Sequence record: KM606994 | DNA: 64,000 bases | Reading direction: 5' to 3' (one strand) | DNA from: Escherichia phage RB3 | Shown here: in pieces, positions 1 to 64,000 of the stretch | How the letters are laid out: the number at the start of each line of letters is the position of its first letter | Numbering within the stretch: the first letter of the stretch is position 1 | The notes under the pieces: model-generated | The model's database searches: none | What the model was told of the DNA's origin: nothing | What the model saw: the letters and a program-made list of their open reading frames with translations, nothing else | Position numbers and translations under genes: made by a program

Positions 1-2178
1 TTAGGCCGCAAGGGCCTTCATAGTTTTAGCGATTTGGGAAACTTCATCATCACTTAAAGAGTTGCGATAACCGATGAAGTCGGAAACAATACGGAATTTC
101 TTGGTAAACTCAGCAACCATTTTATCACTGTTTTTTGAAGCATTATTTGATAATACATCAAAAAGATTAGTTACTGTCCAGATGTCATGACCGATAGTAT
201 CTTTTCCACCATTAAAATATACACCCTGTAATGAACTAACCATATTAGCGAGTCGTGTATATTCTTCAGAAACTTCATCTACACTGAAGTACTTCATCAT
301 AAAATCTAGCTCAGGATACTTGATAATTTTATCAATATATCGTTTAGCTGAACTTGAATAACCTACATACTTATCATAATCTACATCATCAAAAGCATCT
401 ACATATAAATCACGCAAAGCTTCAAAAATACATTGGCACTGACCGAGTTCTTTTACCTTTTTCTGTAAAAGCGGACGAATAACATAAAATTCATTAATGC
501 CAATAAGATTAGCCATACGAATCAAAATATTCATAGATGGATGACAAAGAGATGTAGTACCATCCATAGAAAAAATATCAGAACGATGCATATACGCTAC
601 ATAACCAGTAATTTCATCTGCTTCTGACGTGAGCGTAAATAATTCCTCTTTTTCCCAGCGCCCGTCTTTAATTTCAAACTTAAATGCTGTAGCAGCTTTA
701 GGACGAGGAGCTTTACTTTTAACTACCTTTGGAATATAGCTTTTAACTAAAGCTTCAATTTCTGACAAATAATGAATGTTAACTTCATCACTTTCAAACA
801 TTGCCATAATATCAGGAAGCAAATCAATCTGCGATTCTACTTCTGGGTTAATAAACAGAAGACGCTCATTGTGATGAATATTCAAAGTGTTATTAAATTC
901 ACTATCATCTAACGCACGTGCTAATCCACGAACAATATTAACACGATTTTTAATATTATCAATAACGATATTAATTTTTGTTGTATTAATACCAAACAGA
1001 CGATAACTTGATGCAACGGCTGAAGTTTCATGGCTTTGCTTAATACGTTTCAGCCGAGGGTCAAGATTTACTTCATACACAACCCCTGCATTACATAACT
1101 TACTATCAGGTTCAAACATGCTCTGCATCTTCTTATATGACAGATTTTTAGTCGTGAATTTGACTGAATTACTAATCATATAATCTCGAGCAGAATACCC
1201 CATCTTCATCAATTCACGATATGTGTGACGAGGAGATGTAGATTCTTTAAATCGTTTTACATCTTCATTAAATGATTTCTCACTGAGTTCTTTAACTCGT
1301 TCAATAATATTTTTACGAGTACGATCATCCAGTGAAAGAGCCTCGCGAGATGGAGCAATATCAAGTGAACCCATTGGAAACTTAATGTAATTCACTTCAT
1401 TGCGAATGCTTAGCCAGTTACGGTCTCTAATAACACCATCAATAGGATAAACAATGCCGCCATAGATAGCATATAATCCACCACGATCAGGCCAGTATCT
1501 TTCTGGATTTACGCCGTAATAATCATCAAAATCCGGAAAATAATCAATTTCGCGGTCAAGACCATTAATGATAGCCAAATCTTTGAACGGCCGCATGATA
1601 TAAGAAACTTCATAAGCAAAGTTTCTAAAGTCTTTTTCTTCAACTGGAACTACGATTTCAATACCAGTTTTATCATCTGGACCCATTTCTTTTACGAATG
1701 TAGGTTTAATCTGTGGGCCATCACCATCCATATAAGCTACATAACCACGAATTTCACCTTTATGATACGAAGTAATACTAAACGTATCAGTATAACTAAA
1801 CGGAGATTTAGAACCTAAACCAAATCCGCCAATGAAATCGTTAGATTCAGCCTTAGATGAACTGAAGTATGAATTATACAGACCAGGAGAATTATCATCA
1901 CCCTGAATATCAAAATCACTCATACCCGGACCAAAATCTCGGCAAACAAATCGTGGATCTAAACGTCCAGGAACTTGAATGATAAATTTTTCAGGATTTC
2001 CATTGAGAGCATGGGCATCAATCATGTTGGTAATCAATTCACGGACTACTGCGCGAATTTTGTTTGTATACAAATCAGATGACAGAATTTTAAATACTTT
2101 AGGAGATGCTGTGATGCTAAATGCTTTTGATTTAGAACCATTACCAAGAATTGTTTCTTTTTCAGTGGTGATAATCAT
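1..2178 (-). CDS. rIIA: rIIA protein (725 aa, N-terminal GHKL-type ATPase-like region)
   Basis: Complete 725-aa ORF; ATG at 2176-2178 preceded by GAGGA; stop at window positions 1-3; length and sequence as T4 rIIA. Confidence 0.9.
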
Positions 2179-2188
2179 AATTTCCTCA

Positions 2189-2392
2189 TTAATTCATATT
2201 ACGCTTAATAACTTCAGCAACTTCTAGTAGTTCATCTTTAGTTGCGGTGTCGGATTGAATTTTATCTCTAATATCTTTAAAGCGGTTTTTAAATTCTTCG
2301 GCTTCTCCCATATCGAAAAAGCGTTGAATGATTCTATATTCTCGATAAACTGCTTTATCAAAAAGTTCTAAATTTACTCTATATGATTTCAT
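2189..2392 (-). CDS. small protein upstream of rIIA (rIIA.1 position)
   Basis: 67-aa ORF with ATG start, immediately upstream of rIIA on the same strand. Confidence 0.55.
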
Positions 2393-2417
2393 TTCAATAT
2401 CCTCATTTGCCCAATTA

Positions 2418-2447
2418 ATTATACCACATCCTTGTGGTAAAGTAAAC
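2418..2447 (-). promoter_or_regulatory. early promoter (GTTTAC -35, 18-nt spacer, TGGTATAAT -10 on minus strand)
   Basis: Plus strand reads attata-N18-gtaaac; an identical 30-mer recurs at 47011-47040. Confidence 0.6.
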
Positions 2448-4264
2448 TACTGGCTCATCCATTCTTTACGAAGGTCAGCATTATCTCCCATGAGCATTTC
2501 AAAAAGCTCTTTCCAGTTCTCAGGAAGTTTAACAACATCATATACTGGATTTTGAATCATCTCACGATATTCAGATTTTTCCAAAGAGCCAAGTCCCTTA
2601 ATATAACGGATACTATGTTTAGGTAGAGCATCTTTAGCACTCTCATATTCAGCGACTGTATAAAACCATTCTTGTTTTTTACCGACCTGAGCGATGATTA
2701 CAGGAGTTTTGACAAAGCGAATTCGTCCTTGCTCAAACAATTCTGGCCAATTACTAAAAAATCCGAGCAGAGAAGGATAAATGCTTCCTAAACCATCATG
2801 GTCAGCATCAGTCATAATAGCAATATTATGATAATTCAAGTTTTCAGCTTTTTCACCTAGAACTAAACCCGTGATTGCGCAAATATCAAACAGTTCTTTG
2901 TTTTTAAGCATATCAGCATATGACATACCCCAACTGTTGAGAACTTTACCACGCAATGGATAACCACCATGAAGTTCTTTATCACGAACATCAATAAGAT
3001 ATCCGATAGCAGAATCACCCTCAGTCAAGAAAAGAGTAGTGTCAGCATCTTTACCACAAAGATTCGCTTTAATATGTTTATGAACCTTAGCTTTAGAAGC
3101 CTTTTTAGCTGCTTTAGTTTCTGCTGCTTTTTCTGCTGCCAATTTACGAGCTAATGCTGCTTCAATAATTGGCATCAAAATTGCTTCATTATTTAGAATA
3201 GCGCGTGAAATCTTTTTAGCATCAAGTTGAATATGACTACGGATTTCACCAAATGGAGAAGTCAAACGCTCTTTAGTTTGAGAATCAAATCGCATGTTTT
3301 TCATATCACGAACAAACATAACGATAGTCAAACATTCTTTGACACGTGCTTTAGTTACATCAATTTTGAACTTACGTTTGATTTGTGGAATAAGGTCTTC
3401 ACAAATATCATCCATAACACAGTCAATGTGATGGCCACCATTCTTAGTGTGAATGTTATTCACATAAGTTAATTGACGAAATCCATCCGGTGAACGACCA
3501 ACCGCAATAGAACAATTTTCTTGTTCTTGAACAATAGCATGTTCATCATACTGTCGTGCATATTTCTTAAAATTGCCCTGAACCTTTTTACCATTAAAGG
3601 TAAATTGAATATCAGGATAAACAACAGCAAGTGTCTGGAGACGATCCAGTGTAATGTCAAGATAAACTTGGGACAGCTCATTAGTTTCAAATGACATAAA
3701 ATCAGGAATGAAAGTAACACGAGTTCCTTTCCATTTTCCAGGAATATCTTCCCATGATTTATTTTCCATGCCATTTGAACAACGAACTACAATATTATTT
3801 TGACCATCACCAGTTTCACCGACAAACATCACAGAAAAAATGTTTGTCAAACTAGAACCAACACCATTCATACCACCGGTGACGCGTTCTTTATCATCAC
3901 CGAAGTTACCACCTGCTTTTGGAATAGTCCACGCAGCAACAGGACCAGGAATTTCTTCACCTGTAGGTGTTTTAACCATCGCCTGTGGAATACCGCGACC
4001 GTTATCTTCAACTGTTACCTGATTATTTTTAATAGTAACATTAATTTTATTTGCGAATTTAAACTTAGTACGAATACCTTCATCTACTGAGTTATCAATA
4101 ATTTCATCAATAAGCTTAACAAGACCAGGTACATACTGAACACTTTCCCATTTACCAAACAGAAAGCGCTCATGCATTTCATTAGCAGAAGAGCCAATAT
4201 ACATGCCGCTACGCTTTTTGATATGTTCAATATCGCTCAGAATTTTAATTTCATTCTTAATCAT
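2447..4264 (-). CDS. 39: DNA topoisomerase II large subunit, uninterrupted (gene 39 fused with the gene 60 part), 605 aa from first ATG
   Basis: GyrB-like ATPase and TOPRIM motifs (EDNGRGIP, GGMNGVG); ORF-track start is GTG, ATG is codon 2; no interruption, no inserted endonuclease gene. Confidence 0.9.
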   Translation of the reverse strand: MIKNEIKILSDIEHIKKRSGMYIGSSANEMHERFLFGKWESVQYVPGLVKLIDEIIDNSVDEGIRTKFKFANKINVTIKNNQVTVEDNGRGIPQAMVKTPTGEEIPGPVAAWTIPKAGGNFGDDKERVTGGMNGVGSSLTNIFSVMFVGETGDGQNNIVVRCSNGMENKSWEDIPGKWKGTRVTFIPDFMSFETNELSQVYLDITLDRLQTLAVVYPDIQFTFNGKKVQGNFKKYARQYDEHAIVQEQENCSIAVGRSPDGFRQLTYVNNIHTKNGGHHIDCVMDDICEDLIPQIKRKFKIDVTKARVKECLTIVMFVRDMKNMRFDSQTKERLTSPFGEIRSHIQLDAKKISRAILNNEAILMPIIEAALARKLAAEKAAETKAAKKASKAKVHKHIKANLCGKDADTTLFLTEGDSAIGYLIDVRDKELHGGYPLRGKVLNSWGMSYADMLKNKELFDICAITGLVLGEKAENLNYHNIAIMTDADHDGLGSIYPSLLGFFSNWPELFEQGRIRFVKTPVIIAQVGKKQEWFYTVAEYESAKDALPKHSIRYIKGLGSLEKSEYREMIQNPVYDVVKLPENWKELFEMLMGDNADLRKEWMSQ

Positions 4265-4316
4265 CACTTATCCTCGTTTGGTTTCGGGAATATTATACTC
4301 CGGTAATCATAAAGCT

Positions 4317-4334
4317 AAAGGCCCGAAGGCCTTT
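4317..4334 (-). terminator. GC-rich hairpin (GGCC-UUCG-GGCC on minus transcript), possible terminator or RNA stability element
   Basis: Inverted repeat aaaggcc cgaa ggccttt between lipoprotein ORF and gene 39. Confidence 0.4.
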
Positions 4335-4594
4335 TATTTAAAACGAATAGTTGAATCCTTAAAGAACAGCCCAGAACATACTGTTCCTTCTACTTTCTGC
4401 CCGGTAGGTCCAATAGCACGAAATCCAGTATGCTGGAAATCATTTTCAGAGCAACCGAACCAATTATATCCAGTGATTTCAATATTAGTAAAACCACTTG
4501 AAGACAAAACTTTGGTTGCATTATCAGCATCAGTACATCCTACTAAAGACACTACTAATACTAATGCTGCGATAGAACGATTAATATATTTCAT
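4334..4594 (-). CDS. putative lipoprotein (signal peptide plus lipobox LVGC)
   Basis: ORF-track 115-aa ORF trimmed to internal Met MKYINRSIAALVLVVSLVGC. Confidence 0.45.
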   Translation of the reverse strand: MKYINRSIAALVLVVSLVGCTDADNATKVLSSSGFTNIEITGYNWFGCSENDFQHTGFRAIGPTGQKVEGTVCSGLFFKDSTIRFK

Positions 4595-4598
4595 AATT

Positions 4599-4970
4599 TC
4601 ACTTAAATTTAATGGCTTGAAGAAGACTAATAACTCCCAAGCGACTTCTTTCATCTTTAACTGTAAAAGAAAGAGGGTCACCAGACTTCATAGTAATAGT
4701 GCATTCAAAATCAAAACCTTCGGGAACTTCTTCGAATAGGTCAAATTCTTCATCATAAATTAGAACACTACTTTGCAGACTGTGAAGAGTTTTTCCAGCA
4801 TTTCCAGATGCTGTACCAATCATTGTAACATTATGACCTTTCATATCTTCAACGATAAATTCACTAGTCAATATTACAGCATTAATAGAACTATTCCTAT
4901 TACTAGCAGAAAGTAGAAATTTCTGTTCTTCACCTTCGCGAATACGATATTTCTTACCCATTTTAAACAT
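4599..4970 (-). CDS. hypothetical protein (123 aa)
   Basis: ORF track; ATG start; tight packing with neighbours. Confidence 0.45.
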   Translation of the reverse strand: MFKMGKKYRIREGEEQKFLLSASNRNSSINAVILTSEFIVEDMKGHNVTMIGTASGNAGKTLHSLQSSVLIYDEEFDLFEEVPEGFDFECTITMKSGDPLSFTVKDERSRLGVISLLQAIKFK

Positions 4971-4972
4971 AA

Positions 4973-5149
4973 TTATCCCTTAAGTAAGTCGTAAAATCCG
5001 CCATTCACATGCTTAGGAGCAGAAGCCCGACGAGTAGACAAACGATGACATTTAGGGCAAACATCATTTTCTCGTTCAGAAATCTTTTTAATTTTTTCAT
5101 ATTCATGCCCGCAATCTTCAGATTGGCATTTATAATCATACATTGGCAT
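4973..5149 (-). CDS. small zinc-ribbon protein (58 aa, two CxxC pairs)
   Basis: Hand-translated MPMYDYKCQSEDCGHEYEKIKKISERENDVCPKCHRLSTRRASAPKHVNGGFYDLLKG; fills the gap between two track ORFs; not in ORF track (under 60 aa). Confidence 0.45.
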   Translation of the reverse strand: MPMYDYKCQSEDCGHEYEKIKKISERENDVCPKCHRLSTRRASAPKHVNGGFYDLLKG

Positions 5150-5151
5150 AA

Positions 5152-5571
5152 TTATTCCTTAAAATGTGCTTTCAACATCTGATACAAGGACCATGCCTGT
5201 TCATTATTTTCAATAGTAACTTTCATTACCGGGAATTCTGTGAAATCTTCTATTTGTTCTTGCTCTTCCTGCTCTTGTTCTTTAGCATCCTGATATGGAT
5301 TTTCAACTTCATCAAAGAACCCAGCTTCGTTAGTAGAAAGCCAGATAAAGTTTTCGTCAAGGATATCACCATGTGTTGCATATCCAACTGTGCCAGTAGA
5401 TGTCACAATTTTAGTAGAACGACCAAGATGGTCAACATCTAAAATTTTAAAAGGATGCATACCTAAACGGCGTGCATAGATTCCGTTATCAGTATGGTCT
5501 TTAATAAAATTTTCTTGAGCCTGTTTATTTTTAAATTGATACCATTTATTAACTTCAAATTTAATAGCCAT
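5152..5571 (-). CDS. hypothetical acidic protein (139 aa)
   Basis: ORF track; EQEQEEQEQ acidic tract. Confidence 0.45.
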
Positions 5572-5786
5572 TAATAAATTTCCTTCCAGTAAGTTGTGCC
5601 ATCTTCAGTAATTTCACGAAATACACCGTAAATTGGTTGTTTATCACCAACCTTTTCATACACATAAACCGAAGTCAAGTGAGTAAACTTGATGGTGTGT
5701 TCCTTTTGAACTACTACCAAATCTGGATCGAATAATACATCTTCAAATTCGTCATTAGTGCAGTTCTGAACAATTTTACGTTTCAT
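5571..5786 (-). CDS. hypothetical protein (71 aa)
   Basis: ORF track; start/stop overlap with neighbours. Confidence 0.4.
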
Positions 5787-5799
5787 TACAATTTCCTCA

Positions 5800-6069
5800 T
5801 TAATTGAACAGTGGAGCGATACGTTTCAGAAGAGTAGCAGCACCTTTGGCAAATTTTACATCATGAAAAACAGTTTCTTCTTCCGTTACAACACGAGCTT
5901 TAATGTTTTCACAATCCCAATTTTTGCGAACAATCTTCAAAAGCTGCAGTAAATCTTTACATTCAGCAATATCGATAACACATCCACGAGAATCTTCCAT
6001 TATCGCACGATAACCGTAAGCCATACCATAATCATTGAAAGATTGCTCGATGATAATTAAATTTTCCAT
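5800..6069 (-). CDS. hypothetical protein (89 aa from first ATG)
   Basis: Track ORF trimmed to ATG preceded by GGAG within the shared leader cassette. Confidence 0.45.
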   Translation of the reverse strand: MENLIIIEQSFNDYGMAYGYRAIMEDSRGCVIDIAECKDLLQLLKIVRKNWDCENIKARVVTEEETVFHDVKFAKGAATLLKRIAPLFN

Positions 6070-6121
6070 TTTATTCTCCAAGTTTTTCTGTATCAGTAGT
6101 TGATATTGATATAGTACCATA
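6070..6121 (-). promoter_or_regulatory. copy of shared promoter-leader cassette (divergent -35)
   Basis: Transcribed-strand sequence ATGGTACTATATCAATATCAACTACTGATACAG...GGAGAATAAA-ATG closely matches copies at 24392-24458 and 52094-52160. Confidence 0.4.
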
Positions 6122-6175
6122 ATCAACTACTGATGTATATAGTTTTATGAAAAAAATTTTAAACTTTATGCAAAT

Positions 6176-6595
6176 TTATGCTAAAGCTGCTTCGCACCAT
6201 TTTTTAATTTGGAATTCAGGAACTACCATGAACTGGCCTGCAAAAACAATATTGTAGAGCTTGACACCATCTTCTACCCAACGGTCCGAAATAAAACCAG
6301 CGACTTGATTCGTTGTCCATGGAGTTCCATCTGTTGCCGCCGCAATTGTGAATTTATGGTCTTTTACAACTAAAACTGAAGAACAAAGTTTCCATTTAAA
6401 TGCGCTTTCTTCTGGCTCAATGAACTGACTTGAGACATAACCAATGTTACCATCAGCGTCACGAACTTTAACCTCGTTACGACCAAAAACTGGATCACTT
6501 ACAGAAAGAACTTCAACCAGCTTTCCTGCAACTTTAGAACGAGAAGCAACGGATACATATACGTAATCACCAGTAGAGAGATTTACAATATTCAT
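6176..6595 (-). CDS. paralog-family protein (139 aa), member 1 of 3
   Basis: C-terminal motif WVEDGVKLYNIVFAGQF shared with 6605-7123 and 7151-7588. Confidence 0.5.
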   Translation of the reverse strand: MNIVNLSTGDYVYVSVASRSKVAGKLVEVLSVSDPVFGRNEVKVRDADGNIGYVSSQFIEPEESAFKWKLCSSVLVVKDHKFTIAAATDGTPWTTNQVAGFISDRWVEDGVKLYNIVFAGQFMVVPEFQIKKWCEAALA

Positions 6596-6604
6596 AATAA
6601 TTCC

Positions 6605-7123
6605 TTAAGCTTTACGAGGAGAAGCATAACGAGTGATTTCAGATTCTTCAACAACCCGGAAGTCACCTAAGAATACGATATTGTAGAGCTTTTCACCATC
6701 TTCAACCCATTGGTCTGTGATGAAGCCACACATCCTATCAGTTTTACTTGGACCAGCGAAATCATCAATATAATCGAATTCTTCATCAGTTACAAATTCA
6801 ACGCCTTTACACAACGCCCATTTAAATTGTGCATTAGACTCAGTGGATTCAACTTCTTCAACAGAAGCAAAATGAGAGCTAACACGAGTTTCCAGAAATT
6901 TAGGACTTACGTAAGCGTACTGAGTTTCAGTTTTTCCAGAACTAGGAATGATTCGAACTTTAACTTCTTTAACACGACCAGTACCATTAGTACGAAGTCC
7001 TACCACTTCAACTAGACGACCTGCAGCTTTAGAACGAGATGCAGACGATACACGCTTAATTTCACCGATAGTAATCATAATTTTTCTCTCTTTGTTGTTA
7101 AGATTTATACTCCGCAGGACCAT
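6605..7123 (-). CDS. paralog-family protein (172 aa), member 2 of 3
   Basis: Shares ASRSKxAGxLVEV N-terminal and WVEDGEKLYNIVFLGDF C-terminal motifs with 6176-6595. Confidence 0.5.
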   Translation of the reverse strand: MVLRSINLNNKERKIMITIGEIKRVSSASRSKAAGRLVEVVGLRTNGTGRVKEVKVRIIPSSGKTETQYAYVSPKFLETRVSSHFASVEEVESTESNAQFKWALCKGVEFVTDEEFDYIDDFAGPSKTDRMCGFITDQWVEDGEKLYNIVFLGDFRVVEESEITRYASPRKA

Positions 7124-7150
7124 TATACTCTGGTCCCAAGAGTTTGTAAA

Positions 7151-7588
7151 TTAGCTTACACGAACATTAATCACTGCGCTGCGAGGAACTACAGAGTACT
7201 CTCCAGCATGAACTACGTTCAGAAGTTCAACACCATCTTCAATCCACTGATCAGTCACCCATCCACCCACAGGATTCGCGAATGGACGACGAATATAAAC
7301 TGCCTTACACAGCAGATCAGTTGGATCTTCAGGTTTTTCAATTTCTGTCAATAGACTAAAATCTTTTTCATAAATAATAAGCGATGATACCATTCCATAA
7401 TAGTTTCTAATTTCAATATACATCATACCGATAAGAATTCCGCTATTAACACTAATAACAGTAAAAGGATATCCGCCAGTTAAACCAAGAAGTTCACAAA
7501 ACTTATTATGAGCTGTATTAGACAGTACCGAAAAATTCTTAATTTCATCAAATTTTTTCAATTGATAAACAGCATTATTTTTAATCAT
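7151..7588 (-). CDS. paralog-family protein (145 aa), member 3 of 3
   Basis: C-terminal WIEDGVELLNVVHAGEY motif related to the two preceding genes. Confidence 0.45.
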   Translation of the reverse strand: MIKNNAVYQLKKFDEIKNFSVLSNTAHNKFCELLGLTGGYPFTVISVNSGILIGMMYIEIRNYYGMVSSLIIYEKDFSLLTEIEKPEDPTDLLCKAVYIRRPFANPVGGWVTDQWIEDGVELLNVVHAGEYSVVPRSAVINVRVS

Positions 7589-7598
7589 GATTTTCTCT

Positions 7599-8102
7599 TT
7601 AATCTAAAGTAATAAAGCCTTTTAATTCGGCATGTGATTTGCGGAACATTACTTGGTGCCCGCCAATGATAACTTGATCATCTGGAACTTCGTATACAGC
7701 GAGATAAAATCCTTTAGAAGATAATTCTTCACGCTCTTCTCGTGTGAACCATCTCATCATATCATATTCGCTAGCGAAAGCAAAATGATAAAGAGCTATA
7801 AACCATCCTGGAATATAGTGATCTACGCCTACATATTCTTCTTTCTCAAAATTAGTATTAATTGCTATATTAGCATTTTTAACTAATAATTTGTCTTCGT
7901 GTGGAAGAGGAATTCTTTTATTATCATTACTATGATGCATAAAATTAGGTCTGTCATAACCTACGTGTAATAACCACTCTTCGCTCCATGAATCTATTAT
8001 ACTCCTGTATGGCGTTATTTGAACACAAAGATTTCGACGTATTGTTATAGCATCTTCATTATTAAGAATACTAAAAGATGATTCAACACGATAAATTTTC
8101 AT
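7599..8102 (-). CDS. hypothetical protein (167 aa)
   Basis: ORF track; ATG start; early promoter just upstream. Confidence 0.45.
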   Translation of the reverse strand: MKIYRVESSFSILNNEDAITIRRNLCVQITPYRSIIDSWSEEWLLHVGYDRPNFMHHSNDNKRIPLPHEDKLLVKNANIAINTNFEKEEYVGVDHYIPGWFIALYHFAFASEYDMMRWFTREEREELSSKGFYLAVYEVPDDQVIIGGHQVMFRKSHAELKGFITLD

Positions 8103-8129
8103 TTTATTATCCTCAGTAGCTATAGTGTT

Positions 8130-8159
8130 ATAATACCATAACTAACCGAGGAAGTAAAC
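8130..8159 (-). promoter_or_regulatory. early promoter (GTTTAC, 18 nt, TATTAT)
   Basis: Plus strand ataata-N18-gtaaac upstream of ORF 7599-8102. Confidence 0.5.
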
Positions 8160-8165
8160 AACTTT

Positions 8166-8849
8166 TTATCGTTTTGTTGGAAGAGACAGAGGATCGCACT
8201 CTTCCTCTGACGGAGCATCTTCAAGACCCATAGCGTATCGCAAAGCATACTTCATCATCAGGATGTCTTTCGCGCAGTCATGAATAGAATCATGTGCAAC
8301 GAATCCATCTAAAGTTCCTTTTGGAAGAGGACACGTGGTCATATCACGAACAAGCAGAAGTGCTTCAATTCTGGTACGAATATCACGCTGATTCCAGAAT
8401 TTACAAGGTTCTAACTTAAATGTATCAAGCTCATTCTCGGAAACGCCGTTAAGACGTTGAATATCGCGAATGAGATCGACTAAAATTGGAAAATCAAACG
8501 ACATTCCACGGCACCAACCTTGAGATTTCCAAGGATCGATGTTATGTGCATTGATGTAATCATTAAATTTTGCAATACCATCGATAGTGCTTACATCTTC
8601 ATCGGATGGTGCAATATTTTTTCGAGCTTCAGGAGGCTGGTTTTTCCACCATTCGATAGTGCTTTTAGTAAAAAGACGATGTCCTTTTTGGCTTTTTAAA
8701 TCAAATTTGATTTTAATGCCACGTGAAACTAATTCATCAAATGTTTCAACAACTTCTGGGTTAGGGTCAAAGGCAATAACAGCCAAATCAATAACAGCTG
8801 CTTTTTCACCACTTCCCATTGTTTCAAAATCTATAATAAAATCAAACAT
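8166..8849 (-). CDS. dexA: exonuclease A (227 aa)
   Basis: Length and sequence as T4 DexA; DEDD-like exonuclease motifs (FIIDFET); position upstream of dda. Confidence 0.85.
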   Translation of the reverse strand: MFDFIIDFETMGSGEKAAVIDLAVIAFDPNPEVVETFDELVSRGIKIKFDLKSQKGHRLFTKSTIEWWKNQPPEARKNIAPSDEDVSTIDGIAKFNDYINAHNIDPWKSQGWCRGMSFDFPILVDLIRDIQRLNGVSENELDTFKLEPCKFWNQRDIRTRIEALLLVRDMTTCPLPKGTLDGFVAHDSIHDCAKDILMMKYALRYAMGLEDAPSEEECDPLSLPTKR

Positions 8850-9106
8850 TAAACTTTCCTCGCTAAATCGCGAATTTGGCCTACAGTATAGTCTTGAATA
8901 TAAACTTTATTAATAGGCTCATCAATAAATTTTGCCATAGATTCAATATCTTTTTGTATCTCTTCAAGACTGTATACTATCTTTGAAGCTTTTTCACGAA
9001 TAGTAATATTTTCAGGACCTGGATTTTCTTCAATGACAGCTTTAACATTTGTCATAAGAGATTTAAACTGGTACCAACTCAACTCAATCATTAATAATCG
9101 CCTCAT
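8849..9106 (-). CDS. small paralog-family protein (85 aa)
   Basis: ORF track; similar to 9084-9344. Confidence 0.4.
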   Translation of the reverse strand: MRRLLMIELSWYQFKSLMTNVKAVIEENPGPENITIREKASKIVYSLEEIQKDIESMAKFIDEPINKVYIQDYTVGQIRDLARKV

Positions 9107-9344
9107 AAAGATAGCTAATTTCGCCTAAAACGTAATCATTGATTGTAACAGTTTTCACTTCACCACAAAAGAATTCTAACGCAATTAAATCTCGTTCAAT
9201 TTCTTCTAATTGAAGCATCAACTTACTAGATTCAATTTTTACAGTTTCACGATTTTTACCATGAGCAATTTCATAAATTTCGCTAACTTTATCCTGAAGA
9301 AGATAAAACTGATCTTTAGTTATTTCCACGAATAGCTTCCTCAA
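9084..9344 (-). CDS. small paralog-family protein (86 aa)
   Basis: ORF track; MRKLF... N-terminus and YVLGEI motif parallel the neighbour. Confidence 0.4.
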   Translation of the reverse strand: MRKLFVEITKDQFYLLQDKVSEIYEIAHGKNRETVKIESSKLMLQLEEIERDLIALEFFCGEVKTVTINDYVLGEISYLYEAIIND

Positions 9345-9576
9345 ATTTAATTAGTAATTTACAGACACTTTCATCTAGTGTAATTACCGTATCTGTATTA
9401 CTGTGATATGATTGTTTTTCAATTCGTTTAATTGCTAATATAGTATCACTTATAAGATAAAGCTTATGAAGGAGCTCAGCTCCTGTTATCATAACATTAA
9501 GATTATCTTGCTTATTAGTATGCTTCCTTATACCATCTATTAGACGATTTAAATATTTTGAATTGATGTTAATCAT
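9316..9576 (-). CDS. small hypothetical protein (86 aa)
   Basis: ORF track; third ~85-aa gene in tandem. Confidence 0.4.
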   Translation of the reverse strand: MININSKYLNRLIDGIRKHTNKQDNLNVMITGAELLHKLYLISDTILAIKRIEKQSYHSNTDTVITLDESVCKLLIKFEEAIRGNN

Positions 9577-9582
9577 ATATCC

Positions 9583-10902
9583 TCACACATAAAATACGTC
9601 ATAACGACCACGGGTAACACCAACATAAAGAAGTTGTTGAGCCAATTCAGCATCTGCATAATGAATACAAGGTGTATAAATGAAAGCACGGTCTACAGAC
9701 ATACCCTGAGCTTTATGGAATGTTGATGCAGGAAGTGCTTTCACTTTACTAAACTGTGATTTAGCATCCCAAAAATCACTCCACGGAGCTTTTCCGCCTT
9801 TGTTCCAATTTTTATAAGTTTCTGCCGTTTTACCTAAAAATAGGTTAAACTTATATAGCTCTTCATCAGATGAAATTATTTTAATCTTTTCACGATAATA
9901 TTCATCATCGCCGTAAGTTTCTACTGTTAAATCCCAATGACGAATTAAGTATTCTCCATGAACACCACGGGCTTTAACAAACGTTGATGTATACTCTGCT
10001 TCTATAATACGAACTAATTGTCCGTTATTAAAAATAATTTCTGACACAGGCTTTCCATCAATTTTATATGTTTTAATTAATGGTTCCTGCATTACAATAA
10101 TTTCACCAACAATAAAATCTTTATCAGTTTCAAAAATCTTTTTACGAATAATGCTATTTAACTTGTCAACGGATTTATTCGTAAATGCCATTACGCGATT
10201 TTCAAACAAATCATCTAGTGATTTGACAATTGAAAAATAATTTACCATAAAATCGCGTAAAGCGGTATCACCAGTAAATCCACGTACTCCATGACCGTCA
10301 ACAACTTTATCATAAATCCACTTACCGTTGCGAACATCAGTAGCTACATCAATAATAGGAGCATTACTGCGTTTAACTTCAGTAAGTTCACACTGATAAA
10401 AATCTTTGTGTGTAAAGAATGGACTGATATAAGCAGTATTTTCTCCTGGATCAACAGGTCTAATTTGCTTATTATCACCTATTCCAATTATAGTACACCA
10501 AGGTGGAATAGTTGAAAGCAGAATTTTAAATAGCTTTCTATCATACATTGACACTTCGTCGCAGATTAATACCCTGCATTTAGCTAAATCTGGTACTTCC
10601 TTCTGTTCAAAAAGAACGTTTTCTTCATACGTAACTGGGTTAATTTTAAGAATACTATGAATAGTACTCGCTTCTTTCCCCGACAGTTTTGAAAGAATCT
10701 TTTTAGCTGCATGTGTAGGAGCTGCTAAAATAATACCAGTTTCACCCGTAGATATTAAAGCTTCAATGATGAATTTAGTAAGAGTAGTCTTACCGGTACC
10801 AGCAGGTCCATTAATAGTTACATGATGTTTCTTTTCTTTAATAGCCCTCATAACGATGTTAAAGGCATTTTTCTGGCCTTCTGTCAAATCATCAAATGTC
10901 AT
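9583..10902 (-). CDS. dda: Dda DNA helicase (SF1B, 439 aa)
   Basis: Walker A GPAGTGKT, Walker B LICDEVSM; length and sequence as T4 Dda. Confidence 0.92.
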   Translation of the reverse strand: MTFDDLTEGQKNAFNIVMRAIKEKKHHVTINGPAGTGKTTLTKFIIEALISTGETGIILAAPTHAAKKILSKLSGKEASTIHSILKINPVTYEENVLFEQKEVPDLAKCRVLICDEVSMYDRKLFKILLSTIPPWCTIIGIGDNKQIRPVDPGENTAYISPFFTHKDFYQCELTEVKRSNAPIIDVATDVRNGKWIYDKVVDGHGVRGFTGDTALRDFMVNYFSIVKSLDDLFENRVMAFTNKSVDKLNSIIRKKIFETDKDFIVGEIIVMQEPLIKTYKIDGKPVSEIIFNNGQLVRIIEAEYTSTFVKARGVHGEYLIRHWDLTVETYGDDEYYREKIKIISSDEELYKFNLFLGKTAETYKNWNKGGKAPWSDFWDAKSQFSKVKALPASTFHKAQGMSVDRAFIYTPCIHYADAELAQQLLYVGVTRGRYDVFYV

Positions 10903-11210
10903 CGGAAAGTCCCTGCAATTGGAATACTAACAATACGCCCAGTATCTAAAATTCGCTGATATAATCTTTGTGTGTCTACGTCAGGCTTAACATGTTTAAC
11001 TTCTATTTTATTAAACCAAAATTTACGTGGAGTCTCAACTAATCTTGGAATTCCCTTACCTAAAGCTAGTTGATACTGCTCTTTAAGAGTGGTAAATACT
11101 TTATCAGCAATCTTCCATTCAAAAAATACAGCAGGACGATGTTCATCGAGCGGAACTGGCGCCGTAAATCCGTCTTTGTCTCGGTAAACTATCGCATATA
11201 CATAAACCAT
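10899..11210 (-). CDS. hypothetical protein (103 aa, dda.1 position)
   Basis: ORF track; overlaps dda start by 4 nt. Confidence 0.45.
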   Translation of the reverse strand: MVYVYAIVYRDKDGFTAPVPLDEHRPAVFFEWKIADKVFTTLKEQYQLALGKGIPRLVETPRKFWFNKIEVKHVKPDVDTQRLYQRILDTGRIVSIPIAGTFR

Positions 11211-11211
11211 A

Positions 11212-11958
11212 TTATCCTCGGATAAGTTTAAAAATTGAACAATTTAGCGGGTATCCTCTTTTTAATTTGAGTTTATCAATAAATGATAAGTTTTGAAACC
11301 GCTCTACACCTTGAATAATTTTATCACACATATCATATTGCATTTCTGCTTCTGACAACTTTTTCACAATTTTCCAATCCGAGCCTTTAAGAAGAACGTT
11401 CAGTTTAACAACTTCAGCGCCTTCTGCTATACGAGAACCATCAATACGAGCTTTAAGTGCTATAATTCTTAGCTTAATGTCAGAGGTCTGTTTTGACTCA
11501 GAAAGCTGAGAAATGTGTTCAATTCGGTTTTCACGTTTTTTCTGTATAGCTTTAATTTGATTATAAGTCTTTTTGATTTTAGCCCATTTCTTTTCATCTA
11601 AATTTAGTTTATGAACTTTTTTCGCAGATGAACGACCAATTCGCAAAGCAAACAAATCACGTTTTTCAATCAACTCCTCTAAAGTATAATCAGAACGAAA
11701 TGTATTATACTTTTTCTTTACTGCAATAACATTCCCTTTAATGTATCCAACGTTATTATCAAAACGTTCTAATGATAATTTCTCTCCTTCAATACGATTA
11801 TCAAAAGGTTCTCCCGAGTAAGCACAAACTTTTTGATCTAAAATGTTCTTAATGTAATTGAAGTCTAAGTTAAAATCTTTAGAACGTCTTTTTGCAGATG
11901 CCTGAGTGTGCTCTAAACGACGTTTAATTTTACGAATTTGATTATTAGACAGTTTCAT
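11212..11958 (-). CDS. srd: Srd-like protein (248 aa)
   Basis: Size and position between dda and modA as T4 srd; basic, helical. Confidence 0.6.
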   Translation of the reverse strand: MKLSNNQIRKIKRRLEHTQASAKRRSKDFNLDFNYIKNILDQKVCAYSGEPFDNRIEGEKLSLERFDNNVGYIKGNVIAVKKKYNTFRSDYTLEELIEKRDLFALRIGRSSAKKVHKLNLDEKKWAKIKKTYNQIKAIQKKRENRIEHISQLSESKQTSDIKLRIIALKARIDGSRIAEGAEVVKLNVLLKGSDWKIVKKLSEAEMQYDMCDKIIQGVERFQNLSFIDKLKLKRGYPLNCSIFKLIRG

Positions 11959-11996
11959 ATTTTTCTCACATCTTACAGACGATTTAATACTTTATT

Positions 11997-12026
11997 ACTA
12001 TAACATTTTTACCTTAACTTGTAAAC
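11997..12026 (-). promoter_or_regulatory. early promoter (GTTTAC, 18 nt, TATAGT) upstream of srd
   Basis: Plus strand actata-N18-gtaaac. Confidence 0.5.
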
Positions 12027-12041
12027 AACTTTATGTAAAAA

Positions 12042-12066
12042 TGCTTTAAAAATTTCATGGTATAAT
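12042..12066 (+). promoter_or_regulatory. plus-strand MotA-box middle promoter (TGCTTTA, 12 nt, TGgTATAAT)
   Basis: Canonical MotA box and extended -10 on the plus strand, pointing into modA antisense. Confidence 0.4.
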
Positions 12067-12083
12067 GAATCTAAGTCCTTCCA

Positions 12084-12686
12084 TTATAGATTAAATCCTT
12101 CAAAATCAAGAGTATAGATAGTGTATGTTGAATACTTTTTATACTCATATCTATCTGCAATTCTAAATACACTTCCAGCTGGTATCATTACTTCTTGTTC
12201 ATCTGAAACTAATTCCATATTACGATAACGATGGCTATCCGGAAACTTAAAGTTTGGATTGTATTCTTTACAGCGTAGAGCTTTTATAGCATACTCCTGG
12301 AAATTGAATACCATAGGAGCTTTGAATTCAAAAATAACTTGTGTGTTATACTCTAAACCGGAAGCAAAATGTAGAGCTATATTTTTATCATATGAAGCTG
12401 ATACTACTTTATCAAATGTAATAATATCAATTCCTTGATTTAACACTTGCTTAGTCTCGACTGGAACACCTCTCCAAAGAGGTTTATCGTTTGGAACCAA
12501 ACGAGATTTGATTATTTCATTTAACCAAGTATGGTCATCTGGCTTATTAGTAATACAATGAATTAAAAGTTCAATTTCAGATAAATTAAACCCTTCAGAA
12601 AGTAATTCTTCACGAATAGAAGCACGCACCGATGCATCCATTGATTTTATTTTAAAATCTTTTAGTTGCATTACTGAGTATTTCAT
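12084..12686 (-). CDS. modA: ADP-ribosyltransferase ModA (200 aa)
   Basis: R-S-E ART motifs (LWRG, SAS, EQEVMIP); length as T4 ModA. Confidence 0.8.
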   Translation of the reverse strand: MKYSVMQLKDFKIKSMDASVRASIREELLSEGFNLSEIELLIHCITNKPDDHTWLNEIIKSRLVPNDKPLWRGVPVETKQVLNQGIDIITFDKVVSASYDKNIALHFASGLEYNTQVIFEFKAPMVFNFQEYAIKALRCKEYNPNFKFPDSHRYRNMELVSDEQEVMIPAGSVFRIADRYEYKKYSTYTIYTLDFEGFNL

Positions 12687-13306
12687 TCAACTACCTCAAT
12701 ATCATAAACTTTAAATGTTCCAAATGAATCGTGTAATTTTTCTTTTGAAATAGAAGTTATTTTATATTTTCCAATTGGAATCATCCATTCTTGTTCACGC
12801 ACAATCATCATTAAGTTATCAGTACGCTCTGAATCTAATCCATCAGTATCTTCATACGTGTACTTAAACTCAGTATTAGGAGAAGAAAGTATAATATCGC
12901 TGATATGGTCAGAATAATTAAAAGCTTTATCAGTTTTTAAGCGAAATATTATTTCAGTGAAATACTCAACATAAGAAAAACCACATGCTGTGTGCAAACT
13001 AGTAGTAAATGAATCTACCCTGTTCGTTGAAAACACTTCTCCAACTTGTAAATCTTTAATGAGTTCTTTTGTCGATTTTGATATACCACGATATAATTGA
13101 TAAGGTGATTTAGTTAAATGCTTTTTAACGATTTTATTCAACTGCCTATGAAGAGCTTCATTCTTTTTGGCTTCCATACATTGCCAAAGAATTGACTGTT
13201 CAAAGTCAGTAAATTTTTCACAGACCTTTTTATACATATCATATTGAAAATCAACGCTTTCAGCTTTTATAGATAACTGTTCAACATCTGCAAGATTAAT
13301 AATCAT
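12683..13306 (-). CDS. modB: ADP-ribosyltransferase ModB (207 aa)
   Basis: ART motifs (LYRG, STN, EQEWMIP); paralog of modA; length as T4 ModB. Confidence 0.8.
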   Translation of the reverse strand: MIINLADVEQLSIKAESVDFQYDMYKKVCEKFTDFEQSILWQCMEAKKNEALHRQLNKIVKKHLTKSPYQLYRGISKSTKELIKDLQVGEVFSTNRVDSFTTSLHTACGFSYVEYFTEIIFRLKTDKAFNYSDHISDIILSSPNTEFKYTYEDTDGLDSERTDNLMMIVREQEWMIPIGKYKITSISKEKLHDSFGTFKVYDIEVVE

Positions 13307-13373
13307 GATAGCCTCCGTATACTTCAGAAGCTATCATATCATCGTTAGAAAGGAAAGTAAACAACTTTTTGAA

Positions 13374-13556
13374 TTATTTTGCCCAGGGAGCCCAGGGCGG
13401 AGGGTCAAGATGGTATGAAGCTAGTTCTTCTAGAAGAGCATCTGGGGCTTCAATTCCATAATTCTGTAATACTATACGGTATTCTTTCTTATAATCACTA
13501 GAATCATTCTGGTTATTCGTAGAATGATTATCTTCTAACATCTCAAATAAATCCAT
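13374..13556 (-). CDS. hypothetical protein (60 aa)
   Basis: ORF track. Confidence 0.35.
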   Translation of the reverse strand: MDLFEMLEDNHSTNNQNDSSDYKKEYRIVLQNYGIEAPDALLEELASYHLDPPPWAPWAK

Positions 13557-13564
13557 ATTAATTC

Positions 13565-14035
13565 CTAGCGATAAAAACCAAAATGACGATTAGCTTCAAT
13601 AATCTTTCTTTCTTCTTCGGACATTCTCCAGCGTAGTCCAACATCAAAATGAGCCCAGACCATCTTAACAAATGCATTTATATCTTTAATATCTTCAATA
13701 ATGAATGTTTTACTTTTAGAAGGCTGACTCGCTAATTTAACTTTATCATCTTCAAACAGGTCAAAAAGACCATATTCATGAGCTCTTTTATAGCCTTTAA
13801 TAGTTAAAGCTTCGGAAGAAGAAAACGGTGAATCTGTATTCTGCAAAATATCTTCAGTATGCTTTATAATTAGAATAACATTTTCTGGATATTTTCTTTC
13901 TTTTATATCTTTAATTAAAAAATCCGGATTTTCTGCTAAAGGAATAATTAATGAGCATTTTTTACCAAGAGTATTTACTGATTTACCTTCTTTAGACATG
14001 AATTCTATTGAATAATGTTTTGCTACTTCAATCAT
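13565..14035 (-). CDS. hypothetical protein (156 aa)
   Basis: ORF track. Confidence 0.45.
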
Positions 14036-14188
14036 GTGATTTCCTTTTGCCTACTAATGGACCGTCGGGAATTTTGTTTTCCTGGATATATTTCTCATTT
14101 TCTTCCATCATTTTACTACCAATTTTAAGAAGCAAATCCATTGCTTCATTTGCTTTAGCTTTAGCCTCTTCTAACGTCATATCTTTGT

Positions 14189-14392
14189 TCATGATTTATC
14201 ACCATAGATGTCTCTCATCAATTTAAGCGCTGAGCGTTCTAATTTCTTTTCTTTCTCAGCACTAATCATTGATTTCATCCATTCTTCCGATTCGTTCTGC
14301 ATTTCTTTATTTGCTTGTTCAACCCAGCCATCATCAATATACATTGAGTTTGGTCTATTGAACCATTCAAACATTTTCTTCAGAACTTTCAT
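14189..14392 (-). CDS. hypothetical protein (67 aa)
   Basis: ORF track; ATGA overlap with next gene. Confidence 0.35.
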
Positions 14393-14864
14393 TTGTTTTA
14401 CCTAAAACAACAGTAGGAGCATCGTCAAATTTATGAATTTTTAGCAAATTTGGATGTAAACTATTCCATACAGAAGAAATAAAGTATGATAACGCATCTT
14501 CACTCGCAATTATAAATTTGTTTCCTTTGTCTATTTTCCAGTTATATACTGAATCGTACGAATAAAAAGATAAGGGTTTATCATTATATTGTTCTGCGCT
14601 AACATTAATGTATTCGGATTTAGTAAATGCTTCAATTGCTCTAAATGGAATATTTGGTACAGTTTCAATAATTCCGATCTTTTTAAGTTTTATTTCAGCA
14701 TCTTCTGGAACTGGCATTGAAACGAAATTTTCTACGAGATACATTGGGTCACAATAACCCTTATCAATCATTACTGCTACGGTAATTGGAACATCTTTAG
14801 CAAACGACATGCTATTACTGCTAATATACATTTCAAACAAAATTGCTTCCATAATTTTCCTCAA
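14367..14864 (-). CDS. hypothetical protein (165 aa)
   Basis: ORF track. Confidence 0.45.
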
Positions 14865-15193
14865 TCACAAGATGTAGATGAACAGCTAGAATCACAAGAA
14901 CTTCCGCATGAATCACCTGCCCATACATGAACAGGGACATTTGTATCATATGAATCAGAACTAGACTGTGTATTAGATGATGTAGTAGGTACTGACCAGC
15001 GCCAAGGATTTTTATAATATTCTTGGGCTTCTTCATAAGTCATAGTAACTGCTTCTACTGTTCCATCTCCCATATAAACATACTCAACTACAGTTAAAGG
15101 AAGGTAGTCATTTGAAATAGGAACTACACCTTCTCCAGGAGTCGTAGAGAAAAAATCTGTAAAGAAACTTTTAAACCAATTAAAGATAAACAT
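14861..15193 (-). CDS. hypothetical protein with Cys/Ser-rich C-terminus (110 aa)
   Basis: ORF track; C-terminal [15 protein letters not shown]. Confidence 0.4.
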
Positions 15194-15399
15194 TACAAAA
15201 AGCCTCTCTTAAATTCGACTTGCTTCTCGCCATAATCATATCGAATCTCTGCATTAAATTCGACAGAACCATCTGCGTACATCATAAATGAATGCACAAC
15301 AACTTCTGTAGACCATGGCTGTAGTTCATATTTCTTCATTACATGTCGTGAAATGATAATATCTAAATCTTCATTTGGTTTAATCCAGCGATTTAACAT
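15193..15399 (-). CDS. hypothetical protein (68 aa)
   Basis: ORF track; early promoter directly upstream. Confidence 0.4.
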   Translation of the reverse strand: MLNRWIKPNEDLDIIISRHVMKKYELQPWSTEVVVHSFMMYADGSVEFNAEIRYDYGEKQVEFKRGFL

Positions 15400-15425
15400 A
15401 GTGCTCTCCTCTATAAGATAATTCT

Positions 15426-15455
15426 ATTATACCATACTCATTTTGGAAAGTAAAC
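15426..15455 (-). promoter_or_regulatory. early promoter (GTTTAC, 18 nt, TGGTATAAT)
   Basis: Plus strand attata-N18-gtaaac. Confidence 0.55.
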
Positions 15456-15460
15456 CATTT

Positions 15461-15480
15461 AAATGAAAAAAGGACTCCCG
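15461..15480 (-). terminator. intrinsic terminator downstream of soc (stem, UUCG loop, U-run)
   Basis: aggactcc-cgaa-ggagtcct preceded by an A-run on the plus strand (U-run on minus transcript). Confidence 0.6.
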
Positions 15481-15495
15481 AAGGAGTCCTTGAAT

Positions 15496-15741
15496 TTATT
15501 CACCAGTTACTTTCCACAAATCTTCATTTGCAGCAATCCATTCAGTACGTTGATTTTCTTCATATACTGTAGAATATGCTGCTTTTTCTGAAGGGAATGT
15601 CTGATAATGAGCACCAGAAATTTTATGAACGTCAGAATAAAGAGGGAAAGCTACGGAAATTTCCTTTCCTTCAATTTTCTTATTTCCATCTAATTTCTGC
15701 TCAAATGTTTTGATATTAACATAACCGCGAGTACTAGCCAT
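15496..15741 (-). CDS. soc: small outer capsid protein Soc (81 aa)
   Basis: Sequence MASTRGYVNIKTFEQKLDGNKK... essentially as T4 Soc. Confidence 0.9.
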   Translation of the reverse strand: MASTRGYVNIKTFEQKLDGNKKIEGKEISVAFPLYSDVHKISGAHYQTFPSEKAAYSTVYEENQRTEWIAANEDLWKVTGE

Positions 15742-15771
15742 GTAATTCTCCTTTTATTTAAATTACATGAT

Positions 15772-15779
15772 TATTTATA
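15772..15779 (-). promoter_or_regulatory. late promoter TATAAATA upstream of soc
   Basis: Plus strand tatttata about 30 nt upstream of soc ATG. Confidence 0.55.
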
Positions 15780-15824
15780 ATAAATTCTCGCGGCTTTTAA
15801 GTCGTCGTTTATTTAAACGAGCTA

Positions 15825-16343
15825 TTAATAGCCTCGGTCTTGACGAGCGAAATTTTCAGCATTTTTCAGATAATAAAGTTTAAATATTTCTTCAGCTGAC
15901 ATTCCAAGAGCAATAAATTTATTCATGAAAAAGTGAAATTGATCAATCAGTTCAAATTTAATTTCAAGCTGATCTTCAGGAGATAAATCTTGAATTTTCT
16001 TGGATTGCATTTCAGAATAACGTTTCTTCCAAGGTTTCCATACAGCAGAAGCTTCTTTTTCACCATTACTCATACCACCAAGAGAAGTATATAGCTCGCG
16101 AGTTTCATCTGCGATATAATCGTCTTGGTTTCGCAACCAAGCAAGAACTTCTCCTGCAGTTTCAAGTGAATCAGGATGACGATTTGTTTCTGGTTTATCA
16201 TTAGCCAAACGAATCTGTAAATGCCGCTGCATGTCAAGCATAACCTGCAGTGGGTCAATATTGTGCATAATATTCTCAGCATATGCACGATTTGCTTTAT
16301 CAACACCTTCGATCAAATGAGCACATTCGTTAAAGTAAGCCAT
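15825..16343 (-). CDS. 56: dCTP/dUTP pyrophosphatase gp56 (MazG-like), 172 aa from first ATG
   Basis: Track ORF trimmed to MAYFNECAHL...; size and position (soc-56-61) as T4 gp56. Confidence 0.8.
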   Translation of the reverse strand: MAYFNECAHLIEGVDKANRAYAENIMHNIDPLQVMLDMQRHLQIRLANDKPETNRHPDSLETAGEVLAWLRNQDDYIADETRELYTSLGGMSNGEKEASAVWKPWKKRYSEMQSKKIQDLSPEDQLEIKFELIDQFHFFMNKFIALGMSAEEIFKLYYLKNAENFARQDRGY

Positions 16344-16414
16344 TATTTTTCCTTTCAATTCATGGGTTAGTAGATTAATTATACAATAAATATATAAAGC
16401 AATAAGGAGGACAT

Positions 16415-16615
16415 ATGGTACAAAAATTAATGGCACTTGTTAATGCCATCAAAGGTAATAAAAAACGTATAGCTTTTACTATTTCTGCTATGGTAGGAAT
16501 TTTACTCTGGAACTTTATTTTATCACCAATTGCTATTGCTCATGGCGTTAGTATTCCAGTAATTACTCTTGATACATTCGTAGATTTAGCATTTGCTTTA
16601 GTTGGGTTAATTTAA
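16415..16615 (+). CDS. plus-strand small hydrophobic protein (66 aa, two predicted TM helices)
   Basis: Strong SD AAGGAGG 4 nt before ATG; opposite strand to all neighbours; lies in the 56-61 intergenic region. Confidence 0.4.
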   Translation: MVQKLMALVNAIKGNKKRIAFTISAMVGILLWNFILSPIAIAHGVSIPVITLDTFVDLAFALVGLI

Positions 16616-16642
16616 ATCTTAGCATATTTAGATAACCGCATT

Positions 16643-17641
16643 TTAGCCATTAACCCCCTGGGCAATATTATTTTTCATATATTCCATAATTTGTTCAGGG
16701 GTTGCACCTTCCTTTCTAATCATATCATTGACATCTTTTGATTTCCAGGGAGATTTATCCCAAAACATAACCCTTTCTCCTGCATCAACTAATTTAGTCA
16801 TTCGTTTAATAGTGTCAGGGTGACGAGGTTCATTATCTAAGACCCACACTCGTCTATCTTTAAATGGAACAATTTCTAGGTCTAATTGACCACCCGTAAT
16901 AGCTATACCATTTTCAATAAAAAGTGAATCTATAGGTCCTTCTAGAACATATACATCACCATCTTTAACTCGTTCGACTCCATAGATTTTTGTTGCCTCA
17001 GGATAAGCTTTAATGGTGATATATTTTTGGGGAGCATCTTTCTTTAATGCACGTCCTTGAAAAGACTCAGCTTTTCCATTAGCATTATAAATTGGAATAA
17101 CAAGACGAGGCTCAGGTATTTCCTTTTTATATGTTCCCGGTGCTATACTATTAACCAATTTAGGCCATTCGGTTGTAAACCAAAGATATTTCCATTTATC
17201 CTTTGGAATACAACGAGCTTTTACATATTTTATAATTGGATGGTCTTCCGCCAGTTTATCTAATCTAACACATGACGGAAGAGATTTAATTATTTTCTTC
17301 TCAGGTTGTTTAGGAAGTTCTTTAGGTTTTTCTATTGGACGACTTTTACCTTTTTCTTTTCTTATTTCAAAGATATACTCACGATATAAATCAGGTTCAA
17401 ACTCCTTTAAATATATTCCGATTGGTGCATGATAGTTACAGTTATAACAATGAATATTTCCTTCATTATTATCACCATAATACCATCCACGAGCTTTATT
17501 CTGGTCGGTTTTTGAATCTCCACAAACAGGACATCTAAACCGTAATTTAAAAGTTGAACTATTATTTACTTGTGTGAATTTAGGTAAATGAGCTAATGCA
17601 CGATACGCAAACTCATTATCAATCCAAGGTATTGATGACAT
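16643..17641 (-). CDS. 61: DNA primase gp61 (332 aa)
   Basis: Zinc ribbon CPVCGD...CYNCNYH plus TOPRIM-like region; adjacent to gene 41. Confidence 0.9.
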   Translation of the reverse strand: MSSIPWIDNEFAYRALAHLPKFTQVNNSSTFKLRFRCPVCGDSKTDQNKARGWYYGDNNEGNIHCYNCNYHAPIGIYLKEFEPDLYREYIFEIRKEKGKSRPIEKPKELPKQPEKKIIKSLPSCVRLDKLAEDHPIIKYVKARCIPKDKWKYLWFTTEWPKLVNSIAPGTYKKEIPEPRLVIPIYNANGKAESFQGRALKKDAPQKYITIKAYPEATKIYGVERVKDGDVYVLEGPIDSLFIENGIAITGGQLDLEIVPFKDRRVWVLDNEPRHPDTIKRMTKLVDAGERVMFWDKSPWKSKDVNDMIRKEGATPEQIMEYMKNNIAQGVNG

Positions 17642-17644
17642 TCT

Positions 17645-17809
17645 TTACTCTTCTTTTTCTTTAGATTCCTCTTTCTTCTTTTTAGGAATCTGTTCAGGAC
17701 CTTTATTTACTACAGCGCCTGACGTTGTTCCAGTAGAGATATTTTCAGGATTACCACCTGAATCTCCAGCGACCATATCTTCTTTGATAAATTCTTTATA
17801 TGTTTTCAT
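17645..17809 (-). CDS. small protein (54 aa) with N-terminus resembling the internal-protein capsid targeting sequence
   Basis: Hand-translated MKTYKEFIKEDMVAGDSGGNPENISTGTTSGAVVNKGPEQIPKKKKEESKEKEE; not in ORF track. Confidence 0.35.
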   Translation of the reverse strand: MKTYKEFIKEDMVAGDSGGNPENISTGTTSGAVVNKGPEQIPKKKKEESKEKEE

Positions 17810-17821
17810 ATTAGCCTCTAA

Positions 17822-18115
17822 TTATTCACCTACCACTTCAGCGATGATATTTTTATTATTGAAGTTTTTATCACAATACAGAACGTAATTATACTGCATT
17901 ACACCACCAGACTTAAGCTGTTTTTGTACTTCAGCTTTCATTTCAGGGCGATCACGCTCAACGATATTCATAATATCTGCTTCAATCTGAGTTTCAACCT
18001 CAGTCTGATCTGCAGTCATAGACCATTCGCACAAATCTTTATCATAACCTGCCATAGCAGGCTGAGCAGCACAAGAAGCTAAAGCAAAAATTGCAGCAAA
18101 AACAAATTTTTTCAT
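17822..18115 (-). CDS. sp: secreted periplasmic protein, spackle-like (97 aa)
   Basis: Signal peptide MKKFVFAAIFALASCAAQPAMA; size and position as T4 sp (61.3). Confidence 0.55.
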   Translation of the reverse strand: MKKFVFAAIFALASCAAQPAMAGYDKDLCEWSMTADQTEVETQIEADIMNIVERDRPEMKAEVQKQLKSGGVMQYNYVLYCDKNFNNKNIIAEVVGE

Positions 18116-18144
18116 GATAATCTCCTCAGTAGTTTATGTTTATA

Positions 18145-18173
18145 TAGTATCTCAATTTCTAACAAAAGTAAAC
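18145..18173 (-). promoter_or_regulatory. early promoter (GTTTAC, 18 nt, TACTAT) upstream of sp
   Basis: Plus strand motif ending gtaaac at 18168-18173; GAGGAG RBS follows. Confidence 0.4.
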
Positions 18174-18427
18174 TATTTTATTTCCTCAAGTTCGTTAATC
18201 AATAAAAGTTCTCTGACGCTAAAAACAAAGAAAAATGTGTTCCCATCAACCAGAGCATGACCGCTAATAGAACACCCTCTGCGGAATTTAGAAACTTCAC
18301 AATCTAGAACTGTAAAGGGTTTTAATCCTATGACTTTAGCTGTGCGTCTATTCAGTTCACAACCACTTGCGAATTTTTCCAAATCTTCTTCTGATTTAAA
18401 CTGATATTCTCTATTAACTAGCATCAT
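18173..18427 (-). CDS. hypothetical protein (84 aa)
   Basis: ORF track. Confidence 0.4.
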   Translation of the reverse strand: MMLVNREYQFKSEEDLEKFASGCELNRRTAKVIGLKPFTVLDCEVSKFRRGCSISGHALVDGNTFFFVFSVRELLLINELEEIK

Positions 18428-18458
18428 TTTCTTTTCTCCGCGATTAGCTGATAGAATT

Positions 18459-18488
18459 ACTATAACACAACTCTATCAGCTTGTAAAC
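18459..18488 (-). promoter_or_regulatory. early promoter (GTTTAC, 18 nt, TATAGT)
   Basis: Plus strand actata-N18-gtaaac. Confidence 0.5.
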
Positions 18489-18490
18489 TA

Positions 18491-18733
18491 CTATTTTACT
18501 AGCATCAATAACTGTTTCTCTAACTTGACTATTTTACGAAAGTATCTTTTGCATTGGCGAATCTGTCGCTTCGTAGGGCGAACAGCAAACTTAATAAATT
18601 CCACTCGACCAAATGGAGGACTTTCTTCTGCTGGAATATCTAACACCAATTCCCACGTATCTGCAATAAGTGCTTTGAATTGAGTATTTTTCCTGACGTT
18701 ATACGGAGTAGGTTTAAATAAAACCGTATGCAT
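18491..18733 (-). CDS. hypothetical basic protein (80 aa from internal ATG)
   Basis: Track ORF trimmed to avoid overlap with dmd. Confidence 0.4.
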   Translation of the reverse strand: MHTVLFKPTPYNVRKNTQFKALIADTWELVLDIPAEESPPFGRVEFIKFAVRPTKRQIRQCKRYFRKIVKLEKQLLMLVK

Positions 18734-18734
18734 A

Positions 18735-18926
18735 TTACCCTCGCCAATCAGATTCAAAAACTTTTTTATCATTAACAAATGCTTTAACTAAAGCTTTATT
18801 AACTTCAGCAAGTTGTGAAGTGACCCATAGAATTTGATCTTTATCAGACACATCCATAGTGATTTCTTTGGTAAACATATTACCATTTTCAAACCAGCCA
18901 ATAAAAACAATCTTTGCTAATTCCAT
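18735..18926 (-). CDS. dmd: Dmd-like antitoxin (63 aa)
   Basis: Size and position immediately downstream of gene 41 as T4 dmd (61.5). Confidence 0.55.
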   Translation of the reverse strand: MELAKIVFIGWFENGNMFTKEITMDVSDKDQILWVTSQLAEVNKALVKAFVNDKKVFESDWRG

Positions 18927-18956
18927 AATAATTTCCCCAATTTAACCAACAAGACT

Positions 18957-18986
18957 ACTATACCATAGTCTTGTCAGCTTGTAAAC
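18957..18986 (-). promoter_or_regulatory. early promoter (GTTTAC, 18 nt, TATAGT) upstream of dmd
   Basis: Plus strand actata-N18-gtaaac. Confidence 0.5.
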
Positions 18987-20413
18987 TAAAATTTTAATTC
19001 ATTCGCCAAAGCATCTAACTGAGCTCGAGTGGATTCGTTTCTTTGATAGCGATTCTGTTCAGCCTGAATCTGTTGTGAACCTGCTACTTCGTTCACTTCA
19101 GTTGGAGTAGAATCTTGTTCAATTTCTACCCATTTCTGATTTCCCTTTTGAACACCCATCAAAAACTTATTCCACTTATTCTTATCGCCATATCGTGATT
19201 TGATTTGCTTAATGAGTTGTTGTTCAGCAGCTGCCAACTCCTCGGTTTCAATGACCGCAAGCATAAAATCAGCTGTTGCTGGAAGACCAGCAGATTCTGC
19301 GATATCACTCATGTTAACATCGGAAGAGTCCCAAGCTTGTTTACCAACCTGTGCTGCAGTCCAAAGAACAGTTTCGGTTTCAACAGCCAGAGCACGCAAT
19401 TCCTCTGCAATAGCTTTAACAGTTGTGTAACTATTTTCCGAATAAACTCGGATGCGACAAGATTTACAAATACCTAGATAGTCGACAATAATGATTGTTG
19501 GAACAAAATTCTTCTTGAGCTTCAATTCGTTTAAAAGTGATCGAAATGTATTAGCGTCTGCTCCACCAGTAGGATACTGTTTAACGATTAAACGACCAAG
19601 AGTAGATTTCTCACGCCATTTTTCCATTTTTCCTTTATACTCAGCGTAAGAAATATGCCCATCATCAATGTCATCAAGAGAAACATCAAGCATATTAGCA
19701 TCAATGCGCTTAGCACAGACTTCTTCTGCCATTTCCATGGAAATGTAAAGAACATTATGCCCGAGCTGCAAATAATCTGCTGCCAATGAACACAGACCTA
19801 ACGACTTACCAACGTTAACGCCAGCCATTAAAACGTTCAGTGTTCCAGTCTCAGCTCCGCCTTTAGTAATTTTGTTTAGAATTCTGAGTTTAAATGGAAC
19901 CTTACGAGCTTTATTCATATAAGATAGCCAACGTGCTTCGTAGTCATCCATCCAATCATGACCAACGTAGCTATCAAATGAAATTGATAATGCTTGGCGC
20001 ATGATGTCAGGAATAGCACCAACATCCGGCATTTTCTTATTTCGTTTTTCCGGAGGAAGCTCAGCATTAGTTTGAATTTCGATTATTTTAGACGTAGCAT
20101 TAAACATCGCCCTTTGCTGAACATATTTTTCTGTTTCTTTTACTAACCAGCTGTGGTCTTCCGGAGAATCGGCTAGTTTTGAAATAAGTGTTTTTACACC
20201 AGAATATTCTGTTTCAGTAAATGAACTATTTTCTAATGCAACATTTAACGCATTAATAGATGGAACGCTATGATACTCATTAACATGAGATTTAATTAAT
20301 TTGAATGTATTTTTAGCTGGACCACTTTCAAAATATTCTGAATCCATATATGGCCAAACTTTTGAAAAATAAGCTTGATCAAATATGAGATGAGAAAGAA
20401 TAATTTCTACCAC
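18986..20413 (-). CDS. 41: replicative DNA helicase gp41 (DnaB-like, 475 aa)
   Basis: GTG start preceded by AAGGAG; Walker A GVNVGKS; sequence MVEIILSHLIFDQAYF as T4 gp41. Confidence 0.92.
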   Translation of the reverse strand: MVEIILSHLIFDQAYFSKVWPYMDSEYFESGPAKNTFKLIKSHVNEYHSVPSINALNVALENSSFTETEYSGVKTLISKLADSPEDHSWLVKETEKYVQQRAMFNATSKIIEIQTNAELPPEKRNKKMPDVGAIPDIMRQALSISFDSYVGHDWMDDYEARWLSYMNKARKVPFKLRILNKITKGGAETGTLNVLMAGVNVGKSLGLCSLAADYLQLGHNVLYISMEMAEEVCAKRIDANMLDVSLDDIDDGHISYAEYKGKMEKWREKSTLGRLIVKQYPTGGADANTFRSLLNELKLKKNFVPTIIIVDYLGICKSCRIRVYSENSYTTVKAIAEELRALAVETETVLWTAAQVGKQAWDSSDVNMSDIAESAGLPATADFMLAVIETEELAAAEQQLIKQIKSRYGDKNKWNKFLMGVQKGNQKWVEIEQDSTPTEVNEVAGSQQIQAEQNRYQRNESTRAQLDALANELKF

Positions 20414-20422
20414 ACTTACTCC

Positions 20423-20785
20423 TTAAAAGAATTTAAATTTTTTCTTTGACCTTTTATTAAATGCATCTTGCAGTTGCATTGTAATACATTTTTCTACATG
20501 AGGAGCTAACTCAGCTTTTCTTTCTTGGTCAAGAACAGCAAAGTCCATTACAACCTTTCCATCAACCCAATCTAATTTTGTCACATACACAATGTGTGTA
20601 GAACCATCTTCTAGTTTAATGACAATCTCCTGGATAACATTTTCCATGGCAGATTTAATTATCTTAAGAGACTCGTTAAAAAGATGTTCTTTTCTTTCTT
20701 CTTCCCCCTCCGAAGAGGGGGATTCATCGATAATTTCTAGATCTAAGTCTAAATCATCTTTATTCATTAAATTCTTCCATATCAC
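20423..20785 (-). CDS. 40: gp40-like head assembly protein (120 aa)
   Basis: Position between uvsX and 41 as T4 gene 40; acidic N-terminus. Confidence 0.5.
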   Translation of the reverse strand: MIWKNLMNKDDLDLDLEIIDESPSSEGEEERKEHLFNESLKIIKSAMENVIQEIVIKLEDGSTHIVYVTKLDWVDGKVVMDFAVLDQERKAELAPHVEKCITMQLQDAFNKRSKKKFKFF

Positions 20786-21941
20786 TTAACTGTTCGAGGT
20801 CAGTTTCTAAATCAGCAGCTGATTTACTTTTACTTTCTGGGGATTTAAATTTTTCAACCTTTGAGTTAATCAATTCATCAACTTCAGCTTCAACAATTTC
20901 ATTACTATCAATAGCACCTAACTGATAAGCACGTTTAATAGCATCTCGGAATGGTTGATGCTTAAATAAAGGACCCCAGAATGTAGTGCAGTTAGTATCT
21001 TTTGCACGCCAAGATTTTTCTTCGCGAATCATCTCGCCGGTTTCTTCGTCAAGAAATTCACGAGCATACCAACCATTCTTAGGTTTTACTACAAATCCTA
21101 ATTCTAGAGCCATATCTAACAATCCAGAATAAGGATCGATACCACCGTCAAATTTAACATCAATAAAGAATTTACTTTTTTCTTTAACGGTACGAGATTT
21201 TTCTACATTTAGAACAAATTGATACCCCTGAAGATCAGAACCATCTTTAATCTGGCGTTTACCGATAATGAATACGGTATCAGCCGAATACATTACGCCT
21301 GTACCACCTGTCATCACGGTTTTACTAAACATTTCAATTGTTTCAATTGTATGGTTAACCGCAACACATGGAATATTTTTAATGCTAAAATAAGGAGTAA
21401 CAATACGGAATAATGACTTCAGTGATTTAGCACGAGTCATATCTGCCACAGATTTTTCATTCAAGGCATCTTCCGTTTCTTTCTTAGAAGCCATATTACC
21501 GATTGAGTCGATGAATACAATAACCTTTTCACCACGCTCAATAGCTTCAAGCTGGTTCACCATATCAATTTTCAGTTGTTCAACTGACTGAATTGGCGTA
21601 TGAATTACACGTTCCGGGTCAACTCCCATGGATCGCAAATAAGCTGGAGTAATACCAAATTCGCTATCATAGAATAGACAAACCGCGTCAGGATATTTGT
21701 TCAAATATGCCGCAACCATAGTCAAAGACATATTTGATTTAAAGTGTTTAGAAGGCCCTGCGAAAATAGTTAAACCAGACTGCATGCCGCCATCAATCGC
21801 ACCAGAAATAGCAATATTAAGCATTGGGATTTTTGTACGGATTACATCCTTTTCATTAAAGAATTTAGATGTAGTCAGTTCAGCAGTCATTTTAGAAGTG
21901 GAAGCTTTAATCAAACGGGATTTTAAATCTGCAATAGACAT
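20760..21941 (-). CDS. uvsX: UvsX recombinase (RecA-like, 393 aa)
   Basis: RecA-fold Walker A GPSKHFKS; near-identical to remembered T4 UvsX. Confidence 0.92.
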   Translation of the reverse strand: MSIADLKSRLIKASTSKMTAELTTSKFFNEKDVIRTKIPMLNIAISGAIDGGMQSGLTIFAGPSKHFKSNMSLTMVAAYLNKYPDAVCLFYDSEFGITPAYLRSMGVDPERVIHTPIQSVEQLKIDMVNQLEAIERGEKVIVFIDSIGNMASKKETEDALNEKSVADMTRAKSLKSLFRIVTPYFSIKNIPCVAVNHTIETIEMFSKTVMTGGTGVMYSADTVFIIGKRQIKDGSDLQGYQFVLNVEKSRTVKEKSKFFIDVKFDGGIDPYSGLLDMALELGFVVKPKNGWYAREFLDEETGEMIREEKSWRAKDTNCTTFWGPLFKHQPFRDAIKRAYQLGAIDSNEIVEAEVDELINSKVEKFKSPESKSKSAADLETDLEQLSDMEEFNE

Positions 21942-22018
21942 TCATTTTTTCCATAGGCATCATTATATTTTCCTCACTGGTTAAAGATAGAGTAATTATA
22001 ACACAATAAATTTAGGCA

Positions 22019-22861
22019 TTAATCAACTGCTATTGGATGAATAGCATTAAACTTATGAAATGCTTCTGATTTTTCTTTACGTGAAACACACATGCGAAGA
22101 ACCTTTAACGGCTCGTCTTCTTCACCCAACGATTTTCGTTTTTCAATATTCGATGTTTTCCAACGAGCTTGCTCTGGAAACTCTCTATTGATTTGCTCAA
22201 GCGCTCTATTATGTTTAGAATTACTACGAATTGAACTGCACCCGCCAGGAGCTTGTGCTTTTCCAGATACAACCAGATATTTGAACAAGGCCAAATGCGG
22301 ATAACCTTGATTAATTAAATTGAGAAATGCATACATATCTTCACATAAATCAATTTTTCCATACCCAATTTGTTCTGTTGTAAGTTTTCCGAGGTCATAC
22401 CATGTATTCGTGAATCCATATGAATTTTCACGATAATTACCCCAAGATGAAGTAATTTTAAAAATTGGTAGACGAGCATGACCATGATAATACCCGCAAT
22501 CCATGGCATCCTCAACATATTGAATCAATTCATAGAACTGTTCACGAGTTAATTGATTAATTTTATCTACACAACGACGATCATCTCTTTTTCGCATTGA
22601 ACTCATACGAATAGTAGTATCATCGTCAATCATCCAGATTCGTTGACCTGCATACATATCAGTAATTGCTTTACGAGTTCCAGCAATTCCGTTTACATCA
22701 TCAGGAATAGTTATAATTTTAGCTCTAGACCCATAGGCATCATAATAAGCTTTTTCTTCGTGTTCACGTACTACAATATGGGGTTCATAATCAGTCGGAA
22801 ACATATCAAGGGCAGAAACTGCCCCGACACGCTGATAACTTGGAATTACGAATTGAATCAT
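22019..22861 (-). CDS. GT-A-type glycosyltransferase at the beta-gt locus (280 aa from first ATG)
   Basis: DxD motif IWMIDDDTTI; sits between uvsX and 42 where T4 has beta-gt but is shorter and of a different fold. Confidence 0.5.
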   Translation of the reverse strand: MIQFVIPSYQRVGAVSALDMFPTDYEPHIVVREHEEKAYYDAYGSRAKIITIPDDVNGIAGTRKAITDMYAGQRIWMIDDDTTIRMSSMRKRDDRRCVDKINQLTREQFYELIQYVEDAMDCGYYHGHARLPIFKITSSWGNYRENSYGFTNTWYDLGKLTTEQIGYGKIDLCEDMYAFLNLINQGYPHLALFKYLVVSGKAQAPGGCSSIRSNSKHNRALEQINREFPEQARWKTSNIEKRKSLGEEDEPLKVLRMCVSRKEKSEAFHKFNAIHPIAVD

Positions 22862-23598
22862 TTCCACTCACCGTTATAATCTTTTTTCACAATATGAGTT
22901 TCGCCAGTATTCCACCAATGATCAACCAAGTAAAAATGACGAGAATATACATGAAGACTTCCAACATTCCATATAATAGAACCTGCTTTATACTGACGAG
23001 TTGAATCGCCTGCATTCAAATCAGATACTAATTTATCTAATACGTATTTTTGCCATGCATAATCATTACGGAATCCGAAGACCACGTCATTTGAGCGCAT
23101 GCTTACTACTGCATTGACTTTCTTATCACGAATCAGGTACTGTACTGTATTAGTACACATGAAATCTGACATGCCATCTTTATTGTAGTCAAATTGCATG
23201 GATGGACGAGTATAAATCATGATACCACGTCGAGAATCAGGATTTTGACCAAGTTCAGCTAAACACATATCATACTGGGCATAGTTATCTTCTGACCAAA
23301 TAGCCCAGCCATAATTCGAGTTAATTTCGCCTTTAGAAGATGCTACCTGCTGCCAAATCTTTGGTGTTTCACCTGGAATATCTTTAACAAACAGACTTTG
23401 AGACTTGTACCATTCAAGTTCACGCTGAATGTATTCATCATTAAGAGCGCCAAAAATAAAGGGTTCATCTGCTACAAATGATGCGCCAATAATTTCAATA
23501 GTTTTAACGCCAGTTTTATCAACTACGAAATCTTTTTCCTTTAATGCAGTTCCCAAATAAAAACGGATTTCTTCAACTGTCATAGAGTCATTAATCAT
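22858..23598 (-). CDS. 42: dCMP hydroxymethylase gp42 (246 aa)
   Basis: Thymidylate-synthase-like fold; length and sequence as T4 gp42. Confidence 0.9.
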   Translation of the reverse strand: MINDSMTVEEIRFYLGTALKEKDFVVDKTGVKTIEIIGASFVADEPFIFGALNDEYIQRELEWYKSQSLFVKDIPGETPKIWQQVASSKGEINSNYGWAIWSEDNYAQYDMCLAELGQNPDSRRGIMIYTRPSMQFDYNKDGMSDFMCTNTVQYLIRDKKVNAVVSMRSNDVVFGFRNDYAWQKYVLDKLVSDLNAGDSTRQYKAGSIIWNVGSLHVYSRHFYLVDHWWNTGETHIVKKDYNGEWK

Positions 23599-23751
23599 TT
23601 AAACCTCAATTGATGCATTCATATTTAAATTGTAACAGTAATAAACCCCACCCTATGATAAGAGTTGGAATCATAGCAGGAACTGTTACGCTATAGTATA
23701 TACTTATTATAACCATCAAGATTAAAAGCAACACTGCTATAATTTTGCTTT

Positions 23752-24003
23752 TCATTCTTTCTCTCTGATGATAATTACCTGATTTGGCTGTACAGACTTT
23801 TTAGTTTCACCTGCAATTGACCAAATAAATGTAATAAACCAACCAATAATTGACCAGTTAAACAGTAAAGACGTGAAAAAGATTCCTACTGTCGATTTTG
23901 ACCCACGCATCAAGGCGATAAACCATGGAAGCATGTATATAATAATAGCCAACACGCCTGAAACTAAAACCATAAAAATTGAACCTGCTACTAAAGTTTC
24001 CAT
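23752..24003 (-). CDS. imm: immunity protein Imm (83 aa)
   Basis: Two TM segments; length and sequence as T4 Imm. Confidence 0.75.
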   Translation of the reverse strand: METLVAGSIFMVLVSGVLAIIIYMLPWFIALMRGSKSTVGIFFTSLLFNWSIIGWFITFIWSIAGETKKSVQPNQVIIIREKE

Positions 24004-24010
24004 GTTTTCC

Positions 24011-24391
24011 TCACTTAGTCAAATTTTTTACACATGAATTATAAGAATTCACTACATACTCCATCGGAGCATTTTTACCTGTGCGCCATTGGTAATTATT
24101 AGCCCAATTTGCCCAAAGCACAGCGCAGTAGTTTTCAATTTTTTCTTCGCGTGTAATTACATCAGAATTACGATATGCTTGAGCAGATTCATCTGGACGA
24201 ATAGCTTCGTCAAAATTCGCCTGCATTTGTTCTACTGTTTGCTTTGGAGCTTCTTTATAACACTTGACATTAGGATTATAAAATTTGCTTGAACAGTTTA
24301 CAATTTTTCCTACATCAGACTGATTTACTACCGGTCCTTGAGCTACACAACCAGTAAGACCTAATGCAATAACCAAAATAGCGATTTTCAT
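24011..24391 (-). CDS. putative lipoprotein (126 aa from first ATG)
   Basis: Signal peptide MKIAILVIALGLTGC with lipobox; shared leader cassette upstream. Confidence 0.5.
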   Translation of the reverse strand: MKIAILVIALGLTGCVAQGPVVNQSDVGKIVNCSSKFYNPNVKCYKEAPKQTVEQMQANFDEAIRPDESAQAYRNSDVITREEKIENYCAVLWANWANNYQWRTGKNAPMEYVVNSYNSCVKNLTK

Positions 24392-24413
24392 TTCATTCTC
24401 CAAATCCGTATTA

Positions 24414-24458
24414 GTAGTTGATAGTTGTATAGTACCATGGAAGAACAGTCTTGTAAAC
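24414..24458 (-). promoter_or_regulatory. early promoter plus shared leader cassette
   Basis: gtagttgatagttgtatagtaccat then gtaaac at 24453-24458, followed by an A/T-rich UP-like tract. Confidence 0.5.
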
Positions 24459-24545
24459 AGTTTTGTGAAAATTTTTTAGGGAATTCTAAAGGTCCAGAAT
24501 CATCTGTTTTTCATAAGTATAGATTTATATTACTTGTATGAAAAA

Positions 24546-24561
24546 GGGACCCGGAGGTCCC
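24546..24561 (-). terminator. intrinsic terminator downstream of gene 43
   Basis: gggacc-cgga-ggtccc with A5 on plus strand (U5 on minus transcript). Confidence 0.6.
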
Positions 24562-24574
24562 TAGATTTATTCTA

Positions 24575-27271
24575 TCAGCCAAACAGGAAGTCTAACGAAG
24601 CTTTTTCTTCATAGTCCATACCAGCCGATTCACACATACCCGCAAGCGGTTTAACAAACGATTTTTGGAACAAAGTTGAGTAGTCAATCCAAGACAGTAC
24701 GTCAGAACGAATTTCCTTTGGAAGTTCTGTGCCCGACGGCCAAGCAATGCACTTGTCACCAAATGGATTTCCTTCGCGTAATGGAAGAACCATTACTTTA
24801 TTTCCATCCAAAATTGGAGCTACACCTAGACCACTAACAGCTCGACGATAAGTTAGCACACCACGAATATGGAACGGGCATTTAAATCCTGGCCAACCTT
24901 TATCATCATATTTCGCTATATCGTTCGCAGTTTTTACTTCAGCAATAACTTTATAGTCGAGTTGACGATATTCTTTCTCGAAGTTCTTGTAATATTCTTG
25001 GACAGACTCTTCACCTTCCTGAAGAATACGACGAATACTTTCTTCGAGAGCTTCTTGCACTGCCTTTGGTGTTGAACTCTGCTGAGTTTCCATACCCATG
25101 ATTTTTAGATGCGGTTCAGCAAATCGCTTATCTTCCATATCATAAACGTTCAGAGCATAACGCTTTTTCGCTTTCCAAAATCCGCCAACGCCCTTTGAAC
25201 CAAGTGGAGGGCAAGAAATAGCTTCACGGTCCATATGCATCAGATGCTCGCGGTTATTCATATAATCACATAACTCACGATATGCAACATCAATCATAGG
25301 TTCCATCTTTTTCTTACCAAACTGATTCATGAATTCAACTAAATCATTTTGTTCTTTAAAGCGGTCAAGACCTACTTTTTCAATTACTTTATCTACACAA
25401 ACATATACCGAATCAGTATCACCTGCTGCAATGAAATCTTCGCCATTAGTTCCGCATACTTTATTCAGATATTCATTAATTTTACGAGCAATCCACTGAA
25501 TACCAACTTGGCCGAAAATTGTGATAGCAGTAGCATTTCGCAAATCATAGTAACGAAAATGAATATTACCAAGAGCACCGTAAAGACTGTTAATAAGAAT
25601 TTTACGGTTCAGCTGATTTGTGTTAGCAAGTGTAGCTGCTTTTTCACATTCTTCAATCAAACTATTGAGAACAGATTCGGTGTAATTCGATAGTTCATTT
25701 AAGAAATCATCACTGAACTTAACATATCGTTCAACTTCAGGTTTAGTTGAACAAGACCCTGCGCCTTTCATAATAATCTTTTTAATAGCTTCGGCATTCA
25801 TTTCTTCAGCGAACATTTTCTTTTTCCAATCTTTACGCTGGAAAAATACTTTAGCGATTTCCTTTGGAATGATACCTTCTTGATGCTTATCATACATCCA
25901 TCCATTCGGAGAACAAGAATATTCATCACTCGGTTTAGGAGCTGTTCCTGCGATATATTCATGAATTGGATGAACTTTAAATTGTCCACGAATAGTCTCA
26001 GGACTAATGTTAACCTGGCGAATAATACTCGGATACAGAGACGTCAAGTCAAAACTCATAATGTATCGACGAGCAATTGGCTTAGGTTCAAATACAAATG
26101 CACCCGGAAAACTCTGTTTAACATGCGAACCTTGTTGAGGAATAACCTTATGTTCACCTTTCAATGAGTTAAAAATAATAGCATCCCAAGTTTTAATAGG
26201 ACTCATTACACCAGAAAAAGGCATTTTAGCGTAATAAGACATACTTAAAACTAGATCGATAAACCCGCGAATTTTATCAATTGCTTGAACTGATTCTACG
26301 TCAATGATGTTATAACTAATGTATCGTTGATGATTAGTCTCACGAAGTTTATTAATAGGACCATCATACGGTAATTTACCTTTTTTGGTTTCATGTTGAG
26401 CAACTGATTCCAAAGAGAATGACGGCAAATTAGTAAAAGCGAATTTCTTGTACAAATCTAAATAATCAAGAATAGATACGCCATCAATAGAATAAATTTC
26501 TTTGCTACCGTACATGTTTTGAATTAGTTTAGATTTTACTCGACCGATTGGAGAAAAGCGTTTCATACTGCGTTCACCGAGAACCATTTTAACGCGATTC
26601 ATGATATACGGAACGTCAAATCCCTCAATATTCCAACCGGTAAAAATAGCAGGTCGTTTCTGTTCCCAGAGATTGATATATTCCATGAGCATATCACGCT
26701 CATTATCAAATGGCATATAAATTACTCGGTCAAGAATTTCTTGAGGAACTTCATCGCCACCTTCACAGTCAAGCTTAGCAGCTAACTTTGCATCCCATTT
26801 TGATACTGAACCGTACATTGAATTCAAAAGGTCGAAAACATAAAAACGATCATCAATTGAATCGTAATGAGTGATAGCATCAATTTCATATTCAGCTTTC
26901 ATTGGGTCAGGAAATTTATCACCAGTAACCTCAATGTCACAGTTAGCTACACGAACAAATTTTCGGTCATAAACAATTTCTGAACCATATGTATCACTGA
27001 TATAAGCGAGTTTAAAATCGTTCATACCGAGAGCTTCGAGACCGATGTCTTCCATTCGCTTCATCCAATCTCGTGCATCTTTCATTGATGGAAATTTTTG
27101 AGGAGCGCAGTTTTTACCATAAATGTCTTTGTATTTTGACTCTTCCTTACAATGCCTAAACATAGTTGGAAGATATTCTACTTCACGAGTACGTTCCTTT
27201 CCGTTTTCATCAATATAACGTTCAACAATGTTATTTCCGACTGTTTCAATAGAGATATAAAATTCTTTCAT
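24575..27271 (-). CDS. 43: DNA polymerase gp43 (family B, 898 aa)
   Basis: Exonuclease and polymerase motifs (YGDTDS); length as T4 gp43. Confidence 0.95.
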   Translation of the reverse strand: MKEFYISIETVGNNIVERYIDENGKERTREVEYLPTMFRHCKEESKYKDIYGKNCAPQKFPSMKDARDWMKRMEDIGLEALGMNDFKLAYISDTYGSEIVYDRKFVRVANCDIEVTGDKFPDPMKAEYEIDAITHYDSIDDRFYVFDLLNSMYGSVSKWDAKLAAKLDCEGGDEVPQEILDRVIYMPFDNERDMLMEYINLWEQKRPAIFTGWNIEGFDVPYIMNRVKMVLGERSMKRFSPIGRVKSKLIQNMYGSKEIYSIDGVSILDYLDLYKKFAFTNLPSFSLESVAQHETKKGKLPYDGPINKLRETNHQRYISYNIIDVESVQAIDKIRGFIDLVLSMSYYAKMPFSGVMSPIKTWDAIIFNSLKGEHKVIPQQGSHVKQSFPGAFVFEPKPIARRYIMSFDLTSLYPSIIRQVNISPETIRGQFKVHPIHEYIAGTAPKPSDEYSCSPNGWMYDKHQEGIIPKEIAKVFFQRKDWKKKMFAEEMNAEAIKKIIMKGAGSCSTKPEVERYVKFSDDFLNELSNYTESVLNSLIEECEKAATLANTNQLNRKILINSLYGALGNIHFRYYDLRNATAITIFGQVGIQWIARKINEYLNKVCGTNGEDFIAAGDTDSVYVCVDKVIEKVGLDRFKEQNDLVEFMNQFGKKKMEPMIDVAYRELCDYMNNREHLMHMDREAISCPPLGSKGVGGFWKAKKRYALNVYDMEDKRFAEPHLKIMGMETQQSSTPKAVQEALEESIRRILQEGEESVQEYYKNFEKEYRQLDYKVIAEVKTANDIAKYDDKGWPGFKCPFHIRGVLTYRRAVSGLGVAPILDGNKVMVLPLREGNPFGDKCIAWPSGTELPKEIRSDVLSWIDYSTLFQKSFVKPLAGMCESAGMDYEEKASLDFLFG

Positions 27272-27330
27272 AGATATTCCTTAGTTTATAGCCCGAGTTA
27301 TTAGGCTCTTGATATATTATACTCCAATTA

Positions 27331-27346
27331 AGGGGCCGAAGCCCCT
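27331..27346 (-). other. GC hairpin with UUCG loop between regA and gene 43
   Basis: aggggc-cgaa-gcccct in the intergenic region. Confidence 0.45.
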
Positions 27347-27349
27347 TGC

Positions 27350-27718
27350 TTAATTACCAATCGTATATTTAGGAACGAGTTTCCATTCATGTTTTTGTTT
27401 AAAAGAAATAACTCGGAAATTATTAGTTAAATCTTTCATAAAAGTTCTTTGACCAGGAATGATTTCAATCAGTCCCCAATCTTCTAACAACCATGCAATC
27501 GAATCACGACGAACTTCATCTTCTTCTGTCATTTCAACCTGGCGACCATCCATACGAAGCATTTCTTTAAAATGAACGATATAGTATAGTCCTTTTTTCT
27601 GAAGAATATGGCAGGACTGATACAGAACTTTATCTTTATTATTAGCAATTCCCATACGAGTCAAAGTTTCTTTTACTTTCAGAAAATCTTCAGGTTTTTT
27701 AAGAGTAATTTCAATCAT
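27350..27718 (-). CDS. regA: translational repressor RegA (122 aa)
   Basis: Length and sequence as T4 RegA. Confidence 0.85.
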   Translation of the reverse strand: MIEITLKKPEDFLKVKETLTRMGIANNKDKVLYQSCHILQKKGLYYIVHFKEMLRMDGRQVEMTEEDEVRRDSIAWLLEDWGLIEIIPGQRTFMKDLTNNFRVISFKQKHEWKLVPKYTIGN

Positions 27719-27719
27719 T

Positions 27720-28283
27720 TTACCATTCCAATGCTAGTTTTTTGAGTTGTTTCTGTTCTTTTACGTTCTTAGTCACTTCTTTCAAAAAATCATCCGTGAC
27801 TAAACCTTTTAGTTCTTTTAATACTAAAGGAAGTTTTCCATTTTTAGTAAGAATTGATTTATAGTTAATTGCATCATTTGTATTAACTTGATACCGCTTA
27901 GCAAGTAACTTAATAATCAATACTTCGGTGGAATCTTCAACCAGTTTTGCCCATTTACCATATCTTTTACCACGAGGAACTGCAGCCATTAGATAATTAA
28001 AATGAGCTTCATCACTTAAACCTGATCCAATTAAATTCATAGCATATACAGCTGGCATGCACTCTGGAAATTGTGATAATGCATTTTCAACCATGAATTT
28101 TGAATAATCTTTTTGAGCAATAGAGCATTTAGTTTTATTATTAATAGCTCCAATTATTTCAAAAAACTCATTTTCAGCTTTTTCTTTAAAAGAATCAGCA
28201 GCGGATTGGACAGCTGTCCAATCTTTTGAATACCAAGCAACTTGATGCTCGTTTAATTGAATATCATCTTCAAATAAGCTCAT
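27720..28283 (-). CDS. 62: clamp loader small subunit gp62 (187 aa from first ATG)
   Basis: Track ORF trimmed to MSLFEDD...; position between regA and 44. Confidence 0.8.
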
Positions 28284-28284
28284 A

Positions 28285-29244
28285 TCACTTCCACTGCATT
28301 TCACATGCTAATTGAATGAAAAGATAAGCTAAATGCAATTCAGTATTAGCTGCAATACCATGATACTGATTATTTTCGCCGACAATTTCGTACATACGAA
28401 TAATACTCTGTGGAGTTACACGTGAATAGATTTCTTCGGCAAGTTTACCCACGAACCACGAATAATCGGCTGCATATTTTGGTGCTAAAGCTCTGAGTTG
28501 TTTAACATCTTTATTTTTGAGAGACTCAAGAACATCATCAATAGCACCACGATCGTTAGTAACCAGTGATAAAATACCAGCATCCAAAACACCTTTAGAT
28601 GAATAACTATCGAGCTCGCCAATAGTTTTACGAAAATCAGGAAAATTCTTTTTAACCAAAGCTGCTACAACTTTCATATCAGCTATAGCAATTCCTTCAT
28701 GCTTGCAGATTTCAGTCAATCGACGAATCATCTGCTTCATCATTTCAATTTTATCTTCATCAGTTGGTTGACCGAATGTAATAACTCGGCAACGTGACTG
28801 AAGTGGTTTAATAATACCATCAATATTGTTAGCAGTAATAATAATACTACAGTTTGAACTATAAGCTTCCATAAAGGAACGAAGATGTCGCTGAGACTCT
28901 GCTAACCCTGAACGGTCAAATTCATCAATAACGATTACTTTTTGACGACCGTCAAATGAAGCTGCGCTGGCAAAATTAGTCAAAGGACCACGAACGAAAT
29001 CAATTTTACAATCTGATCCATTCACAAACATCATATCAGCATTTACATCATGACACAATGCTTTTGCTACAGTTGTTTTACCTGTTCCTGGAGAAGGAGA
29101 ATGAAGAATAATATGTGGAATCTTACCTTTACTTGTAATAGATTTAAAGGTTTCTTTATCAAAGGCGGGAAGAATACATTCATCGATAGTAGATGGACGA
29201 TATTTCTGTTCAAGAATGTGTTCTTTTTCATTTACGGTAATCAT
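28285..29244 (-). CDS. 44: clamp loader large subunit gp44 (AAA+, 319 aa from first ATG)
   Basis: Walker A GTGKTT, DEFD, SRC motif; track start is TTG, ATG at codon 6 with GAGGA RBS. Confidence 0.9.
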
Positions 29245-29276
29245 AATTTCCTCATTCAAGTTTTAGTGTAAATTAT

Positions 29277-29294
29277 AAAGGGCCGAAGCCCTTT
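29277..29294 (-). other. GC hairpin with UUCG loop between 45 and 44
   Basis: aaagggc-cgaa-gcccttt. Confidence 0.45.
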
Positions 29295-29295
29295 A

Positions 29296-29982
29296 TTAAA
29301 AATCGTGGGTAGAATCAGCTTCAAGAGCTACTACATAATTCGCATGTTCACCTTCAAATTTAGCAGCGCCTTGTTTACCTTTTGCCCAGAGCAGAAGTTT
29401 ATAATTTCCTGGTTGCATTTTCATATTTGCCATATTGATAATGAAATTAAATGTATTTTCACCATCATAATCACCAAGAGTCAAAGAATATTTAACACGG
29501 GTCAGAGCAGAATCTTCTACTTTATTAAAACCGTTAATTACGATTTTACCTTCTTTTACTGTGATAGCAATTGTATCAATTTGCAGACCACGAGATACAC
29601 GCAACAGTTGTTGAAGGTCTTCAGCTTTAATTTCAGTAACAACAGATGCTACCGGGAATGGAATTGGTTTATTAGGAGCAACTACTGTACTCGGATCGGC
29701 TGCTGGCCAAAAAATTGTTGAACGAGCATCAGCAATTTTAATATTTCCATCTTCTGACTGGGAAATTTCTGCATCATCATTAACTAGAGACAGAATACCG
29801 AGAAAACCGTTCAAATCGTAAATTGCTACATCAAAATCAATAACGTCAGAAATATTTGCTTCCGCGTAAGTTGTACCATTAACTGCGCGAGTCATAATAA
29901 ATTGACCGGATTTAAGCATAATGCCAGAGTTAATAGTAGCGAAATTTTTAAGCAGAGCAGTAGTATCTTTAGACAGTTTCAT
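29296..29982 (-). CDS. 45: sliding clamp gp45 (228 aa)
   Basis: Length and sequence as T4 gp45. Confidence 0.92.
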   Translation of the reverse strand: MKLSKDTTALLKNFATINSGIMLKSGQFIMTRAVNGTTYAEANISDVIDFDVAIYDLNGFLGILSLVNDDAEISQSEDGNIKIADARSTIFWPAADPSTVVAPNKPIPFPVASVVTEIKAEDLQQLLRVSRGLQIDTIAITVKEGKIVINGFNKVEDSALTRVKYSLTLGDYDGENTFNFIINMANMKMQPGNYKLLLWAKGKQGAAKFEGEHANYVVALEADSTHDF

Positions 29983-30011
29983 GTAATTTCCTTCAATTCA
30001 AATGAGATTTA

Positions 30012-30036
30012 ATTTTATAACTAATTTAATAAAGCA
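30012..30036 (-). promoter_or_regulatory. MotA-box middle promoter upstream of gene 45
   Basis: Minus strand TGCTTTA then 10-12 nt then TAAAAT/TATAAA. Confidence 0.4.
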
Positions 30037-30037
30037 A

Positions 30038-30427
30038 TTAACGATTAAAATCAGCCGCAATTGTTTCCGCAACAATTTGAGCAGCAACAATTAGACGTTC
30101 ATCTGCATTACCGCAATAATCATCTTCAAGACGTTCACCACATGAAGTCATAATAAATTTAGCACCGGCGTTTAGGGATTCTGTAGTATGTTTGCGCATT
30201 AGTTCAATCCATTTATTACTTACTTCACGATCGATAGCTTCATAATACGCATGACGAGCAGGTGCAGATTTAATTTTATTCTGAATAACTTCCATTGCGT
30301 TATCAGAAAGAGACAAAACCCATGCTCGACGAATTTTATTTTGGTTTTGTGGATTTGATTCAGAACGCACGTGTTTTGGCTGAATATCTTTTACATCAAC
30401 AGTATAATTCACAGTAATTTTAGTCAT
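30038..30427 (-). CDS. rpbA: RNA polymerase binding protein RpbA (129 aa)
   Basis: Size and position upstream of 45 as T4 rpbA. Confidence 0.7.
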
Positions 30428-30436
30428 AATACACCT

Positions 30437-30625
30437 TTAGTCATAATAATCAGTAACAGTCCAAGCTTCATTTCTATTGGACATTATTTTTGTATATTCT
30501 GCTTTAAATGCATTCCTAAGCATAGATTCAGTAACTATATGCTCTTCATTAGAAAAATTATTTCTCAGAATATATCGTTTTATTTCAGGAATAGTTAATA
30601 GATGCTGTCCAGTTGAATATTCCAT
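30437..30625 (-). CDS. hypothetical protein (62 aa)
   Basis: ORF track. Confidence 0.4.
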   Translation of the reverse strand: MEYSTGQHLLTIPEIKRYILRNNFSNEEHIVTESMLRNAFKAEYTKIMSNRNEAWTVTDYYD

Positions 30626-30680
30626 GTTTTTCCTCCATAGAGATTATACTCTAATAAATTAAAGCATAATCTCTTATAAA

Positions 30681-32363
30681 TTAAACCATTACAGTAAATC
30701 GACCAACTTTCTTCATTTGAAGATGCTGACCATATTCTTGCGGGTCATGGTCTTTATGCGAAATTATAAAGACATTAGTGTTTTTCATTGAATTTATAAT
30801 ATTAGCTACACCTTTAATACCTTCGGCATCAAATGACCCATCAAACACTTCATCAAGAATTAATGTACTAATACTAACACCAGATACGATAGAAGCAATA
30901 TCACGCCAAGTAAATAAAAGAGCAATATCAATTCGTGCCTTTTCACCTTCACTAAATGAAGCATAACTAAAATCTTCACGACCACGGGATTTAATTGTCT
31001 CATTAAATTCTTCATCTAATGTAAACACATAATCCGCTTCCATTATTTTAAGATAATGGTTAATCTGCTTATTAAATAATGGAATGTACTTTTTAATAAT
31101 AGCACCTTTAATACCAGAATCTTTGAGCATATCAGTCAAAATTCCTCGGTGGTATTTTTCCATTACTAAATTAGTTTTTGTCTTAACAATTTTATCAAGT
31201 TCTTCTTGAAGCAGTGCTATTTCATCAGCATGGTCAATAAACTCAGAAGATGCTTTTTCTATAGCCGCTTTAACCTTTTTAGCTTTATCTACTGCTGCGA
31301 TCAGAGATTGCTTTTTATTGCGAATATCATTTGCCAACGACTGTTGGGTTTTAATATTATCTCGGTATTCATCAACAAGAACTTTTAAATTATCACGATG
31401 CGTTGAAAGCTGTTCAAATGAATGTGTGCATTCAGAAACTTTATCTTTAATTTTAGAAACAACTTTATCACCGGAACTTAATTGTGACAAACAGGTTGGG
31501 CATAATCCACCTTCGTGATACATATTAATGACTTTATTATACGAGTCAATTTTTGATTTAATTAAAACTGCTTCTTGACCGATTTTATTAAATGCATCAG
31601 TCGGGTCTTCATCCAAAACAATATTAACTAATCTTTCATTAGCTTCTTCTATTTCCGATTTTAGCGTTCTAGCTTCTTTTGCCAAATCATCATACATATT
31701 TTGCAGACGAGTAAGGTTGTCACCAGTTAATTTTTTCTGGCGTTCAACGTTATCATTATATATTTTAATTTGTTGGATAATACTATCTTTTTTAACATCA
31801 AGCACTTGGTTCTGCGAATTTAATTCACGTATTAGTGCTTTATTAAGCTTATCCATTTCAGCTAATGTTCCTACCTCAAGCAGGTCTTCCACAAGCTTTC
31901 TTCGCGCAGGGGTCGACAAACCCATGAAAGGGGTATACCCTGCTGTACCAAGGACAACAATCTGCTTGAAACTGGCATATGACATTCCGATAAGCTGTTC
32001 AAATTCTGCTTGGAAATCTTTACTGCTGGCAGATTCATTAAGACGTGTACCGTTAACGGTGATTTCGAAAACGTTCGGTTTTTGTCCTCTTTTGATATAG
32101 TACTTTTTCTCATCATATTCCATCCACAGTTCAACTAAAAGTTCTTTCTTATTTGTGCTGTTTATTAATTGACCTTTCTTTACATCACGAAATGGCTTGC
32201 CAAAAAGCCCAAATGTGATGGCTTCTAACATAGTAGACTTACCACCGCCATTTCGTCCAGTAATAAGAGTTTTTTGAACCTTATCTAATTGAATGTCAAT
32301 AGGATTTCCACCTACTGACATTATATTTTGATACCTAACTCGGTTTAGTTTAAAATTCTTCAC
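30681..32363 (-). CDS. 46: recombination nuclease subunit gp46 (Rad50/SbcC-like, 560 aa)
   Basis: Walker A GRNGGGKST, coiled coil with CPTC zinc hook, C-terminal signature. Confidence 0.9.
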   Translation of the reverse strand: MKNFKLNRVRYQNIMSVGGNPIDIQLDKVQKTLITGRNGGGKSTMLEAITFGLFGKPFRDVKKGQLINSTNKKELLVELWMEYDEKKYYIKRGQKPNVFEITVNGTRLNESASSKDFQAEFEQLIGMSYASFKQIVVLGTAGYTPFMGLSTPARRKLVEDLLEVGTLAEMDKLNKALIRELNSQNQVLDVKKDSIIQQIKIYNDNVERQKKLTGDNLTRLQNMYDDLAKEARTLKSEIEEANERLVNIVLDEDPTDAFNKIGQEAVLIKSKIDSYNKVINMYHEGGLCPTCLSQLSSGDKVVSKIKDKVSECTHSFEQLSTHRDNLKVLVDEYRDNIKTQQSLANDIRNKKQSLIAAVDKAKKVKAAIEKASSEFIDHADEIALLQEELDKIVKTKTNLVMEKYHRGILTDMLKDSGIKGAIIKKYIPLFNKQINHYLKIMEADYVFTLDEEFNETIKSRGREDFSYASFSEGEKARIDIALLFTWRDIASIVSGVSISTLILDEVFDGSFDAEGIKGVANIINSMKNTNVFIISHKDHDPQEYGQHLQMKKVGRFTVMV

Positions 32364-32623
32364 AAAAGATTCCTTTTAATGTATCTTTTAGACCATTCTA
32401 TCATATCATCATAATCTAAAAAGTATTCATCAAATTCAGCCATGCAAACAACGCCTTGTGCTGCTTTTGATGTGATATAAATTATTCCAACATATCTAGA
32501 ATCTTCTTCGGTGTAATCAATATTTGCTATGAATTCATCATTAATGTCAAATGTCGAAAACTTCACAGTATGCATCCTTAATACAAGATACAGCCATATC
32601 TTGTAATGATTTAGGTGTGTCAT
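32360..32623 (-). CDS. hypothetical protein (87 aa)
   Basis: ORF track; between 46 and 47. Confidence 0.4.
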   Translation of the reverse strand: MTHLNHYKIWLYLVLRMHTVKFSTFDINDEFIANIDYTEEDSRYVGIIYITSKAAQGVVCMAEFDEYFLDYDDMIEWSKRYIKRNLL

Positions 32624-32810
32624 TATCTAAAATGTTGAAGTTAAAAGATACAGCCCAGTCAGTGTAGACCGTGACCTTTTTAATACAATTATCTTCAACC
32701 TCTAGCGGTTCAAACCAATATTCAATAATTTCTTTATGCCCAATATCATCTTTTACTTCGCATTCAAAATGCTGACCCATCATAACATTTTTAAATTCAT
32801 CAAAAGTCAT
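32547..32810 (-). CDS. hypothetical protein (87 aa)
   Basis: ORF track; overlaps neighbour in another frame, start uncertain. Confidence 0.4.
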   Translation of the reverse strand: MTFDEFKNVMMGQHFECEVKDDIGHKEIIEYWFEPLEVEDNCIKKVTVYTDWAVSFNFNILDNDTPKSLQDMAVSCIKDAYCEVFDI

Positions 32811-33826
32811 TGTGTTGCCTCTACATATAACTGATTTGCATATTGAATAAGTGCTTCACGGTCAGAATCAGTGATGTCTGGAATTGCATTAATATACTCT
32901 TCCATTAATGTCTGAAGCGATTGGACTTCAACTTCTTCACTGTCATCTGACTCGACAGAGTTATCAATCTTTGACACAACTCGTAATGAATGCACAACTT
33001 TTTCTAGTTCAGATTCGAACTTCGTCAGATTTTTGTCTACTTCAGTTACTATAACACGTACTGATAGATTTGTAAAATCTTTATAGTCAATTTTTCCTTT
33101 AAATGGATAATGAATTCTACGATGCCAGGTAGTATTGTTTGGAATAAATTCCATTCGTTCTGTTTCTGTATCAAACATCCAGAACCCACGAGGGTCATTC
33201 TCGTCACCTGCAGTTAGTGTCCATGGTGTCCCAATATATCTGACGTTTGCAGCCTCAGAGATAGTATGGAAGTGACCAGACCACACTTCTTTATAAGTCT
33301 TAAGGAAATCAGGTTCAAGACCGTGAGATTTCATTCCTTTATAAAAATAAAATCCATTCAGTTCCCAGTGACCAACACAAAAAGAAGCAGATGAAGTTTT
33401 GATATGCTCAAGAATTTCACCAGTATTTTCTTCGCACATCCAAGGAATTAAATCAATCAAACATCCGTCAAAATCTACTGTAGTAGGCTTATCATATACT
33501 TTAACATTAGGATATTTAGCCAAAAGCTCAGTAGAAGCATTTGGATGCATTACATTTTTGTAGTGGAGATCGTGATTTCCTACAATAGTATGTAATGTGA
33601 TTCCAGCACCATCAAGCATTTGAACTATTTCACGGGCAAACTCCATAGTTTTATGCGTGATTGCTTTTCGCACATCAAAAATATCACCGTATTGAATCCA
33701 GGTAGTAATTCCATTTTTCTTAGAATATTCTATTGCTTGTTTAATTCCATCAATTTGAATACCGCGAATCCACTCATCATCAGCTTTAACGCCTAAATGC
33801 CAATCACCTAAATTTAAAATTTTCAT
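32807..33826 (-). CDS. 47: recombination nuclease subunit gp47 (Mre11/SbcD-like, 339 aa)
   Basis: Phosphoesterase motifs (GDWH, GDIFD, GNHD, GHWE, GHFH); length as T4 gp47. Confidence 0.9.
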   Translation of the reverse strand: MKILNLGDWHLGVKADDEWIRGIQIDGIKQAIEYSKKNGITTWIQYGDIFDVRKAITHKTMEFAREIVQMLDGAGITLHTIVGNHDLHYKNVMHPNASTELLAKYPNVKVYDKPTTVDFDGCLIDLIPWMCEENTGEILEHIKTSSASFCVGHWELNGFYFYKGMKSHGLEPDFLKTYKEVWSGHFHTISEAANVRYIGTPWTLTAGDENDPRGFWMFDTETERMEFIPNNTTWHRRIHYPFKGKIDYKDFTNLSVRVIVTEVDKNLTKFESELEKVVHSLRVVSKIDNSVESDDSEEVEVQSLQTLMEEYINAIPDITDSDREALIQYANQLYVEATQ

Positions 33827-33963
33827 ATATCAAGAACCGTCATTGAAATGCAAAATAAAATTATTGAAATAAACCCATCTGGTGTGCTAAAGAACCCAAT
33901 CCAACACGCTCTAGTGAATAGATAAAATGCAAGAAAAAGTATCACATATCCAAGAAATATCAT
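33823..33963 (-). CDS. possible small membrane protein (46 aa)
   Basis: Hand-translated hydrophobic ORF MIFLGYVILFLAFYLF...; overlaps gp47 start; not in ORF track. Confidence 0.25.
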   Translation of the reverse strand: MIFLGYVILFLAFYLFTRACWIGFFSTPDGFISIILFCISMTVLDI

Positions 33964-33986
33964 TATATCAAACTCCGTATAAAGCT

Positions 33987-34004
33987 AAAGGGCCGAAGCC
34001 CTTT
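33987..34004 (-). other. GC hairpin with UUCG loop overlapping alpha-gt stop
   Basis: aaagggc-cgaa-gcccttt. Confidence 0.45.
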
Positions 34005-35205
34005 ATTTTGTAATAATGTCAAACTGTTCTTTAAAGCAGAAGCTTGAATCTTGATGCTGATACAAAAATTCATATGCTTTTTCTCGCTCACGGTCATAAA
34101 GAGCTCGGTCAGATGACAGTTCTTTAATACGCTCGAATGTTGATTCCATGTCATTTTCATCAAACCAAATGATACCGCTATCATGCGAGGTCAAAGGAGT
34201 ATTATCAACACGGAATTTTAAATTATCACCCGTTGATTTCCAGAAAACAGGAATTGTACCGCAAGCACCTAATTCAAGATGAGTATATTCGAGTGAGCGT
34301 TGTAGATATTTTTTATCCAACTTACTCAACTGATAACCAAAACCGGATTTACTCATACGTTCAAGCATTTCGCTATTTACATAACGGTCAAGAATTTGCG
34401 TTGGCAAATTAGGAGCAATTTTAATTTGGTCTACTTGATGAAGACGATAATACTCGTATGGAATTCCTTTTTCTTTAATGGGAATGAACGCTGGAGAACG
34501 TTCCAGACCTTCCATAATAGTACTTAGTCCTGCAGGTTTAAGATGTTTTTCATGAAAATCAAACATCTGATAAAAACCTTTCCACGTAGTCGTACGACCA
34601 ATCCAACGGTTAATATTCATGTTAATTTCAGAAACATCTTTCCAGTAGGTTGACCGAACCTTCGCAATATCCATAGGAGGCTGAAAGTTATATACGGTCG
34701 GTGCTTCTTCAATATCATCAAACAGAGAAACTGTTTCAGGATACCATTCTTTCATCAGAACTTTATTAAAATCGCCATTATCAGAATGACTAAAAATAAC
34801 ATCAGCTCGACGAACAGTTTCTTCTAATCCCAAATTTCGACGCAAAGAAAGAGAAGAATGGTCATGTTGATAAACTACAACACGAACCGAAGGTTTAATG
34901 TTATCAATAATTTTTTTATAGTTATTAATTGTGTCTTCTTCGACTGAAGTAGCAGGAACTGAATTGATAATTAGAATATCACAATCATTTACCAGCTTAA
35001 GTGTTTTATCGTATTCTTTTGCCAATAAAACCGGAATTGAAAATGATTTATAATCATGCGCGCAGTTACGAGTAAATGATTTATCTTTAGCATAAACCAA
35101 AGTTACTTCATGACCATTTTTAATAAACCAATCACGCTGCTCAAGAGAAAATTTAGTTACACCGCAACCTTCAAGACCTCGAGCCATAAAAATACATACT
35201 TTCAT
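34003..35205 (-). CDS. a-gt: DNA alpha-glucosyltransferase (400 aa)
   Basis: Length and sequence as T4 alpha-gt (GT-B fold). Confidence 0.88.
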   Translation of the reverse strand: MKVCIFMARGLEGCGVTKFSLEQRDWFIKNGHEVTLVYAKDKSFTRNCAHDYKSFSIPVLLAKEYDKTLKLVNDCDILIINSVPATSVEEDTINNYKKIIDNIKPSVRVVVYQHDHSSLSLRRNLGLEETVRRADVIFSHSDNGDFNKVLMKEWYPETVSLFDDIEEAPTVYNFQPPMDIAKVRSTYWKDVSEINMNINRWIGRTTTWKGFYQMFDFHEKHLKPAGLSTIMEGLERSPAFIPIKEKGIPYEYYRLHQVDQIKIAPNLPTQILDRYVNSEMLERMSKSGFGYQLSKLDKKYLQRSLEYTHLELGACGTIPVFWKSTGDNLKFRVDNTPLTSHDSGIIWFDENDMESTFERIKELSSDRALYDREREKAYEFLYQHQDSSFCFKEQFDIITK

Positions 35206-35229
35206 TTAATATCCTCATTGTTTTGGTTT

Positions 35230-35253
35230 ATTTTACCAAAAATTTATAAAGCA
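35230..35253 (-). promoter_or_regulatory. MotA-box middle promoter upstream of alpha-gt
   Basis: Minus strand TGCTTTA, 11 nt, TAAAAT. Confidence 0.35.
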
Positions 35254-35256
35254 ATA

Positions 35257-35274
35257 TAGGAGCCGAAGCTCCTA
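35257..35274 (-). other. GC hairpin with UUCG loop
   Basis: taggagc-cgaa-gctccta. Confidence 0.4.
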
Positions 35275-35448
35275 TCCGCATAATACGCCATACAAAGGCT
35301 CGTTAGAGCTTCTAAATTTTATACGCTTATATGTTATAGTTCCTTCTGCTTTAGCTTTATCATGAGACTCTTTAAAGCGTCTCATCATTTCTACTTTAGA
35401 GGAACGAATTTTATTATAATCTATTTCAGAAGTCTGGGTGTTCATCTT

Positions 35449-35655
35449 TCACAGTTGCCACCATTTTTTGACTTGGTAAGAATCAACCCACACTTTCATA
35501 TTAGGGTCTGCTCTTACAATGGGAGGATTAACTTCTTTAATTGAACTATCGTGGTATTCTTTTTCAGAAATTTTCACACAAAGATGACCATTCAAAGATT
35601 CAGTAAATCCTGCATTAATTTTAAGACGCTTGAATTTTACGTGTGTAAGCATCAA
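35449..35655 (-). CDS. hypothetical protein (68 aa)
   Basis: ORF track. Confidence 0.4.
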   Translation of the reverse strand: MMLTHVKFKRLKINAGFTESLNGHLCVKISEKEYHDSSIKEVNPPIVRADPNMKVWVDSYQVKKWWQL

Positions 35656-35938
35656 TCATATCCTCAATCTGCGATCTAGTAGTCTTCCAAAGAATACTGA
35701 TGAGTTCATCGTTATATGGCTGTTTTAGAATATCCCGACTTTTCTTGATAGCATATTCGTATTGAGCAAAATTATTATTTTCAGCTGCAATCTGAGCGTG
35801 CTTATAAAGACGATTCAGTTCGCGTTTGTTTTTAGACAATAACTTATTTGCTTTTCTTTCTGCTTCAAGACGGTTCTTTTCTTCAATAGAAGAAATAAGC
35901 TTTTCCACTTCATCATTAATTTCGGGTTTATCAGTCAT
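35621..35938 (-). CDS. hypothetical coiled-coil protein (105 aa)
   Basis: ORF track. Confidence 0.4.
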   Translation of the reverse strand: MTDKPEINDEVEKLISSIEEKNRLEAERKANKLLSKNKRELNRLYKHAQIAAENNNFAQYEYAIKKSRDILKQPYNDELISILWKTTRSQIEDMIDAYTRKIQAS

Positions 35939-35939
35939 A

Positions 35940-36158
35940 TTATTTCTCTAATATAAAATAAAAATCATCATCTGTTAAATGATACCGATAGTTTAATTCT
36001 ACACCATTAGATTTAAAAGCGGTATCATACGGATTTTCTGGGTCAATATCAATGTCAAGAGCTAAAACTTCCCTGAGATACATTTTAAGTAAATAGGGAA
36101 TAGCTTCAACTTCAGGTATTTCTTCCAAGAATCCGGAGAGGTTAATCGTTAGCCTCAT
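35940..36158 (-). CDS. hypothetical protein (72 aa)
   Basis: ORF track. Confidence 0.4.
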
Positions 36159-36699
36159 ATAAAAAATCCAAACTAGGAGAATCGTCTACAACACTTTTCT
36201 TTTCAGCCCCCGGTGTTCTATAGGTTGATTCTTCGTAATGCGTCATTTTATCGTAGATGTCTTGAATAAAAGTTTCATCTACTAACGCAACCATATCGTC
36301 GTCACGGCTGTCATAGACATTGTGAACGAAGTAACTATATTTCTTTGCAACTTCCTTACGTTCTTTTTTAATACGTTGGACGAATGCATTAAAACAAGCT
36401 TGAGTTATATACGCATGTGGGTTTTTATATTTCGTTTCATCAAAATTATGAAGCCCCTTAATAGAAGCTTCTATACCATCTGCAATCATTTCTTGTTTCC
36501 AAGACTGGGTGTATCCTGAAAAGTTGAAACGTTTAGATAAGCCTTCTGCAATAAGCATAATGGCTAATCCGATAGTATCATTCTGACGAACTACTTTATT
36601 TGGGTCTTTATTATTTGCTAATTCTGTTTTCCAATCAATAATAGCTTGTAAAAGCTCTTTATTGTTTACGTAATTATATTTAGGCTTAGTTTCTGACAT
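36142..36699 (-). CDS. 55: late sigma factor gp55 (185 aa from first ATG)
   Basis: Sequence [24 protein letters not shown] as T4 gp55; track start is GTG two codons upstream. Confidence 0.9.
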
Positions 36700-36779
36700 T
36701 TTCACCTCTTAGCTCAATTCATAGATCTATTATATCATAATATTTGAAGATCTATCTTAAAGCATAGAGGATGAATCAG

Positions 36780-37049
36780 TTATCTAAGTAAACAGTATGC
36801 TTGGAACACTTTCTCCATCATCTTTTTAAATTCATGAATATCTATATAATGACTAGTTAAATCAGCATGATATAAAAAGTCTAAAAACTTTTCATGTGTG
36901 CTAACATATTCACTTTCATTTAATTCAGAAACATGACTTTCCCAATATCCAACACCAGTCTTATTTGGGAAAAATGAAATTTTCATGTATTGGTCAACAT
37001 AGAAAATGCCATAATTTTCAATAGTAATAGAAATATTAATAAATTTCAT
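36780..37049 (-). CDS. hypothetical protein (89 aa)
   Basis: ORF track. Confidence 0.4.
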   Translation of the reverse strand: MKFINISITIENYGIFYVDQYMKISFFPNKTGVGYWESHVSELNESEYVSTHEKFLDFLYHADLTSHYIDIHEFKKMMEKVFQAYCLLR

Positions 37050-37261
37050 ACATTCATCAACTTAGCCGCTTCAAGAGCTGCATCTAGTGAATCAAATTGA
37101 TCGACATATTCAATCAGTTCGCCGTAATTAGCATATAACCACCATTGGCTAAATTCATACTCAAGGATGAATCCGTTTCCTTCAATTTGAGTTAAACCAA
37201 TGCCATTTGTATTTACTTCATACCCAGCAAGACGTAAATCGTTAATAAGAGCTTCGTTCAT
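37046..37261 (-). CDS. hypothetical protein (71 aa)
   Basis: ORF track. Confidence 0.4.
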   Translation of the reverse strand: MNEALINDLRLAGYEVNTNGIGLTQIEGNGFILEYEFSQWWLYANYGELIEYVDQFDSLDAALEAAKLMNV

Positions 37262-37263
37262 AA

Positions 37264-37590
37264 TTATACCTTAGTAATTTTCAGGTCTGCAAATTTTTTC
37301 TTGCGTTGATTTTTCATACGACGAATAGTTTTATCGGAAATTTCATGCTTTTGATAAGCTTTAGATTCTACACCAAAAGCTTTAACATCAAATTCTGACA
37401 AGATATATTGAACCAACAATTCACGGACAGTATTGCGTCCAATCTTCTGATCATTCTGTTTCATCGTCTGATGAAGCTCTTTTTCCCATTTATCCAAAAT
37501 TTGAGGAGTTACAATATCGCCTTTTTCTAGCAAAGAAACTACTTTATCATATGCGTAAGAATTAATGACGTTTTTAATTTGAATAGTCAT
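37264..37590 (-). CDS. hypothetical protein (108 aa)
   Basis: ORF track. Confidence 0.45.
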   Translation of the reverse strand: MTIQIKNVINSYAYDKVVSLLEKGDIVTPQILDKWEKELHQTMKQNDQKIGRNTVRELLVQYILSEFDVKAFGVESKAYQKHEISDKTIRRMKNQRKKKFADLKITKV

Positions 37591-37628
37591 ACATTATCCT
37601 CAATTACGTTAAAATTTTATTATCCAAA

Positions 37629-37644
37629 AAGGGCCGAAGCCCTT
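37629..37644 (-). terminator. intrinsic terminator (UUCG-loop hairpin plus U-run)
   Basis: aagggc-cgaa-gccctt with A5 on plus strand; overlaps stop of ORF 37643-37843. Confidence 0.55.
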
Positions 37645-37843
37645 AGCTAAACTTTTTGGCACCCTTCCAGCCTTCATACATCATTGCGGCTGATATTAAT
37701 ATTGCTCCTGAGCAACTTGAATATTTGTGATTCCAAAACCAGTTTAGAAAAACTTCATCATCAATACCTTGGGCTATCATATTTTCAAAGAACTGACGAC
37801 GAGCTTCGGCAATTCGCTGCGATAATTTAGATTCAGGATTCAT
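37643..37843 (-). CDS. hypothetical protein (66 aa)
   Basis: ORF track. Confidence 0.4.
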   Translation of the reverse strand: MNPESKLSQRIAEARRQFFENMIAQGIDDEVFLNWFWNHKYSSCSGAILISAAMMYEGWKGAKKFS

Positions 37844-38059
37844 TTAAATTTCCCAATTGCCATTTTCATCAATAAATTTAATCCAGTCATTTACTGACCA
37901 CTTGGTCGTATCACCTTTTGGAGTAACATTTAAAGTGTATAGCCCTTGCTTAAAAAGCATTCGTTTGATATTCATATTTTCCTCAGCTGTAACGATAACA
38001 CTCGTTTGATTTACGTTTAGCAACTCGTTGAGAAGTATTATAATCAAAATCATCGTCAA
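37844..38059 (-). CDS. hypothetical protein (71 aa)
   Basis: ORF track. Confidence 0.4.
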   Translation of the reverse strand: MTMILIIILLNELLNVNQTSVIVTAEENMNIKRMLFKQGLYTLNVTPKGDTTKWSVNDWIKFIDENGNWEI

Positions 38060-38276
38060 TGTAAACTGATTTTTTCAACTTTCTTACTTCACCGCGTAAT
38101 TGACGATTTAGCTCATCTTTAACTTCTGAATCAATACCTTTCATTCTACGCCATTTATCTGAGCGAAAAATGTTTTCAACCATATCTTTATGACTTACAC
38201 CATCAGGAGCTTTACGCTTTCCGAAATAGTCATAATCACGCACTTTTAAATCTTTACGACGATACGTTTTACCCAT
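37983..38276 (-). CDS. hypothetical basic protein (about 98 aa from internal ATG)
   Basis: Track ORF 37983-38321; start uncertain. Confidence 0.35.
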   Translation of the reverse strand: MGKTYRRKDLKVRDYDYFGKRKAPDGVSHKDMVENIFRSDKWRRMKGIDSEVKDELNRQLRGEVRKLKKSVYIDDDFDYNTSQRVAKRKSNECYRYS

Positions 38277-38451
38277 GGAGTTTAATTTCCTTAGCAACTG
38301 AACTAAATACAGCACGGTCACAAATCATCTGTTTATGTAACTTGAGTATAAGATAATAAACTTCAAAACCGTTTACATAAGTAACACGAACAACATTACC
38401 ATTAATAAAATAATACTGTCCCTTTTTAATTTCTTTATCAATCATAACCAT
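38269..38451 (-). CDS. hypothetical protein (60 aa)
   Basis: ORF track; early promoter upstream. Confidence 0.4.
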   Translation of the reverse strand: MVMIDKEIKKGQYYFINGNVVRVTYVNGFEVYYLILKLHKQMICDRAVFSSVAKEIKLHG

Positions 38452-38481
38452 ATCAATTCCTCAAAGGCAATTCATATGTTA

Positions 38482-38511
38482 ATAATACCACGGTTTGAAC
38501 TTGTTGTAAAC
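38482..38511 (-). promoter_or_regulatory. early promoter (GTTTAC, 18 nt, TATTAT)
   Basis: Plus strand ataata-N18-gtaaac followed by an A/T-rich tract. Confidence 0.5.
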
Positions 38512-38592
38512 AACTTTGTGAAAAATATTTTAGGGAATGATAAGAAAGGAACGATAGCTTAGAATGGTAATATACAGAATGTGAGAAAGAAA

Positions 38593-38605
38593 GGCCCAGA
38601 GGGCC
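38593..38605 (-). terminator. intrinsic terminator downstream of nrdH
   Basis: ggccc-aga-gggcc followed by a T-rich run on the minus transcript. Confidence 0.5.
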
Positions 38606-38609
38606 CGTC

Positions 38610-38918
38610 TTAGTCTTCTATGATATCTCTATCATATCCAAGTGAAATGAGAGTTTCTTTGAAGTGTTTAATGTTCTTTTGTCTAGAATCATTAATGAAA
38701 ATGACTGGATAACGAATGTTAAGAGATGTGAATCCAGCGCGTTTAGCAAGAGATACAATCAGTGGACGATCATACTCAATCTTACCATTATTTGTAAGAA
38801 CTTTATAGAAAGTAAAAGGAGCATTGAGCTCCTTTAGAAGTTTTGTAACTGATTGACATCCAGGACAACGACCTACTTCATCTGGAATTCCATAGACTTC
38901 AATCTTATTTTGTTTCAC
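38610..38918 (-). CDS. nrdH: glutaredoxin-like protein NrdH (102 aa)
   Basis: CPGC redox motif; thioredoxin-fold size; adjacent to nrdG. Confidence 0.75.
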   Translation of the reverse strand: MKQNKIEVYGIPDEVGRCPGCQSVTKLLKELNAPFTFYKVLTNNGKIEYDRPLIVSLAKRAGFTSLNIRYPVIFINDSRQKNIKHFKETLISLGYDRDIIED

Positions 38919-38920
38919 AA

Positions 38921-39133
38921 CTATTCCTTACTAAGAGCAGCATTCAGCTTGTTAGTAATTTTATCCAAACGTTCATTGAACTCGCTAGAAGATAGTCCTT
39001 TTTCTGGAGAAATCAAACTAATCACGAAAAATATAGCAATAAAAGGAATAAGGAAAATAGCTCCAACTGCCATAAACAAAAAGAATGTTACAGTTGTAAG
39101 AAAATCAGCTAAACCTTTACGAAATTTATACAT
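38921..39133 (-). CDS. small membrane protein (70 aa)
   Basis: ORF track; two hydrophobic segments. Confidence 0.45.
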   Translation of the reverse strand: MYKFRKGLADFLTTVTFFLFMAVGAIFLIPFIAIFFVISLISPEKGLSSSEFNERLDKITNKLNAALSKE

Positions 39134-39248
39134 ATTTTACCCTTAATTAATTAACCAAGCATTTATAAGCACTAAACTATATTGGGAATAAAATTCTGGA
39201 CCAAAATGAAAAATCATATCATTTATAGTATCCATAATGTAATTCAAT

Positions 39249-39719
39249 TTAATCATGTTTCCACACCCCATCGGTATTTGACCAAAGTCGCTGATTATCT
39301 GATCCTCGCCACAGCTTTTTAGTCGGAAGATTTTTCTCATACTTCCCATCAATAATAACATCAACATATTTAAGCATTTCTAGTTGTTTAATATCTTCAA
39401 ACTTATATCCTGTCCACAACCAAATGCTTTTATTGGGATAAAGATTTTTTACTGTTTGAACAATGCAATGAATAACATCTCGATTGTCAGGATAGAGAGG
39501 GTCTCCTCCGGTTATAGTCAATCCTTCTATATAATCATTATTCAAACATTCAATTAATTGTTCTAGTGTTTCACCAGTGAATGGAATACCATTTCTAGCA
39601 TTCCATGTTGATTTATTATAACACCCTTCGCATTTATGCAAACAACCTGTAACGAAAAGAACGACCCTGCATCCAGGGCCATTCACGAAGCAGCACGGGT
39701 ATATTCTGTCATAATTCAT
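39249..39719 (-). CDS. nrdG: anaerobic ribonucleotide reductase activase NrdG (radical SAM, 156 aa from first ATG)
   Basis: CxxxCxxC cluster (CLHKCEGC); track start is TTG, first ATG gives the T4 NrdG length. Confidence 0.85.
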   Translation of the reverse strand: MNYDRIYPCCFVNGPGCRVVLFVTGCLHKCEGCYNKSTWNARNGIPFTGETLEQLIECLNNDYIEGLTITGGDPLYPDNRDVIHCIVQTVKNLYPNKSIWLWTGYKFEDIKQLEMLKYVDVIIDGKYEKNLPTKKLWRGSDNQRLWSNTDGVWKHD

Positions 39720-40546
39720 AATAATATCCAATTTTTCCAAGCTTCATCAGTAGAATTACAGCGTTTTAGTATAAGATGTCTAGAAACTTTTATGGCATTT
39801 GAGCACTTTTTAATTGAATCATATTTAATACCGTCAACTGAAACGGTTTTGCTAGTTGGAGAAATTTTTCCATACATTGGATTTTTTGAACCAACTTGAA
39901 GTCCTTTTAAAGCTTTTGAAAGCTTTTGTCTAGATTCCAATGACATGGGAGAATTCTTTTTACCTTCAATAATTCGCTTGCGATGAAGTTCGCGTTCTTC
40001 TTCACTCAAAGAATTGTAATATTTTTTAACACCGTTTGATATAGATAATTTATCTTTCTCAGACCGCTCTCCAGCTAATTTACTTCTAACATCTTTTCGC
40101 TTCATAGCTATGCTTACGGCTTTATTTAAATTTGCTTGATGCTCTGGCGTACGTTTATATTTCTTTAAAGCACGTGAAATAGCTATTTTAGTTTCTTCTG
40201 TTCTCTTTTTACCTTTATTTGCTAAACTATTTTTGCGGCGATGTTCAAGTGTCTGTTCATAGGCAGTTCCACCTTTTCCACCAGGTTTAATATTATATGT
40301 ATTTTCTTTTAGACAATACTCTTCGGTTACGAGTTCAGCTTCTTTATCATACATTTGTTTTTCATTATCAAAAACATGTAAAATTTCTTTATTAAAATTT
40401 TTTCTACCATATTTTAATAAAGCGGCACGAATCAATGTTCCTGACCCCATATAACCGTCATTTATGTTATCGGTGCTATGCGCACCGATATATTCCTTTG
40501 AATTAATTATATTTGTTATTTTATAAATTATATAATACCTATGCAT
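39716..40546 (-). CDS. free-standing GIY-YIG homing endonuclease (276 aa)
   Basis: N-terminal GIY-YIG motif (YYIIYKITN...EYIGAHST), basic DNA-binding C-terminal region; lies between nrdG and nrdD. Confidence 0.8.
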   Translation of the reverse strand: MHRYYIIYKITNIINSKEYIGAHSTDNINDGYMGSGTLIRAALLKYGRKNFNKEILHVFDNEKQMYDKEAELVTEEYCLKENTYNIKPGGKGGTAYEQTLEHRRKNSLANKGKKRTEETKIAISRALKKYKRTPEHQANLNKAVSIAMKRKDVRSKLAGERSEKDKLSISNGVKKYYNSLSEEERELHRKRIIEGKKNSPMSLESRQKLSKALKGLQVGSKNPMYGKISPTSKTVSVDGIKYDSIKKCSNAIKVSRHLILKRCNSTDEAWKNWILL

Positions 40547-42356
40547 GTTTTACTCGTTTTACCATTTCTTTCATTTTACCTAAATTCCATGGGACAACGC
40601 TAGGAGTTCCAAGATATCCGCATGTTCTTCTTATTGTGTTCATCTTTTTGGGATCAGTTTCTCCACAAATAGAACAAACAAATCCGTTTTCAGTAGGAGT
40701 CATTTCATGGGTACTTCCGCATGTAAAACATTTATCTACTGGCATATTAACACCAAAATAATCTAAATGTTGTGCAGCATAATCCCATACGGCCTCAAGA
40801 CCCTTTAAGTTATTTTTCATATCAGGAAGTTCAACATAAGAAATGTGACCACCTGTCGCAATGAAATGATATGGCGCTTCACGAGAAATCTTTTCAAACG
40901 GAGTAATATTTTCTTCTACTGAAACATGGAAACTGTTAGTGTACCAACCTTTATCGGTAACATCTTTTACGCTTCCATATTTTTCTGTATCGAGTTTACA
41001 GAAGCGATAACAAAGGTTTTCAGCAGGAGTCGAATATAAACTAAAAGCAAATCCAGTTCTTTCAGTCCACTGTTTAAGATGAGCATTCATTTTAGTTAAA
41101 ATTTCCTGTCCAATATCACGACCGACAAGAATATTCAATTCATGAATACCAATGTATCCTAGGGACACTGAACTTCTACCGTTTTTAAATAACTCAATTA
41201 TGTCGTCATCAGGTTTAAGACGAACCCCGAATGCACCTTCTTGGTAAAGAATAGGAGCAACAGTAGCTTTAACTCCTTTTAAGGAACTAATTCTACACAT
41301 CAAGGCTTCAAAACACAGGTCCATTCGCTCATCAAACAATTCAGTAAATTTCTGTTCATTGAACTGTGTTCCAATATAAGAATCTAACGCGATGCGAGGA
41401 AGATTCAGTGTTACAACACCAAGATTATTACGTCCATCAAGAATTTCATTACCAGTCGAATCTTTCCATACGCTCAAGAAACTACGGCAACCCATTGGAG
41501 AAACAGGAACAGATGAACCAGTGATAGCTTTATTGTTCTTAGCTGAAATAATATCAGGATACATCCTTTTGCTTGCACACTCTAGAGCAAGCTGCTTAAT
41601 ATCATAGTTCGGATCGTCTTTGTAAAGATTAACGCCTTCTTCGACGAACATAACAAGCTTAGGAAAAATAGGAGTTATCCCATCACGACCGAGACCTTTA
41701 ATACGATTTTTCAGAATTGCTTTCTGAATCATTCGTTCAGTCCAGTCAGTTCCCGTACCAAATGTAATTGTTACAAAAGGAGTTTGTCCGTTTGAACTAA
41801 AGAGAGTATTTACTTCATATTCATAAGCTTGGAATGCATCGTATACGTCTTTTTCTGTTTTAGATTGAGCATAATTCAACGCATCGGCGATTTGCCATTT
41901 TTCTGCATCCTCAATATGTTTTGCATAGGTGCGTTTAACATAAGGAGAAAGTACTTTATCTACATTAGCAAAAGTCGTTCCGCCATATTGGTGAGAAGCA
42001 ACCTGTGCAGTAATTTGTGCCATAATTGCAGTAGCAACACCGATTGATTTAGGAGTTTCAATCTGCGCATTACCAAGCTTAAATCCGTTCTCAAGCATTC
42101 CTTTTAAATCTACTAAACAGCAATTAGTAAATGGAAGAGCAGGGGAATAATCAATATCATGGAAATGGATAATTCCGCTTTCATGCGCTTTCATAATAAA
42201 AGACGGGACCATATTTTTGGCAATGTGTTTAGACACAATACCAGCCATAAGGTCCCGTTGAGTTGGAAAAACACGAGAATCTTTATTAGCATTCTCGTTT
42301 AAAAGGTCTTTATTAGTTTTATGAATCAATCCTTCAATTTCTTTTTCAATTGTCAT
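40539..42356 (-). CDS. nrdD: anaerobic ribonucleoside-triphosphate reductase NrdD (605 aa), uninterrupted
   Basis: C-terminal glycyl radical motif RRTCGYLG and Cys zinc site; single ORF, no intron. Confidence 0.92.
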   Translation of the reverse strand: MTIEKEIEGLIHKTNKDLLNENANKDSRVFPTQRDLMAGIVSKHIAKNMVPSFIMKAHESGIIHFHDIDYSPALPFTNCCLVDLKGMLENGFKLGNAQIETPKSIGVATAIMAQITAQVASHQYGGTTFANVDKVLSPYVKRTYAKHIEDAEKWQIADALNYAQSKTEKDVYDAFQAYEYEVNTLFSSNGQTPFVTITFGTGTDWTERMIQKAILKNRIKGLGRDGITPIFPKLVMFVEEGVNLYKDDPNYDIKQLALECASKRMYPDIISAKNNKAITGSSVPVSPMGCRSFLSVWKDSTGNEILDGRNNLGVVTLNLPRIALDSYIGTQFNEQKFTELFDERMDLCFEALMCRISSLKGVKATVAPILYQEGAFGVRLKPDDDIIELFKNGRSSVSLGYIGIHELNILVGRDIGQEILTKMNAHLKQWTERTGFAFSLYSTPAENLCYRFCKLDTEKYGSVKDVTDKGWYTNSFHVSVEENITPFEKISREAPYHFIATGGHISYVELPDMKNNLKGLEAVWDYAAQHLDYFGVNMPVDKCFTCGSTHEMTPTENGFVCSICGETDPKKMNTIRRTCGYLGTPSVVPWNLGKMKEMVKRVKHA

Positions 42357-42826
42357 TTTAAACTCTTTCTAAGCTGCTTCTTAAATGAAGCTATTAACTG
42401 TGTTTTGGTGTCAGATTCATTATATTCAAATCCTCTTTGAAGCATCTCGGCCATCATTTCCTCTTTTCCTAAACGAGAAAATTCCTTTGATTTATCTCCA
42501 ACAAAGTTAGGGTGAATATTATTTTGGGTGTAATCGGATTTTAAATAAGTAAGTAAATTTTCTAACCATTCAAGATAATCAACACCTTGTCCCTTTAAGC
42601 CAGAACGATTAAATTTATGCTTCATTTGACCTTCTGCGGCATTGCAGAGATTACAAAGCAATCCACGCACCTTTCCTGCTTTTGGTCCATTTAATTCATG
42701 GTCATGGTCGAGGTGATTAGCTTGAACATCAGGATTTAGTTCTCGTTGGCAAATTAAGCATTTACCGTTTTGTGCATTATAAAATTTTTGTTTTTCTTCT
42801 TTGTATAATTTGCCAGTCAATAACAT
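42353..42826 (-). CDS. 49: endonuclease VII (Holliday junction resolvase, 157 aa)
   Basis: Zn-binding CLICQ...CNLCN and HDH motifs; length as T4 gp49. Confidence 0.88.
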   Translation of the reverse strand: MLLTGKLYKEEKQKFYNAQNGKCLICQRELNPDVQANHLDHDHELNGPKAGKVRGLLCNLCNAAEGQMKHKFNRSGLKGQGVDYLEWLENLLTYLKSDYTQNNIHPNFVGDKSKEFSRLGKEEMMAEMLQRGFEYNESDTKTQLIASFKKQLRKSLK

Positions 42827-42867
42827 AATAAACCCTTACCTTAAATAGATAAGGGTATTTATTATTT

Positions 42868-43371
42868 TCAAGTATTGTAAAACATTTGATTCAATCGCTT
42901 ATATTGCCGAATCTTTTGGTCAGAAAAAGAAATTTGGGTTTCAAGCCATTCAATATATTCTGCCGCAGCTTGCATCAAATTTCCTTCATAGCCATCGTTA
43001 TTTTCTTGTGCAGCTAATTTAGCTAATGCGTATGAAATACGTTCACCTTGAAAATCAGCTTTAGGCTTCTGAACAACTTGATTAGTTCTCTCTACAACTT
43101 CTTCAATTTCGCCATTTTCTACTGATTCAGTATTCCACAAGCACCAATACGTAATTGGCTTATCGTAGATGTTAATAATCTTTCCATCAGAAAGTTCAAT
43201 TTCAATAATTCCAGTGTCAGGCTCTATATCATCTTCACATTCTTTTGCGAGTTCACGAACTTTAAAGACAGTACCTGCACTAAGTTCCGGCCAGTAATTA
43301 CACAGCCCTGTATCAGCACGATTAATTCTAAACCACTTATCTACTGTAATCATGTCCCATCTCCATATCAA
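42868..43371 (-). CDS. hypothetical protein (167 aa; 161 aa from second Met)
   Basis: ORF track; size and position compatible with T4 pin region, sequence not recognised. Confidence 0.4.
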   Translation of the reverse strand: MIWRWDMITVDKWFRINRADTGLCNYWPELSAGTVFKVRELAKECEDDIEPDTGIIEIELSDGKIINIYDKPITYWCLWNTESVENGEIEEVVERTNQVVQKPKADFQGERISYALAKLAAQENNDGYEGNLMQAAAEYIEWLETQISFSDQKIRQYKRLNQMFYNT

Positions 43372-43476
43372 TTAAGTCATTTATCGTTGGTTCATTATAT
43401 ACTGTTTCTTCATCAGTGTAAACCGGTTCTTCCGGCTCTGGCTCTACAGTTTCCCATCTAGCCGCCCACCAAGGTT

Positions 43477-43797
43477 TTATAGCGTAATCCATTCTCGTAC
43501 TGTCTGAGTTACTACACGTTCATGGGGCTCGACTAGTTCAACAGTCGGAACTGCATAATACCAGTCAGAATGATAAGAACCTGACCGAGATTCATTTACA
43601 GCCACATGTACATTATGTTTTGGACTAAAGTAAACACACTGACGATATTGACATTTACCATCTTGCACCCAGTCTTCTATTTCGACAGGTTTAAGATAAT
43701 CGGAAAAATCGAAATCATAGTTTTCCGAAAATGCATCATGGTCTTCAATGATTTCGCTCAGAACTGCATCAACATCTAATTTATTTTCAATAGTCAT
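43477..43797 (-). CDS. hypothetical protein (106 aa)
   Basis: ORF track. Confidence 0.4.
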   Translation of the reverse strand: MTIENKLDVDAVLSEIIEDHDAFSENYDFDFSDYLKPVEIEDWVQDGKCQYRQCVYFSPKHNVHVAVNESRSGSYHSDWYYAVPTVELVEPHERVVTQTVREWITL

Positions 43798-43981
43798 TTT
43801 TTCACCAATTAATTTCGCAATTTATTAAGTTCTTCATCATCAATCCAGGATTCTAGTCCTGATGGCAGGGCACATTCAATTTCCCAAAGAAGTTCTTCAA
43901 TTTTCTGAAGACGATCTAGTTCTTCGGCTGGAATAGTAACCATTGACGGAGCTCGTGATACATTAATATCGTAAATCATAT

Positions 43982-44197
43982 TTACCCCAATTTAACCATA
44001 CAATCGCCGTATTTCCACTTAGAAATAGACTTTTCACCATTAGAATAATAAACTTCGAGTTTAGCACGATTATTTTTAATTTGAATAACCTTGGCTGTCA
44101 TCAAAGTTCCATACCCATAATAAACTGCAACTTCATCACCTACATATACCGCGCTTCCGCGGTAATCATGAATATAGTCAGTTCCTTCGAGCATCAT
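43982..44197 (-). CDS. hypothetical protein (71 aa)
   Basis: ORF track. Confidence 0.4.
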   Translation of the reverse strand: MMLEGTDYIHDYRGSAVYVGDEVAVYYGYGTLMTAKVIQIKNNRAKLEVYYSNGEKSISKWKYGDCMVKLG

Positions 44198-44457
44198 TTA
44201 AAATATTCTCGCAGTTGGTCAAATCCACCAATATGACTTCCATCAGGAGCAAATACCTGGGGCATTGTCAAGCCGATTTGAGTATCACGACCTAGTTTAG
44301 TCAGAAGCTCAGCGATTTTCTCATCATCAAAAACACCTTTTTCCGGCATAATGTTGATAAATTCAAACGGCTGTTTCTTCACGGTCAAAAGACGTTTTGC
44401 ATTATCGCAATACACACATTTATGAATGTTGCTATCATAACCATATACTTTAAACAT
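44194..44457 (-). CDS. nrdC: thioredoxin/glutaredoxin NrdC (87 aa)
   Basis: CVYC active site; length and sequence as T4 NrdC. Confidence 0.85.
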   Translation of the reverse strand: MFKVYGYDSNIHKCVYCDNAKRLLTVKKQPFEFINIMPEKGVFDDEKIAELLTKLGRDTQIGLTMPQVFAPDGSHIGGFDQLREYFK

Positions 44458-44458
44458 A

Positions 44459-44842
44459 TTATTCCTTAATTCCTAGTACTTGTTTAAAAGTCTCGTCGTA
44501 ATCAAGACTTTGGCCCGTTTGTTCTTTATGTTTGTATATAATATCACTTACTTCTGATAGCATATTTTTATATGAACGAGTTAAAGCAGATTTAAGCACG
44601 CTGTATCTATCAGGAAATTTACCATGTTCATTATAATAAGCTATTGCTAATTCACGGACTGCCTTTTCAGCAGTCTCCATATATTCTTTACGCTTTGTCA
44701 TTTTCTTCTCGGTCAAATCGGTGTTTACAATGGCGACATTTATAACGAAGATTATTAGTCTGCCAATGGACCAATTGCACCTGTTCAGTTCCACATTCAG
44801 GGCAATTAGGAACGTTTTTAGAAGCACGTTCGCGGCGTTCAA
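44459..44842 (-). CDS. hypothetical protein (start uncertain, likely internal)
   Basis: ORF track; overlaps next ORF in another frame. Confidence 0.35.
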
Positions 44843-45002
44843 CCATGACCATTACAGAATCCCAATTAATAGGGCTGCTGTAATCATCACAACCATGAAT
44901 CTTTCCACGCATTTCTAGATCGTCTTCTTCACCAGCCATAATAATTTTAATTAGACTAGAATTACTTGAAGCTGCAATGTCTTCTAATAGACGCTTTTTC
45001 AT
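44688..45002 (-). CDS. small zinc-finger protein (104 aa)
   Basis: CPECG...CRHCKH motif. Confidence 0.4.
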
Positions 45003-45928
45003 TTCAATACCTCAATAGCATTACGTAAACCATTTGCTTTTGCATTAAGAGCTTTTAACAATTTGGTGTGTTCTGCAATTTGGGCTTCAACTTCAGTCAA
45101 ACGGGCATTGAGATATTCACGTTCTTCACTCAGATTATCAACCTTTTCTACTTTAGGCTCTTTTACAACTGTCTTATATGTATTAGGGTTCTTCAGTTTA
45201 ATTAGAATGCGTGAACTGTATAACATTGAACCATTATCTTCGGTTTCGTCATACATTTCCACTACGTCCATAATTTTTAACATCATGCGGAGTTTATAAG
45301 ACAACGAACGAATAGTTTTGTTGTGCTTATTAATTTCTTTAGCTGTCATGGTGCCAAGATTACGTGAGTAATAATAAGGAACCTGGATATTAATTAATAC
45401 TGATGAACCACCTGGCTTGTGTGTTACTTCATCAGCAATAACCCAGTCCTTAACATGAACTGTATTTGTACGGTCATCGCCTGCAGTAAACAGCTTGCGA
45501 GCATGCTTAAAAAGCATATTCACTTGGTCATTGAATTGACAAGCAAATTTATCAGCAAATTTAGTTTCAGGAATGGTAGATAACCAATCAGCCAAATGGG
45601 TCTTTTTAACATCGTTAACAATAGTAAATTGAACCAAATCGGTTATAGATGTCGCAGATTTAATGAAGCTCGGCTTCATAAAGTTTTTAATGTTATCACG
45701 AGCTACAGTAGAAGATAACATACGAGAACGTTTAAACCATTCAAGCAAATTGCCTAACGAATGAGAATAAGCGTTTTGAGTATCTTTACAGATATGATTT
45801 TCCTGACCAACATATTGAAGGAAATCACGAAGAATATTATTGATTACTGCTCTGTGCCCGATCTGATAATTACGGTGTTTAGTAATAAGACTATCAAAAT
45901 AATCAATATAATGTTTACGAGTTTTCAT
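44999..45928 (-). CDS. uncharacterized protein with C-terminal coiled coil (309 aa), array member 1
   Basis: ORF track; ATG start; heptad-like C-terminus. Confidence 0.5.
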   Translation of the reverse strand: MKTRKHYIDYFDSLITKHRNYQIGHRAVINNILRDFLQYVGQENHICKDTQNAYSHSLGNLLEWFKRSRMLSSTVARDNIKNFMKPSFIKSATSITDLVQFTIVNDVKKTHLADWLSTIPETKFADKFACQFNDQVNMLFKHARKLFTAGDDRTNTVHVKDWVIADEVTHKPGGSSVLINIQVPYYYSRNLGTMTAKEINKHNKTIRSLSYKLRMMLKIMDVVEMYDETEDNGSMLYSSRILIKLKNPNTYKTVVKEPKVEKVDNLSEEREYLNARLTEVEAQIAEHTKLLKALNAKANGLRNAIEVLK

Positions 45929-45980
45929 GTTCTTCTCACTTGGTTAATGATTTATGCTCCGAGCCATCCTTGGCTTTAAA

Positions 45981-46982
45981 TTACTTAATTAACTGTAAAG
46001 CTTGTTCCAAACGATCAAGACGATTAACAGATTCTTCCCAAATCTTTTTAGCCTGCTCATATTCTTTCTGCGCTTTATTAGAAATTTCTAGAACTTCCTT
46101 ATAAGCTTTTTCTAGTGCAATAACTTCTGGACGAATTTCTATCGGTTCAGGTGAATCGTCAAGACATTCCATTAGTTCCTCAAGGGTAGTTTCTTCTTTA
46201 GGAGTATTCACAATTTCATCACATTTTTGTTGGTAAATTTCTTTATCAGTAGGTGAATAAGCACATTTCACTTCACGAAGGCTAATTACGAGTTTATATC
46301 CTTCCCAACCACCCATATTTTTGAAAGGATATGTATGAATACTTTTTACAGTTTCCATACAATCCAAAGCCGTCTCTAATTGACGAGTTATAGTGCTAGC
46401 AATTGAGAAAAATTTATTAATATTCTTTTGGTTAGCTTCTGGTGTAAAAAATTCGTAATTCACAAAAATAGCTACTTTATTTTTATCAAGCTCATATTCT
46501 TTTACGATAATCATATCAGAAGCCAAAGGATGAATTTGACGATAATCGCCATAACATAATTTAGAAGCTGATTTTAGAATTTGTCCTTTAAAAAGTCTGA
46601 AATTACTAATCCAACGACGAGTAAAAATATTCTTAGGGTCTTCTTTGATATTAAGATGATAAGAATTAACATCACCGAACCAATTGTATCCTATTACACC
46701 TTTAGTTCGTTTAATTTCTTTCCCAAAATTACCAAGAATATCCCGATTAACCAAATATGAAAGAAGACGAGACCCTTTAAAGATTATCTTAATATCATCT
46801 TTATCTACACGGCTAGAAATTTCACGAACTTCATGAATAAATTTACTGGAAGAAACAATACTTGCATCAATACTGCTGAGCCATTGATTGATAATAGAAA
46901 GAACAGCGTTCTGACTAGACATGGGTTTAACTTTATCATCAATAACGCTATTGAATGATTTGATATATTCGTTACGAGTCAT
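45981..46982 (-). CDS. uncharacterized protein with C-terminal coiled coil (333 aa from first ATG), array member 2
   Basis: Track ORF trimmed to ATG with GAGGAG RBS, downstream of promoter at 47011-47040. Confidence 0.5.
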   Translation of the reverse strand: MTRNEYIKSFNSVIDDKVKPMSSQNAVLSIINQWLSSIDASIVSSSKFIHEVREISSRVDKDDIKIIFKGSRLLSYLVNRDILGNFGKEIKRTKGVIGYNWFGDVNSYHLNIKEDPKNIFTRRWISNFRLFKGQILKSASKLCYGDYRQIHPLASDMIIVKEYELDKNKVAIFVNYEFFTPEANQKNINKFFSIASTITRQLETALDCMETVKSIHTYPFKNMGGWEGYKLVISLREVKCAYSPTDKEIYQQKCDEIVNTPKEETTLEELMECLDDSPEPIEIRPEVIALEKAYKEVLEISNKAQKEYEQAKKIWEESVNRLDRLEQALQLIK

Positions 46983-47010
46983 AATAATCTCCTCAGTAGA
47001 AAGTAAGAAC

Positions 47011-47040
47011 ATTATACCACATCCTTGTGGTAAAGTAAAC
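47011..47040 (-). promoter_or_regulatory. early promoter, exact duplicate of the 2418-2447 promoter
   Basis: Identical 30-mer attataccacatccttgtggtaaagtaaac. Confidence 0.6.
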
Positions 47041-48062
47041 TAGTTCAGTGCATTTAGTGCATTGCTCAGTTTAGAACGTTGCTTCGTGAGATTTTTGACT
47101 TTTTCTTGTGCTTTTTCTAGCATCTTTTCAGCTTCTAACACTTCATTAGTTGCTTTAACGAGTTCATCATCTACTGCCTTGATAGACTTCTCAATCGCAT
47201 CCGCGTGCCATTTTTCAACAGGTTTAAGACTCGGATTTTCAACAGGAAGAAAATTCACTTTATTGAATTTCCATGCATCTTTATTACCTGAGCTATACAT
47301 CCAAAATTTAGGATCGTTTGATAAGTAATTGGATAAATTTAAGTTATCTTGCACTTCCTGCTTTTTCTCTTGCGGGACTTCGTCCTTTCTCAAAAAATCG
47401 TATTTAAATGAAACGATCATATCAAGTTCATATGTTGTTGTATGTTCCCAATTTCGCTCAAAACGAGGTAAAATCTTAGATTGAACAGCAGCAACAACAT
47501 CCATATACTTAAATGCTTCTGTCAACTGCGATTTAAGGCATTCACAAATTGAAAGAGAATTTTTTGTATTAGGTTTAAAGCTAATTCGCGCAGTTCTATT
47601 ATTTTCTTTTAATGGTCTTACTTCCATCTGAAGAGTATAACCATCAAATTTCAGGTTCTTTAAGTTAATATCAGAGCCTTTTAATCGACTAGCAGTAGAC
47701 AAAATTTGCTTTAATTGTTTACGGAATAGAGCAATAAATCTCCATTCAATACGATAATGATTTGGATTGAAAAATCCAGATGATAAATCGACCTTACTTT
47801 GACCAACGCCTTGAACAATCAAAGGATTTTTATAATCAATAGTTTTACAGAAATCGGTGAGCTGTTCACGAGCAGTCATTTGTGTAATATACCCTGCTTT
47901 ACTAAAATTACGCACCCATTCACTGCTATTCGTATACTTAAAGTGATGAATAACACGATTAACTTTATCAGGGTCTAAATTATTTTCACACAAAAATGTC
48001 ATAACATCACGAGTATAGCTGGCATTACGAACCATATCTTCAATTTGAGAACGAGTTTTCAT
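47040..48062 (-). CDS. uncharacterized protein with C-terminal coiled coil (340 aa), array member 3
   Basis: ORF track; ATG start with AAGGAA RBS. Confidence 0.5.
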   Translation of the reverse strand: MKTRSQIEDMVRNASYTRDVMTFLCENNLDPDKVNRVIHHFKYTNSSEWVRNFSKAGYITQMTAREQLTDFCKTIDYKNPLIVQGVGQSKVDLSSGFFNPNHYRIEWRFIALFRKQLKQILSTASRLKGSDINLKNLKFDGYTLQMEVRPLKENNRTARISFKPNTKNSLSICECLKSQLTEAFKYMDVVAAVQSKILPRFERNWEHTTTYELDMIVSFKYDFLRKDEVPQEKKQEVQDNLNLSNYLSNDPKFWMYSSGNKDAWKFNKVNFLPVENPSLKPVEKWHADAIEKSIKAVDDELVKATNEVLEAEKMLEKAQEKVKNLTKQRSKLSNALNALN

Positions 48063-48070
48063 GGTGTTCC

Positions 48071-48958
48071 TTAAGATTTAAGTAAATCAACAATTTTAAT
48101 TAACTTTTCACGCTCAGATTTAGCTTTACTACTCAGTCCAGATAGTCTGAAAATTTCATCATCATATTGCTGAATAGAAATATTCAGCTCTTCAATCTGC
48201 TTATTAAAATAATCAATTTGTTCAGAATGTTTTTCGTTACTACGAACTGGTACAGGTTTTGTAGGTAATTTAGATGAACTGGATTCATCCGGGCGATAAA
48301 TTAAAATACAACTTGAACCAATTGGACATTTTGCACCAGATGAATATTCTAATGTTCCGGCTTCTTTTAAAACTTCAAAAGCTAAACAGAGATGATGCCC
48401 CATATTAACATAATCAGTAGAGCGAGCTCTGACGTAATAATCATCTCCACGAGTACTAAATTTAAAGCATTTAAGGTCTTCTGTATTATTGGTCTTAAAA
48501 ATCATTTGTTTATCTAGACCTTTAGCTAATCGAGCGCCTAATGCTAATAATCGTCGTTGATTTTCCCACAAATCCGCAATCATTTGATCGAATGATAATT
48601 TCGGCATTAGTCGACCATAAAGGTCATATCCTTTATTATAATTGCGAAGGATTTCACTCGCATTAATACGAGACAACGCTCCAATTTTATTAAGGGCTTT
48701 CATGATGCGATTAGATAAACCCATTCCAGACCCGTTTGTTCGTTGTAAATGTTTATCTAATCCAAACCCAATATCAACTTTAAATTTATCTAAAATTTCA
48801 GCATGAACATCTCTGTCAATAACATTCAAATCCAAAGTTGGGTTAAATCTATGAAAAAATTTATCTGGCTCTCCACGACGAAGTACAGTCCATTCATTCA
48901 ATTTTTTATTAACTAAAGATTTAATTACTGCATTGACATTATTAATTACTACTGACAT
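48071..48958 (-). CDS. uncharacterized protein with C-terminal coiled coil (295 aa from first ATG), array member 4
   Basis: Track start is TTG; first ATG has GAGGA RBS. Confidence 0.5.
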   Translation of the reverse strand: MSVVINNVNAVIKSLVNKKLNEWTVLRRGEPDKFFHRFNPTLDLNVIDRDVHAEILDKFKVDIGFGLDKHLQRTNGSGMGLSNRIMKALNKIGALSRINASEILRNYNKGYDLYGRLMPKLSFDQMIADLWENQRRLLALGARLAKGLDKQMIFKTNNTEDLKCFKFSTRGDDYYVRARSTDYVNMGHHLCLAFEVLKEAGTLEYSSGAKCPIGSSCILIYRPDESSSSKLPTKPVPVRSNEKHSEQIDYFNKQIEELNISIQQYDDEIFRLSGLSSKAKSEREKLIKIVDLLKS

Positions 48959-48965
48959 ATTTTCC

Positions 48966-49373
48966 TCACTCAATTTCAATTTTACTAAATACGCAGAATA
49001 TGATGGAAAAGACTATATAAGCACCGCATACAGATTGAACTAATACCATTCCAAAGAACCAAACAATATTATCAAACAATGTCTGTTTTACGTCGAAAGG
49101 ACGTAAACTTACAATAATATTATCACCTTTTTCTATTGAAGAATACATCTCTGGTGAAATATATTCGCTAAATCTATAACCGTCATTTAGTTCATATACG
49201 GCAATAAACGATAAACTAGACCCCTTTCCTTGAGTTCCTGTAAGGGTATTAACTACAGTAACATCATAATCTTTATAATGCATATAATCATTAATAGCAT
49301 AATAACCATATGCAACTACTACACATAAACAGCATATCAATAAATTCAATCTTTTAATTATCAACTGTTTCAT
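48966..49373 (-). CDS. membrane protein (135 aa, N- and C-terminal TM helices)
   Basis: ORF track; hydrophobic segments at both ends. Confidence 0.45.
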   Translation of the reverse strand: MKQLIIKRLNLLICCLCVVVAYGYYAINDYMHYKDYDVTVVNTLTGTQGKGSSLSFIAVYELNDGYRFSEYISPEMYSSIEKGDNIIVSLRPFDVKQTLFDNIVWFFGMVLVQSVCGAYIVFSIIFCVFSKIEIE

Positions 49374-49428
49374 AATAATCTCAATTAAAAGGGCTTAGAA
49401 CCATTATACCATCCTTGGTATAAAGCGG

Positions 49429-49956
49429 TTATGCGAGTACCGTCTTTAACCGTTCTTCAAACTTCCGAAGAGTATTCTGGCGTTCAGCTCTTTGCTTTTT
49501 ATAAGTTTCAATACGCTCTGAAATGAGAGTGCATCGTTCATTTACTGATTCTTTCATAAAATCAGGAATTTCACGAGAAGCTTTAATCTCATCAAATTTA
49601 TCAATAACAGCTTGCTCTTCAGCAATTAAGTTATCATACATCAAAATATCTTTCTTGATGAACTCAATATCTTCTTGAGTTACACGAGATAACTTAGATG
49701 CTTTATCCTTTTTGTACTGTTCGTTAGTATCACGAGACCAATGTAATGTACGATTTTTATTCGTATTCTTGTAAATTTCTACGATACCAATCTCATCAAT
49801 AATAACGATCCAATTCCAACGGGATTTGTAAATTTGTCCTCCATCAACCGTGATTTCACCACCGATTGAGACATCATTAAAGAACTTGCTTTGAGCTTCA
49901 GATTTAAATTTACCATCGTTGTAATTTACCAGGTTGAAAATATCTTTAGCGTTCAT
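49429..49956 (-). CDS. hypothetical protein with C-terminal coiled coil (175 aa)
   Basis: ORF track; GGAGGA RBS; shared leader cassette upstream. Confidence 0.45.
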   Translation of the reverse strand: MNAKDIFNLVNYNDGKFKSEAQSKFFNDVSIGGEITVDGGQIYKSRWNWIVIIDEIGIVEIYKNTNKNRTLHWSRDTNEQYKKDKASKLSRVTQEDIEFIKKDILMYDNLIAEEQAVIDKFDEIKASREIPDFMKESVNERCTLISERIETYKKQRAERQNTLRKFEERLKTVLA

Positions 49957-49969
49957 TTTGTGTTCCTCC

Positions 49970-50014
49970 GTAGTTGATAGTTGTATAGTACCACAGAGGA
50001 ACAGTCTTGTAAAC
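49970..50014 (-). promoter_or_regulatory. early promoter plus shared leader cassette
   Basis: gtagttgatagttgtatagtacca then gtaaac at 50009-50014. Confidence 0.5.
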
Positions 50015-50016
50015 CA

Positions 50017-50331
50017 CTAAAAGAAACTTCTTTCACAATTTTTTCCACTGAACCATGCGCTCACTGCTTTCTTAGTCTCAGGAGCAGTGTTATCCATAAA
50101 CCATTCAAAGGCAGCCTTTTTATGATTCTGGAGGGCTTCTCGGGCTTTAATCTGCTCACGGTCTATTAACACTAACATATGAGCCTTTCTTGTCACCAGG
50201 GGCTTCTTATGATTTTTTGAATATTCCCAATCATTTGTCCATCGCATCGTTGTTGCGAACTGGAATACAGCTTCTTTAATCTTAGTTTCGTAAATTTCAC
50301 GAGCCTTTGAGTATAACATCATTACCTCCAT
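50017..50331 (-). CDS. hypothetical protein (104 aa)
   Basis: ORF track. Confidence 0.4.
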   Translation of the reverse strand: MEVMMLYSKAREIYETKIKEAVFQFATTMRWTNDWEYSKNHKKPLVTRKAHMLVLIDREQIKAREALQNHKKAAFEWFMDNTAPETKKAVSAWFSGKNCERSFF

Positions 50332-50401
50332 TTACCAGTTTAATTCTAGTCATCTTTTTGATGACAGTCCATATAATCTATTTCTGAACTGCCTTTTTGT
50401 C

Positions 50402-51128
50402 TTAGGATTCTTCTAAATGTCTTTTCTGAAAAGTTGATACCATACTACGATACGGTTCATTTGGATACCCGTGTTTTATAGCTTCCTTTGTAAATTTTCT
50501 CCATCCATATTTAGTTTTTTTCCAAAGCTCGAATAATTCATCTTCATATTGCCATATAGTTAAATGAGAACGCTTTGCAGCTTTAATTCCATTAATATGC
50601 TTTTCTTTTACTACAGGATTGCTTAGTTTCTTTTTAATAATATTACTAACTTTTCTAACAAAAACTGGGTCCTTATATCGTTGCGAAGTTTTTATTGAAG
50701 TGTTTAATTTAGCTTCCGGCGTGGATGTAACCTCTTTCATCTTTTTCTTCATATGCTGTATATGATTAGGATTTTTCCATAAATTTATAGAATGCTTTTT
50801 GCATTTTATCCTAGTTTCATCTGCAACCTTTCCTCCTTCACCCCCCCCCCCCGTATGACAGGTTAACACAGTTTTTTCCATATTTCAATTTACCTGCCAT
50901 GATATATAATATTTCAGCTTGTACCATTTTATCATAATTATCAAAAACTTCTAAAACCGTTTTTGATAATATGTGGTCATTTGACACTTTTACACGTTCT
51001 ATATAATTTCCACTACCAACATACGAATCATTGATGTTATTAGTTATATGTCGACCATAATAGTATTTCTTAATACCTGTCTTTAAATTTAATATTTCAG
51101 TTTTATAGATAGTAAAATATTTTTTCAT
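50402..51128 (-). pseudogene. GIY-YIG homing endonuclease gene split in two frames at a homopolymer tract
   Basis: ORF 50838-51128 carries the GIY-YIG motif and ends ...SYGGGG; ORF 50402-50881 starts ...TGGGGEGG in another frame; one base fewer in the tract would fuse them into about 240 aa. Confidence 0.6.
50841..50852. repeat. C12 homopolymer (G12 on coding strand)
   Basis: Twelve consecutive C at the frame junction of the split endonuclease gene. Confidence 0.9.
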
Positions 51129-52093
51129 TTTAATAATACCGTTTCAGCAATTTCTTCCCAATGGTTTTTGTCGGTCATAATAAAGTCAGCAAGATAAAGT
51201 GCAGTACGCAGTGAAACATTGCGTAAACGATTAACATTGACTTTCATCCATGATAATGCTTTATAAGTTTCTTCATCAGAAAGACCGCGCTTTTGCATCA
51301 TGTCAGTTGAAAGAATAACATCTTCAACCCTGACCATAATTTCTTCATTAGTGTGAACACCCAAATCCAAATAAACTGAGCGGGACACTAATGCTTGTAA
51401 GTGTGGGGCAAGTTTAGTACCACGGTCTAATTCGCGGTCAATGTCAACGTTTGTGATAAAAACAATCGTTCCTTTAAATTCAAACTCACGCTCAATGCCT
51501 TTTTCTTCTAAGTAAGAAGATGCAGTGCTCCAGCAGACTTTACGGGTCTCTCCAGTGTCCAGAGCAGCTTTTAGAAGATTAAGAATGTCCATATCAGAGA
51601 AAACATCCACATCATCAATCAAAAGGACAGAATTCTCTTCACGATTATTCCAAAGTTGTTCATAAAGACCGATACCGGAGATTTTACCGTTAATGCTTTT
51701 ATATTCAATGTATCCAATATCATTTGCTTTATTTAAAGCTTTATCTAAAGAATACGTTTTACCAATGCCTGCTGCTCCTGAGATAATTAATGAACGAATG
51801 TTTCCGTTAATAATACCATTCGTCATCATTCCCATAACATTAAATCTTTTATTAATGCGGGTTTTCATATCTTCATATGATTCTTTAACTTCTTCAACTT
51901 TTACGCCATCATATGAAATGTCTGATTTGTAAACCCAAACACCGCGACGCTTACCGTCAATTTCAACAAAAACTTTACCATCTCCTTGTGCATCTACCGG
52001 AGCATTATCTGGGAACCATTCGCCTAAGAGCTCAAAAGTTCCAGAGATTTCTTTACCAAAGTAGATACCCTTATTGATAGTTACAGTTTTCAT
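51125..52093 (-). CDS. AAA+/P-loop ATPase (322 aa from first ATG)
   Basis: Walker A GAAGIGKT and Walker B LLIDDVD; track start is TTG, first ATG has GGAG RBS. Confidence 0.6.
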   Translation of the reverse strand: MKTVTINKGIYFGKEISGTFELLGEWFPDNAPVDAQGDGKVFVEIDGKRRGVWVYKSDISYDGVKVEEVKESYEDMKTRINKRFNVMGMMTNGIINGNIRSLIISGAAGIGKTYSLDKALNKANDIGYIEYKSINGKISGIGLYEQLWNNREENSVLLIDDVDVFSDMDILNLLKAALDTGETRKVCWSTASSYLEEKGIEREFEFKGTIVFITNVDIDRELDRGTKLAPHLQALVSRSVYLDLGVHTNEEIMVRVEDVILSTDMMQKRGLSDEETYKALSWMKVNVNRLRNVSLRTALYLADFIMTDKNHWEEIAETVLLK

Positions 52094-52115
52094 TTTATTC
52101 TCCAAATCTGTATCA

Positions 52116-52160
52116 GTAGTTGATAGTTGTATAGTACCATAAAGCTTTATGCTTGTAAAC
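52116..52160 (-). promoter_or_regulatory. early promoter plus shared leader cassette
   Basis: gtagttgatagttgtatagtaccat then gtaaac at 52155-52160 and an A/T-rich upstream tract. Confidence 0.5.
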
Positions 52161-52190
52161 CATTTTGTGAAAAATTTTTGAAATAAAAAA

Positions 52191-52208
52191 GGGAGCCCGA
52201 AGGCTCCC
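52191..52208 (-). terminator. intrinsic terminator downstream of the nucleotidyltransferase-fold gene
   Basis: gggagcc-cgaa-ggctccc with A-run on plus strand (U-run on minus transcript). Confidence 0.6.
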
Positions 52209-52210
52209 TA

Positions 52211-53221
52211 TCATTTATAATAACTTCGATGGTTTTCGAGATACACCTTCTCAAGGAAGTCATCCCAGAAACCCATGTCCACTTTTTGCTGCATACCGTT
52301 CTTAGAAGCTTCAGTAGATGCTGCTTCTACTTGATCGACCACATCTTCCAAAAACTCTTGAACTGTTTTAAATGGATGCTTACCCAACTTCACGTCGAGA
52401 ATAAATGGAGCATCTTGGAGTGGATAAACCAAGTCACCAGTTTTGTAAATTTCCAATAGTTGGAGTCCACCACGACAAGCATGACTCAGAGCTTTCCAGT
52501 CAATGCCTTCATTGGCTTCGGCCTTACGAGCGCGTTCACCATATTCAGCATCTAATTTGTTCAGTGACTGCTTAAGCTCAATAAGAGAAAGAGTTGTCTG
52601 ATATTTACGACCCAACACAGTGTAGAACGTTTGTGGGCCTGTTTTCTCATGATTATGGAACACCCATTCACAGAATTCGTTTTCTGGAAGACGATGCTTA
52701 ATATCTTCAACTTTAGTGCGACGCTGCTTAATGGAACCGTCTTCTTGGTAATCAACCCATTGCTCAGGGATTTGATTAACTACTTTCAATACATCGCGTA
52801 ATGCAGCCAAACGAGAACCCTTGACACCGTATTTAGAAGCTTGCTTGCGAACATATCCTAAATAGGATTTCATGTTAGTCGTATAAAAACGAGAACGGTT
52901 GTCTTGAATAAACTTCCACACATCAGGCAAATCAGATTTAACTACTAGTTCAGGTGGAGTATGAAGCATATCTAATGCTACAGTTTCACCATCTGCTGCT
53001 AATTTAAAGAAATACTTAAGACTATACAATTCGTGGTCAATATCATCTTTAGTGTTTTTAGATGATGTATTGTTAGTGTTTTTACTCATATGCTCTTTAA
53101 CATTTCCGATAAGAATATCGCGAGCAGGAGGAACAAAGATTTCTTTAAAATCTACATCAGATTCTGGAGTAGAAGTTCCATAAAGATGACTACCAAAATA
53201 AGACTTAACTACAGTTTTCAT
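52211..53221 (-). CDS. nucleotidyltransferase-fold protein (Pol-beta superfamily minimal NTase), about 336 aa
   Basis: hG[GS]-x10-DxD motif (YFGSHLYGTSTPESDVD) near N-terminus, helical C-terminal domain; start chosen at third in-frame ATG, uncertain. Confidence 0.5.
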   Translation of the reverse strand: MKTVVKSYFGSHLYGTSTPESDVDFKEIFVPPARDILIGNVKEHMSKNTNNTSSKNTKDDIDHELYSLKYFFKLAADGETVALDMLHTPPELVVKSDLPDVWKFIQDNRSRFYTTNMKSYLGYVRKQASKYGVKGSRLAALRDVLKVVNQIPEQWVDYQEDGSIKQRRTKVEDIKHRLPENEFCEWVFHNHEKTGPQTFYTVLGRKYQTTLSLIELKQSLNKLDAEYGERARKAEANEGIDWKALSHACRGGLQLLEIYKTGDLVYPLQDAPFILDVKLGKHPFKTVQEFLEDVVDQVEAASTEASKNGMQQKVDMGFWDDFLEKVYLENHRSYYK

Positions 53222-53984
53222 TATTAGACCTTTCATAATCTTCATTAAATTGTACAATCAATCGATGATAATTAGATTTTGGATATCCTAATTTACTTAT
53301 ATAAGTTCCGAATGACCCACGTTTAGGTCTATTTAATTTAATCCATAACTTATAAAGTAAGTCATAGTCTTGCCAATGTTTACCAGTTCTTTGTCTAATT
53401 TTAGATGAATTTGATTGTTTCTTTTTAGTTTCAAAATTATTCAAAGATTTTTTGACTGCAGCAGAGTGTTTTTCTTTAACTCCCGGTCGTTTAAAAGCAG
53501 CTTTCACCCCTTTAGATATTTTTTCTTTAACTTCCGGTTTGTTTTGTGCTTCTAACTGGGATTCTGAAATTTTAGCCCTTATTTCAGGAAGACTTAATGT
53601 TATCGAACGTTTTTCTCTGTATTCATTAGACTTCCACATTTCTTTCATTGTATTAGAATGTATTTTTGAAAATTTTTCTCTAACTAACTGATATCCTCTT
53701 GAAGTTAATTTGAGATTTCTTCCTAAAGAATCTTCTCCAAAATTATAAAATGACCACCATGCATAAATTAATCCAGGCGAATTATAATGAATTTTAGCTA
53801 AAAGCCAATGGGCTATAAAATGCTCTCTAGCTGTTAATAAAACTAGATTATCAGAATCATCATTACCACCAATACAAGATGGAATAATATGATGCTTTTC
53901 CGTATAAAAATTTAATTTAGATTTATCTAATTTTCTGAGTTTTCCTTTCTTAATTAAATTATTATATACTTTAGTATAATTCAT
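53205..53984 (-). CDS. HNH homing endonuclease (259 aa, mobD-like position)
   Basis: HNH motif EKHHIIPSCIGGNDDSDNLVLLTAREHFIAH; basic C-terminus. Confidence 0.75.
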   Translation of the reverse strand: MNYTKVYNNLIKKGKLRKLDKSKLNFYTEKHHIIPSCIGGNDDSDNLVLLTAREHFIAHWLLAKIHYNSPGLIYAWWSFYNFGEDSLGRNLKLTSRGYQLVREKFSKIHSNTMKEMWKSNEYREKRSITLSLPEIRAKISESQLEAQNKPEVKEKISKGVKAAFKRPGVKEKHSAAVKKSLNNFETKKKQSNSSKIRQRTGKHWQDYDLLYKLWIKLNRPKRGSFGTYISKLGYPKSNYHRLIVQFNEDYERSNNENCS

Positions 53985-54058
53985 TGGTTCTTCGTCTCAT
54001 TTAATTTTGCTTTGCATTTATAACACATGTCTGTTCCACTTGAAATAAACATATTTCC

Positions 54059-54613
54059 TCACTTTGAAATCATAGTTGGAATAACAGAATCAAGATAAGT
54101 CTTTAACGCAATAGCTTCGTCTTTGTTTAATGTAATGATATGTGATCGAAAATCGTCAATTTGACGAATAGATACTACATCTCCCTCTTCATAGCATTTT
54201 GACACATTTAAAATAGTTTCATCATTCTGATTACAGGGGTTAGTAATAATAGCATTGCAATTTTTGAGCCATTTTAAACTATGTTTTCTTTCATTAGAAT
54301 AATAAAAATATTTAATCTTAGCTATAAAACTATCCCAATGGATAACTGATAAACACATTGACTCACTTTTAATATTAAATCCTGGGCATGAAGAATAAAA
54401 ATGAATTTTGTGCTCATCATTGATGCTTACTATTTTATCAGTATAAGGATATTCAATTTGGGTTAAATGAATAATTTCACTAGGTGTAAAATACAGCATA
54501 TCGTCTTCTTGCGTCAAACGATACATATTATTTACTTTTTCTATAGCCAATTCACCAAAAAGTGGACTAACTTCTAATACTAATCGTTTCATATTAATCC
54601 TTTTTAATGGCAT
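54059..54613 (-). CDS. hypothetical protein (184 aa)
   Basis: ORF track. Confidence 0.45.
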   Translation of the reverse strand: MPLKRINMKRLVLEVSPLFGELAIEKVNNMYRLTQEDDMLYFTPSEIIHLTQIEYPYTDKIVSINDEHKIHFYSSCPGFNIKSESMCLSVIHWDSFIAKIKYFYYSNERKHSLKWLKNCNAIITNPCNQNDETILNVSKCYEEGDVVSIRQIDDFRSHIITLNKDEAIALKTYLDSVIPTMISK

Positions 54614-54872
54614 GAATTTGTTCTAAAATTTTAGAGTATTCCTTTATATCAGATTTACGTACAATCGATACACTATAAGGCATACTATCGGTGTCTTTTA
54701 TAAAGCGTTCCAAATGACACTCTAACAAAATTTCTGGATTATAAATCGTGTACATCAAATTACCTGTTGCTCCACGATATTGACAGATTTCTACTGATTG
54801 AGCATCATTCCACAATTTTGTTAAGACTAAATCACCTACTTCTAATTTAGGAAAGCCCATGTTATTCACCAA
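54594..54872 (-). CDS. hypothetical protein (92 aa)
   Basis: ORF track. Confidence 0.4.
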   Translation of the reverse strand: MVNNMGFPKLEVGDLVLTKLWNDAQSVEICQYRGATGNLMYTIYNPEILLECHLERFIKDTDSMPYSVSIVRKSDIKEYSKILEQIHAIKKD

Positions 54873-55047
54873 TTAAAGTTTCAATATAAGAATCAAGATT
54901 TACTTTAGCTTCTTCCATAAGAGTTTTGTATTTAATCTTGTTAGCATGTCCGGAGAAAGCTGATTCATCAATAACTGTTGCTGTATGAACAGCTTTGCTA
55001 TATGTTTCAATTAATTCTCTTAATTTAAAAGCCTGCTCACTTGTCAT
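54862..55047 (-). CDS. hypothetical protein (61 aa)
   Basis: ORF track; early promoter upstream. Confidence 0.4.
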   Translation of the reverse strand: MTSEQAFKLRELIETYSKAVHTATVIDESAFSGHANKIKYKTLMEEAKVNLDSYIETLIGE

Positions 55048-55169
55048 TACATACTCCTCTGAATCATATCAATAATGTTATTCACCAAATTATAAGTAAA
55101 CATTGGGTAATTATATTGAATCATCACATACACAACAAACAAAACTTTCATTCTCTTCTCCTTGGCAGT

Positions 55170-55209
55170 TGACAAGATTACTATACCATAACCTTGCCAA
55201 CTTGTAAAC
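55170..55209 (-). promoter_or_regulatory. early promoter (GTTTAC, 18 nt, TATAGT)
   Basis: Plus strand actata-N18-gtaaac. Confidence 0.5.
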
Positions 55210-55374
55210 CATTAAATGACGTTTTCGATAAAATTCTGAAGCTTTGTATGAGCATCAACCATGATTTTCATTTCTTCTTTGGCGAAAGCTATACCTCTTT
55301 CCCGAGAAGAACATTCATAGTCAGAAACTGCATTAGCGTATTCTTCAATTAGCTTCATTAAAAACATCTGCTTT

Positions 55375-55569
55375 TCAGTTTTCATTATTCCACCTAATCA
55401 TTTCAAGATATTGAACTAACTTAGCTTTAGATTTATCCAAATCCTTTTTAGCTGCTTCTATACCGTCGTATGAATATCCTTCACAATGCTCAACTGCTAA
55501 TTGATATGAATCTATTTCAATATCATGCGCTAATTTAATGATTTTTTCAAACTGTTCGCGTGTTAGCAT
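55375..55569 (-). CDS. hypothetical protein (64 aa)
   Basis: ORF track. Confidence 0.4.
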   Translation of the reverse strand: MLTREQFEKIIKLAHDIEIDSYQLAVEHCEGYSYDGIEAAKKDLDKSKAKLVQYLEMIRWNNEN

Positions 55570-55571
55570 AC

Positions 55572-55799
55572 TTACACTCTCGTATTATGATCGATAATTT
55601 CATCAAGAAACATATCTAACGCTTCTACAGCATTATTAAATTTAGCTTCAAATTCTTCAATACCTGATAAACCTGATAAGGCAAAGTTAATGCGTTCCTC
55701 ATCTGCTTTACGAATTAAAGCTACCAATTCCTTAATTTTGTCCGCTTGTTCGATACTAATCATTATTCCACCACATATGAAAGAGAGAATATTGCACAC
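55572..55799 (-). CDS. hypothetical protein (75 aa)
   Basis: ORF track. Confidence 0.4.
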
Positions 55800-55951
55800 G
55801 CCATGTGAGTTGCAACTTCATCACACATATTATAACGTTTCTTAAGAAGTTCTACAAGTTCTTCACTAGTAACTTCATCCATGTCGACGAAAAAATCACC
55901 ATTAATGATGACGTAGATATTTCCTTCTTGATTGAGTGCTTCAATTTTCAT
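55763..55951 (-). CDS. hypothetical protein (62 aa from first ATG)
   Basis: Track ORF trimmed to ATG with GAGGAG RBS inside the shared leader cassette. Confidence 0.4.
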
Positions 55952-55971
55952 GATGTTCTCCTCTTTATCCG

Positions 55972-56009
55972 ATAGTTGTATAGTACCACAGCTCAAACGG
56001 AAAGTAAAC
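55972..56009 (-). promoter_or_regulatory. early promoter plus shared leader cassette
   Basis: gatagttgtatagtaccac then gtaaac at 56004-56009. Confidence 0.5.
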
Positions 56010-56024
56010 CGGTAAAATGAAAAA

Positions 56025-56042
56025 AGTCTCCCGAAGGAGACT
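56025..56042 (-). terminator. intrinsic terminator downstream of ORF 56047-56433
   Basis: agtctcc-cgaa-ggagact with A5 on plus strand. Confidence 0.6.
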
Positions 56043-56046
56043 AATG

Positions 56047-56433
56047 CTATTCGAGGGAAAGAAGATATTTACTTTGGTAAAACATTCCAGTAATATCATC
56101 TATCGTGCTTTGGATGGCTGGAGGCATTTCTTTATAAATGCTGTTAGATTGGTCTAGTATGCGATCAATCATTTTAATTGTGTCGGTAGGAAGTTTACTG
56201 GCATCTGGAATTGAAGGCGTGTATTTTCTACCAGAATACCCCAAATATTGCTCACCAAATTTATCAATCAAATCTGGCAACTCGGAGAAAATAAAATCGT
56301 ATGCTTTGTGTCTAGCATAACTTTTAGTTTCAAAATGTGCAGAATGAAAATAAGCTTGTGCAGCCATTAATAAACCTAAGTATTCATCTGCCTTTGAAGG
56401 TTTTCCACTTTGTGAAAAGTCGCTGAATTTCAT
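56047..56433 (-). CDS. hypothetical protein (128 aa; rI.-1 position)
   Basis: ORF track; immediately downstream of rI. Confidence 0.45.
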
Positions 56434-56723
56434 TCAGTCTCCAATTTAATGTTCATAATTCTAGCGTATGATTGTGCCATCTCCGCGCCTCGTTCTATAC
56501 ATTCAAAATCAGAAGAGCACGGGTCATTTTTATAGGTCGTTCTCATAAAACTATAGAATTGTTCAGACGATTCTACGCTTTTATTTTCAAAAAGCATATA
56601 AACGTGCCTAATACCAGATTCCATAAATTTATCAAAATGAGGATCGACATTCGCTTCAATTGGTGGAGATAAAGCAAATGACAATCCTAGCATGGCAAAT
56701 AGTGCCGTTGCTTTTAAGGCCAT
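56430..56723 (-). CDS. rI: lysis inhibition regulator RI (97 aa, signal-anchor)
   Basis: Sequence MALKATALFAMLGLSFALSPPIEANVDPHFDKF... closely matches remembered T4 RI. Confidence 0.8.
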   Translation of the reverse strand: MALKATALFAMLGLSFALSPPIEANVDPHFDKFMESGIRHVYMLFENKSVESSEQFYSFMRTTYKNDPCSSDFECIERGAEMAQSYARIMNIKLETE

Positions 56724-56735
56724 AAAGGCCTCCTA

Positions 56736-56948
56736 TCATTTTTGTCCTGTATTTACTTTATGCCGATGCACGGCCTTAACTTTATCAAGGTATTTTTCAA
56801 AATTTCGCAATCTAGTATAGTCTGCCGGAGATTGGTTGAGTGATACTTCTCGACGCAAAGCTGAAATGATATTTCCAACTTCCCTACGAATTTCATCTAA
56901 TTGAAGCACAGTAAGATTGCGAAGTTGCTTTTCAGTTAATTGTAGCAT
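56736..56948 (-). CDS. hypothetical protein (70 aa; rI.1 position)
   Basis: ORF track; late promoter upstream. Confidence 0.45.
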
Positions 56949-56973
56949 ATATACCCCTTTAGTTAGATAAACC

Positions 56974-56981
56974 TATTTATA
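56974..56981 (-). promoter_or_regulatory. late promoter TATAAATA upstream of the rI.1/rI genes
   Basis: Plus strand tatttata about 25 nt upstream of ORF start. Confidence 0.45.
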
Positions 56982-56990
56982 ACTTTTGCA

Positions 56991-57572
56991 CTAACCGAGC
57001 TTTTTAGTTAATTCATTCCAATGTTTTCTACACAAAGAAACATAAATTTCATCACCAATACAGATTTGATTACCTTCTTTAACTGGTGTTCCATCTTCCA
57101 TTAATCGAGCTGTCATAATCGCTTTTTTACCGCAATGACAAACTGCCTTTAGTTCAATAAGTTTATCTGCAATCGCTAAAAGTTCTTTAGAACCTTCAAA
57201 TAATTTTCCAGCGAAATCAGTCCTTAATCCATAAGCCATAACAGGAACATTATATGTATCAACAATTCGACTTAATTGATGCACCTGTTCAGTTTTTAAA
57301 AATTGGGCTTCATCTACAAATACGCAATGAATATCTTTTTGTGCTTCAGCCCATTTATAGAACTCGAAAATATCCATATCATCTGTAATAATATTCGCTT
57401 CCTGTTTAATTCCAATGCGAGAAACAACTTCACAGACAGAATCGCGAGTATCAATAGCGGGTTTAAGAACTAATACACTCATTCCACGTTCTTTATAATT
57501 ATGTGCGGCAGTCAAAAGAGAAGCAGATTTTCCAGCATTCATTGCTGCATAAGTAAAAATTAAACTCGCCAT
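56991..57572 (-). CDS. tk: thymidine kinase (193 aa)
   Basis: P-loop AAMNAGKS, zinc motif CHCGKK; length as T4 Tk. Confidence 0.92.
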   Translation of the reverse strand: MASLIFTYAAMNAGKSASLLTAAHNYKERGMSVLVLKPAIDTRDSVCEVVSRIGIKQEANIITDDMDIFEFYKWAEAQKDIHCVFVDEAQFLKTEQVHQLSRIVDTYNVPVMAYGLRTDFAGKLFEGSKELLAIADKLIELKAVCHCGKKAIMTARLMEDGTPVKEGNQICIGDEIYVSLCRKHWNELTKKLG

Positions 57573-57581
57573 ATCACCTTC

Positions 57582-57767
57582 TTAAAGCGTATTCACATAA
57601 GCTATTAATTCATTTTCTTTCTTATCAAACCGATCAGCAAATTCTTCCTGCTGTTCGGGAGATAACGGGCCGTATTCATCATAAAAGGTGTTTGCTTCTG
57701 TATGCTCATCTAGAAGTTCATGGATAAGCTCAAATAATTTATCTTTTTGTTCTTTACTCAGACTCAT
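57582..57767 (-). CDS. hypothetical acidic protein (61 aa)
   Basis: ORF track. Confidence 0.4.
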   Translation of the reverse strand: MSLSKEQKDKLFELIHELLDEHTEANTFYDEYGPLSPEQQEEFADRFDKKENELIAYVNTL

Positions 57768-57933
57768 ATATTAATTTCCAGGAGTTTTAAAATAATTCGC
57801 TTTTGCTTAAATATTTCCATAGTTAAATGACCAGTATCTTTTTGACCGATTCCAATGGCAAAACCTTTATTAACAGCGAGTTCAATTAAATTATCAAGCT
57901 CACGTAACACTTCGTATTGTAACTCAAAACTAT

Positions 57934-58146
57934 TCATTTTGGTTTACCTTCTTTAACGAAATCTGGATAAGGATAAAATCCCGAATAAAATCCTTCACCT
58001 TTATGATTGATACATCCTTTATTAGAACAATAGCACCAATAATCGAAATCACAAGCCATTTCATCGTTGCATAAAGCAAAAACAACCGGCCACTTACACT
58101 TTTCACAATGGGCATTTTTAAGAATACTAGTTTGGCTCATAACCAT
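57934..58146 (-). CDS. Cys-rich small protein (70 aa)
   Basis: Eight Cys in CxxC-like arrangement. Confidence 0.4.
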   Translation of the reverse strand: MVMSQTSILKNAHCEKCKWPVVFALCNDEMACDFDYWCYCSNKGCINHKGEGFYSGFYPYPDFVKEGKPK

Positions 58147-58349
58147 GTCACCTTTAAGCAGTATTCTTCTACATGCTGTTTACGACCTTTCTTATCAATA
58201 AAGGTATATTCAACGAATGTTCCAATGTAGTCTTTATCTACATCATGTAGGCTATTAATTGGGCATTTAGTACGGCAAATGCGTTCCCATTGACGAATAA
58301 TTTCTGCTTTGTTTTTAGGATCAAACGGATGCGGGTAATGCACTTTCAT
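58137..58349 (-). CDS. hypothetical protein (70 aa)
   Basis: ORF track. Confidence 0.4.
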   Translation of the reverse strand: MKVHYPHPFDPKNKAEIIRQWERICRTKCPINSLHDVDKDYIGTFVEYTFIDKKGRKQHVEEYCLKVTWL

Positions 58350-58800
58350 AATCCACCACTATTAAATCAATATCAGGAGTAAACATGTCGATTAATTTAG
58401 AAACCTTATCCCAATCACCGCCAGCAATACCACAACCTATGCGTGGAATGTAAATTACTGGTTTAAACAAAAGGGTTTCTGCCTGTAGATTTAATTCTAT
58501 CATGCAGTTTACTAAAGCACCATAATCAAGATTAGGACCTGGTTCGTATTGCGTATACAAGTTATAACATATGCCAAAACCATTAGGTTTATGTTTAAAA
58601 ACAATAGACATATCACCGAGTTTTTCACGCGAACCATATTCAGTAGTAGTTTTATCTATTTCTAAAATTTTAGGATAGGCCCTTGCTAATTGACCCGCTA
58701 CACCTGAACCCATAGTATGAAAACAGTTACACCCGTGCGCAATAATATTACCTTCAAGAAAGAGGGCGACAATATCGCCCTTGATATATTTTACAATCAT
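58321..58800 (-). CDS. macro-domain-like protein (159 aa), putative ADP-ribose binding/hydrolase
   Basis: Motif IIAHGCNCFHTMGSGVAGQLA resembles the macro-domain N-x-x-GGGV signature; assignment from motif only. Confidence 0.45.
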   Translation of the reverse strand: MIVKYIKGDIVALFLEGNIIAHGCNCFHTMGSGVAGQLARAYPKILEIDKTTTEYGSREKLGDMSIVFKHKPNGFGICYNLYTQYEPGPNLDYGALVNCMIELNLQAETLLFKPVIYIPRIGCGIAGGDWDKVSKLIDMFTPDIDLIVVDYESALPASV

Positions 58801-59144
58801 CTAGTACTCAATCCTCGATTATAAGAATCTACCAAACGGTCAACCATTGAATGACAAGCGGCTTTATCTTTCTCCTCCGCAACTGAACATTCTAAGGTAT
58901 TCCACTTTTTAGCATATCGTTTTAATAATGTATCGTTTTTGTATCTGCTTGATTTATCTCTTTCTCCGTCTTTATATGCATATATTAATTTCTGCGCAAA
59001 TTCAGCTTGGCATGCTTTATTTTTCCCACAATAATCTGCCGCAGTGCGATTTACATATTCTCTAATTTCAGTATATGATGTATCTGCTGACGCAGAAGCA
59101 GAAAATGAAATTAATCCTATACATAAAACCAAAATTTTAGTCAT
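58797..59144 (-). CDS. secreted protein with signal peptide (115 aa)
   Basis: N-terminal MTKILVLCIGLISFSASASA; four Cys in mature part. Confidence 0.45.
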   Translation of the reverse strand: MTKILVLCIGLISFSASASADTSYTEIREYVNRTAADYCGKNKACQAEFAQKLIYAYKDGERDKSSRYKNDTLLKRYAKKWNTLECSVAEEKDKAACHSMVDRLVDSYNRGLSTR

Positions 59145-59682
59145 TTACTATTTCCAAAAGTTTATTATTTTTAAGATAATTAGCCTTTTCTAGGACTTCA
59201 GAAGCATATTTAGAACCAGCTTTAACATTCCATCCCGAATTATAAGAGGATATTGCTTTTCTTATATCTCCCTTGTGTATATTTAACCAATAAGAAAGTT
59301 CAATGTACGCCCAGGAAGCTGAATTGGATCGTTTATTCAACATTCTTTTTATTTCAGCATCGGTCATATTATAACCAAGTTCCTTAACTCTCGCTCGCAT
59401 AGTAGGCAAATAATTTTGGAACATTCCGTAGGCGTGATGCTTTGGTTTAGATTTTAAATTAACTCCGCCAGAGCTTTCTTGCCATAAAATAGCAGCCATT
59501 ATATGACCTAATCCGCTCTTGTGGATATTTTTGTGTGTTTTATATTTTCCATCCTTAGAAAATTGTTCCCCGAATTGATACGCGTAACGCATGTTATCGA
59601 GTTGGACATTACTGAAAGTATGCTCGGAGCTATGTGCCATCATTGAAATGGCCAATAGACCAGCGAGTAGTGCTTTTCTCAT
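59137..59682 (-). CDS. secreted lytic transglycosylase-like protein (181 aa)
   Basis: Signal peptide MRKALLAGLLAISMMAHS; SLT-like motifs ILWQESSGG, AYGMFQ, YNSG. Confidence 0.5.
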   Translation of the reverse strand: MRKALLAGLLAISMMAHSSEHTFSNVQLDNMRYAYQFGEQFSKDGKYKTHKNIHKSGLGHIMAAILWQESSGGVNLKSKPKHHAYGMFQNYLPTMRARVKELGYNMTDAEIKRMLNKRSNSASWAYIELSYWLNIHKGDIRKAISSYNSGWNVKAGSKYASEVLEKANYLKNNKLLEIVND

Positions 59683-59689
59683 GCTTACC

Positions 59690-60151
59690 TCATTGAGTTT
59701 TAATTACTGCTTTAGAAGCCTTTCCTGGTAAACGACGACTGTTAATAATTGCCATCCTGCATTGAAGCGACGGGTCTTTGAACTTCGCATTAGGTTTACA
59801 AACTGTAAATCCAAGCCAAAGATTTCCATCTGTGATTTCTAAACGTCCAGGACGATATTCAACCCCATCAATAAAATCCTCGTCAATGTCAGGACGCGGA
59901 GGCATACTCAGGGATTCATTAACTTCTAAAACATGGTCTTTTATTTTATGGAATAATTCAAAAACATATGTCTCATCAATCTCCCGTTGAATTGCGCGAT
60001 CAAGAAGATGTTGAGAATATTTTAGATGAAACGATGAGACTCCTGCTGCTTTTGATGCCTCACGAATCTCATTGTTAATTTGACGAAACTCCGACTCAAA
60101 GTGACGACGAAGCTTATTTCGACGGATAAAAACTTCTGTATTGATAGTCAT
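59690..60151 (-). CDS. regB: endoribonuclease RegB (153 aa)
   Basis: Length as T4 RegB; GAGGAG RBS; early promoter upstream. Confidence 0.75.
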   Translation of the reverse strand: MTINTEVFIRRNKLRRHFESEFRQINNEIREASKAAGVSSFHLKYSQHLLDRAIQREIDETYVFELFHKIKDHVLEVNESLSMPPRPDIDEDFIDGVEYRPGRLEITDGNLWLGFTVCKPNAKFKDPSLQCRMAIINSRRLPGKASKAVIKTQ

Positions 60152-60178
60152 GTTATTCTCCTCTTAACTGATAGAAAA

Positions 60179-60208
60179 ATTATACCACAGTCAAGAGGAA
60201 AAGTAAAC
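60179..60208 (-). promoter_or_regulatory. early promoter (GTTTAC, 18 nt, TGGTATAAT) upstream of regB
   Basis: Plus strand attata-N18-gtaaac. Confidence 0.6.
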
Positions 60209-60210
60209 AG

Positions 60211-60531
60211 TTATTCTTTAAATCTGATCAATTTATTCATAGACTTTGAAACTTCTGCACGAACCTCATGTAGATTTTTGAGCTGTTCAAGACGCTGCGC
60301 ATAGTAAGCAATTTCATCTTCTTCGAGACAGTCCTGTGAATCTTCTTTAAGATAACGCGCATAGTCCTGGAAAGCATTACGAATTACTTCTTGGAAGTCA
60401 TCAAGACTTTGAATTTTCTTAGGAGCAGCAGATACACGACGAGGGGCAGTATAATACTCATAACCAAACCCTGCGCTTAATTGAGCCATTAGTATTTTTC
60501 CTCTGGTTGGAACACAGCACGGCAAGCCCAC
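60211..60531 (-). CDS. hypothetical protein (106 aa)
   Basis: ORF track. Confidence 0.4.
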
Positions 60532-60791
60532 ATACTGGCTTCTTTGAGTTTCGTTTTAGCAATAGTTAACTGATCGAGGCTTTCAGCATAATTCTTCGCG
60601 AGTTCATCATCTTCACAGCTATCGAATGCTTCCCAGAATTCATCGTATAAAGCATCAAAGATAAGTCCTAAACGAACTTCAGCGTCTTTGATAGCATTCA
60701 CTTTACCGATTTTCTCTTCAGTATGCGGCTTATAACCTTTAATGTCTTCAATCATATTTGACTTCCTCACCAGTACATAAATCATATTCAA
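60489..60791 (-). CDS. hypothetical protein (100 aa)
   Basis: ORF track; start may be internal. Confidence 0.4.
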
Positions 60792-60969
60792 CTAAACGAA
60801 TAGGTTCATGAATGCCATATCCTTGAACAGAAATTTCTGTTGTAGGATAAATTCCATCAATATCACCCATATTCCAGGCTTCATTAAATTGCTGTTCGCC
60901 TGAATTACTAAACCACTCGGCGAAAGCATTTAGCACATCTTTAGAACCTTCAATAATTATCTTTGCCAT
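60748..60969 (-). CDS. hypothetical protein (73 aa)
   Basis: ORF track. Confidence 0.4.
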   Translation of the reverse strand: MAKIIIEGSKDVLNAFAEWFSNSGEQQFNEAWNMGDIDGIYPTTEISVQGYGIHEPIRLVEYDLCTGEEVKYD

Positions 60970-61331
60970 TACAGACTCTCAGTAAAGGTACGAGCGATAA
61001 CGTCGCGCTGCTGTTCCGGAGTCAGAGAGTTAAAGCGAACTGCATAACCTGATACACGGATGGTCAGCTGCGGATATTTTTCCGGATGCTTAACTGCATC
61101 TTCCAGAGTTTCGCGACGCAGAACGTTAACGTTCAGGTGTTGACCACCTTCAATTTTAACTGTAGGTTGTGTTTCAATTTCAATTTCACGGGCATGCAAA
61201 CCGTAGAAAATTTCTGGGTCTACAAAAGAGTCCTCTTTAAAAGTTTTAGAGACAATAATTCGTGCTTGAATACCATCTTCAAAATAAATAGTACCTTTGT
61301 GTGTGCCTTCAAGAATTTGATATGCTTTCAT
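60969..61331 (-). CDS. grcA: autonomous glycyl radical cofactor GrcA/YfiD-like protein (120 aa)
   Basis: C-terminal ~58 aa ([59 protein letters not shown]) carry the RVSGY glycyl-radical motif and match remembered E. coli GrcA almost exactly. Confidence 0.75.
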
Positions 61332-61338
61332 ATAAACC

Positions 61339-61719
61339 TCAATTAGAAAATAAATTTATCCAAGATTGTTCTTTAATTAAAAACGGCTCAGAATCATATG
61401 CCATTAAACTCTGTGTGATTAGTCCTTTAAAAGGACCATCAATAAATTCCATGGTAAAATATGGAATTTTATTCATTAGCCGTGCATTAGGAGCAGTACA
61501 CAAAACTCTGCATCCTTTGAATACGCCTTTTTGTAATTTGTATTGCTTGGGATAAAATTCGCTCAAAATGTTATTATTTGCTAAAATTTCAAAATGATTC
61601 ACCAATTTATTTTTAATAGTTTTTGGCGAAAAATAAAGATATTCGAAAAGCTGAGTGTCTGTCATCATTGCATTCCGATTACGAAAAACTGTGGACGAGT
61701 AATACCACCAATACAACAT
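61339..61719 (-). CDS. hypothetical protein (126 aa)
   Basis: ORF track; overlaps upstream ORF by 55 nt in another frame. Confidence 0.35.
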
Positions 61720-62207
61720 TTAATATTACAGCAGCAGTGTACAGTGTCAATATGGACACTATAAATCTTATCCATATCAGGAGATTTGACAGGCTCATCA
61801 ATTATATACAAAATTCGCGAAAGCGATAAACCTCTGAACTTGCTTCCTTTATTACCTATAAAACTGCGCACAGAATCAGTAAATAAACGAAAACGTATAT
61901 CATCATTAGAATAACGCGAAAATTCCTTTTTAATGTTATTTGCAGAAATTTTAGCGTAAGCTGAAGTATTAGAAAGAACAATAACTGTTCCGCCATCATA
62001 CAGCCAATTAGCGGCAAAGTTAGTCACAGCAATTGATTTACCGGATTGACGTCCACCATCTATACGAAGTGTGCAGTACTCTTTAAATAAATGTAATGAA
62101 TAAGGTACATGAAATCCACTATTACAAATTTCTTCTACTCTAGCATCAGAATGGTGTGTAAAAGCATTCATCAGGGATAGATAAGGACCAGTTAAAAATG
62201 TTCTCAT
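61665..62207 (-). CDS. P-loop NTPase-like protein (180 aa)
   Basis: Walker A GGRQSGKS and Walker B ILYIIDEP; odd Cys-rich C-terminus in the overlap region. Confidence 0.4.
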   Translation of the reverse strand: MRTFLTGPYLSLMNAFTHHSDARVEEICNSGFHVPYSLHLFKEYCTLRIDGGRQSGKSIAVTNFAANWLYDGGTVIVLSNTSAYAKISANNIKKEFSRYSNDDIRFRLFTDSVRSFIGNKGSKFRGLSLSRILYIIDEPVKSPDMDKIYSVHIDTVHCCCNIKCCIGGITRPQFFVIGMQ

Positions 62208-62349
62208 TTTATTCTCTCTAGGTTTGGGCCATTCCGGTGGCGCATGAATTGTCCATTTCTGTATTTACCCATTACCGCACTTGGGCTCGACCTTATTACA
62301 GGTTGGCGGGAATCCCTCATAGAATCATGAGGTCCAGGTTGTTCCCATA

Positions 62350-62823
62350 TTATTTGAACGATTTAACGTACTGAATAGAACCTTTACTATTCACGAAAGC
62401 GATTTTACCATTTTTATTATACATGGTAGCAGTACGCTGATAGCCATAAGTTTGCTTACCAGATTGATAACCAACTAATGCAAAATTATCTTCACCCATT
62501 TTATTCTGTTTAGCGCGAATGCGTTCATGACCATGCGCCATAAGAACCTTAGCATCACCAGTTGCAATGGATCGACGAGTTTTTTCATCTTCAACTGTAT
62601 TAACAAAGTCGTCAAATGAATCAAATTTAGCATGAGATTTATTATACAGTTTTCCATCTACTGCATAATTATATCCCTGTACATCCATCTCAACTTCTGT
62701 ACCATCATCCAGTACAGCAGTGATTTTCTGTCCTTTTTTAAATTTCAAAAGATCAGTAAAAGATTCAGCAATAATTTGAGAATTAATAGCTGCTTCAGTA
62801 ATAAATTCTTGATATGTTTTCAT
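62350..62823 (-). CDS. internal protein (capsid-targeted, IPII/IPIII-type, 157 aa)
   Basis: N-terminal MKTYQEFITEA matches the T4 capsid targeting sequence; located upstream of e. Confidence 0.65.
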   Translation of the reverse strand: MKTYQEFITEAAINSQIIAESFTDLLKFKKGQKITAVLDDGTEVEMDVQGYNYAVDGKLYNKSHAKFDSFDDFVNTVEDEKTRRSIATGDAKVLMAHGHERIRAKQNKMGEDNFALVGYQSGKQTYGYQRTATMYNKNGKIAFVNSKGSIQYVKSFK

Positions 62824-62917
62824 GTGTATCCTTTAAATGTAAATATTTTAATTAATAATTTATCTCTTCAAGTAACTGTGAATATACTATCACAATTCTA
62901 GGAGAAAGTAAATAACT

Positions 62918-63905
<988 letters not shown>

Positions 63906-64000
63906 TCAGTGATAAAGTTATTTAAATTTTGAGTATATTTCTTTTCATCAAAAATCTTTTGTTGTCTGCGTAGCCGCCATGGCATTTCAATGAACGTGTA

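Follow-up and report, generated by a model that had tools for sequence, protein, structure and literature searches.

The exact repeat found at two sites in the 64,000 nucleotides of Escherichia phage RB3 DNA analysed here (sequence record KM606994; "the window" below is this whole stretch) is real, but it is old and ordinary in origin: it probably consists of two long-established paralogous copies of one T4-type early promoter, read on the minus strand, whose spacer carries a hairpin that may act in RNA as a CsrA-type site. As a driver of rearrangement such a duplicated promoter is unremarkable, both promoters being fixed in T4 and its relatives and not recombining together. The spacer is normally the least constrained part of a promoter, and here it is frozen across phage genera, we think because it doubles as the hairpin. 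No action on T4 RNA is known for CsrA, a regulator of the host; if the reading given below is confirmed, a host RNA-binding protein would join the well-studied post-transcriptional control of T4, and one 30-bp element would have been shown to hold two overlapping codes.

Extent and promoter elements of the repeat

The sequence ATTATACCACATCCTTGTGGTAAAGTAAAC occurs exactly twice in the window, at 2418–2447 and 47011–47040, both times on the plus strand, as the preliminary description of this DNA had reported. It was also correct in regarding the repeat as not due to chance, since there is no further match with three or fewer mismatches in the window and none at all in 100 dinucleotide-preserving shuffles. 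Extending both copies outward by alignment of their flanks, a check that it had proposed, shows that the identity runs over 32 bp (Table 1) and ends on both sides in flanks that are unrelated to one another; in each copy the two bases beyond the 30-mer fill out the TAG with which the upstream gene stops. The repeats are direct, 44,593 bp apart, and are best read on the minus strand, since all of the neighbouring genes are encoded there. The early promoter is correctly placed before rIIA.1 and before what had been described as the second coiled-coil array gene, which is nrdC.4 (gene names were assigned from the RB51, T4T and T2 records).

Table 1. Coordinates of the repeat, its promoter and hairpin elements, and related features in the window.
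Feature	Position	Strand	Remarks
Copy A, 32-bp repeat TAGTTTACTTTACCACAAGGATGTGGTATAAT	2418–2449	−	Gene 39 stop codon and rIIA.1 early promoter
Copy A, −35 region GTTTAC (−36 to −31)	2442–2447	−	T4 early consensus position
Copy A, sigma-70 hexamer TTTACT	2441–2446	−	Overlaps GTTTAC region
Copy A, extended −10 TGG-TATAAT	2418–2426	−	
Copy A, hairpin TACCACA-AGGA-TGTGGTA, core ACAAGGAUGU	2422–2439	−	Predicted fold, −8.2 kcal/mol
Copy B, 32-bp repeat	47011–47042	−	nrdC.5 stop codon and nrdC.4 early promoter
Copy B, −35 region GTTTAC	47035–47040	−	
Copy B, extended −10 TGG-TATAAT	47011–47019	−	
Copy B, same hairpin	47015–47032	−	Predicted fold
Gene 39, topoisomerase II large subunit, unsplit 39+60 form	2447–4267	−	TAG stop overlaps first G of GTTTAC
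nrdC.5	47040–48062	−	TAG stop overlaps first G of GTTTAC
nrdC.4	45981–46982	−	ATG at 46980–46982
Shine-Dalgarno GAGGA of rIIA.1	2400–2404	−	GAGGA-N7-ATG; ATG at 2390–2392
Shine-Dalgarno GAGGAG of nrdC.4	46989–46994	−	GAGGAG-N6-ATG
Intergenic hairpin AGCCA-AGGA-TGGCT	45962–45975	−	Directly after nrdC.4 stop; CAAGGATG core; no promoter
Hairpin TTATACCA-AGGA-TGGTATAA	49404–49423	−	3' arm forms the extended −10 in a MotA-box-like promoter (cGCTTTA-N12-TATAAT)
regB	59690–60151		Within window

Read on the minus strand, both copies consist of the TAG stop and GTTTAC-N18-TATAAT, and contain the sigma-70 elements TTTACT, a 17-bp spacer, TG before the −10 and TATAAT (10 of 12 matches to TTGACA-N17-TATAAT). 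GTTTAC at −36 to −31 is the published T4 early consensus, which goes back to Liebig and Ruger and to Wilkens and Ruger (summarised in PMC1524935 and PMC2988021), and GTTTAC, TGG and TATAAT all agree with the consensus of the 17 early promoters in the window. The unmodified host sigma-70 RNA polymerase would recognise GTTTAC(T), the 17-bp spacer, TGn and TATAAT, and from the position of the −10 transcription should start near 2411 (copy A) and 47004 (copy B), which would give early expression of rIIA.1(-rIIA) and nrdC.4, respectively. A Shine-Dalgarno sequence and ATG follow 25–28 nt downstream of the promoters. Copy A is annotated as "promoter" in phages fPS-65, fPS-2 and Lutter, and copy B as a 30-nt "promoter" in Lutter; a literature search for T4 transcription start-site maps found nothing relevant. 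A divergent promoter on the plus strand (TGTGGTAAAGT) was considered and rejected, as it is not conserved in the T4 copy B or in other genera.

The copies thus have in common with T4 early promoters, a sigma-70 class with UP, −35, TGn and −10 elements, the GTTTAC at −36 to −31, the TGn, the TATAAT, a site directly upstream of early genes and the early-transcribed strand. They differ from T4 early promoters generally in that their spacer is a conserved hairpin, common to both copies and to other genera, and in having no A/T-rich, UP-like region at about −40 to −60: the AT content of −60 to −37 is 0.58 in copy A and 0.62 in copy B, none of the 17 window promoters has a value below those of the copies (promoter 55980 ties with copy A at 0.58), and there is no A-run at −45 to −40 in either. 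This is because the start of each copy falls within the stop codon of the gene before it, so that the 3' end of that gene's coding sequence lies there instead.

The possibility, raised in the preliminary description, that the 30-mer is simply the universal early consensus is ruled out, since it carries the consensus base of the 17 window promoters at just 19 of its 30 positions. Of the other window promoters the nearest reach 24/30 against it, and after A and B the best-matching pair among all promoters stands at 27/30. The central 11 nt are non-consensus; on average 3.5 of these 11 are identical over 136 promoter pairs, compared with 11 of 11 for copies A and B.

Conservation of the spacer hairpin

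The feature of the repeat that needs explanation, the spacer hairpin, was absent from the preliminary description. It is a perfect 7+4+7 palindrome of 18 nt at −28 to −11, which comprises the spacer and the first two bases of the −10; it is predicted to form an AGGA tetraloop or an AAGGAU hexaloop, and in both copies 8 nt separate its start from the upstream stop. Promoters that are not orthologous have retained the same hairpin in Tequatrovirus, Jiaodavirus, Dhakavirus, Winklervirus, Karamvirus, Marfavirus and Tegunavirus, and it is also present in the unrelated Rosemountvirus (a Salmonella phage). Across genera the hairpin stays while the sequence around the −35 and the remainder of the −10 differ: the spacer is identical from −27 to −11, whereas the −10 may be TACTAT, TACCAT, TATTAT or TATAGT and the triplet at −30 to −28 is variable. 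Dhakavirus, Marfavirus and Tegunavirus retain the hairpin between diverged flanks at their orthologous alt/alt.-3 junction, and TG1 retains it there even with a MotA box in place of its −35. Between other Jiaodavirus promoters and those of the window, only 18–25 of 30 positions agree, while members of the hairpin family match at 27–28 of 30 with a fully identical spacer.

Over 19 family members, 94% of the stem cells are paired. Pair −26:−13 is CG in 16, AU in one, UA in one and UG in one, and pair −27:−12 is AU in 14 and GU in five, so compensatory stem changes are present, although this covariation comes from few sequences. Part of the family alignment was gathered with search patterns that fixed CACA, AAGGA and TGTG, and the invariance of these bases is therefore partly ascertainment; only the members derived from BLAST are free of this bias. 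These comparative data show that the predicted hairpin is under selection of its own, and the G·U pairs together with a sense-strand bias favour RNA as its acting form.

Two broader surveys bear on these conclusions. Complementarity at −26:−13 was enriched overall in a forced-pattern scan (38 of 76 matches, with 20 expected), but it was not significantly higher in promoter-like than in other matches (12/18 and 26/58, respectively), a contrast that is weak in part since a single family of homologous coding sequences raises the figure for the others; such scans returned many chance and coding matches, and we do not count them as strong evidence. The idea that the hairpin is a general property of TGTG-type promoters was rejected: none of 141 new IMG/VR promoters of the form TTTAC-N13-TGTGnTATAAT has CACA at −25 to −22 (the true frequency is about 1–2%, because the control scan listed again two CACA loci that had been fetched earlier), and these 141 have no excess of arm pairing in register. 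No Rfam family reached the gathering threshold anywhere in the window, and the search around copy B gave no meaningful match.

Could this be plain promoter paralogy, in which the spacer has been kept for promoter strength or for lack of time and both the palindrome and the CsrA match (below) are coincidental? The consensus of T4 early promoters does extend past the hexamers (PMC2988021), the palindrome's 3' arm equals the promoter consensus, and the window has other paralogous promoter pairs as well (27/30 for promoters 24429 and 49985, 26/30 for 18957 and 55180). We nonetheless consider this explanation unlikely, since other early promoters do not keep their spacers from genus to genus, the segment −27 to −11 is fixed while the −10, the −30 to −28 triplet and (in TG1) the −35 change around it, and the compensatory pair changes and the result with the 141 control promoters count against it too.

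A candidate CsrA site

The CsrA consensus obtained by SELEX is RUACARGGAUGU, in which ACA and GGA are 100% conserved and GU is found in every ligand except one; in these ligands the GGA is in a hairpin loop and AC is paired with GU, and the loop bound by RsmE is ANGGAN (PMC7652899). The invariant bases of the phage hairpin, ACA-n-GGA-U-GU, match this consensus, and the variation within the family is confined to positions that CsrA tolerates, namely the loop N, the outer stem pairs and the A/G at −27. The pattern CA.GGA.G has four matches outside open reading frames on the sense strand of the window, where about 0.9 are expected, and all four are CAAGGATG hairpins just past stop codons. CCACAAGGAUGU agrees with it at 10 of 12 positions, with ACA, GGA and GU all present and CC at the RU positions, but only about seven bases (C, ACA and GGA) are independent evidence, because the 3' arm TGTGGTA is set by the promoter consensus. 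For comparison, the experimentally validated CsrA sites of ColE7 cel score 9 and 7 of 12 (PMC2896534). The SELEX work indicated that very stable stems may disfavour CsrA binding (PMC7652899); the stem here is 6–7 bp. Our literature search for CsrA together with T4 found no paper linking CsrA to T4 RNA.

From this motif match we tentatively propose that the hairpin acts in RNA, as a candidate CsrA site that silences the downstream gene on read-through RNA. The hairpin would be present only on RNA that reads through from gene 39 or nrdC.5, and would be missing from promoter-initiated RNA because the promoter's own start is downstream of it. A CsrA dimer tethered at the hairpin could then bridge to the GGA of the Shine-Dalgarno sequence, and translation of the downstream gene would be silenced on the read-through RNA, while RNA started at the local promoter would escape. 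The distance from the GGA of the hairpin to that of the Shine-Dalgarno sequence, 29 nt in copy A (rIIA.1) and 32 nt in copy B (nrdC.4), falls inside the 10–63 nt range of CsrA dual-site bridging (PMC7652899).

Known dual-site systems have the same layout: the glgC leader has a hairpin site and a Shine-Dalgarno site, ColE7 cel has its T1 stem-loop and a Shine-Dalgarno site (PMC7652899, PMC2896534), and both copies likewise have their second GGA in the Shine-Dalgarno sequence. The cel gene, a colicin lysis gene, is in addition a precedent for CsrA control on an extrachromosomal element. Unlike glgC and cel, the candidate site considered here is on a virulent phage, is upstream of the local start and on read-through RNA only, and is known from a motif match; the 3' half of its hairpin also doubles as the extended −10 of a promoter, which is not the case in those systems. 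It is conceivable, if somewhat doubtful, that T4-like enterobacterial phages in general have built a high-affinity CsrA hairpin into the spacers of some early (and some middle) promoters, with host CsrA picking the class of transcript that is translated or, alternatively, with the phage RNAs titrating CsrA. A double constraint of this kind, an extended −10 in the DNA and a CsrA hairpin in the RNA, would explain both the 26-bp block frozen in at least seven genera and its recurrence in an unrelated Salmonella phage.

Other explanations, age of the copies and related hairpins

PeSLs, or promoter-early stem-loops, are composite terminator/promoter elements of T4-like phages and include the T4/PST pair, whose promoter is TTTACW-N17-TAYWAT (Comeau et al. 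2014, PMC4122927; Arbiol et al. 2010, PMC2839356). The repeat could be a cassette of this type, a stem-loop that terminates the upstream RNA or stabilises its 3' end, joined to an early promoter and serving as a recombination point at which modules are shuffled. Like a PeSL it combines a strong early promoter with a stem-loop, has a Shine-Dalgarno sequence and start at its 3' end and is found at many intergenic sites; the position of the hairpin just behind the upstream stop fits such a role, and copy B passes a loose terminator scan and adjoins a mosaic boundary between nrdC.4 alleles (in EC121 and 235Ecol030PP the boundary falls some 10 nt inside nrdC.4, just behind the promoter and 5'UTR, which are conserved). 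However, the stem-loop of a PeSL is by definition upstream of the promoter's −35, acts as a terminator and is accompanied by an AT-rich region, whereas here a short stem-loop with an invariant GGA loop is inside the spacer between −35 and −10, and the region upstream is not AT-rich (0.58 and 0.62). Nor does it look like an intrinsic terminator: the stem is 7 bp with three G-C pairs, the tail is UAUAAU rather than a U-tract, the scan found no terminator at copy A and a marginal one at copy B, and a terminator needs no invariant ACA/GGA loop. The two copies are, moreover, 44.6 kb apart around essential genes and do not flank an ORFan. A PeSL-type cassette therefore seems improbable to us.

The preliminary description held that one copy had probably been acquired by recombination, and that the pair could be a substrate for deletion or inversion. 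What it said about the promoter, the positions of the copies and their non-chance and non-consensus nature stands; recent acquisition, inversion and deletion do not, and a live ectopic recombination substrate is now a very improbable, largely refuted reading. The 32-bp exact identity between unrelated flanks is in its favour, and T4-like phages do recombine at short repeats, with PeSL exchanges and mini-circles documented (PMC2839356). But both copies occupy the same two sites across Tequatrovirus (504 records). Of 481 Tequatrovirus records, 479, those of T4, T2 and T6 among them, have an exact copy A, which sits in a conserved region, and about 50 records have an exact copy B as well. In T4 and T2, copy B has TTTGCC for TTTACC (31/32), and in wV7 and EC121 it has TTCGCC (30/32); the T4 genome thus already has both promoters. 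That A and B are perfectly identical in the window comes down to one A/G polymorphism at −27, a position that toggles in other genera too. Within Tequatrovirus the block is variable at 2 of 32 sites, as against 22 of 100 in the adjacent nrdC.5 coding sequence.

Since the copies are direct repeats, recombination between them could not cause inversion, and the 44.6-kb interval includes essential replication genes, so that a deletion would take genes 39, 61, 41, 43, 62, 44, 45, 42, 56, 55, 46 and 47. A duplication of 44.6 kb would exceed the headful capacity of T4, which also counts against the view of the preliminary description. The relatives were checked for rearrangement breakpoints at these sites, and neither of the two chimeric A × B junctions is present in any of the 504 related genomes. 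A host origin of the repeat was rejected as well: the chromosomes of 5,426 E. coli genomes have no copy, and the sole two matches are on 53-kb replicons of phage size. A literature search for the sequence itself found nothing relevant.

The palindrome could alternatively be a DNA operator, at which a dimeric repressor from the phage or the host would shut off this subset of early promoters, and here we would put the chance as slim. Its perfect 7+4+7 symmetry is placed to block RNA polymerase, in a layout like that of lambda OR1 over PR, and its half-site TACCAC presumably resembles lambda operator half-sites; the shut-off of T4 early promoters is incompletely understood (PMC2988021, PMC3014915). 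Against this, an invariant and non-palindromic centre such as the (n)GGA here is unusual in a symmetric operator, the A or G at −27 opposite a fixed T suits G·U pairing in RNA and not DNA symmetry, and related AGGA-loop hairpins have the same loop on different arms (AGCCA and TTATACCA; Table 1). There is also no candidate regulator common to T4-like phages and Rosemountvirus, and the sequence is off the E. coli chromosomes searched. To our knowledge no DnaA box or CRP, LexA or other host operator consensus fits the repeat.

Finally, a RegB endoribonuclease site, at which read-through RNA would be cut between genes, is structurally attractive but extremely unlikely. RegB recognises GGA and cuts GGAG/U in intergenic early RNA, and a small RNA that has GGA in a loop and a paired base following it, as the hairpin here does, is cut by RegB without S1 (PMC3014915, PMC1702504); regB is in the window, and 1,136 phage records have homologues, among them KP185 (Jiaodavirus), CC31 (Karamvirus) and fHe-Yen9-01 (Tegunavirus). 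This reading is contradicted for T4 by the published test of Durand et al., in which all 30 intergenic GGAU motifs of T4 were examined by primer extension and only those of 55.2 and motB.2 were cut (PMC1702504). In addition, the 3' context GGAUGUGGUAU does not fit GGAGRAYARAA, and the Rosemountvirus hairpin has GGAA, which RegB cuts very poorly (PMC1702504).

The proposed CsrA-type hairpin has a counterpart in the T4 genes e, soc, 49 and I-TevI, where the promoter is inside a hairpin and only promoter-proximal transcripts are translated (PMC3014915). In both cases read-through and local RNAs are, or would be, told apart by an element that starts upstream of the local start. In e, soc, 49 and I-TevI, however, the Shine-Dalgarno sequence is sequestered directly, whereas the hairpin of copies A and B leaves it untouched, so that a trans factor would be needed; if confirmed, the arrangement would be a trans-acting counterpart to the classic one. 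Other early promoters in the window are predicted to reach the same end in cis, their spacers pairing with their own Shine-Dalgarno regions: such spacer-to-Shine-Dalgarno hairpins, with z scores of −3.8 to −5.8, are found at promoters 8130, 18459, 18957, 49985, 55180 and 60179.

Two copies of an early promoter

The 30-mer ATTATACCACATCCTTGTGGTAAAGTAAAC occurs exactly twice in the window, at 2418–2447 and 47011–47040; no third copy was found there even when 3 mismatches were allowed, and none was present in 100 shuffles of the window. Alignment of the flanks extended the identity to 32 bp, with an abrupt end on both sides. The two copies (A and B in the table below) are direct repeats, and the genes that flank them are all on the minus strand. 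On that strand the repeat reads TAG-TTTAC-TTTACCACAAGGATGTGG-TATAAT and carries GTTTAC at −36 to −31, TGG at −15 to −13 and TATAAT at −12 to −7, which are hallmarks of T4 early promoters (PMC1524935; PMC2988021). In a consensus scan both copies scored as TTTACT-17-TATAAT with TG upstream, and database entries for phages Lutter, fPS-65 and fPS-2 already label the sequence as a promoter. Both copies are thus almost certainly strong T4-type early promoters, judging from their sequence and annotation, and are members of that class, but without its upstream A/T-rich region. The −10 position places the probable transcription starts near 2411 (A) and 47004 (B).

Positions of the promoters, genes and hairpins discussed in the text
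Feature	Position	Strand	Remarks
Repeat copy A	2418–2449	minus	between gene 39 and rIIA.1
Gene 39	2447–4267	minus	stop codon is the TAG of copy A
rIIA.1 start	2390–2392	minus	Shine-Dalgarno and ATG downstream of copy A
Repeat copy B	47011–47042	minus	between nrdC.5 and nrdC.4
nrdC.5	47040–48062	minus	stop codon is the TAG of copy B
nrdC.4 start	46980–46982	minus	Shine-Dalgarno and ATG downstream of copy B
AGCCA-AGGA-TGGCT hairpin	45962–45975	minus	right after nrdC.4 stop, no promoter
TTATACCA-AGGA-TGGTATAA hairpin	49404–49423	minus	3′ arm is an extended −10
Spacer-pairing promoter	8130–8159	minus
Spacer-pairing promoter	18459–18488	minus
Spacer-pairing promoter	18957–18986	minus
Spacer-pairing promoter	49985–50014	minus
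Spacer-pairing promoter	55180–55209	minus
Spacer-pairing promoter	60179–60208	minus	regB early promoter; spacer pairs with regB GGAG Shine-Dalgarno region
regB	59690–60151	minus	endoribonuclease, Pfam REGB_T4, E = 4e-67

The repeat is not the universal early-promoter consensus. The consensus of the 17 early promoters in the window is GTTTACtt...........TgTGGTAt.AT, whose central 11 nt are not conserved: a mean of 3.5 of these positions are identical over the 136 promoter pairs, versus 11/11 for A and B, and the next best pair matches at 27/30. Early promoters of Jiaodavirus other than those described below agree with the window promoters at no more than 18–25/30. The preliminary description was correct in calling this an exact, non-chance duplication of an early promoter, and the consensus explanation that would have refuted it does not apply.

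Five early promoter plus leader segments (24385–24477, 49941–50033, 52087–52179, 55947–56017 and 6067–6159; repeat families D1–D3) form repeats longer than 32 bp; they have GTTTACAAG...TGGTACTATACAACTATCAACTAC in common, and 24385–24438 and 52087–52140, for instance, are 94% identical over 54 nt.

Age of the copies and recombination

The window is of Tequatrovirus type. In a 2.5-kb comparison it was 100% identical to RB5, RB6, RB7, RB9 and RB10, and it corresponds to the first 64 kb of these phages, whose genome coordinates are at most 1 base off those of the window. The copy A 32-mer is exact in 479/481 Tequatrovirus records, T4, T2 and T6 included, and copy B lies at the nrdC.5/nrdC.4 junction genus-wide. 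Both promoters are fixed in T4-type phages, where they have already been annotated, and the suggested acquisition of one copy, taken as a recent event, finds no support. Two exact copies occur in only about 50 records; copy B reads TTTGCC in the majority, T4T and T2 among them (31/32), while wV7 and EC121 have TTCGCC (30/32). The perfect identity in RB3 hinges on one A/G difference at −27, and since this position toggles between A and G in other genera as well, gene conversion need not be invoked.

Nor did the idea that the copies are substrates for deletion or inversion find support. The interval between them holds genes 39, 61, 41, 43, 62, 44, 45, 42, 56, 55, 46 and 47, so its deletion would not be viable, and direct repeats cannot invert. 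Queries with both chimeric A × B junctions found them in 0/504 records. Near the element recombination has left only a homologous trace: the EC121 and 235Ecol030PP sequences cease to resemble the window ~10 nt into nrdC.4, just past the conserved promoter and leader, a pattern in keeping with the concept of module exchange close to promoters (PMC2839356, PMC4122927). In these two phages (loci L010 and L011, compared with window 46800–46982) a divergent and shorter allele takes the place of nrdC.4, 927 vs 1002 nt.

A hairpin in the promoter spacer

The spacer contains a perfect palindrome or hairpin, TACCACA-AGGA-TGTGGTA (−28 to −11, −8.2 kcal/mol), and word-11 BLAST with the 32-mer found its core well outside Tequatrovirus: at three non-orthologous Jiaodavirus sites, one immediately following DNA polymerase gene 43; between gene 41 and sp in Winklervirus X20; in Karamvirus fGh-Ecl04 (loop TGGA); at the alt/alt.-3 junction of Dhakavirus JS10 and AnYang, Marfavirus (loop CGGA) and Tegunavirus TG1; and, with 29/31 identity, in the Rosemountvirus yarpen, which has a 52-kb genome and is not related to T4. 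Among 5,426 E. coli genomes the 32-mer has matches only in two 53-kb replicons filed as plasmids (NZ_CP067310.1 34834–34864 and NZ_JBVNBN010000003.1 14419–14449, 29/31), which by size and sequence look like genomes of Rosemountvirus-like phages.

Around this core the −10 varies (TATAAT, TACTAT, TACCAT, TATTAT, TATAGT), as does the −30 to −28 triplet (TTT, AAC, ATC, AAT, ATT), and TG1 has a MotA box in place of the −35. The spacer thus changes less than the −10 hexamer does, which promoter function alone would not predict, and the hairpin is probably under purifying selection of its own. Pair −26:−13 shows compensatory changes (AACACA...TGTGTT in TG1, ATCACA...TGTGAT in comparison locus L104) and pair −27:−12 alternates between A-U and G-U. 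In the family alignment 94% of stem cells are paired overall, a thin line of evidence given the few independent changes and the collection of part of the alignment by pattern searches in which the inner stem was kept constant. The complementarity statistics of an unbiased scan are suggestive only, and were inflated by an IMG/VR family with CACAAGGATGTG. Members of this homologous, apparently coding family (L047, L057, L058, L067, L069, L070, L072, L077, L078, L085, L088 and others) lie in unrelated viral contigs and carry GC-CACAAGGATGTG-GTA or GT-CACAAGGATGTG-ATA, with the flanking pair alternating between C:G and T:A.

Candidate functions of the hairpin

Among the candidate functions, the CsrA consensus is the best match. 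The hairpin reads CC-ACA-A-GGA-U-GU, or 10/12 of the SELEX consensus RUACARGGAUGU with every invariant base present (RsmE structures have an ANGGAN loop; PMC7652899), and validated CsrA sites in ColE7 cel match at 9/12 and 7/12 (PMC2896534). In BLAST-derived members C−25, ACA (−24 to −22) and GGA (−20 to −18) are invariant yet unexplained by the promoter consensus, and the varying positions (loop N, outer pairs and, in yarpen, the U after GGA) are those that CsrA tolerates. In sequence the hairpin has all the features of a high-affinity CsrA site, for which it is a candidate. A Shine-Dalgarno GGA lies 29 nt (A) or 32 nt (B) downstream, inside the 10–63 nt range of dual-site bridging by a CsrA dimer (PMC7652899). 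A literature search short on subscription journals found no paper on this sequence or on a CsrA link to T4 RNA.

The palindrome could possibly be a DNA operator, but this fits poorly with its invariant, asymmetric centre, with variation of the G·U type, and with two more window hairpins in which the AGGA loop is retained but the arms differ (45962–45975 and 49404–49423). A RegB site, which the hairpin fits structurally (GGA in the loop, fourth base paired; regB is widespread), is rejected, as Durand et al. tested 30/30 intergenic GGAU motifs of T4 and neither of the only two that were cut is at copy A or B (PMC1702504).

In the proposed mechanism the hairpin would act in RNA reading through from gene 39 or nrdC.5, and only there, since the local start site is downstream of it. 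Host CsrA tethered by the hairpin would bridge to the downstream Shine-Dalgarno sequence and silence translation, and RNA initiated at the local promoter would escape. We regard this CsrA step as tentative, rather less likely to be right than wrong. The conserved GGA hairpin is the interesting residue of the analysis, and offers a cheap, testable hypothesis. In six other window early promoters, each taken with ~25 nt downstream, the spacer is complementary to the leader and Shine-Dalgarno region of its own promoter (10–15 bp hairpins, z-scores −3.8 to −5.8), so that read-through RNA would have its Shine-Dalgarno sequestered and promoter-initiated RNA would not. Their logic matches the cis arrangement known for T4 genes e, soc, 49 and I-TevI (PMC3014915); copies A and B, unlike these, lack pairing with their own leaders and would depend on a trans factor. 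The element also works like a PeSL (promoter + stem-loop composite), but does not have the defining PeSL layout of a terminator stem-loop upstream of the −35 and an AT-rich region.

The two additional AGGA-loop hairpins are intergenic, have a CAAGGATG core and are conserved in other Tequatrovirus loci; a MotA-box-like promoter (cGCTTTA-N12-TATAAT) has its TGGTATAAT in the 3′ arm of the one at 49404–49423. Outside ORFs, CA.GGA.G has four matches on the sense strand, each of them a CAAGGATG hairpin just past a stop codon. A G+C-rich, terminator-like hairpin, TAAAGGGCCGAAGCCCTTTATT, forms an exact 22-mer pair at 29276–29297 and 33986–34007 (family D8), with variants at 4316, 27329 and 37627, and 6207–7269 contains internal direct repeats (71–79% identity, ~430–540 bp spacing; D7, D9 and D15) that are tandem MotB-like paralogues according to the RB51 annotation.

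Follow-up and report, generated by a model that had tools for sequence, protein, structure and literature searches.

A gene in Escherichia phage RB3 (sequence record KM606994), which from its sequence almost certainly encodes a free-standing homing endonuclease of the Seg type, is split into two open reading frames (ORFs) by a run of 12 G residues. The same tract is present in phage RB10, whereas all other carriers of the gene have five G residues at this place. The window analyzed here is a 64,000-nucleotide stretch of RB3 DNA, and positions are given in its numbering. The seven additional residues probably represent a real, inactivating, and very young frameshift that leaves a stub with the nuclease domain only, as judged from comparison of the available genome sequences. 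The reading frame in RB3 and RB10 is not intact, and the split gene is therefore described here as a very young pseudogene or OFF allele.

The tract reads as 12 C residues at positions 50841 to 50852 by script count and thus as G12 on the coding strand, which is the minus strand. The coding sequence around it is AAC CTG TCA TAC GGG GGG GGG GGG TGA AGG AGG, or TAC-G12 followed by TGAAGGAGG. The upstream ORF (50838–51128, minus strand) encodes 96 amino acids that comprise the complete GIY-YIG catalytic domain and terminate with NLSYGGGG, and its TGA stop codon occupies positions 50838 to 50840. The downstream ORF (50402–50881, minus strand) encodes 159 amino acids beginning with MEKTVLTCHTGGGGEGGKV and lies in the +1 frame relative to the 96-amino-acid ORF; from position 50840 on, it corresponds to residues 95 to 239 of the intact protein. 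An earlier note made from the DNA letters had described two ORFs in different frames joined at 12 C, and both the script and the ORF listing confirm this layout. Only about 1.7e-4 G or C runs of 12 or more are expected in a window with 34% G+C, and therefore the tract is no chance feature. No other G or C run longer than five occurs within the 64 kb.

The start codon of the 159-amino-acid ORF, an ATG at 50881, is not preceded by a convincing Shine-Dalgarno sequence or ribosome-binding site. We also considered re-initiation at the AAGGAGG sequence located just past the TGA, and rejected it because neither the TTG nor the ATG codon nearby is in the frame of the C-terminal part.

At the same place in phages RB5 and RB32 there is a single 720-nucleotide coding sequence for a 239-amino-acid protein (...NLSYGGEGGKV...), for which the annotations are "putative site-specific intron-like DNA endonuclease" and "similar to seg". 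By DNA alignment, seven extra G residues within the G5 run are the sole difference between the gene of RB3 and RB10 and that of RB5 and RB32. The earlier note had proposed that a single GIY-YIG homing endonuclease gene is broken at the homopolymer and had named a lack of similarity to one contiguous endonuclease in relatives as one observation that would refute this. Both halves indeed belong to one protein there, and the proposal gains further support from the family matches described below. The note had also calculated that 11 G residues would restore one protein of about 240 amino acids (...SYGGGGEGGKV...). Although this arithmetic is right, with an exact length of 241 amino acids, G11 is not the intact state, because relatives carry G5 (...SYGGEGGKV..., 239 amino acids), and the lesion is therefore a gain of seven G residues rather than one.

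Family assignment was made with the reconstructed intact protein. PHROG 314 ("homing endonuclease") matches residues 1 to 238 at profile positions 175 to 423 (E 5.5e-31), and the separate RB3 halves match adjoining positions of this profile (175–268 for the N-terminal and 264–423 for the C-terminal half). A word-indexed protein search returned only two clusters, and an exhaustive HMMER search was needed to recover 1438 homologues, many of which extend across the junction. In an alignment of 36 homologues, residues G25, D34, Y36, G38, G40, E72, N89, and G93 are invariant, and Y8 and Y23 (each at least 90%), H27, S39, and G94 are nearly so. The family alignment displays the Seg-type pattern Y.Y.T...YyGKHST.nl.DgY.GSG...E...N...GG.GG, and the GIY-YIG motif residues Y8, Y23, E72, and N89 are all retained inside the upstream ORF of RB3. 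T4 SegE matches the intact protein by BLASTP across the junction (residues 11–117, 34% identity, E 1e-9), and comparison of T4 SegE with the family profile by hhalign gave 99.85% probability (E 1.4e-30).

Among the same 36 homologues, Pfam matches were obtained to PF19835 (SegE_GIY-YIG) in 10, to PF01541 (GIY-YIG) in six, and to NUMOD3 in 13. The NUMOD3 DNA-binding motifs lie in the helical part that the C-terminal ORF represents, and we predict that the downstream ORF corresponds to a NUMOD3-like or HTH-like DNA-binding part. Neither the intact nor the split proteins gave a GIY-YIG match in Pfam or NCBIfam at E ≤ 0.1; the sole match, CHDCT2, was judged to be spurious. Searches of PDB sequences with the single sequence and with a profile of the endonuclease returned nothing relevant. 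The GIY-YIG motif that the earlier note had read in the upstream ORF is upheld by the family alignment and by the SegE profile comparison, but Pfam itself fails to recognize the domain in this particular protein.

An AF2 model of the intact protein, built on the family alignment, has a pLDDT of 94.8. Residues 1 to 90 form a beta-beta-alpha-beta-alpha domain with the alpha/beta fold of GIY-YIG nucleases, the remainder is all helical, and pLDDT dips to 67 in a hinge at residues 91 to 100. A Foldseek search with the whole model found nothing. Gly93-Gly94, the invariant pair encoded by the G tract, is positioned at the boundary between the nuclease domain and the predicted DNA-binding part.

The gene resides between nrdC.10 upstream (51125–52105, minus strand) and nrdC.9 downstream (50017–50331, minus strand), and nrdC.11, nrdC.10, the endonuclease gene, nrdC.9, and nrdC.8 are all located on the minus strand. 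Its start codon shares bases with the stop codon of nrdC.10 (ATGA), and the two genes are probably co-transcribed and translationally coupled. In T4 the endonuclease gene is absent and nrdC.10 and nrdC.9 are adjacent. Alignment against this gene-less allele delimits a homing endonuclease cassette at approximately 50406 to 51145 (minus strand), which replaces about 36 nucleotides comprising the 3' end of nrdC.10 and the spacer and thereby changes the C terminus of nrdC.10. Among 501 phage records with these flanks, 65 contain the gene. Carriers include T6, RB14, RB32, RB33, RB51, RB68, and AR1, and the gene is intact in at least 60 other T-even-type phages, including T6, RB32, RB14, RB51, and RB5, RB6, RB7, and RB9. 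Such sporadic presence is what one expects of a free-standing homing endonuclease gene.

The architecture corresponds to that of known Seg enzymes. The RB3 gene shares with T4 SegE and the other members of SegA to SegG a homologous GIY-YIG domain and the succession of nuclease, Gly-rich hinge, and helical, putatively DNA-binding part, and like the genes for SegA to SegG it is free-standing between conserved genes and polymorphic for presence or absence among close relatives. It differs from T4 SegE in that its C-terminal half cannot be aligned and its reading frame is shifted. The two genes also differ in location, since T4 segE lies between inh and uvsW rather than at the nrdC.10/nrdC.9 junction. 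The "segE" labels given to the RB3-type gene in some records are thus annotation transfers and do not denote identity with T4 segE. I-TevI differs in being intron-encoded (td) and in having a zinc-finger linker, and it is 19% identical to the intact RB3 protein. Our literature search for the nrdC.10-linked endonuclease (RB32ORF093c) found no characterization, and the intact allele of RB5, RB32, and T6 is an uncharacterized member of the Seg family.

The G12 allele is common to RB3 and RB10 and was found nowhere else searched. By megablast with approximately 1 kb, RB10 (KM606999) matches at 100%, and a 7-nucleotide gap is the only difference in RB5, RB6, RB7, and RB9. A 121-nucleotide query over the tract matched 65 records, of which only RB10 reaches at least 99% identity and the other 64 fall between 90 and 95%. 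Among the matches listed besides RB10, 58 of 59 span 114 nucleotides, which equals G5, and the remaining one (phage G157lw, 113 nucleotides) has lost one nucleotide from an A6 run at another place in the gene. Intermediate lengths (G6 to G11) are absent from the 64 other records, and five and 12 are thus the only states seen across records. Pattern scans with a variable gap, which permit any tract length, gave one match in IMG/VR viral contigs and one in a metagenome collection, both G5, and zero matches in genome contigs. Exact look-up located the 96-amino-acid product as an annotated protein in RB3 (AIT72832.1) and RB10 (AIT74191.1), and the 159-amino-acid ORF is annotated in RB3 (AIT72831.1). 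Neither product was found in assemblies of public sequencing reads (Logan).

Phages RB3, RB5, RB6, RB7, RB9, and RB10 were reported in one genome announcement and share 99.99% similarity (PMC4293622). The four sister stocks RB5, RB6, RB7, and RB9 have G5, with differences at two to three sites in 64 kb; three sites separate the window from RB5 and three separate it from RB9, the tract included each time. This near-identity means that the 7-nucleotide gain, if real, is very recent. RB3 alone carries an extra C at 16658 (C5 at 16654–16658 versus C4 in RB10, RB5, and RB9), and RB10 has G at position 51385 in nrdC.10 where RB3, RB5, and RB9 have A. Because RB3 and RB10 each possess private changes, G12 is a derived state that they share and that was obtained from two libraries.

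The extra C in RB3 shortens the primase gp61 from 342 to 332 amino acids (ORF 16643–17641) and alters its C terminus, and among about 577 cluster members this form occurs only in RB3 (AIT72769.1). Either the frameshift is genuine and private to RB3, affecting a gene with a replication function, or the homopolymer was miscalled. Two further differences were seen among the stocks. At position 49392, in the intergenic region between nrdC.7 and nrdC.8, RB5 has A and RB3, RB10, RB9, and RB32 have G. RB9 has an extra T in the beta-glucosyl-HMC-alpha-glucosyltransferase (b-gt) gene (window position 22187, RB9 position 22186), a change that genome length points to in RB7 as well; the b-gt coding sequence is annotated with 720 nucleotides in RB9 instead of 843 and is intact in RB3, RB10, and RB5. 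The RB9 change is a further frameshift confined to particular stocks, here in a gene that is not essential.

The earlier note had offered three explanations for the broken frame: a homopolymer sequencing error, a recent inactivating slip in a selfish gene, and slippage-dependent expression. We favor the second as the probable one, and the first is weakened by the two libraries and by the G5 sister stocks to the point that it now appears unlikely. A sequencing or assembly artifact would mean that the true tract is G5 and that seven G residues were added while the library was prepared, the reads were assembled, or the sequence was finished in Geneious. One laboratory, one run type, and one assembly and finishing pipeline produced both G12 records; the work consisted of MiSeq 2x250 reads, Velvet with k of 51 to 63, and Geneious gap filling by read mapping (PMC4293622). 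That mapping to a scaffold was iterative. Under this reading the same error would have reached the records of both RB3 and RB10, for example via a shared scaffold. A gain of seven residues is also implausible as a single mutational step: from G5 it is impossible by one slippage or one duplication event, and tandem duplication in a single step was rejected as its origin for this reason. Several successive expansions would thus have been fixed while nearly nothing else changed, and no intermediate lengths are present in the 64 other genomes. The absence of the truncated product from read-based assemblies points in the same direction, and the second private run change of RB3, the C4 to C5 change in the primase gene, could hint at homopolymer miscalls.

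Against an artifact, the identical 7-nucleotide gain was recovered from two separate libraries that have their own private single-nucleotide differences and indels, and identical processing gave G5 for the four sister libraries. Coverage was about 2,800x for each of RB3 and RB10 and 1,474 to 6,985x for the four G5 stocks (PMC4293622). Since k-mers of 51 to 63 exceed the length of the tract, a minority error path should not win at such coverage. Nor does the pipeline appear to generate such runs in general, in that no G or C run exceeds six residues in the whole RB68 genome, which belongs to the same project, and the first 64 kb of RB5 and RB9 show no other homopolymer difference except the additional T at 22187 in RB9. 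On balance we judge an artifact to be the poorer account of these records, with a real but minor share of the probability.

Note that the RB68 genome (168,401 nucleotides) is 7 nucleotides longer than that of RB51 (168,394), the same gap as that between RB10 and RB5. However, RB68 has G5 and lacks G or C runs longer than six, and therefore this 7-nucleotide difference is not poly-G.

Leaky or phase-variable expression, by which G12 would still yield a useful full-length enzyme of the 241-amino-acid form, seems quite improbable. The frame would be restored by slippage to G11 during replication or transcription, or by a +1 shift of the ribosome at GGG-UGA. In that event, RB3 and RB10 lysates would be mixtures of OFF (G12) and ON (G11 or G14) genomes, and G6-GGG-GGG-UGA may in addition act as an RF2-like +1 shifty stop; the odds of this are correspondingly low. 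The shift that is needed is indeed +1, and the 0-frame sequence GGG GGG GGG GGG UGA A partly resembles the prfB (RF2) site, with a G-rich Shine-Dalgarno-like stretch, 3 nucleotides, and then a re-pairable P-site codon before UGA. In prfB, the site is AGGGGG-UAU-CUU-UGA-C, in which the Shine-Dalgarno-like AGGGGG is separated by a 3-nucleotide spacer from the shifty stop CUU UGA (PMC13245932). The spacer codon GGG and the fourth base A of the RB3 site are unfavorable by comparison, and the likeness is accidental and not conserved. Transcriptional slippage, for its part, is best documented for A/T runs.

Slippage has some precedent in this phage group, as a 2025 preprint reports that homopolymers of at least six residues in T2, T4, and T6 behave as hypermutable sites that mutate reversibly and at a high rate (PMC12633550). 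The A-run contingency loci of T2, T4, and T6 (PMC12633550) and the polyG tracts in receptor-binding genes of Fletchervirus likewise consist of a coding mononucleotide run whose length sets the frame, and G12 is such a long homopolymer inside a coding sequence. However, other phages with the gene do not share the G12 tract, which exists only in RB3 and RB10, and at least 60 relatives have an in-frame G5. Programmed recoding calls for a conserved shift site, whereas the 64 other records and two contigs all have the in-frame G5. This lack of conservation indicates that G12 is no evolved recoding signal, and the evolved slippage-dependent expression suggested by the earlier note is unsupported.

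Finally, the tract might be real but miscounted, with a modal G11 or G14 that keeps the frame and produces an intact endonuclease with two to three extra hinge glycines. Short reads and PCR-based libraries make it difficult to count homopolymers of at least 10 residues, and extra Gly residues might be tolerated in the low-confidence hinge (residues 91–100), but the count was 12 in each of two independent consensus sequences at about 2,800x and the family strongly conserves G93-G94 and the nearby spacing, making such a miscount very unlikely.

If the inactivating frameshift is real, the following course of events can be proposed. The intact protein, with its GIY-YIG nuclease at about residues 1 to 90, flexible Gly-rich hinge at 91 to 100, and helical DNA-binding region, would, by analogy with SegA to SegG and I-TevI, bind and cleave the nrdC.10/nrdC.9 allele without the gene in a co-infecting relative, and double-strand-break repair would then copy the endonuclease gene into the cut genome. 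The G5 run for Gly93-Gly94 would have grown by seven nucleotides to G12 in RB3 and RB10, most likely via repeated replication slippage in a laboratory or natural sub-lineage. Translation would end at the TGA that stands straight after the tract and yield the 96-amino-acid nuclease domain devoid of its DNA-binding part. As with I-TevI and the Seg enzymes, a nuclease domain that lacks the DNA-binding domain should not home, and by this analogy the G12 allele is most likely null. In a phage that lacks mismatch repair, a tract of this length would itself be unstable, and a minority of in-frame G11 or G14 revertants is to be expected.

The split gene can be regarded as an ordinary, though unusually large, homopolymer frameshift in a member of the Seg family and does not constitute a new kind of system. 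Degenerate homing endonuclease genes, such as the defunct I-TevIII of T4, are likewise frameshifted once selection for homing lapses. Compared with other cases of invasion, fixation, and decay, the RB3 lesion is a 7-nucleotide homopolymer expansion and not a 1-nucleotide slip or deletion, and it is extremely recent, given that the sister phages are otherwise almost identical. Independent 1-nucleotide indels were observed in the same endonuclease gene of three other phages, two of them in A6 runs. FL12 has a deletion in the A6 run at codon 2 together with an insertion at nucleotide 416, G157lw has a deletion in the A6 run at nucleotide 252, and AR1 has a deletion at nucleotide 458. Taken at face value, these indels indicate that frameshift decay is recurrent in this gene, but they represent either such decay or homopolymer sequencing errors.

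For annotation, RB3_095/096 and RB10_095/096 each represent a single Seg-type homing endonuclease gene in two pieces, and beyond such bookkeeping the split gene matters little. If the tract is real, however, it presents a homing endonuclease gene caught at the very start of decay and an unusually long G run in a glucosyl-hmC phage without mismatch repair, and it would be a convenient natural substrate for slippage rates and for the idea of a "phage contingency locus". Should leaky or phase-variable expression prove true instead, the tract would be an extreme case of the "contingency loci" proposed for T-even homopolymers. The intact allele of RB5, RB32, and T6 encodes an enzyme whose candidate target, near the nrdC.10/nrdC.9 junction, would lend itself to mapping.

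Between 49 and 53 kb, scans for Rfam families, promoters, and terminators revealed nothing bearing on the split gene. A strong terminator-like hairpin at 52190 to 52209, AGGGAGCC-TTCG-GGCTCCCT followed by a T run, lies between nrdC.11 and nrdC.10 and looks like a real terminator, and a sigma-70-like promoter match follows it at 52159 to 52131. Overlapping the hairpin, at 52175 to 52338 on the minus strand, Rfam gave a weak match to the L20 leader that stays below threshold (26.9 bits versus a gathering score of 58.7, E 0.027) and is probably due to chance.

Other homing endonuclease genes are found in the window. An HNH homing endonuclease gene, mobD, is located at about 53205 to 53984 (minus strand), two genes upstream of the split gene. 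RB32 has a different ORF at this position ("replaces mobD"), and this exchange suggests that the nrdC-tk region is a hotspot of homing endonuclease gain and loss. A "segD homing endonuclease" annotated in sister records corresponds to positions 39716 to 40546 (minus strand). The annotated start at 40450 gives a product of 244 amino acids that lacks the GIY-YIG motifs. The ORF nevertheless continues to position 40546, and from the ATG there, which overlaps the stop codon of nrdD, it encodes an intact Seg-type protein of 276 amino acids (MHRYYIIYKITN...EYIGAHSTDNINDGYMGSG), and the start codon is therefore mis-annotated in the sister records.

Follow-up and report, generated by a model that had tools for sequence, protein, structure and literature searches.

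According to one survey, macro domains occur in 41% of myoviruses (PMC9503650). The closest described relative of the gene considered here is tk.4 of phage T4. When transposon mutants of T4 were screened on a host carrying DarTG2, only tk.4 came out as a significant hit, and T4 with a clean knockout of the gene became sensitive to DarTG2; in the cited passages of this November 2025 preprint, T4 needs tk.4 only if its host carries DarTG2 (bioRxiv 10.1101/2025.11.20.689424). Its authors noted the similarity of Tk.4 to the Mtb DarG macrodomain and, because deletion of the gene sensitises T4 to DarTG2, renamed it adfM, for anti-DarT factor Macrodomain. Removal of ADP-ribose from DNA by Tk.4 is worded there as one that 'seems likely', so that the mechanism in T4 is an inferred one and the T4 evidence is genetic (10.1101/2025.11.20.689424). 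T2 and T4 without the NADAR protein AdfN (gp30.3) are reported to be still DarTG2-resistant (PMC11825919).

PhiKZ gp104 (22518-23006 of the PhiKZ record, L084), independently named AdfM, is likewise a single phage macrodomain directed against DarTG2, and biochemical work reports that it strips DarT2-made ADP-ribose from a TNTC oligonucleotide (Cell Rep 2026, PMC13309987). In DarG, K80 is the counterpart of TARG1 K84, its replacement by Ala inactivates the protein, and N22 is functionally important (PMC5179494). SCO6735 of Streptomyces coelicolor, a cellular protein with a RecA-dependent promoter, removes ADP-ribose linked to thymidine on DNA and gives protection from DarT. Its Q85 corresponds to DarG K80 and TARG1 K84, and Q85A abolishes activity; Asn27, the counterpart of DarG N22, is the proposed holder of Gln85, and G128E impairs activity (PMC9411070).

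A macrodomain gene between vs and tk.3

The window is the whole stretch of DNA that was analysed, 64,000 nucleotides of Escherichia phage RB3 (record KM606994). Its tk.4 region is 100% identical to phages RB5, RB6, RB7, RB9 and RB10, and 97-99% identical to many other Tequatroviruses. The gene and its immediate neighbours are as follows.

58321..58800, minus strand: tk.4/adfM orthologue, single-domain macrodomain protein of 159 aa with an ATG start (ORF, Pfam, PHROG, AF2, Foldseek, synteny)
58797-59144, minus strand: vs orthologue
58797..58800, minus strand: ATGA overlap between the tk.4 start codon and the vs stop codon, read directly from the sequence
58137-58349, minus strand: tk.3 orthologue, 93% identical to T4 Tk.3
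58321..58349, minus strand: 29-nt overlap between the 3' end of tk.4 and the start of the tk.3 orthologue

The minus-strand order is regB, vs.1, vs, the 58321-58800 gene, the tk.3 orthologue, three small ORFs and tk. In the T4 reference record, tk.4 likewise lies between vs and tk.3 and codes for a single macro domain of the same length class (155 aa). The two proteins align end to end without gaps at 58% identity over 155 aa (E=5e-70), with H22, N25, Q84, G122, G124 and W130 in common; the window protein differs in a four-residue C-terminal extension and in its loop 2, which is GCGIAGG as against GAGIGKG in T4. Among the neighbours, Vs and Vs.1 are 100%, RegB and Tk 99%, and Tk.3 93% identical to the T4 proteins. 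By alignment and gene order, the 58321-58800 gene is the orthologue of T4 tk.4 (adfM).

The product is a genuine macrodomain, a fold of enzymes that take off ADP-ribose, with a predicted three-layer alpha/beta structure. Pfam Macro (PF01661, gathering cut-off 22 bits) matches residues 22-136 with 34.4 bits (E=2.4e-8; model positions 2-117 of 118), and PHROG 335 matches with 2.5e-71. A phmmer search of PDB sequences with the 159-aa protein alone found solved macrodomains, the best at 8e-11, including BT1257 (2afc/2fg1, about 1e-10), yeast Poa1p, SCO6735, the Mtb DarG macrodomain (5m3i) and TARG1; with a family profile of 45 homologues, the same macrodomains were found at 1e-20 through 1e-11. 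The AlphaFold2 model, built from an alignment of 44 homologues that left out the T4 sequence, has a mean pLDDT of 94.4 and a pTM of 0.89. Foldseek returned 168 PDB matches to this model with E<=0.001, and the best 50 of these, each at probability 1.00, consist of macrodomains and of designed serine hydrolases with a macrodomain as their scaffold. TARG1, Poa1p, BT1257, the Taq and Mtb DarG macrodomains and SCO6735 are matched at this probability, followed by viral macrodomains.

The initial annotation had placed a 159-aa ORF at 58321-58800, which is present exactly so on the minus strand, and had proposed a macro-domain-like protein from an N-terminal motif. The motif is real (residues 19-39, IIAHGCNCFHTMGSGVAGQLA), and this motif-based call was sound, even though a short motif is no longer its sole basis: Pfam, the profile search, AF2 and Foldseek all agree on a macro fold. 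The identity of the gene with T4 tk.4 had escaped that annotation. A dN/dS of 0.09 rules out a chance motif in a spurious ORF, and so does the tblastn result, with homologues in 2861 of the 50,697 phage records. Within the RB5-type allele group dN/dS is 0.09-0.10, that is, the gene is under purifying selection and is therefore maintained and functional.

In T4, transcription of the regB-vs.1-vs-tk.4-tk.3 gene string precedes replication. A GAGGA sequence is located 11 nt 5' of the tk.4 ATG. The promoter and terminator scan of 56900-61000 gave 17 sites as against 15.2 in shuffled sequence, which is no excess, and no promoter is therefore claimed for tk.4. In the GDIVALF codons at the 5' end of tk.4 (58763-58781), near the 5' edge of the zone where identity to T4 begins to drop, the minus strand has an 8-bp inverted repeat without mismatches, AGGGCGAT-ATT-GTCGCCCT; the terminator scan found it on both strands, and it may be a chance occurrence. 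Vs (MTKILVLCIGLISFSASASA..., 58797-59144) and Vs.1 (MRKALLAGLLAISMMAHS..., 59137-59682) both begin with hydrophobic, signal-peptide-like segments, and the annotation of Vs as a modifier of the cytoplasmic valyl-tRNA synthetase is odd beside such an export-like signal. In the HIDEN-SEQ work, vs is reported to show the strongest depletion of all T4 genes in minimal medium (bioRxiv 10.1101/2025.11.20.689424).

Active site and placement among macrodomains

The elements of the putative active site are distributed over three segments.

58684..58746, minus strand: loop-1 region, residues 19-39, with H22, G23, N25, C26, G33 and A35
58549..58563, minus strand: NLYTQ, residues 80-84, with Gln84 in the column of the catalytic Lys (TARG1 K84, DarG K80)
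58411..58446, minus strand: loop 2, the diphosphate-binding loop, PRIGCGIAGGDW, residues 119-130, with P119, G122, G124 and W130 invariant

The residues G8, H22, G23, N25, C26, G33, A35, L61, G62, N80, Y82, Q84, P119, G122, G124 and W130 are invariant in the 44 homologues, and the two glycine-rich loops (N25-x5-G31-S-G33-V and G122-C-G124-I-A-G-G) are invariant or nearly so. In a MAFFT alignment that included TARG1, Taq and Mtb DarG, PhiKZ gp104 and BT1257, N25 falls opposite N22 of Taq DarG, the second N of the VNTVN segment, and NLYTQ84 shares its columns with LITK84 of TARG1, FPTK80 of DarG, FPTK of PhiKZ and NMIGQ of BT1257. BT1257, in particular, has a Gln in the catalytic column as the window protein does. 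The profile-to-TARG1 alignment places Q84 opposite the catalytic K84 and A126 opposite D125, so that the Lys84/Asp125 dyad of TARG1 is represented by Gln84 and Ala126. There is no lysine at all between residues 72 and 112 of the window protein. An hhalign alignment with PhiKZ gp104 gave a register two residues off near Gln84, where its columns have the lowest confidence; the MAFFT/HMMER register is preferred because it is the same across TARG1, both DarGs and BT1257 and keeps the conserved Thr.

In loop 2, PRIGCGIAGGDW aligns directly to PRIGCGLAGGTW of SCO6735 (5e3b) and to PRIGCGLAGGKW of BT1257, and G124 corresponds to SCO6735 G128 if a 20-residue tag is assumed in chain 5e3b. When fragments were used as PDB queries, the middle fragment gave nothing relevant for the Gln84 region of SCO6735 (5e3b), and the C-terminal fragment gave loop 2 only. 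Since these queries missed the Gln region, the equivalence of Gln84 with SCO6735 Gln85 is drawn through the TARG1 and DarG alignments and the literature. With Q84 in the Lys column and a loop 2 like that of SCO6735, the Tk.4 family is, on alignment, of the SCO6735 type, with a predicted lysine-free constellation of Q84, N25 and G124. The likeness to SCO6735 extends to the loop-1 Asn, to a near-identical loop 2 (PRIGCGLAGG-W) and to a stand-alone gene with no adjoining toxin partner; the profile match has E=1e-16 and the Foldseek probability is 1.00, even though overall identity is low (25%).

DarG has the same predicted fold (Taq 5m31/5m3e and Mtb 5m3i, TM about 0.73-0.77), and T4 genetics suggests it as a functional analogue of Tk.4. 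Its distinctive features, however, are missing from the window protein. The catalytic Lys80 is replaced by Gln84, the C-terminal DarT-binding domain is absent (159 aa as against models of about 338 aa), and the gene neighbours are vs and tk.3, whereas DarG is encoded beside darT. The DarG equivalog NF048014 of NCBIfam scores 28 bits as against its cut-off of 250, over positions 2-138 of 338. For the RB5-type and T4 alleles, the DarG models match in their macro part only, with 27.9 and 36 bits for PADLOC and 28 and 30 bits for NCBIfam. The window protein would work like the DarG macrodomain, by analogy, while standing outside the DarG family. Its accurate placement, as far as the alignments go, is as a stand-alone macrodomain like Poa1p, BT1257 and SCO6735.

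PhiKZ gp104 aligns with the window protein at an hhalign probability of 96.4%. It differs in having kept the FPTK lysine, where the window protein has the Gln, and in scoring 90.7 bits to Mtb DarG (5m3i); it is therefore a DarG-type protein. Judged from their sequences, the name AdfM now covers two macrodomain lineages, a DarG-like one in PhiKZ gp104 and a Gln-type one in T4 Tk.4 and the window protein. An invariant Gln where DarG and TARG1 have the catalytic Lys, alongside a Lys-type PhiKZ AdfM, appears to be a new point; the split between the two types was not met with in the literature passages cited here. The isoelectric point, as a proxy for DNA binding, is uninformative, the biochemically active PhiKZ protein being equally acidic.

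The bacterial relatives of Tk.4 were surveyed for their gene organisation. At 80 bacterial loci (L003-L082), proteins with up to 41% identity are encoded by ORFs that stand alone; their lengths run from 146 to 327 aa, with most at about 150-190 aa. When their 149 flanking ORFs were scanned against Pfam, the commonest neighbour families were housekeeping ones, e.g. semialdehyde dehydrogenase, tRNA synthetases and transporters, and DarT was not among the 25 commonest families. DarT neighbours, which would point to an origin as an 'escaped DarG', were thus looked for and not found among these 25 families. That the bacterial relatives are stand-alone and not linked to DarT appears to be new. NADAR-domain proteins are encoded by two of the 149 flanking ORFs (best E=2.3e-39). 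Such a pairing of macro and NADAR hydrolases, with no toxin next to them, could be a double 'orphan antitoxin'.

In the PDB, sequence and structure searches both gave their best matches to BT1257 of Bacteroides thetaiotaomicron (2fg1/2afc), human TARG1/OARD1 and yeast Poa1p, the last of which is a phosphatase with a soluble substrate. The match to Poa1p (6lfu, E=2e-9) lies mainly in residues 3-79, the N-terminal half; it has a profile E-value of 1.5e-15, and Poa1p is among the top Foldseek matches (6lfr, E=2.9e-9). These matches bring in the possibility that the protein processes soluble ADP-ribose derivatives, as an ADP-ribose-1''-phosphate phosphatase like Poa1p or as an O-acetyl-ADP-ribose deacetylase, and, instead of repairing DNA, clears what RNA repair or NAD-consuming host defences leave behind. 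Database names fit such a role. The T4 record describes tk.4 as 'phosphatase; Tk.4; contains A1pp phosphatase motif', the name in RefSeq (e.g. NC_054912, NC_000866) and of PHROG 335 is 'phosphatase', and some sources call homologues O-acetyl-ADP-ribose deacetylase; in other records the names are 'macro domain-containing protein', 'Macro_Poa1p_like' or 'Appr-1-p processing protein', and most GenBank records have 'hypothetical protein'. These names, however, come from domain names and not from assays. A1pp is the macro domain under an earlier name, and the domain call was therefore already present in the T4 reference annotation. The 'phosphatase' label was taken over from it, and is probably misleading because the T4 orthologue has a DarTG2 phenotype. 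DarTG2 sensitivity is the sole known phenotype of an orthologue, and to our knowledge the T4 RNA repair enzymes, Pnk and Rnl, do not generate ADP-ribose-1''-phosphate. A review does propose that phage macro and NADAR domains may favour soluble derivatives (PMC9503650), and such activities and de-ADP-ribosylation of DNA are not mutually exclusive. As the main role of the protein, processing of soluble derivatives seems unlikely.

A probable counter-defence role

The present analysis establishes the fold, the orthology, the conserved residues and the purifying selection. The function that we favour, as a fairly probable one, is DarTG2-type counter-defence like that of the T4 orthologue, by Gln-based removal of ADP-ribose from DNA. 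From T4 genetics and SCO6735 biochemistry, we infer that the RB5-type allele acts like the T4 allele and that the removal is enzymatic. A free-standing macrodomain would be made early, from the tightly packed regB-vs.1-vs-tk.4-tk.3 string. The host toxin DarT2 puts ADP-ribose on thymidines of single-stranded phage DNA and so blocks replication. The two glycine-rich loops of the phage macrodomain would bind this ADP-ribose, and hydrolysis of the thymidine-ribose bond would leave clean DNA. The chemistry would resemble that of Streptomyces SCO6735 rather than that of DarG, with Gln84, held by Asn25, taking the place of the catalytic lysine and positioning the substrate and a water molecule. Such a protein would be an 'orphan antitoxin' with no need for the toxin-binding domain of DarG.

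Several features stand against this reading. Between the window protein and the T4 protein that was tested, 42% of the positions differ, with a concentration in the part of the protein to which the catalytic Gln loop and loop 2 belong. Its closest solved relatives by sequence are BT1257 and the phosphatase Poa1p, not DarG; it lies below the DarG equivalog cut-off and has neither the catalytic Lys nor the DarT-binding domain; and its relatives in bacteria do not adjoin DarT.

The window also encodes two ADP-ribosyltransferases, as the initial annotation had pointed out; both match phrog_832, 'RNA polymerase ADP-ribosylase' (E=2e-33 for ModA and 8e-42 for ModB).

12084-12686, minus strand: ModA, 200 aa
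12683-13306, minus strand: ModB, 207 aa

Their presence in the same window is the basis for a different role, in which the macrodomain erases or reads the marks that the phage itself makes on host proteins, whether by Alt/ModA/ModB ADP-ribosylation or by ModB RNAylation, and so tunes or times reprogramming. Alt, ModA and ModB modify arginine. The substrates of the class formed by TARG1, DarG, SCO6735 and Poa1p are ester-linked ADP-ribose on proteins, thymidine-linked ADP-ribose on DNA and ADP-ribose-1''-phosphate, and we know of no cleavage of arginine-linked ADP-ribose by this class. Moreover, tk.4 is located 46 kb from modA/modB, and nothing links it to such marks. Arginine-specific macrodomains do exist, such as Legionella MavL (PMC10951314). 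In the cited passages on the HIDEN-SEQ screens of T4 with several defence systems, tk.4 is nevertheless reported for DarTG2 only (10.1101/2025.11.20.689424). Overall, a role on the phage's own marks is very improbable.

Of the functions put forward in the initial annotation, reversal or reading of the ModA/ModB marks is thus unsupported and is at odds with the structural class of the protein. Its other proposal, that the protein counters host ADP-ribosylating defence toxins, has the backing of the screen and the knockout of the T4 orthologue, in which deletion had the predicted outcome, sensitivity to a DarTG-like defence (10.1101/2025.11.20.689424). The finding is correct but already known: the T4 reference annotation names the domain, and the part that the gene plays in counter-defence was described in 2025.

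Another anti-DarT gene was looked for in the same window. AdfA (gp61.2) is an anti-DarT1 factor of some T-even phages. A tblastn search of the window with T4 gp61.2 gave no match, and no 61.2 lies between the 61.1 orthologue (17684-17809) and sp (17825-18115), which are direct neighbours. T2 is also reported to be without adfA (PMC11825919).

The divergent allele and its exchange

Although the flanks of tk.4 are nearly the same as in T4, much of the gene itself is not. The segment concerned, and those of a neighbouring patch, are the following.

58330..58690, minus strand: mosaic patch divergent from T4, the C-terminal two thirds of tk.4 (30-nt identity windows)
57582-57767, minus strand: small ORF, 61 aa
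57764-57937, minus strand: small ORF, 57 aa
57934-58146, minus strand: small ORF, 70 aa

Compared with T4 in 30-nt sliding windows, vs and the initial ~20 nt of tk.4 are 97-100% identical. Nucleotide identity drops to 73-97% in the ~120 nt that follow and to 30-73% inside the patch (~58690 to 58330), and is back at 90-100% in tk.3. Dhakavirus IME281 has the opposite pattern. It is 77-93% identical to the window over tk.4, mostly 87-93% within the patch, but only about 40-70% over the vs and tk.3 flanks. One GenBank record describes the tk.4 gene as 'similar to phage JS98'. Since the patch is near to Dhakavirus and the flanks are near to T4, the comparison indicates a cassette exchange between Tequatrovirus and Dhakavirus-like lineages, and on these identity profiles one exchange junction is within the conserved 5' part of tk.4. 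A divergent allele amid flanks that are 93-100% identical, together with the cassette swap, appears to be a new point. In the phage collection, the RB5-type allele is present in 317 records at >=90% identity, and the T4-type allele in 224 records at >=90% plus 159 at 80-90%. BASEL phage AdolfPortmann carries the RB5-type allele at 100% identity.

Two sharply different alleles with identical flanks in Tequatrovirus relatives could also reflect co-evolution with toxin surfaces, if the protein neutralised DarT2 or another ADP-ribosyltransferase toxin mainly by binding and inhibition, with hydrolysis secondary. In vitro, the dead Q85A form of SCO6735 is reported to inhibit DarT more than dead DarG K80A or TARG1 K84A (PMC9411070). 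The K80A DarG macrodomain alone, on the other hand, is reported not to inhibit DarT (PMC5179494). The catalytic-site residues are all invariant and dN/dS is 0.09, which speaks for a conserved enzyme, and the difference between the alleles arises at least partly from the Dhakavirus-like cassette exchange and not from diversifying selection in situ. Neutralisation mainly by binding has little probability.

A second replaced patch (57572-58136) adjoins that of tk.4, between tk and the tk.3 orthologue. T4 has tk.1 and tk.2 there, while the window has the three small ORFs listed above, of which only the 57582-57767 ORF is similar to a T4 gene, at 54% to Tk.2 and, by blastn, 69% over 181 nt. Elsewhere in the window, the dmd orthologue (18738-18926) is only 67% identical to T4 Dmd, in contrast to 95-99% for the neighbouring genes 61, 61.1, sp and 61.4. 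Dmd is an antitoxin mimic against RnlA/LsoA, and dmd may be another anti-defence gene with a divergent allele on a T4-identical backbone.

The labels 'hypothetical protein' and 'phosphatase' in hundreds of T4-like genomes could be replaced by 'macrodomain, AdfM-like anti-DarT2 factor'. The remaining interest lies in the cassette-exchanged allele and in a Gln-type active site that is apart from both DarG and the PhiKZ namesake. Sequenced phages carry the RB5-type allele about as often as the tested T4 allele, although the two differ by 42%. As a tentative and rather doubtful extension, adfM would exist in T4-like phages as two or more cassettes, deeply diverged and horizontally swapped, with a T4 type and an RB5/JS98 type among them, which could differ in the toxins or the ADP-ribose-base linkages that they neutralise; exchange of the cassettes would then retune counter-defence, with the whole Tk.4 lineage being lysine-free and Gln-based.

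Follow-up and report, generated by a model that had tools for sequence, protein, structure and literature searches.

The gene at positions 60969 to 61331 of the DNA analysed here (a 64,000-nucleotide stretch of Escherichia phage RB3, sequence record KM606994, hereafter called the window) is very probably vs.6 of a Tequatrovirus, i.e. a T4-type phage, and encodes a standalone spare-part module for the host pyruvate formate-lyase (PFL). Our comparisons show vs.6 to be a mosaic: its 5' half is old, AT-rich and of phage type, and its 3' block is derived from Escherichia grcA. The gene and its biochemical role were already known, and their identification as such adds nothing new. What is added here is that host capture and strong constraint both apply, that the junction lies near the boundary of a functional module, and that an independent counterpart derived from Klebsiella exists. 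A strictly lytic phage thus holds one functional module that is near-identical in DNA to a host gene, and phages of two genera do so independently, each with the gene of its own host. This offers a probable example of host-to-phage gene conversion in T4-like phages. It also illustrates neatly, in nature, the closeness with which an auxiliary protein of a virus has to fit the enzyme and the activase of its host. The gene and its parts, all on the minus strand, are as follows.

60969..61331, minus strand: vs.6 coding sequence, 120 amino acids plus stop, identified as an open reading frame; autonomous glycyl radical cofactor, ortholog of T4 vs.6.
61152..61331, minus strand: phage-type 5' half, codons 1-60, GC 0.33 and GC3 0.18; passed down among T4-like phages, and remote kin of the GrcA N-terminal region.
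60969..61151, minus strand: 3' block, host-derived, codons 61-120 plus stop; equivalent to GrcA 68-127 and PflB 700-759, the structured glycyl-radical module.
61044..61058, minus strand: RVSGY glycyl-radical fingerprint, residues 92-96, located from the sequence and by alignment to 6owr and 1h16.
61047..61049, minus strand: codon of Gly95, the radical glycine, equivalent to GrcA Gly102 and PflB Gly734 (residue numbering as in PMC12338860).

The first-pass annotation had proposed a GrcA/YfiD-like spare-part protein for this open reading frame, with a C-terminus identical to that of the host over about 58 residues. We observed that the frame runs from ATG to TAA exactly where it had been placed, and that the proposal agrees with the published biochemistry of T4 Y06I. 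The Pfam family Gly_radical (PF01228) matches residues 60-101 of Vs.6 with an E-value of 2.2e-18. The best solved structure is PDB 6owr_A, the E. coli autonomous glycyl radical cofactor (GrcA/YfiD), which matches at 4.6e-42, so that the similarity to GrcA is significant; the RVSGY motif is present as had been claimed. In the alignment to 6owr, residues 61-120 of Vs.6 (EGGQHLNV...RVSGYAVRF...TFTESL) are identical to GrcA 68-127 at all 60 positions, slightly more than the length first given. The N-terminal half, also described earlier as divergent, shares with GrcA only 13 of 39 amino acids and 48% of nucleotides over the alignable codons 22-60.

Vs.6 has the features of the GrcA/YfiD family, namely a C-terminal PFL-type glycyl radical domain with the RVSGY glycine. 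It is a small standalone protein of about 14 kDa without the catalytic barrel, and its alignments cover the whole of GrcA and only residues 697-759 of PFL. The whole protein scores 154.6 bits against the GrcA equivalog model of NCBIfam (TIGR04365; IPR011140), under the cutoff of 170, because its N-terminal half is divergent and shorter. It differs from E. coli GrcA in this N-terminal region (7 residues shorter), in being phage-encoded, with a 5' half rich in AT, and in its translational coupling to the phage genes that flank it. The likeness to GrcA lies in the identical residues 61-120, in 98.4% DNA identity there, in the RVSGY glycine and in the validated activity of the T4 ortholog. The C-terminus of PflB (residues 697-759; PDB 1h16 and 2pfl) is also similar to Vs.6 (4.8e-26), with 49 of 63 residues identical (78%) and the same fingerprint, and it is this segment that the spare part replaces. 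Vs.6 is not a full-length pyruvate formate-lyase of the PflB/TdcE type, since it matches only the last ~63 PFL residues: it consists of the module alone, without the catalytic ten-stranded barrel and without Cys418/Cys419, and the donor of its DNA was grcA rather than tdcE. The label 'pyruvate formate-lyase' carried by many phage vs.6 records is a misnomer. Other labels found on such records are '2-ketobutyrate formate-lyase', 'acetyltransferase-related protein', 'ribonucleotide reductase subunit' and hypothetical.

The assignment to vs.6 comes from the T4-type relatives. The DNA of the gene is 100% identical in phages RB5, RB6, RB7, RB9 and RB10, and the vs.6 gene of RB51, for which the RefSeq product name is GrcA, is 98.6% identical in nucleotides. 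In T4 there is only one matching place, 119/120 amino acids being identical (99.2%); the sole amino acid change, which falls in the divergent half, is Thr54 here for Pro54 in T4; the nucleotide differences number 9 in total. We take this single GrcA-homologous place of T4 to be Y06I, gene vs.6, a name that was not provided by any database output. It has the same mosaic structure with an E. coli-like 3' block and the genomic position annotated in RB51. The annotated order of this syntenic region in RB51 is e, denV, ipIV, vs.8, vs.7, vs.6, vs.5, vs.4, vs.3, regB, vs.1, vs. Pfam matches in the window are consistent with this order for RegB (PF10715), SLT and Acb2: regB and the SLT domain of vs.1 lie downstream of the gene and lysozyme e lies upstream, and the gene has vs.7 and vs.5 as its neighbours in the early region that runs from e to regB. 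Because of the published biochemistry of T4 Y06I and the near-identity of the two proteins, both gene and function are to be regarded as known. By tblastn, vs.6 was found in 1587 phage records, including many Straboviridae genera, T5-like Demerecviridae, a jumbo Eneladusvirus, and Aeromonas and Vibrio phages. In 2006, vs.6 was already listed among eleven ORFs conserved across T4-like genomes, with a tentative link to nucleotide metabolism (PMC1524935).

The first-pass annotation had suggested recent host capture or strong constraint as the reason for the near-identity to the host. We observed that both apply. For capture, the nucleotide comparison with host grcA that it had proposed gave 180 identical positions out of 183 in the 3' block, and all three differences are synonymous. 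The longest exact run between the block and E. coli grcA is 134 nt. By BLAST, nucleotides 179-363 of the gene (60969..61153) match grcA in 5426/5426 complete E. coli genomes, at 97.3-98.4%. E. coli tdcE is only 75.9% identical to the vs.6 block in nucleotides, and E. coli pflB is only 83.5% identical to the related block of the Klebsiella phages (this latter value does not refer to the block of the window). In the pairwise alignment the junction at codon 60/61 is sharp: upstream of it the gene is scarcely alignable to grcA, and downstream the homology ends at the stop codon. Across the junction the GC content steps up from that of the phage-type half to the level of E. coli grcA, the block having a GC of 0.49 and a GC3 of 0.43. 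The substitution rates in the 3' block were as follows.

This phage versus E. coli: dS 0.069, dN 0.
E. coli versus another Escherichia species: dS 0.045, dN 0.
E. coli versus Citrobacter amalonaticus: dS 0.36, dN 0.
E. coli versus K. pneumoniae: dS 0.60, dN 0.023.
E. coli versus Salmonella: dS 1.02, dN 0.027.

Salmonella and E. coli differ by 16% of nucleotides over the same block. In a neighbour-joining tree, the blocks of T4, RB and Mosigvirus phages are nested in Escherichia (bootstrap 0.975). The 3' block is, on this comparative evidence, Escherichia DNA, gained after Escherichia split from its relatives, and not merely a conserved peptide; the reasons are the 180/183 identity, a dS of 0.07 against about 1 between E. 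coli and Salmonella, only 48% identity in the 5' half, and the jump in GC. The transfer went from host to phage: in composition the block is host-like, and its place in the enterobacterial grcA tree is the right one. The 5' half of vs.6 is 97% identical to T4, 89% to Mosigvirus and 72-73% to Jiaodavirus.

A host-like block in a phage genome could also be an artefact, a chimera assembled from phage and E. coli reads: host DNA does contaminate phage preparations, and the GC content of the block is host-like. The same mosaic with the same junction is, however, found in 631 independently sequenced phage genomes, where the block is 95-99% and in no case 100% identical to that of E. coli; moreover the reading frame is unbroken and ends in a phage-type 3' tail. 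This recurrence refutes the artefact, which we consider next to impossible. Below 95%, the identities listed for phages against the E. coli block drop to about 87%, and the 90-95% band holds no more than 14 records.

The grcA gene was proposed as a PCR marker gene for Straboviridae in a 2026 paper (PMC12845203). Since the 3' half of the gene is about 98% identical to host DNA, any primers placed there would be likely to amplify E. coli or Klebsiella DNA as well.

Of the three positions at which the block departs from E. coli grcA, two lie in the last 10 nt of the gene (GAG AGT), in the following element.

60967..60980, minus strand: phage-type 3' tail of vs.6, GAG AGT CTG TAATG, recognised by comparison with grcA and with Klebsiella phages.

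The converted tract therefore probably ends just upstream of this tail. The TAA stop of vs.6 shares TAATG with the ATG of vs.5 (60748..60969), and the GAGAG of the tail is likely the ribosome-binding site of vs.5. We infer that the tail is ancestral phage sequence, kept for this ribosome-binding site and for the overlapping start. The boundaries of the tract suggest that the route was likely homologous recombination or gene conversion within the conserved block. Within Tequatrovirus/Mosigvirus, dS is 0.12-0.17 in the block and 0.35-0.44 in the 5' half, over few sites; on raw differences, Fisher's test of block versus 5' half gave p = 0.003-0.009, the count for the 5' half being inflated by amino acid changes. 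Tequatroviruses isolated on Yersinia or Serratia still have the E. coli-type block, which therefore reflects the history of the lineage and not simply the isolation host.

For constraint, the lineages that were not converted are informative. Cronobacter phage leB keeps 60/60 residues of the E. coli type at a dS of 1.7, and Klebsiella phage Matisse keeps 60/60 residues of the K. pneumoniae type at a dS of 2.5. Since every residue was kept while synonymous sites became saturated, constraint is also extreme, and these comparisons argue that the glycyl-radical module is under near-absolute purifying selection. In these two lineages, exact runs of 15-20 nt with the host gene persist. Purifying selection would thus keep the module similar enough to the host gene for recombination.

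These same lineages lend themselves to another explanation, in which nothing but purifying selection and selection on codon usage acted on an anciently acquired gene, with no recent transfer of DNA: leB and Matisse demonstrate that a host-identical peptide can be maintained in this way. In the phage studied here, however, the synonymous sites match too. For the same peptide, dS to E. coli is 0.069; the value for Salmonella and E. coli is 1.02, and that for leB and E. coli is 1.7. The 134-nt exact run, the step in GC3 at the junction, the Escherichia-specific residues of the block with its clustering in Escherichia, and the parallel Klebsiella-specific block in Klebsiella phages also speak against selection alone. 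The synonymous-site data refute it, and we regard it as extremely unlikely; recent capture of Escherichia DNA combined with constraint is the reading that we retain.

We also carried out the search with the K. pneumoniae grcA block, taken from chromosome-like records of a plasmid collection, and obtained 80 phage records at 95-99%. Several 4-5 Mb records of this collection are evidently mislabelled chromosomes, for example CP125156.1, K. pneumoniae strain 176 'plasmid unnamed2', of 5.37 Mb. In Nispero, KPV15 and PSE-D1, phages of the genus Jiaodavirus, 168 of 173 positions (97.1%) agree with K. pneumoniae grcA, a stretch of 101 nt being exact in Nispero. We observed that the Jiaodavirus block begins at the same codon as that of the window (GAA GGN GGT, Glu61) and that the 5' halves of these three phages are phage-type, with a GC content of 0.36. 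Their similarity to K. pneumoniae grcA breaks off 10-25 nt short of the stop codon and gives way to the phage-type tail GAG GCA CTA TAA. A phage-type tail (GAGAGTCT / GAGGCACTA) is common to the Klebsiella phages Matisse, KP179 and Nispero, that of Matisse being near-identical to the tail in the window. The vs.6 of Jiaodavirus (Nispero, KPV15) thus resembles that of the window in the gene itself, in the junction codon, in the phage-type 3' tail and in having a host-derived block, but the donor is K. pneumoniae grcA and not E. coli grcA. Jiaodavirus blocks are 13-15% different from the block of the window, close to the 12% that separates the two host grcA genes. At the protein level the Klebsiella-type block departs from that of the window at two residues, Glu77Leu and Lys81Glu, to which the Jiaodavirus gene adds Ser119Ala within the phage-type tail; the Karamvirus and T5-like versions of the block are diverged. 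These sequences indicate that the Klebsiella-derived block of Jiaodavirus is the product of a second event, which occurred independently of the Escherichia one.

Between phages KP179 and Nispero, identity is 98.9% over the 5' half but drops to 93.4% over the block (Fisher p = 0.011), and the ends of the tract vary among Jiaodavirus members; taken together, these observations point to more than one replacement within Jiaodavirus. KP179 is closest to K. pneumoniae only across 173 nt (91.3%), and the clade uniting KP179 with K. pneumoniae has a bootstrap of 0.18. The KP179 block (locus L083, 1681..1863) has a patchwork appearance: its first 44 nt are those of K. pneumoniae grcA, and of the later positions some carry variants as in 'Escherichia sp. 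ESNIH1' and others variants found in neither. In KPV15 (locus L097, 421..783), vs.6 has lost the reading frame in its 5' half but retains an intact 3' block, 97% identical to K. pneumoniae grcA; RefSeq gives here a 51-amino-acid 'GrcA' and a separate 49-amino-acid ORF. Either a sequencing error has shifted the frame or the gene is decaying.

No phage reached 95% when the search was made with the grcA block of Salmonella enterica, of Enterobacter asburiae or of Yersinia artesiana. The best full-length phage matches to these blocks were at about 84-87% among the matches listed, 3 records each of the Salmonella and Enterobacter searches lying in the 90-95% band outside the matches listed. Conversion is therefore not universal. 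At least two independent events share the left boundary, one from Escherichia to Tequatrovirus/Mosigvirus and one from Klebsiella to Jiaodavirus. It is conceivable, with the chances in our estimation slightly below even, that the 3' module of vs.6 is repeatedly overwritten by the grcA of the current host, via gene conversion confined to the conserved block. If true, strictly lytic phages that degrade host DNA would have in this a natural mechanism by which an auxiliary metabolic gene tracks the host. We did not find this mosaic or host-tracking pattern described in the literature searched, which did not extend to Wagner 2001 or to the T4 genome reviews, and an earlier notice is possible.

Two spare parts have been validated, YfiD and T4 Y06I: PFL-AE activates both, and oxygen-cleaved PFL is restored (Wagner et al. 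2001, BBRC 285:456, as summarised in PMC8683613). This proof was obtained with T4 Y06I, one substitution (T54P) away from the protein of the window. In E. coli, the radical is transferred from GrcA Gly102 to PflB Cys419 (PMC12338860). The C-terminus of YfiD is a duplicate of the PFL C-terminus, and its residues 1-60 matter for radical installation only; the junction that we observed in vs.6 (GrcA residue 67/68) falls within a few residues of this boundary between functional modules. The following sequence of events may be proposed. During infection at low oxygen, O2 would cleave active host PflB at Gly734, and the host activase PflA (PFL-AE) would place a radical on Gly95 of Vs.6. The C-terminal module of Vs.6 would then dock in the damaged PflB, replacing residues ~700-759, and pass the radical to Cys419, so that the repaired PflB would again turn pyruvate into acetyl-CoA and formate. 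Up to this point the scheme is published for T4 Y06I. The phage could benefit because infection shuts off the synthesis of host PflB and GrcA while fermentative ATP is still needed. It could also benefit because formate would serve as reductant for its own anaerobic NrdD/NrdG. No phage phenotype of vs.6 was found in the searchable literature, and we infer both this benefit and the link from formate to NrdD.

One could also imagine that Vs.6 is a decoy, which soaks up host PflA or occupies PflB and so redirects or shuts down host fermentation. The module recognised by PflA is indeed the same as in PflB and GrcA, and the N-terminal region, which tunes radical installation in YfiD, differs in the phage. 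Nevertheless T4 Y06I was reported to restore and not to inhibit PFL activity (PMC8683613), and the conservation of every residue of the catalytic module, Gly95 included, argues for a working radical carrier. A decoy is thus very unlikely, and we keep to a repair function.

The enzyme to be repaired is another matter. The first-pass annotation had noted that the same window encodes the glycyl-radical enzyme NrdD and its activase NrdG, which is correct, and had suggested NrdD as a possible target of rescue, which our results do not support. The two genes lie ~19 kb from vs.6.

40539..42356, minus strand: nrdD, 605 amino acids, uninterrupted; PF13597, 7e-172.
39249..39740, minus strand: nrdG, radical-SAM activase of NrdD; PF13353, 2.7e-48, and PF04055, 2.4e-07.

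Between nrdD and nrdG, and overlapping both ends, there is an ORF resembling GIY-YIG/NUMOD3 homing endonucleases (39716..40546).

As a spare part for the phage NrdD, Vs.6 would receive its radical from NrdG and take the place of an NrdD C-terminus cleaved by oxygen. Apart from the presence of both genes in the window, this idea finds some encouragement in Aeromonas phage PX29 (locus L096, 1359..4947), where the gene order is nrdD, nrdG, vs.6, nrdC, nrdH and vs.6 overlaps the end of nrdG by 23 nt, and in the speculation of PMC8683613 on spare parts for other glycyl radical enzymes. When we compared Vs.6 with the NrdD of the window by BLASTP, however, no significant similarity was detected (E = 6, residues 403-446, away from the radical loop), and Vs.6 thus shows no similarity to the C-terminal radical loop of this class III ribonucleotide reductase. 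Its module is instead that of GrcA, with the high identity to the PflB C-terminus given above, and its DNA was copied from host grcA. The published activity is rescue of PFL with PFL-AE, and PFL is the only experimentally validated target (PMC8683613). For these reasons (no similarity to NrdD, a module of the PFL/GrcA type, DNA from grcA) we rejected NrdD repair as the main function of Vs.6 and consider it most unlikely; host PFL remains the preferred target.

A link between vs.6 and NrdD is likelier to be indirect, via formate made by PFL rather than via repair. Formate is the reductant of characterised NrdDs, and a formate-binding site was discussed for T4 NrdD (PMC4493059). The order in PX29 fits a functional tie to anaerobic nucleotide reduction and does not separate the repair and formate ideas; among the phages examined, the adjacency of vs.6 and nrd genes was seen in this one distant phage only. 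A weaker suggestion, hinted at only by the order nrdD-nrdG-vs.6 of PX29, is that in some phages Vs.6 may be activated by the phage NrdG instead of host PflA.

Finally, we looked at the signals surrounding vs.6.

61337..61340, minus strand: putative Shine-Dalgarno GAGG (AATTGAGGTTTATATG on the minus strand), 5 nt before the ATG of vs.6; read from the sequence.
61723..61750, minus strand: promoter-like site TTGACA-16-TAATAT, 10/12 matches, upstream of vs.7-vs.6; candidate early promoter only.

This putative Shine-Dalgarno sequence shares nucleotides with the TGA stop codon of vs.7 (61339..61719), the ORF upstream of vs.6. The region contains 13 promoter-like sites and 9.7 +/- 3.3 are expected in shuffled sequence, i.e. 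they are not in excess, and the candidate promoter is weak for this reason. Two neighbouring ORFs on the same strand were also observed. The first (60489..60791, 100 amino acids), two genes past vs.6 and in the position of T4 vs.4, matches the Acb2/Tad1 hairpin domain PF24729 (1.2e-19). It is presumably Acb2, an anti-CBASS cyclic-nucleotide sponge, and the small-ORF cluster of vs.6 would therefore include an anti-defence gene. The second (62350..62823, 157 amino acids) matches DUF7412 (5.7e-96) and occupies the place of the internal virion protein Ip4 of RB51.
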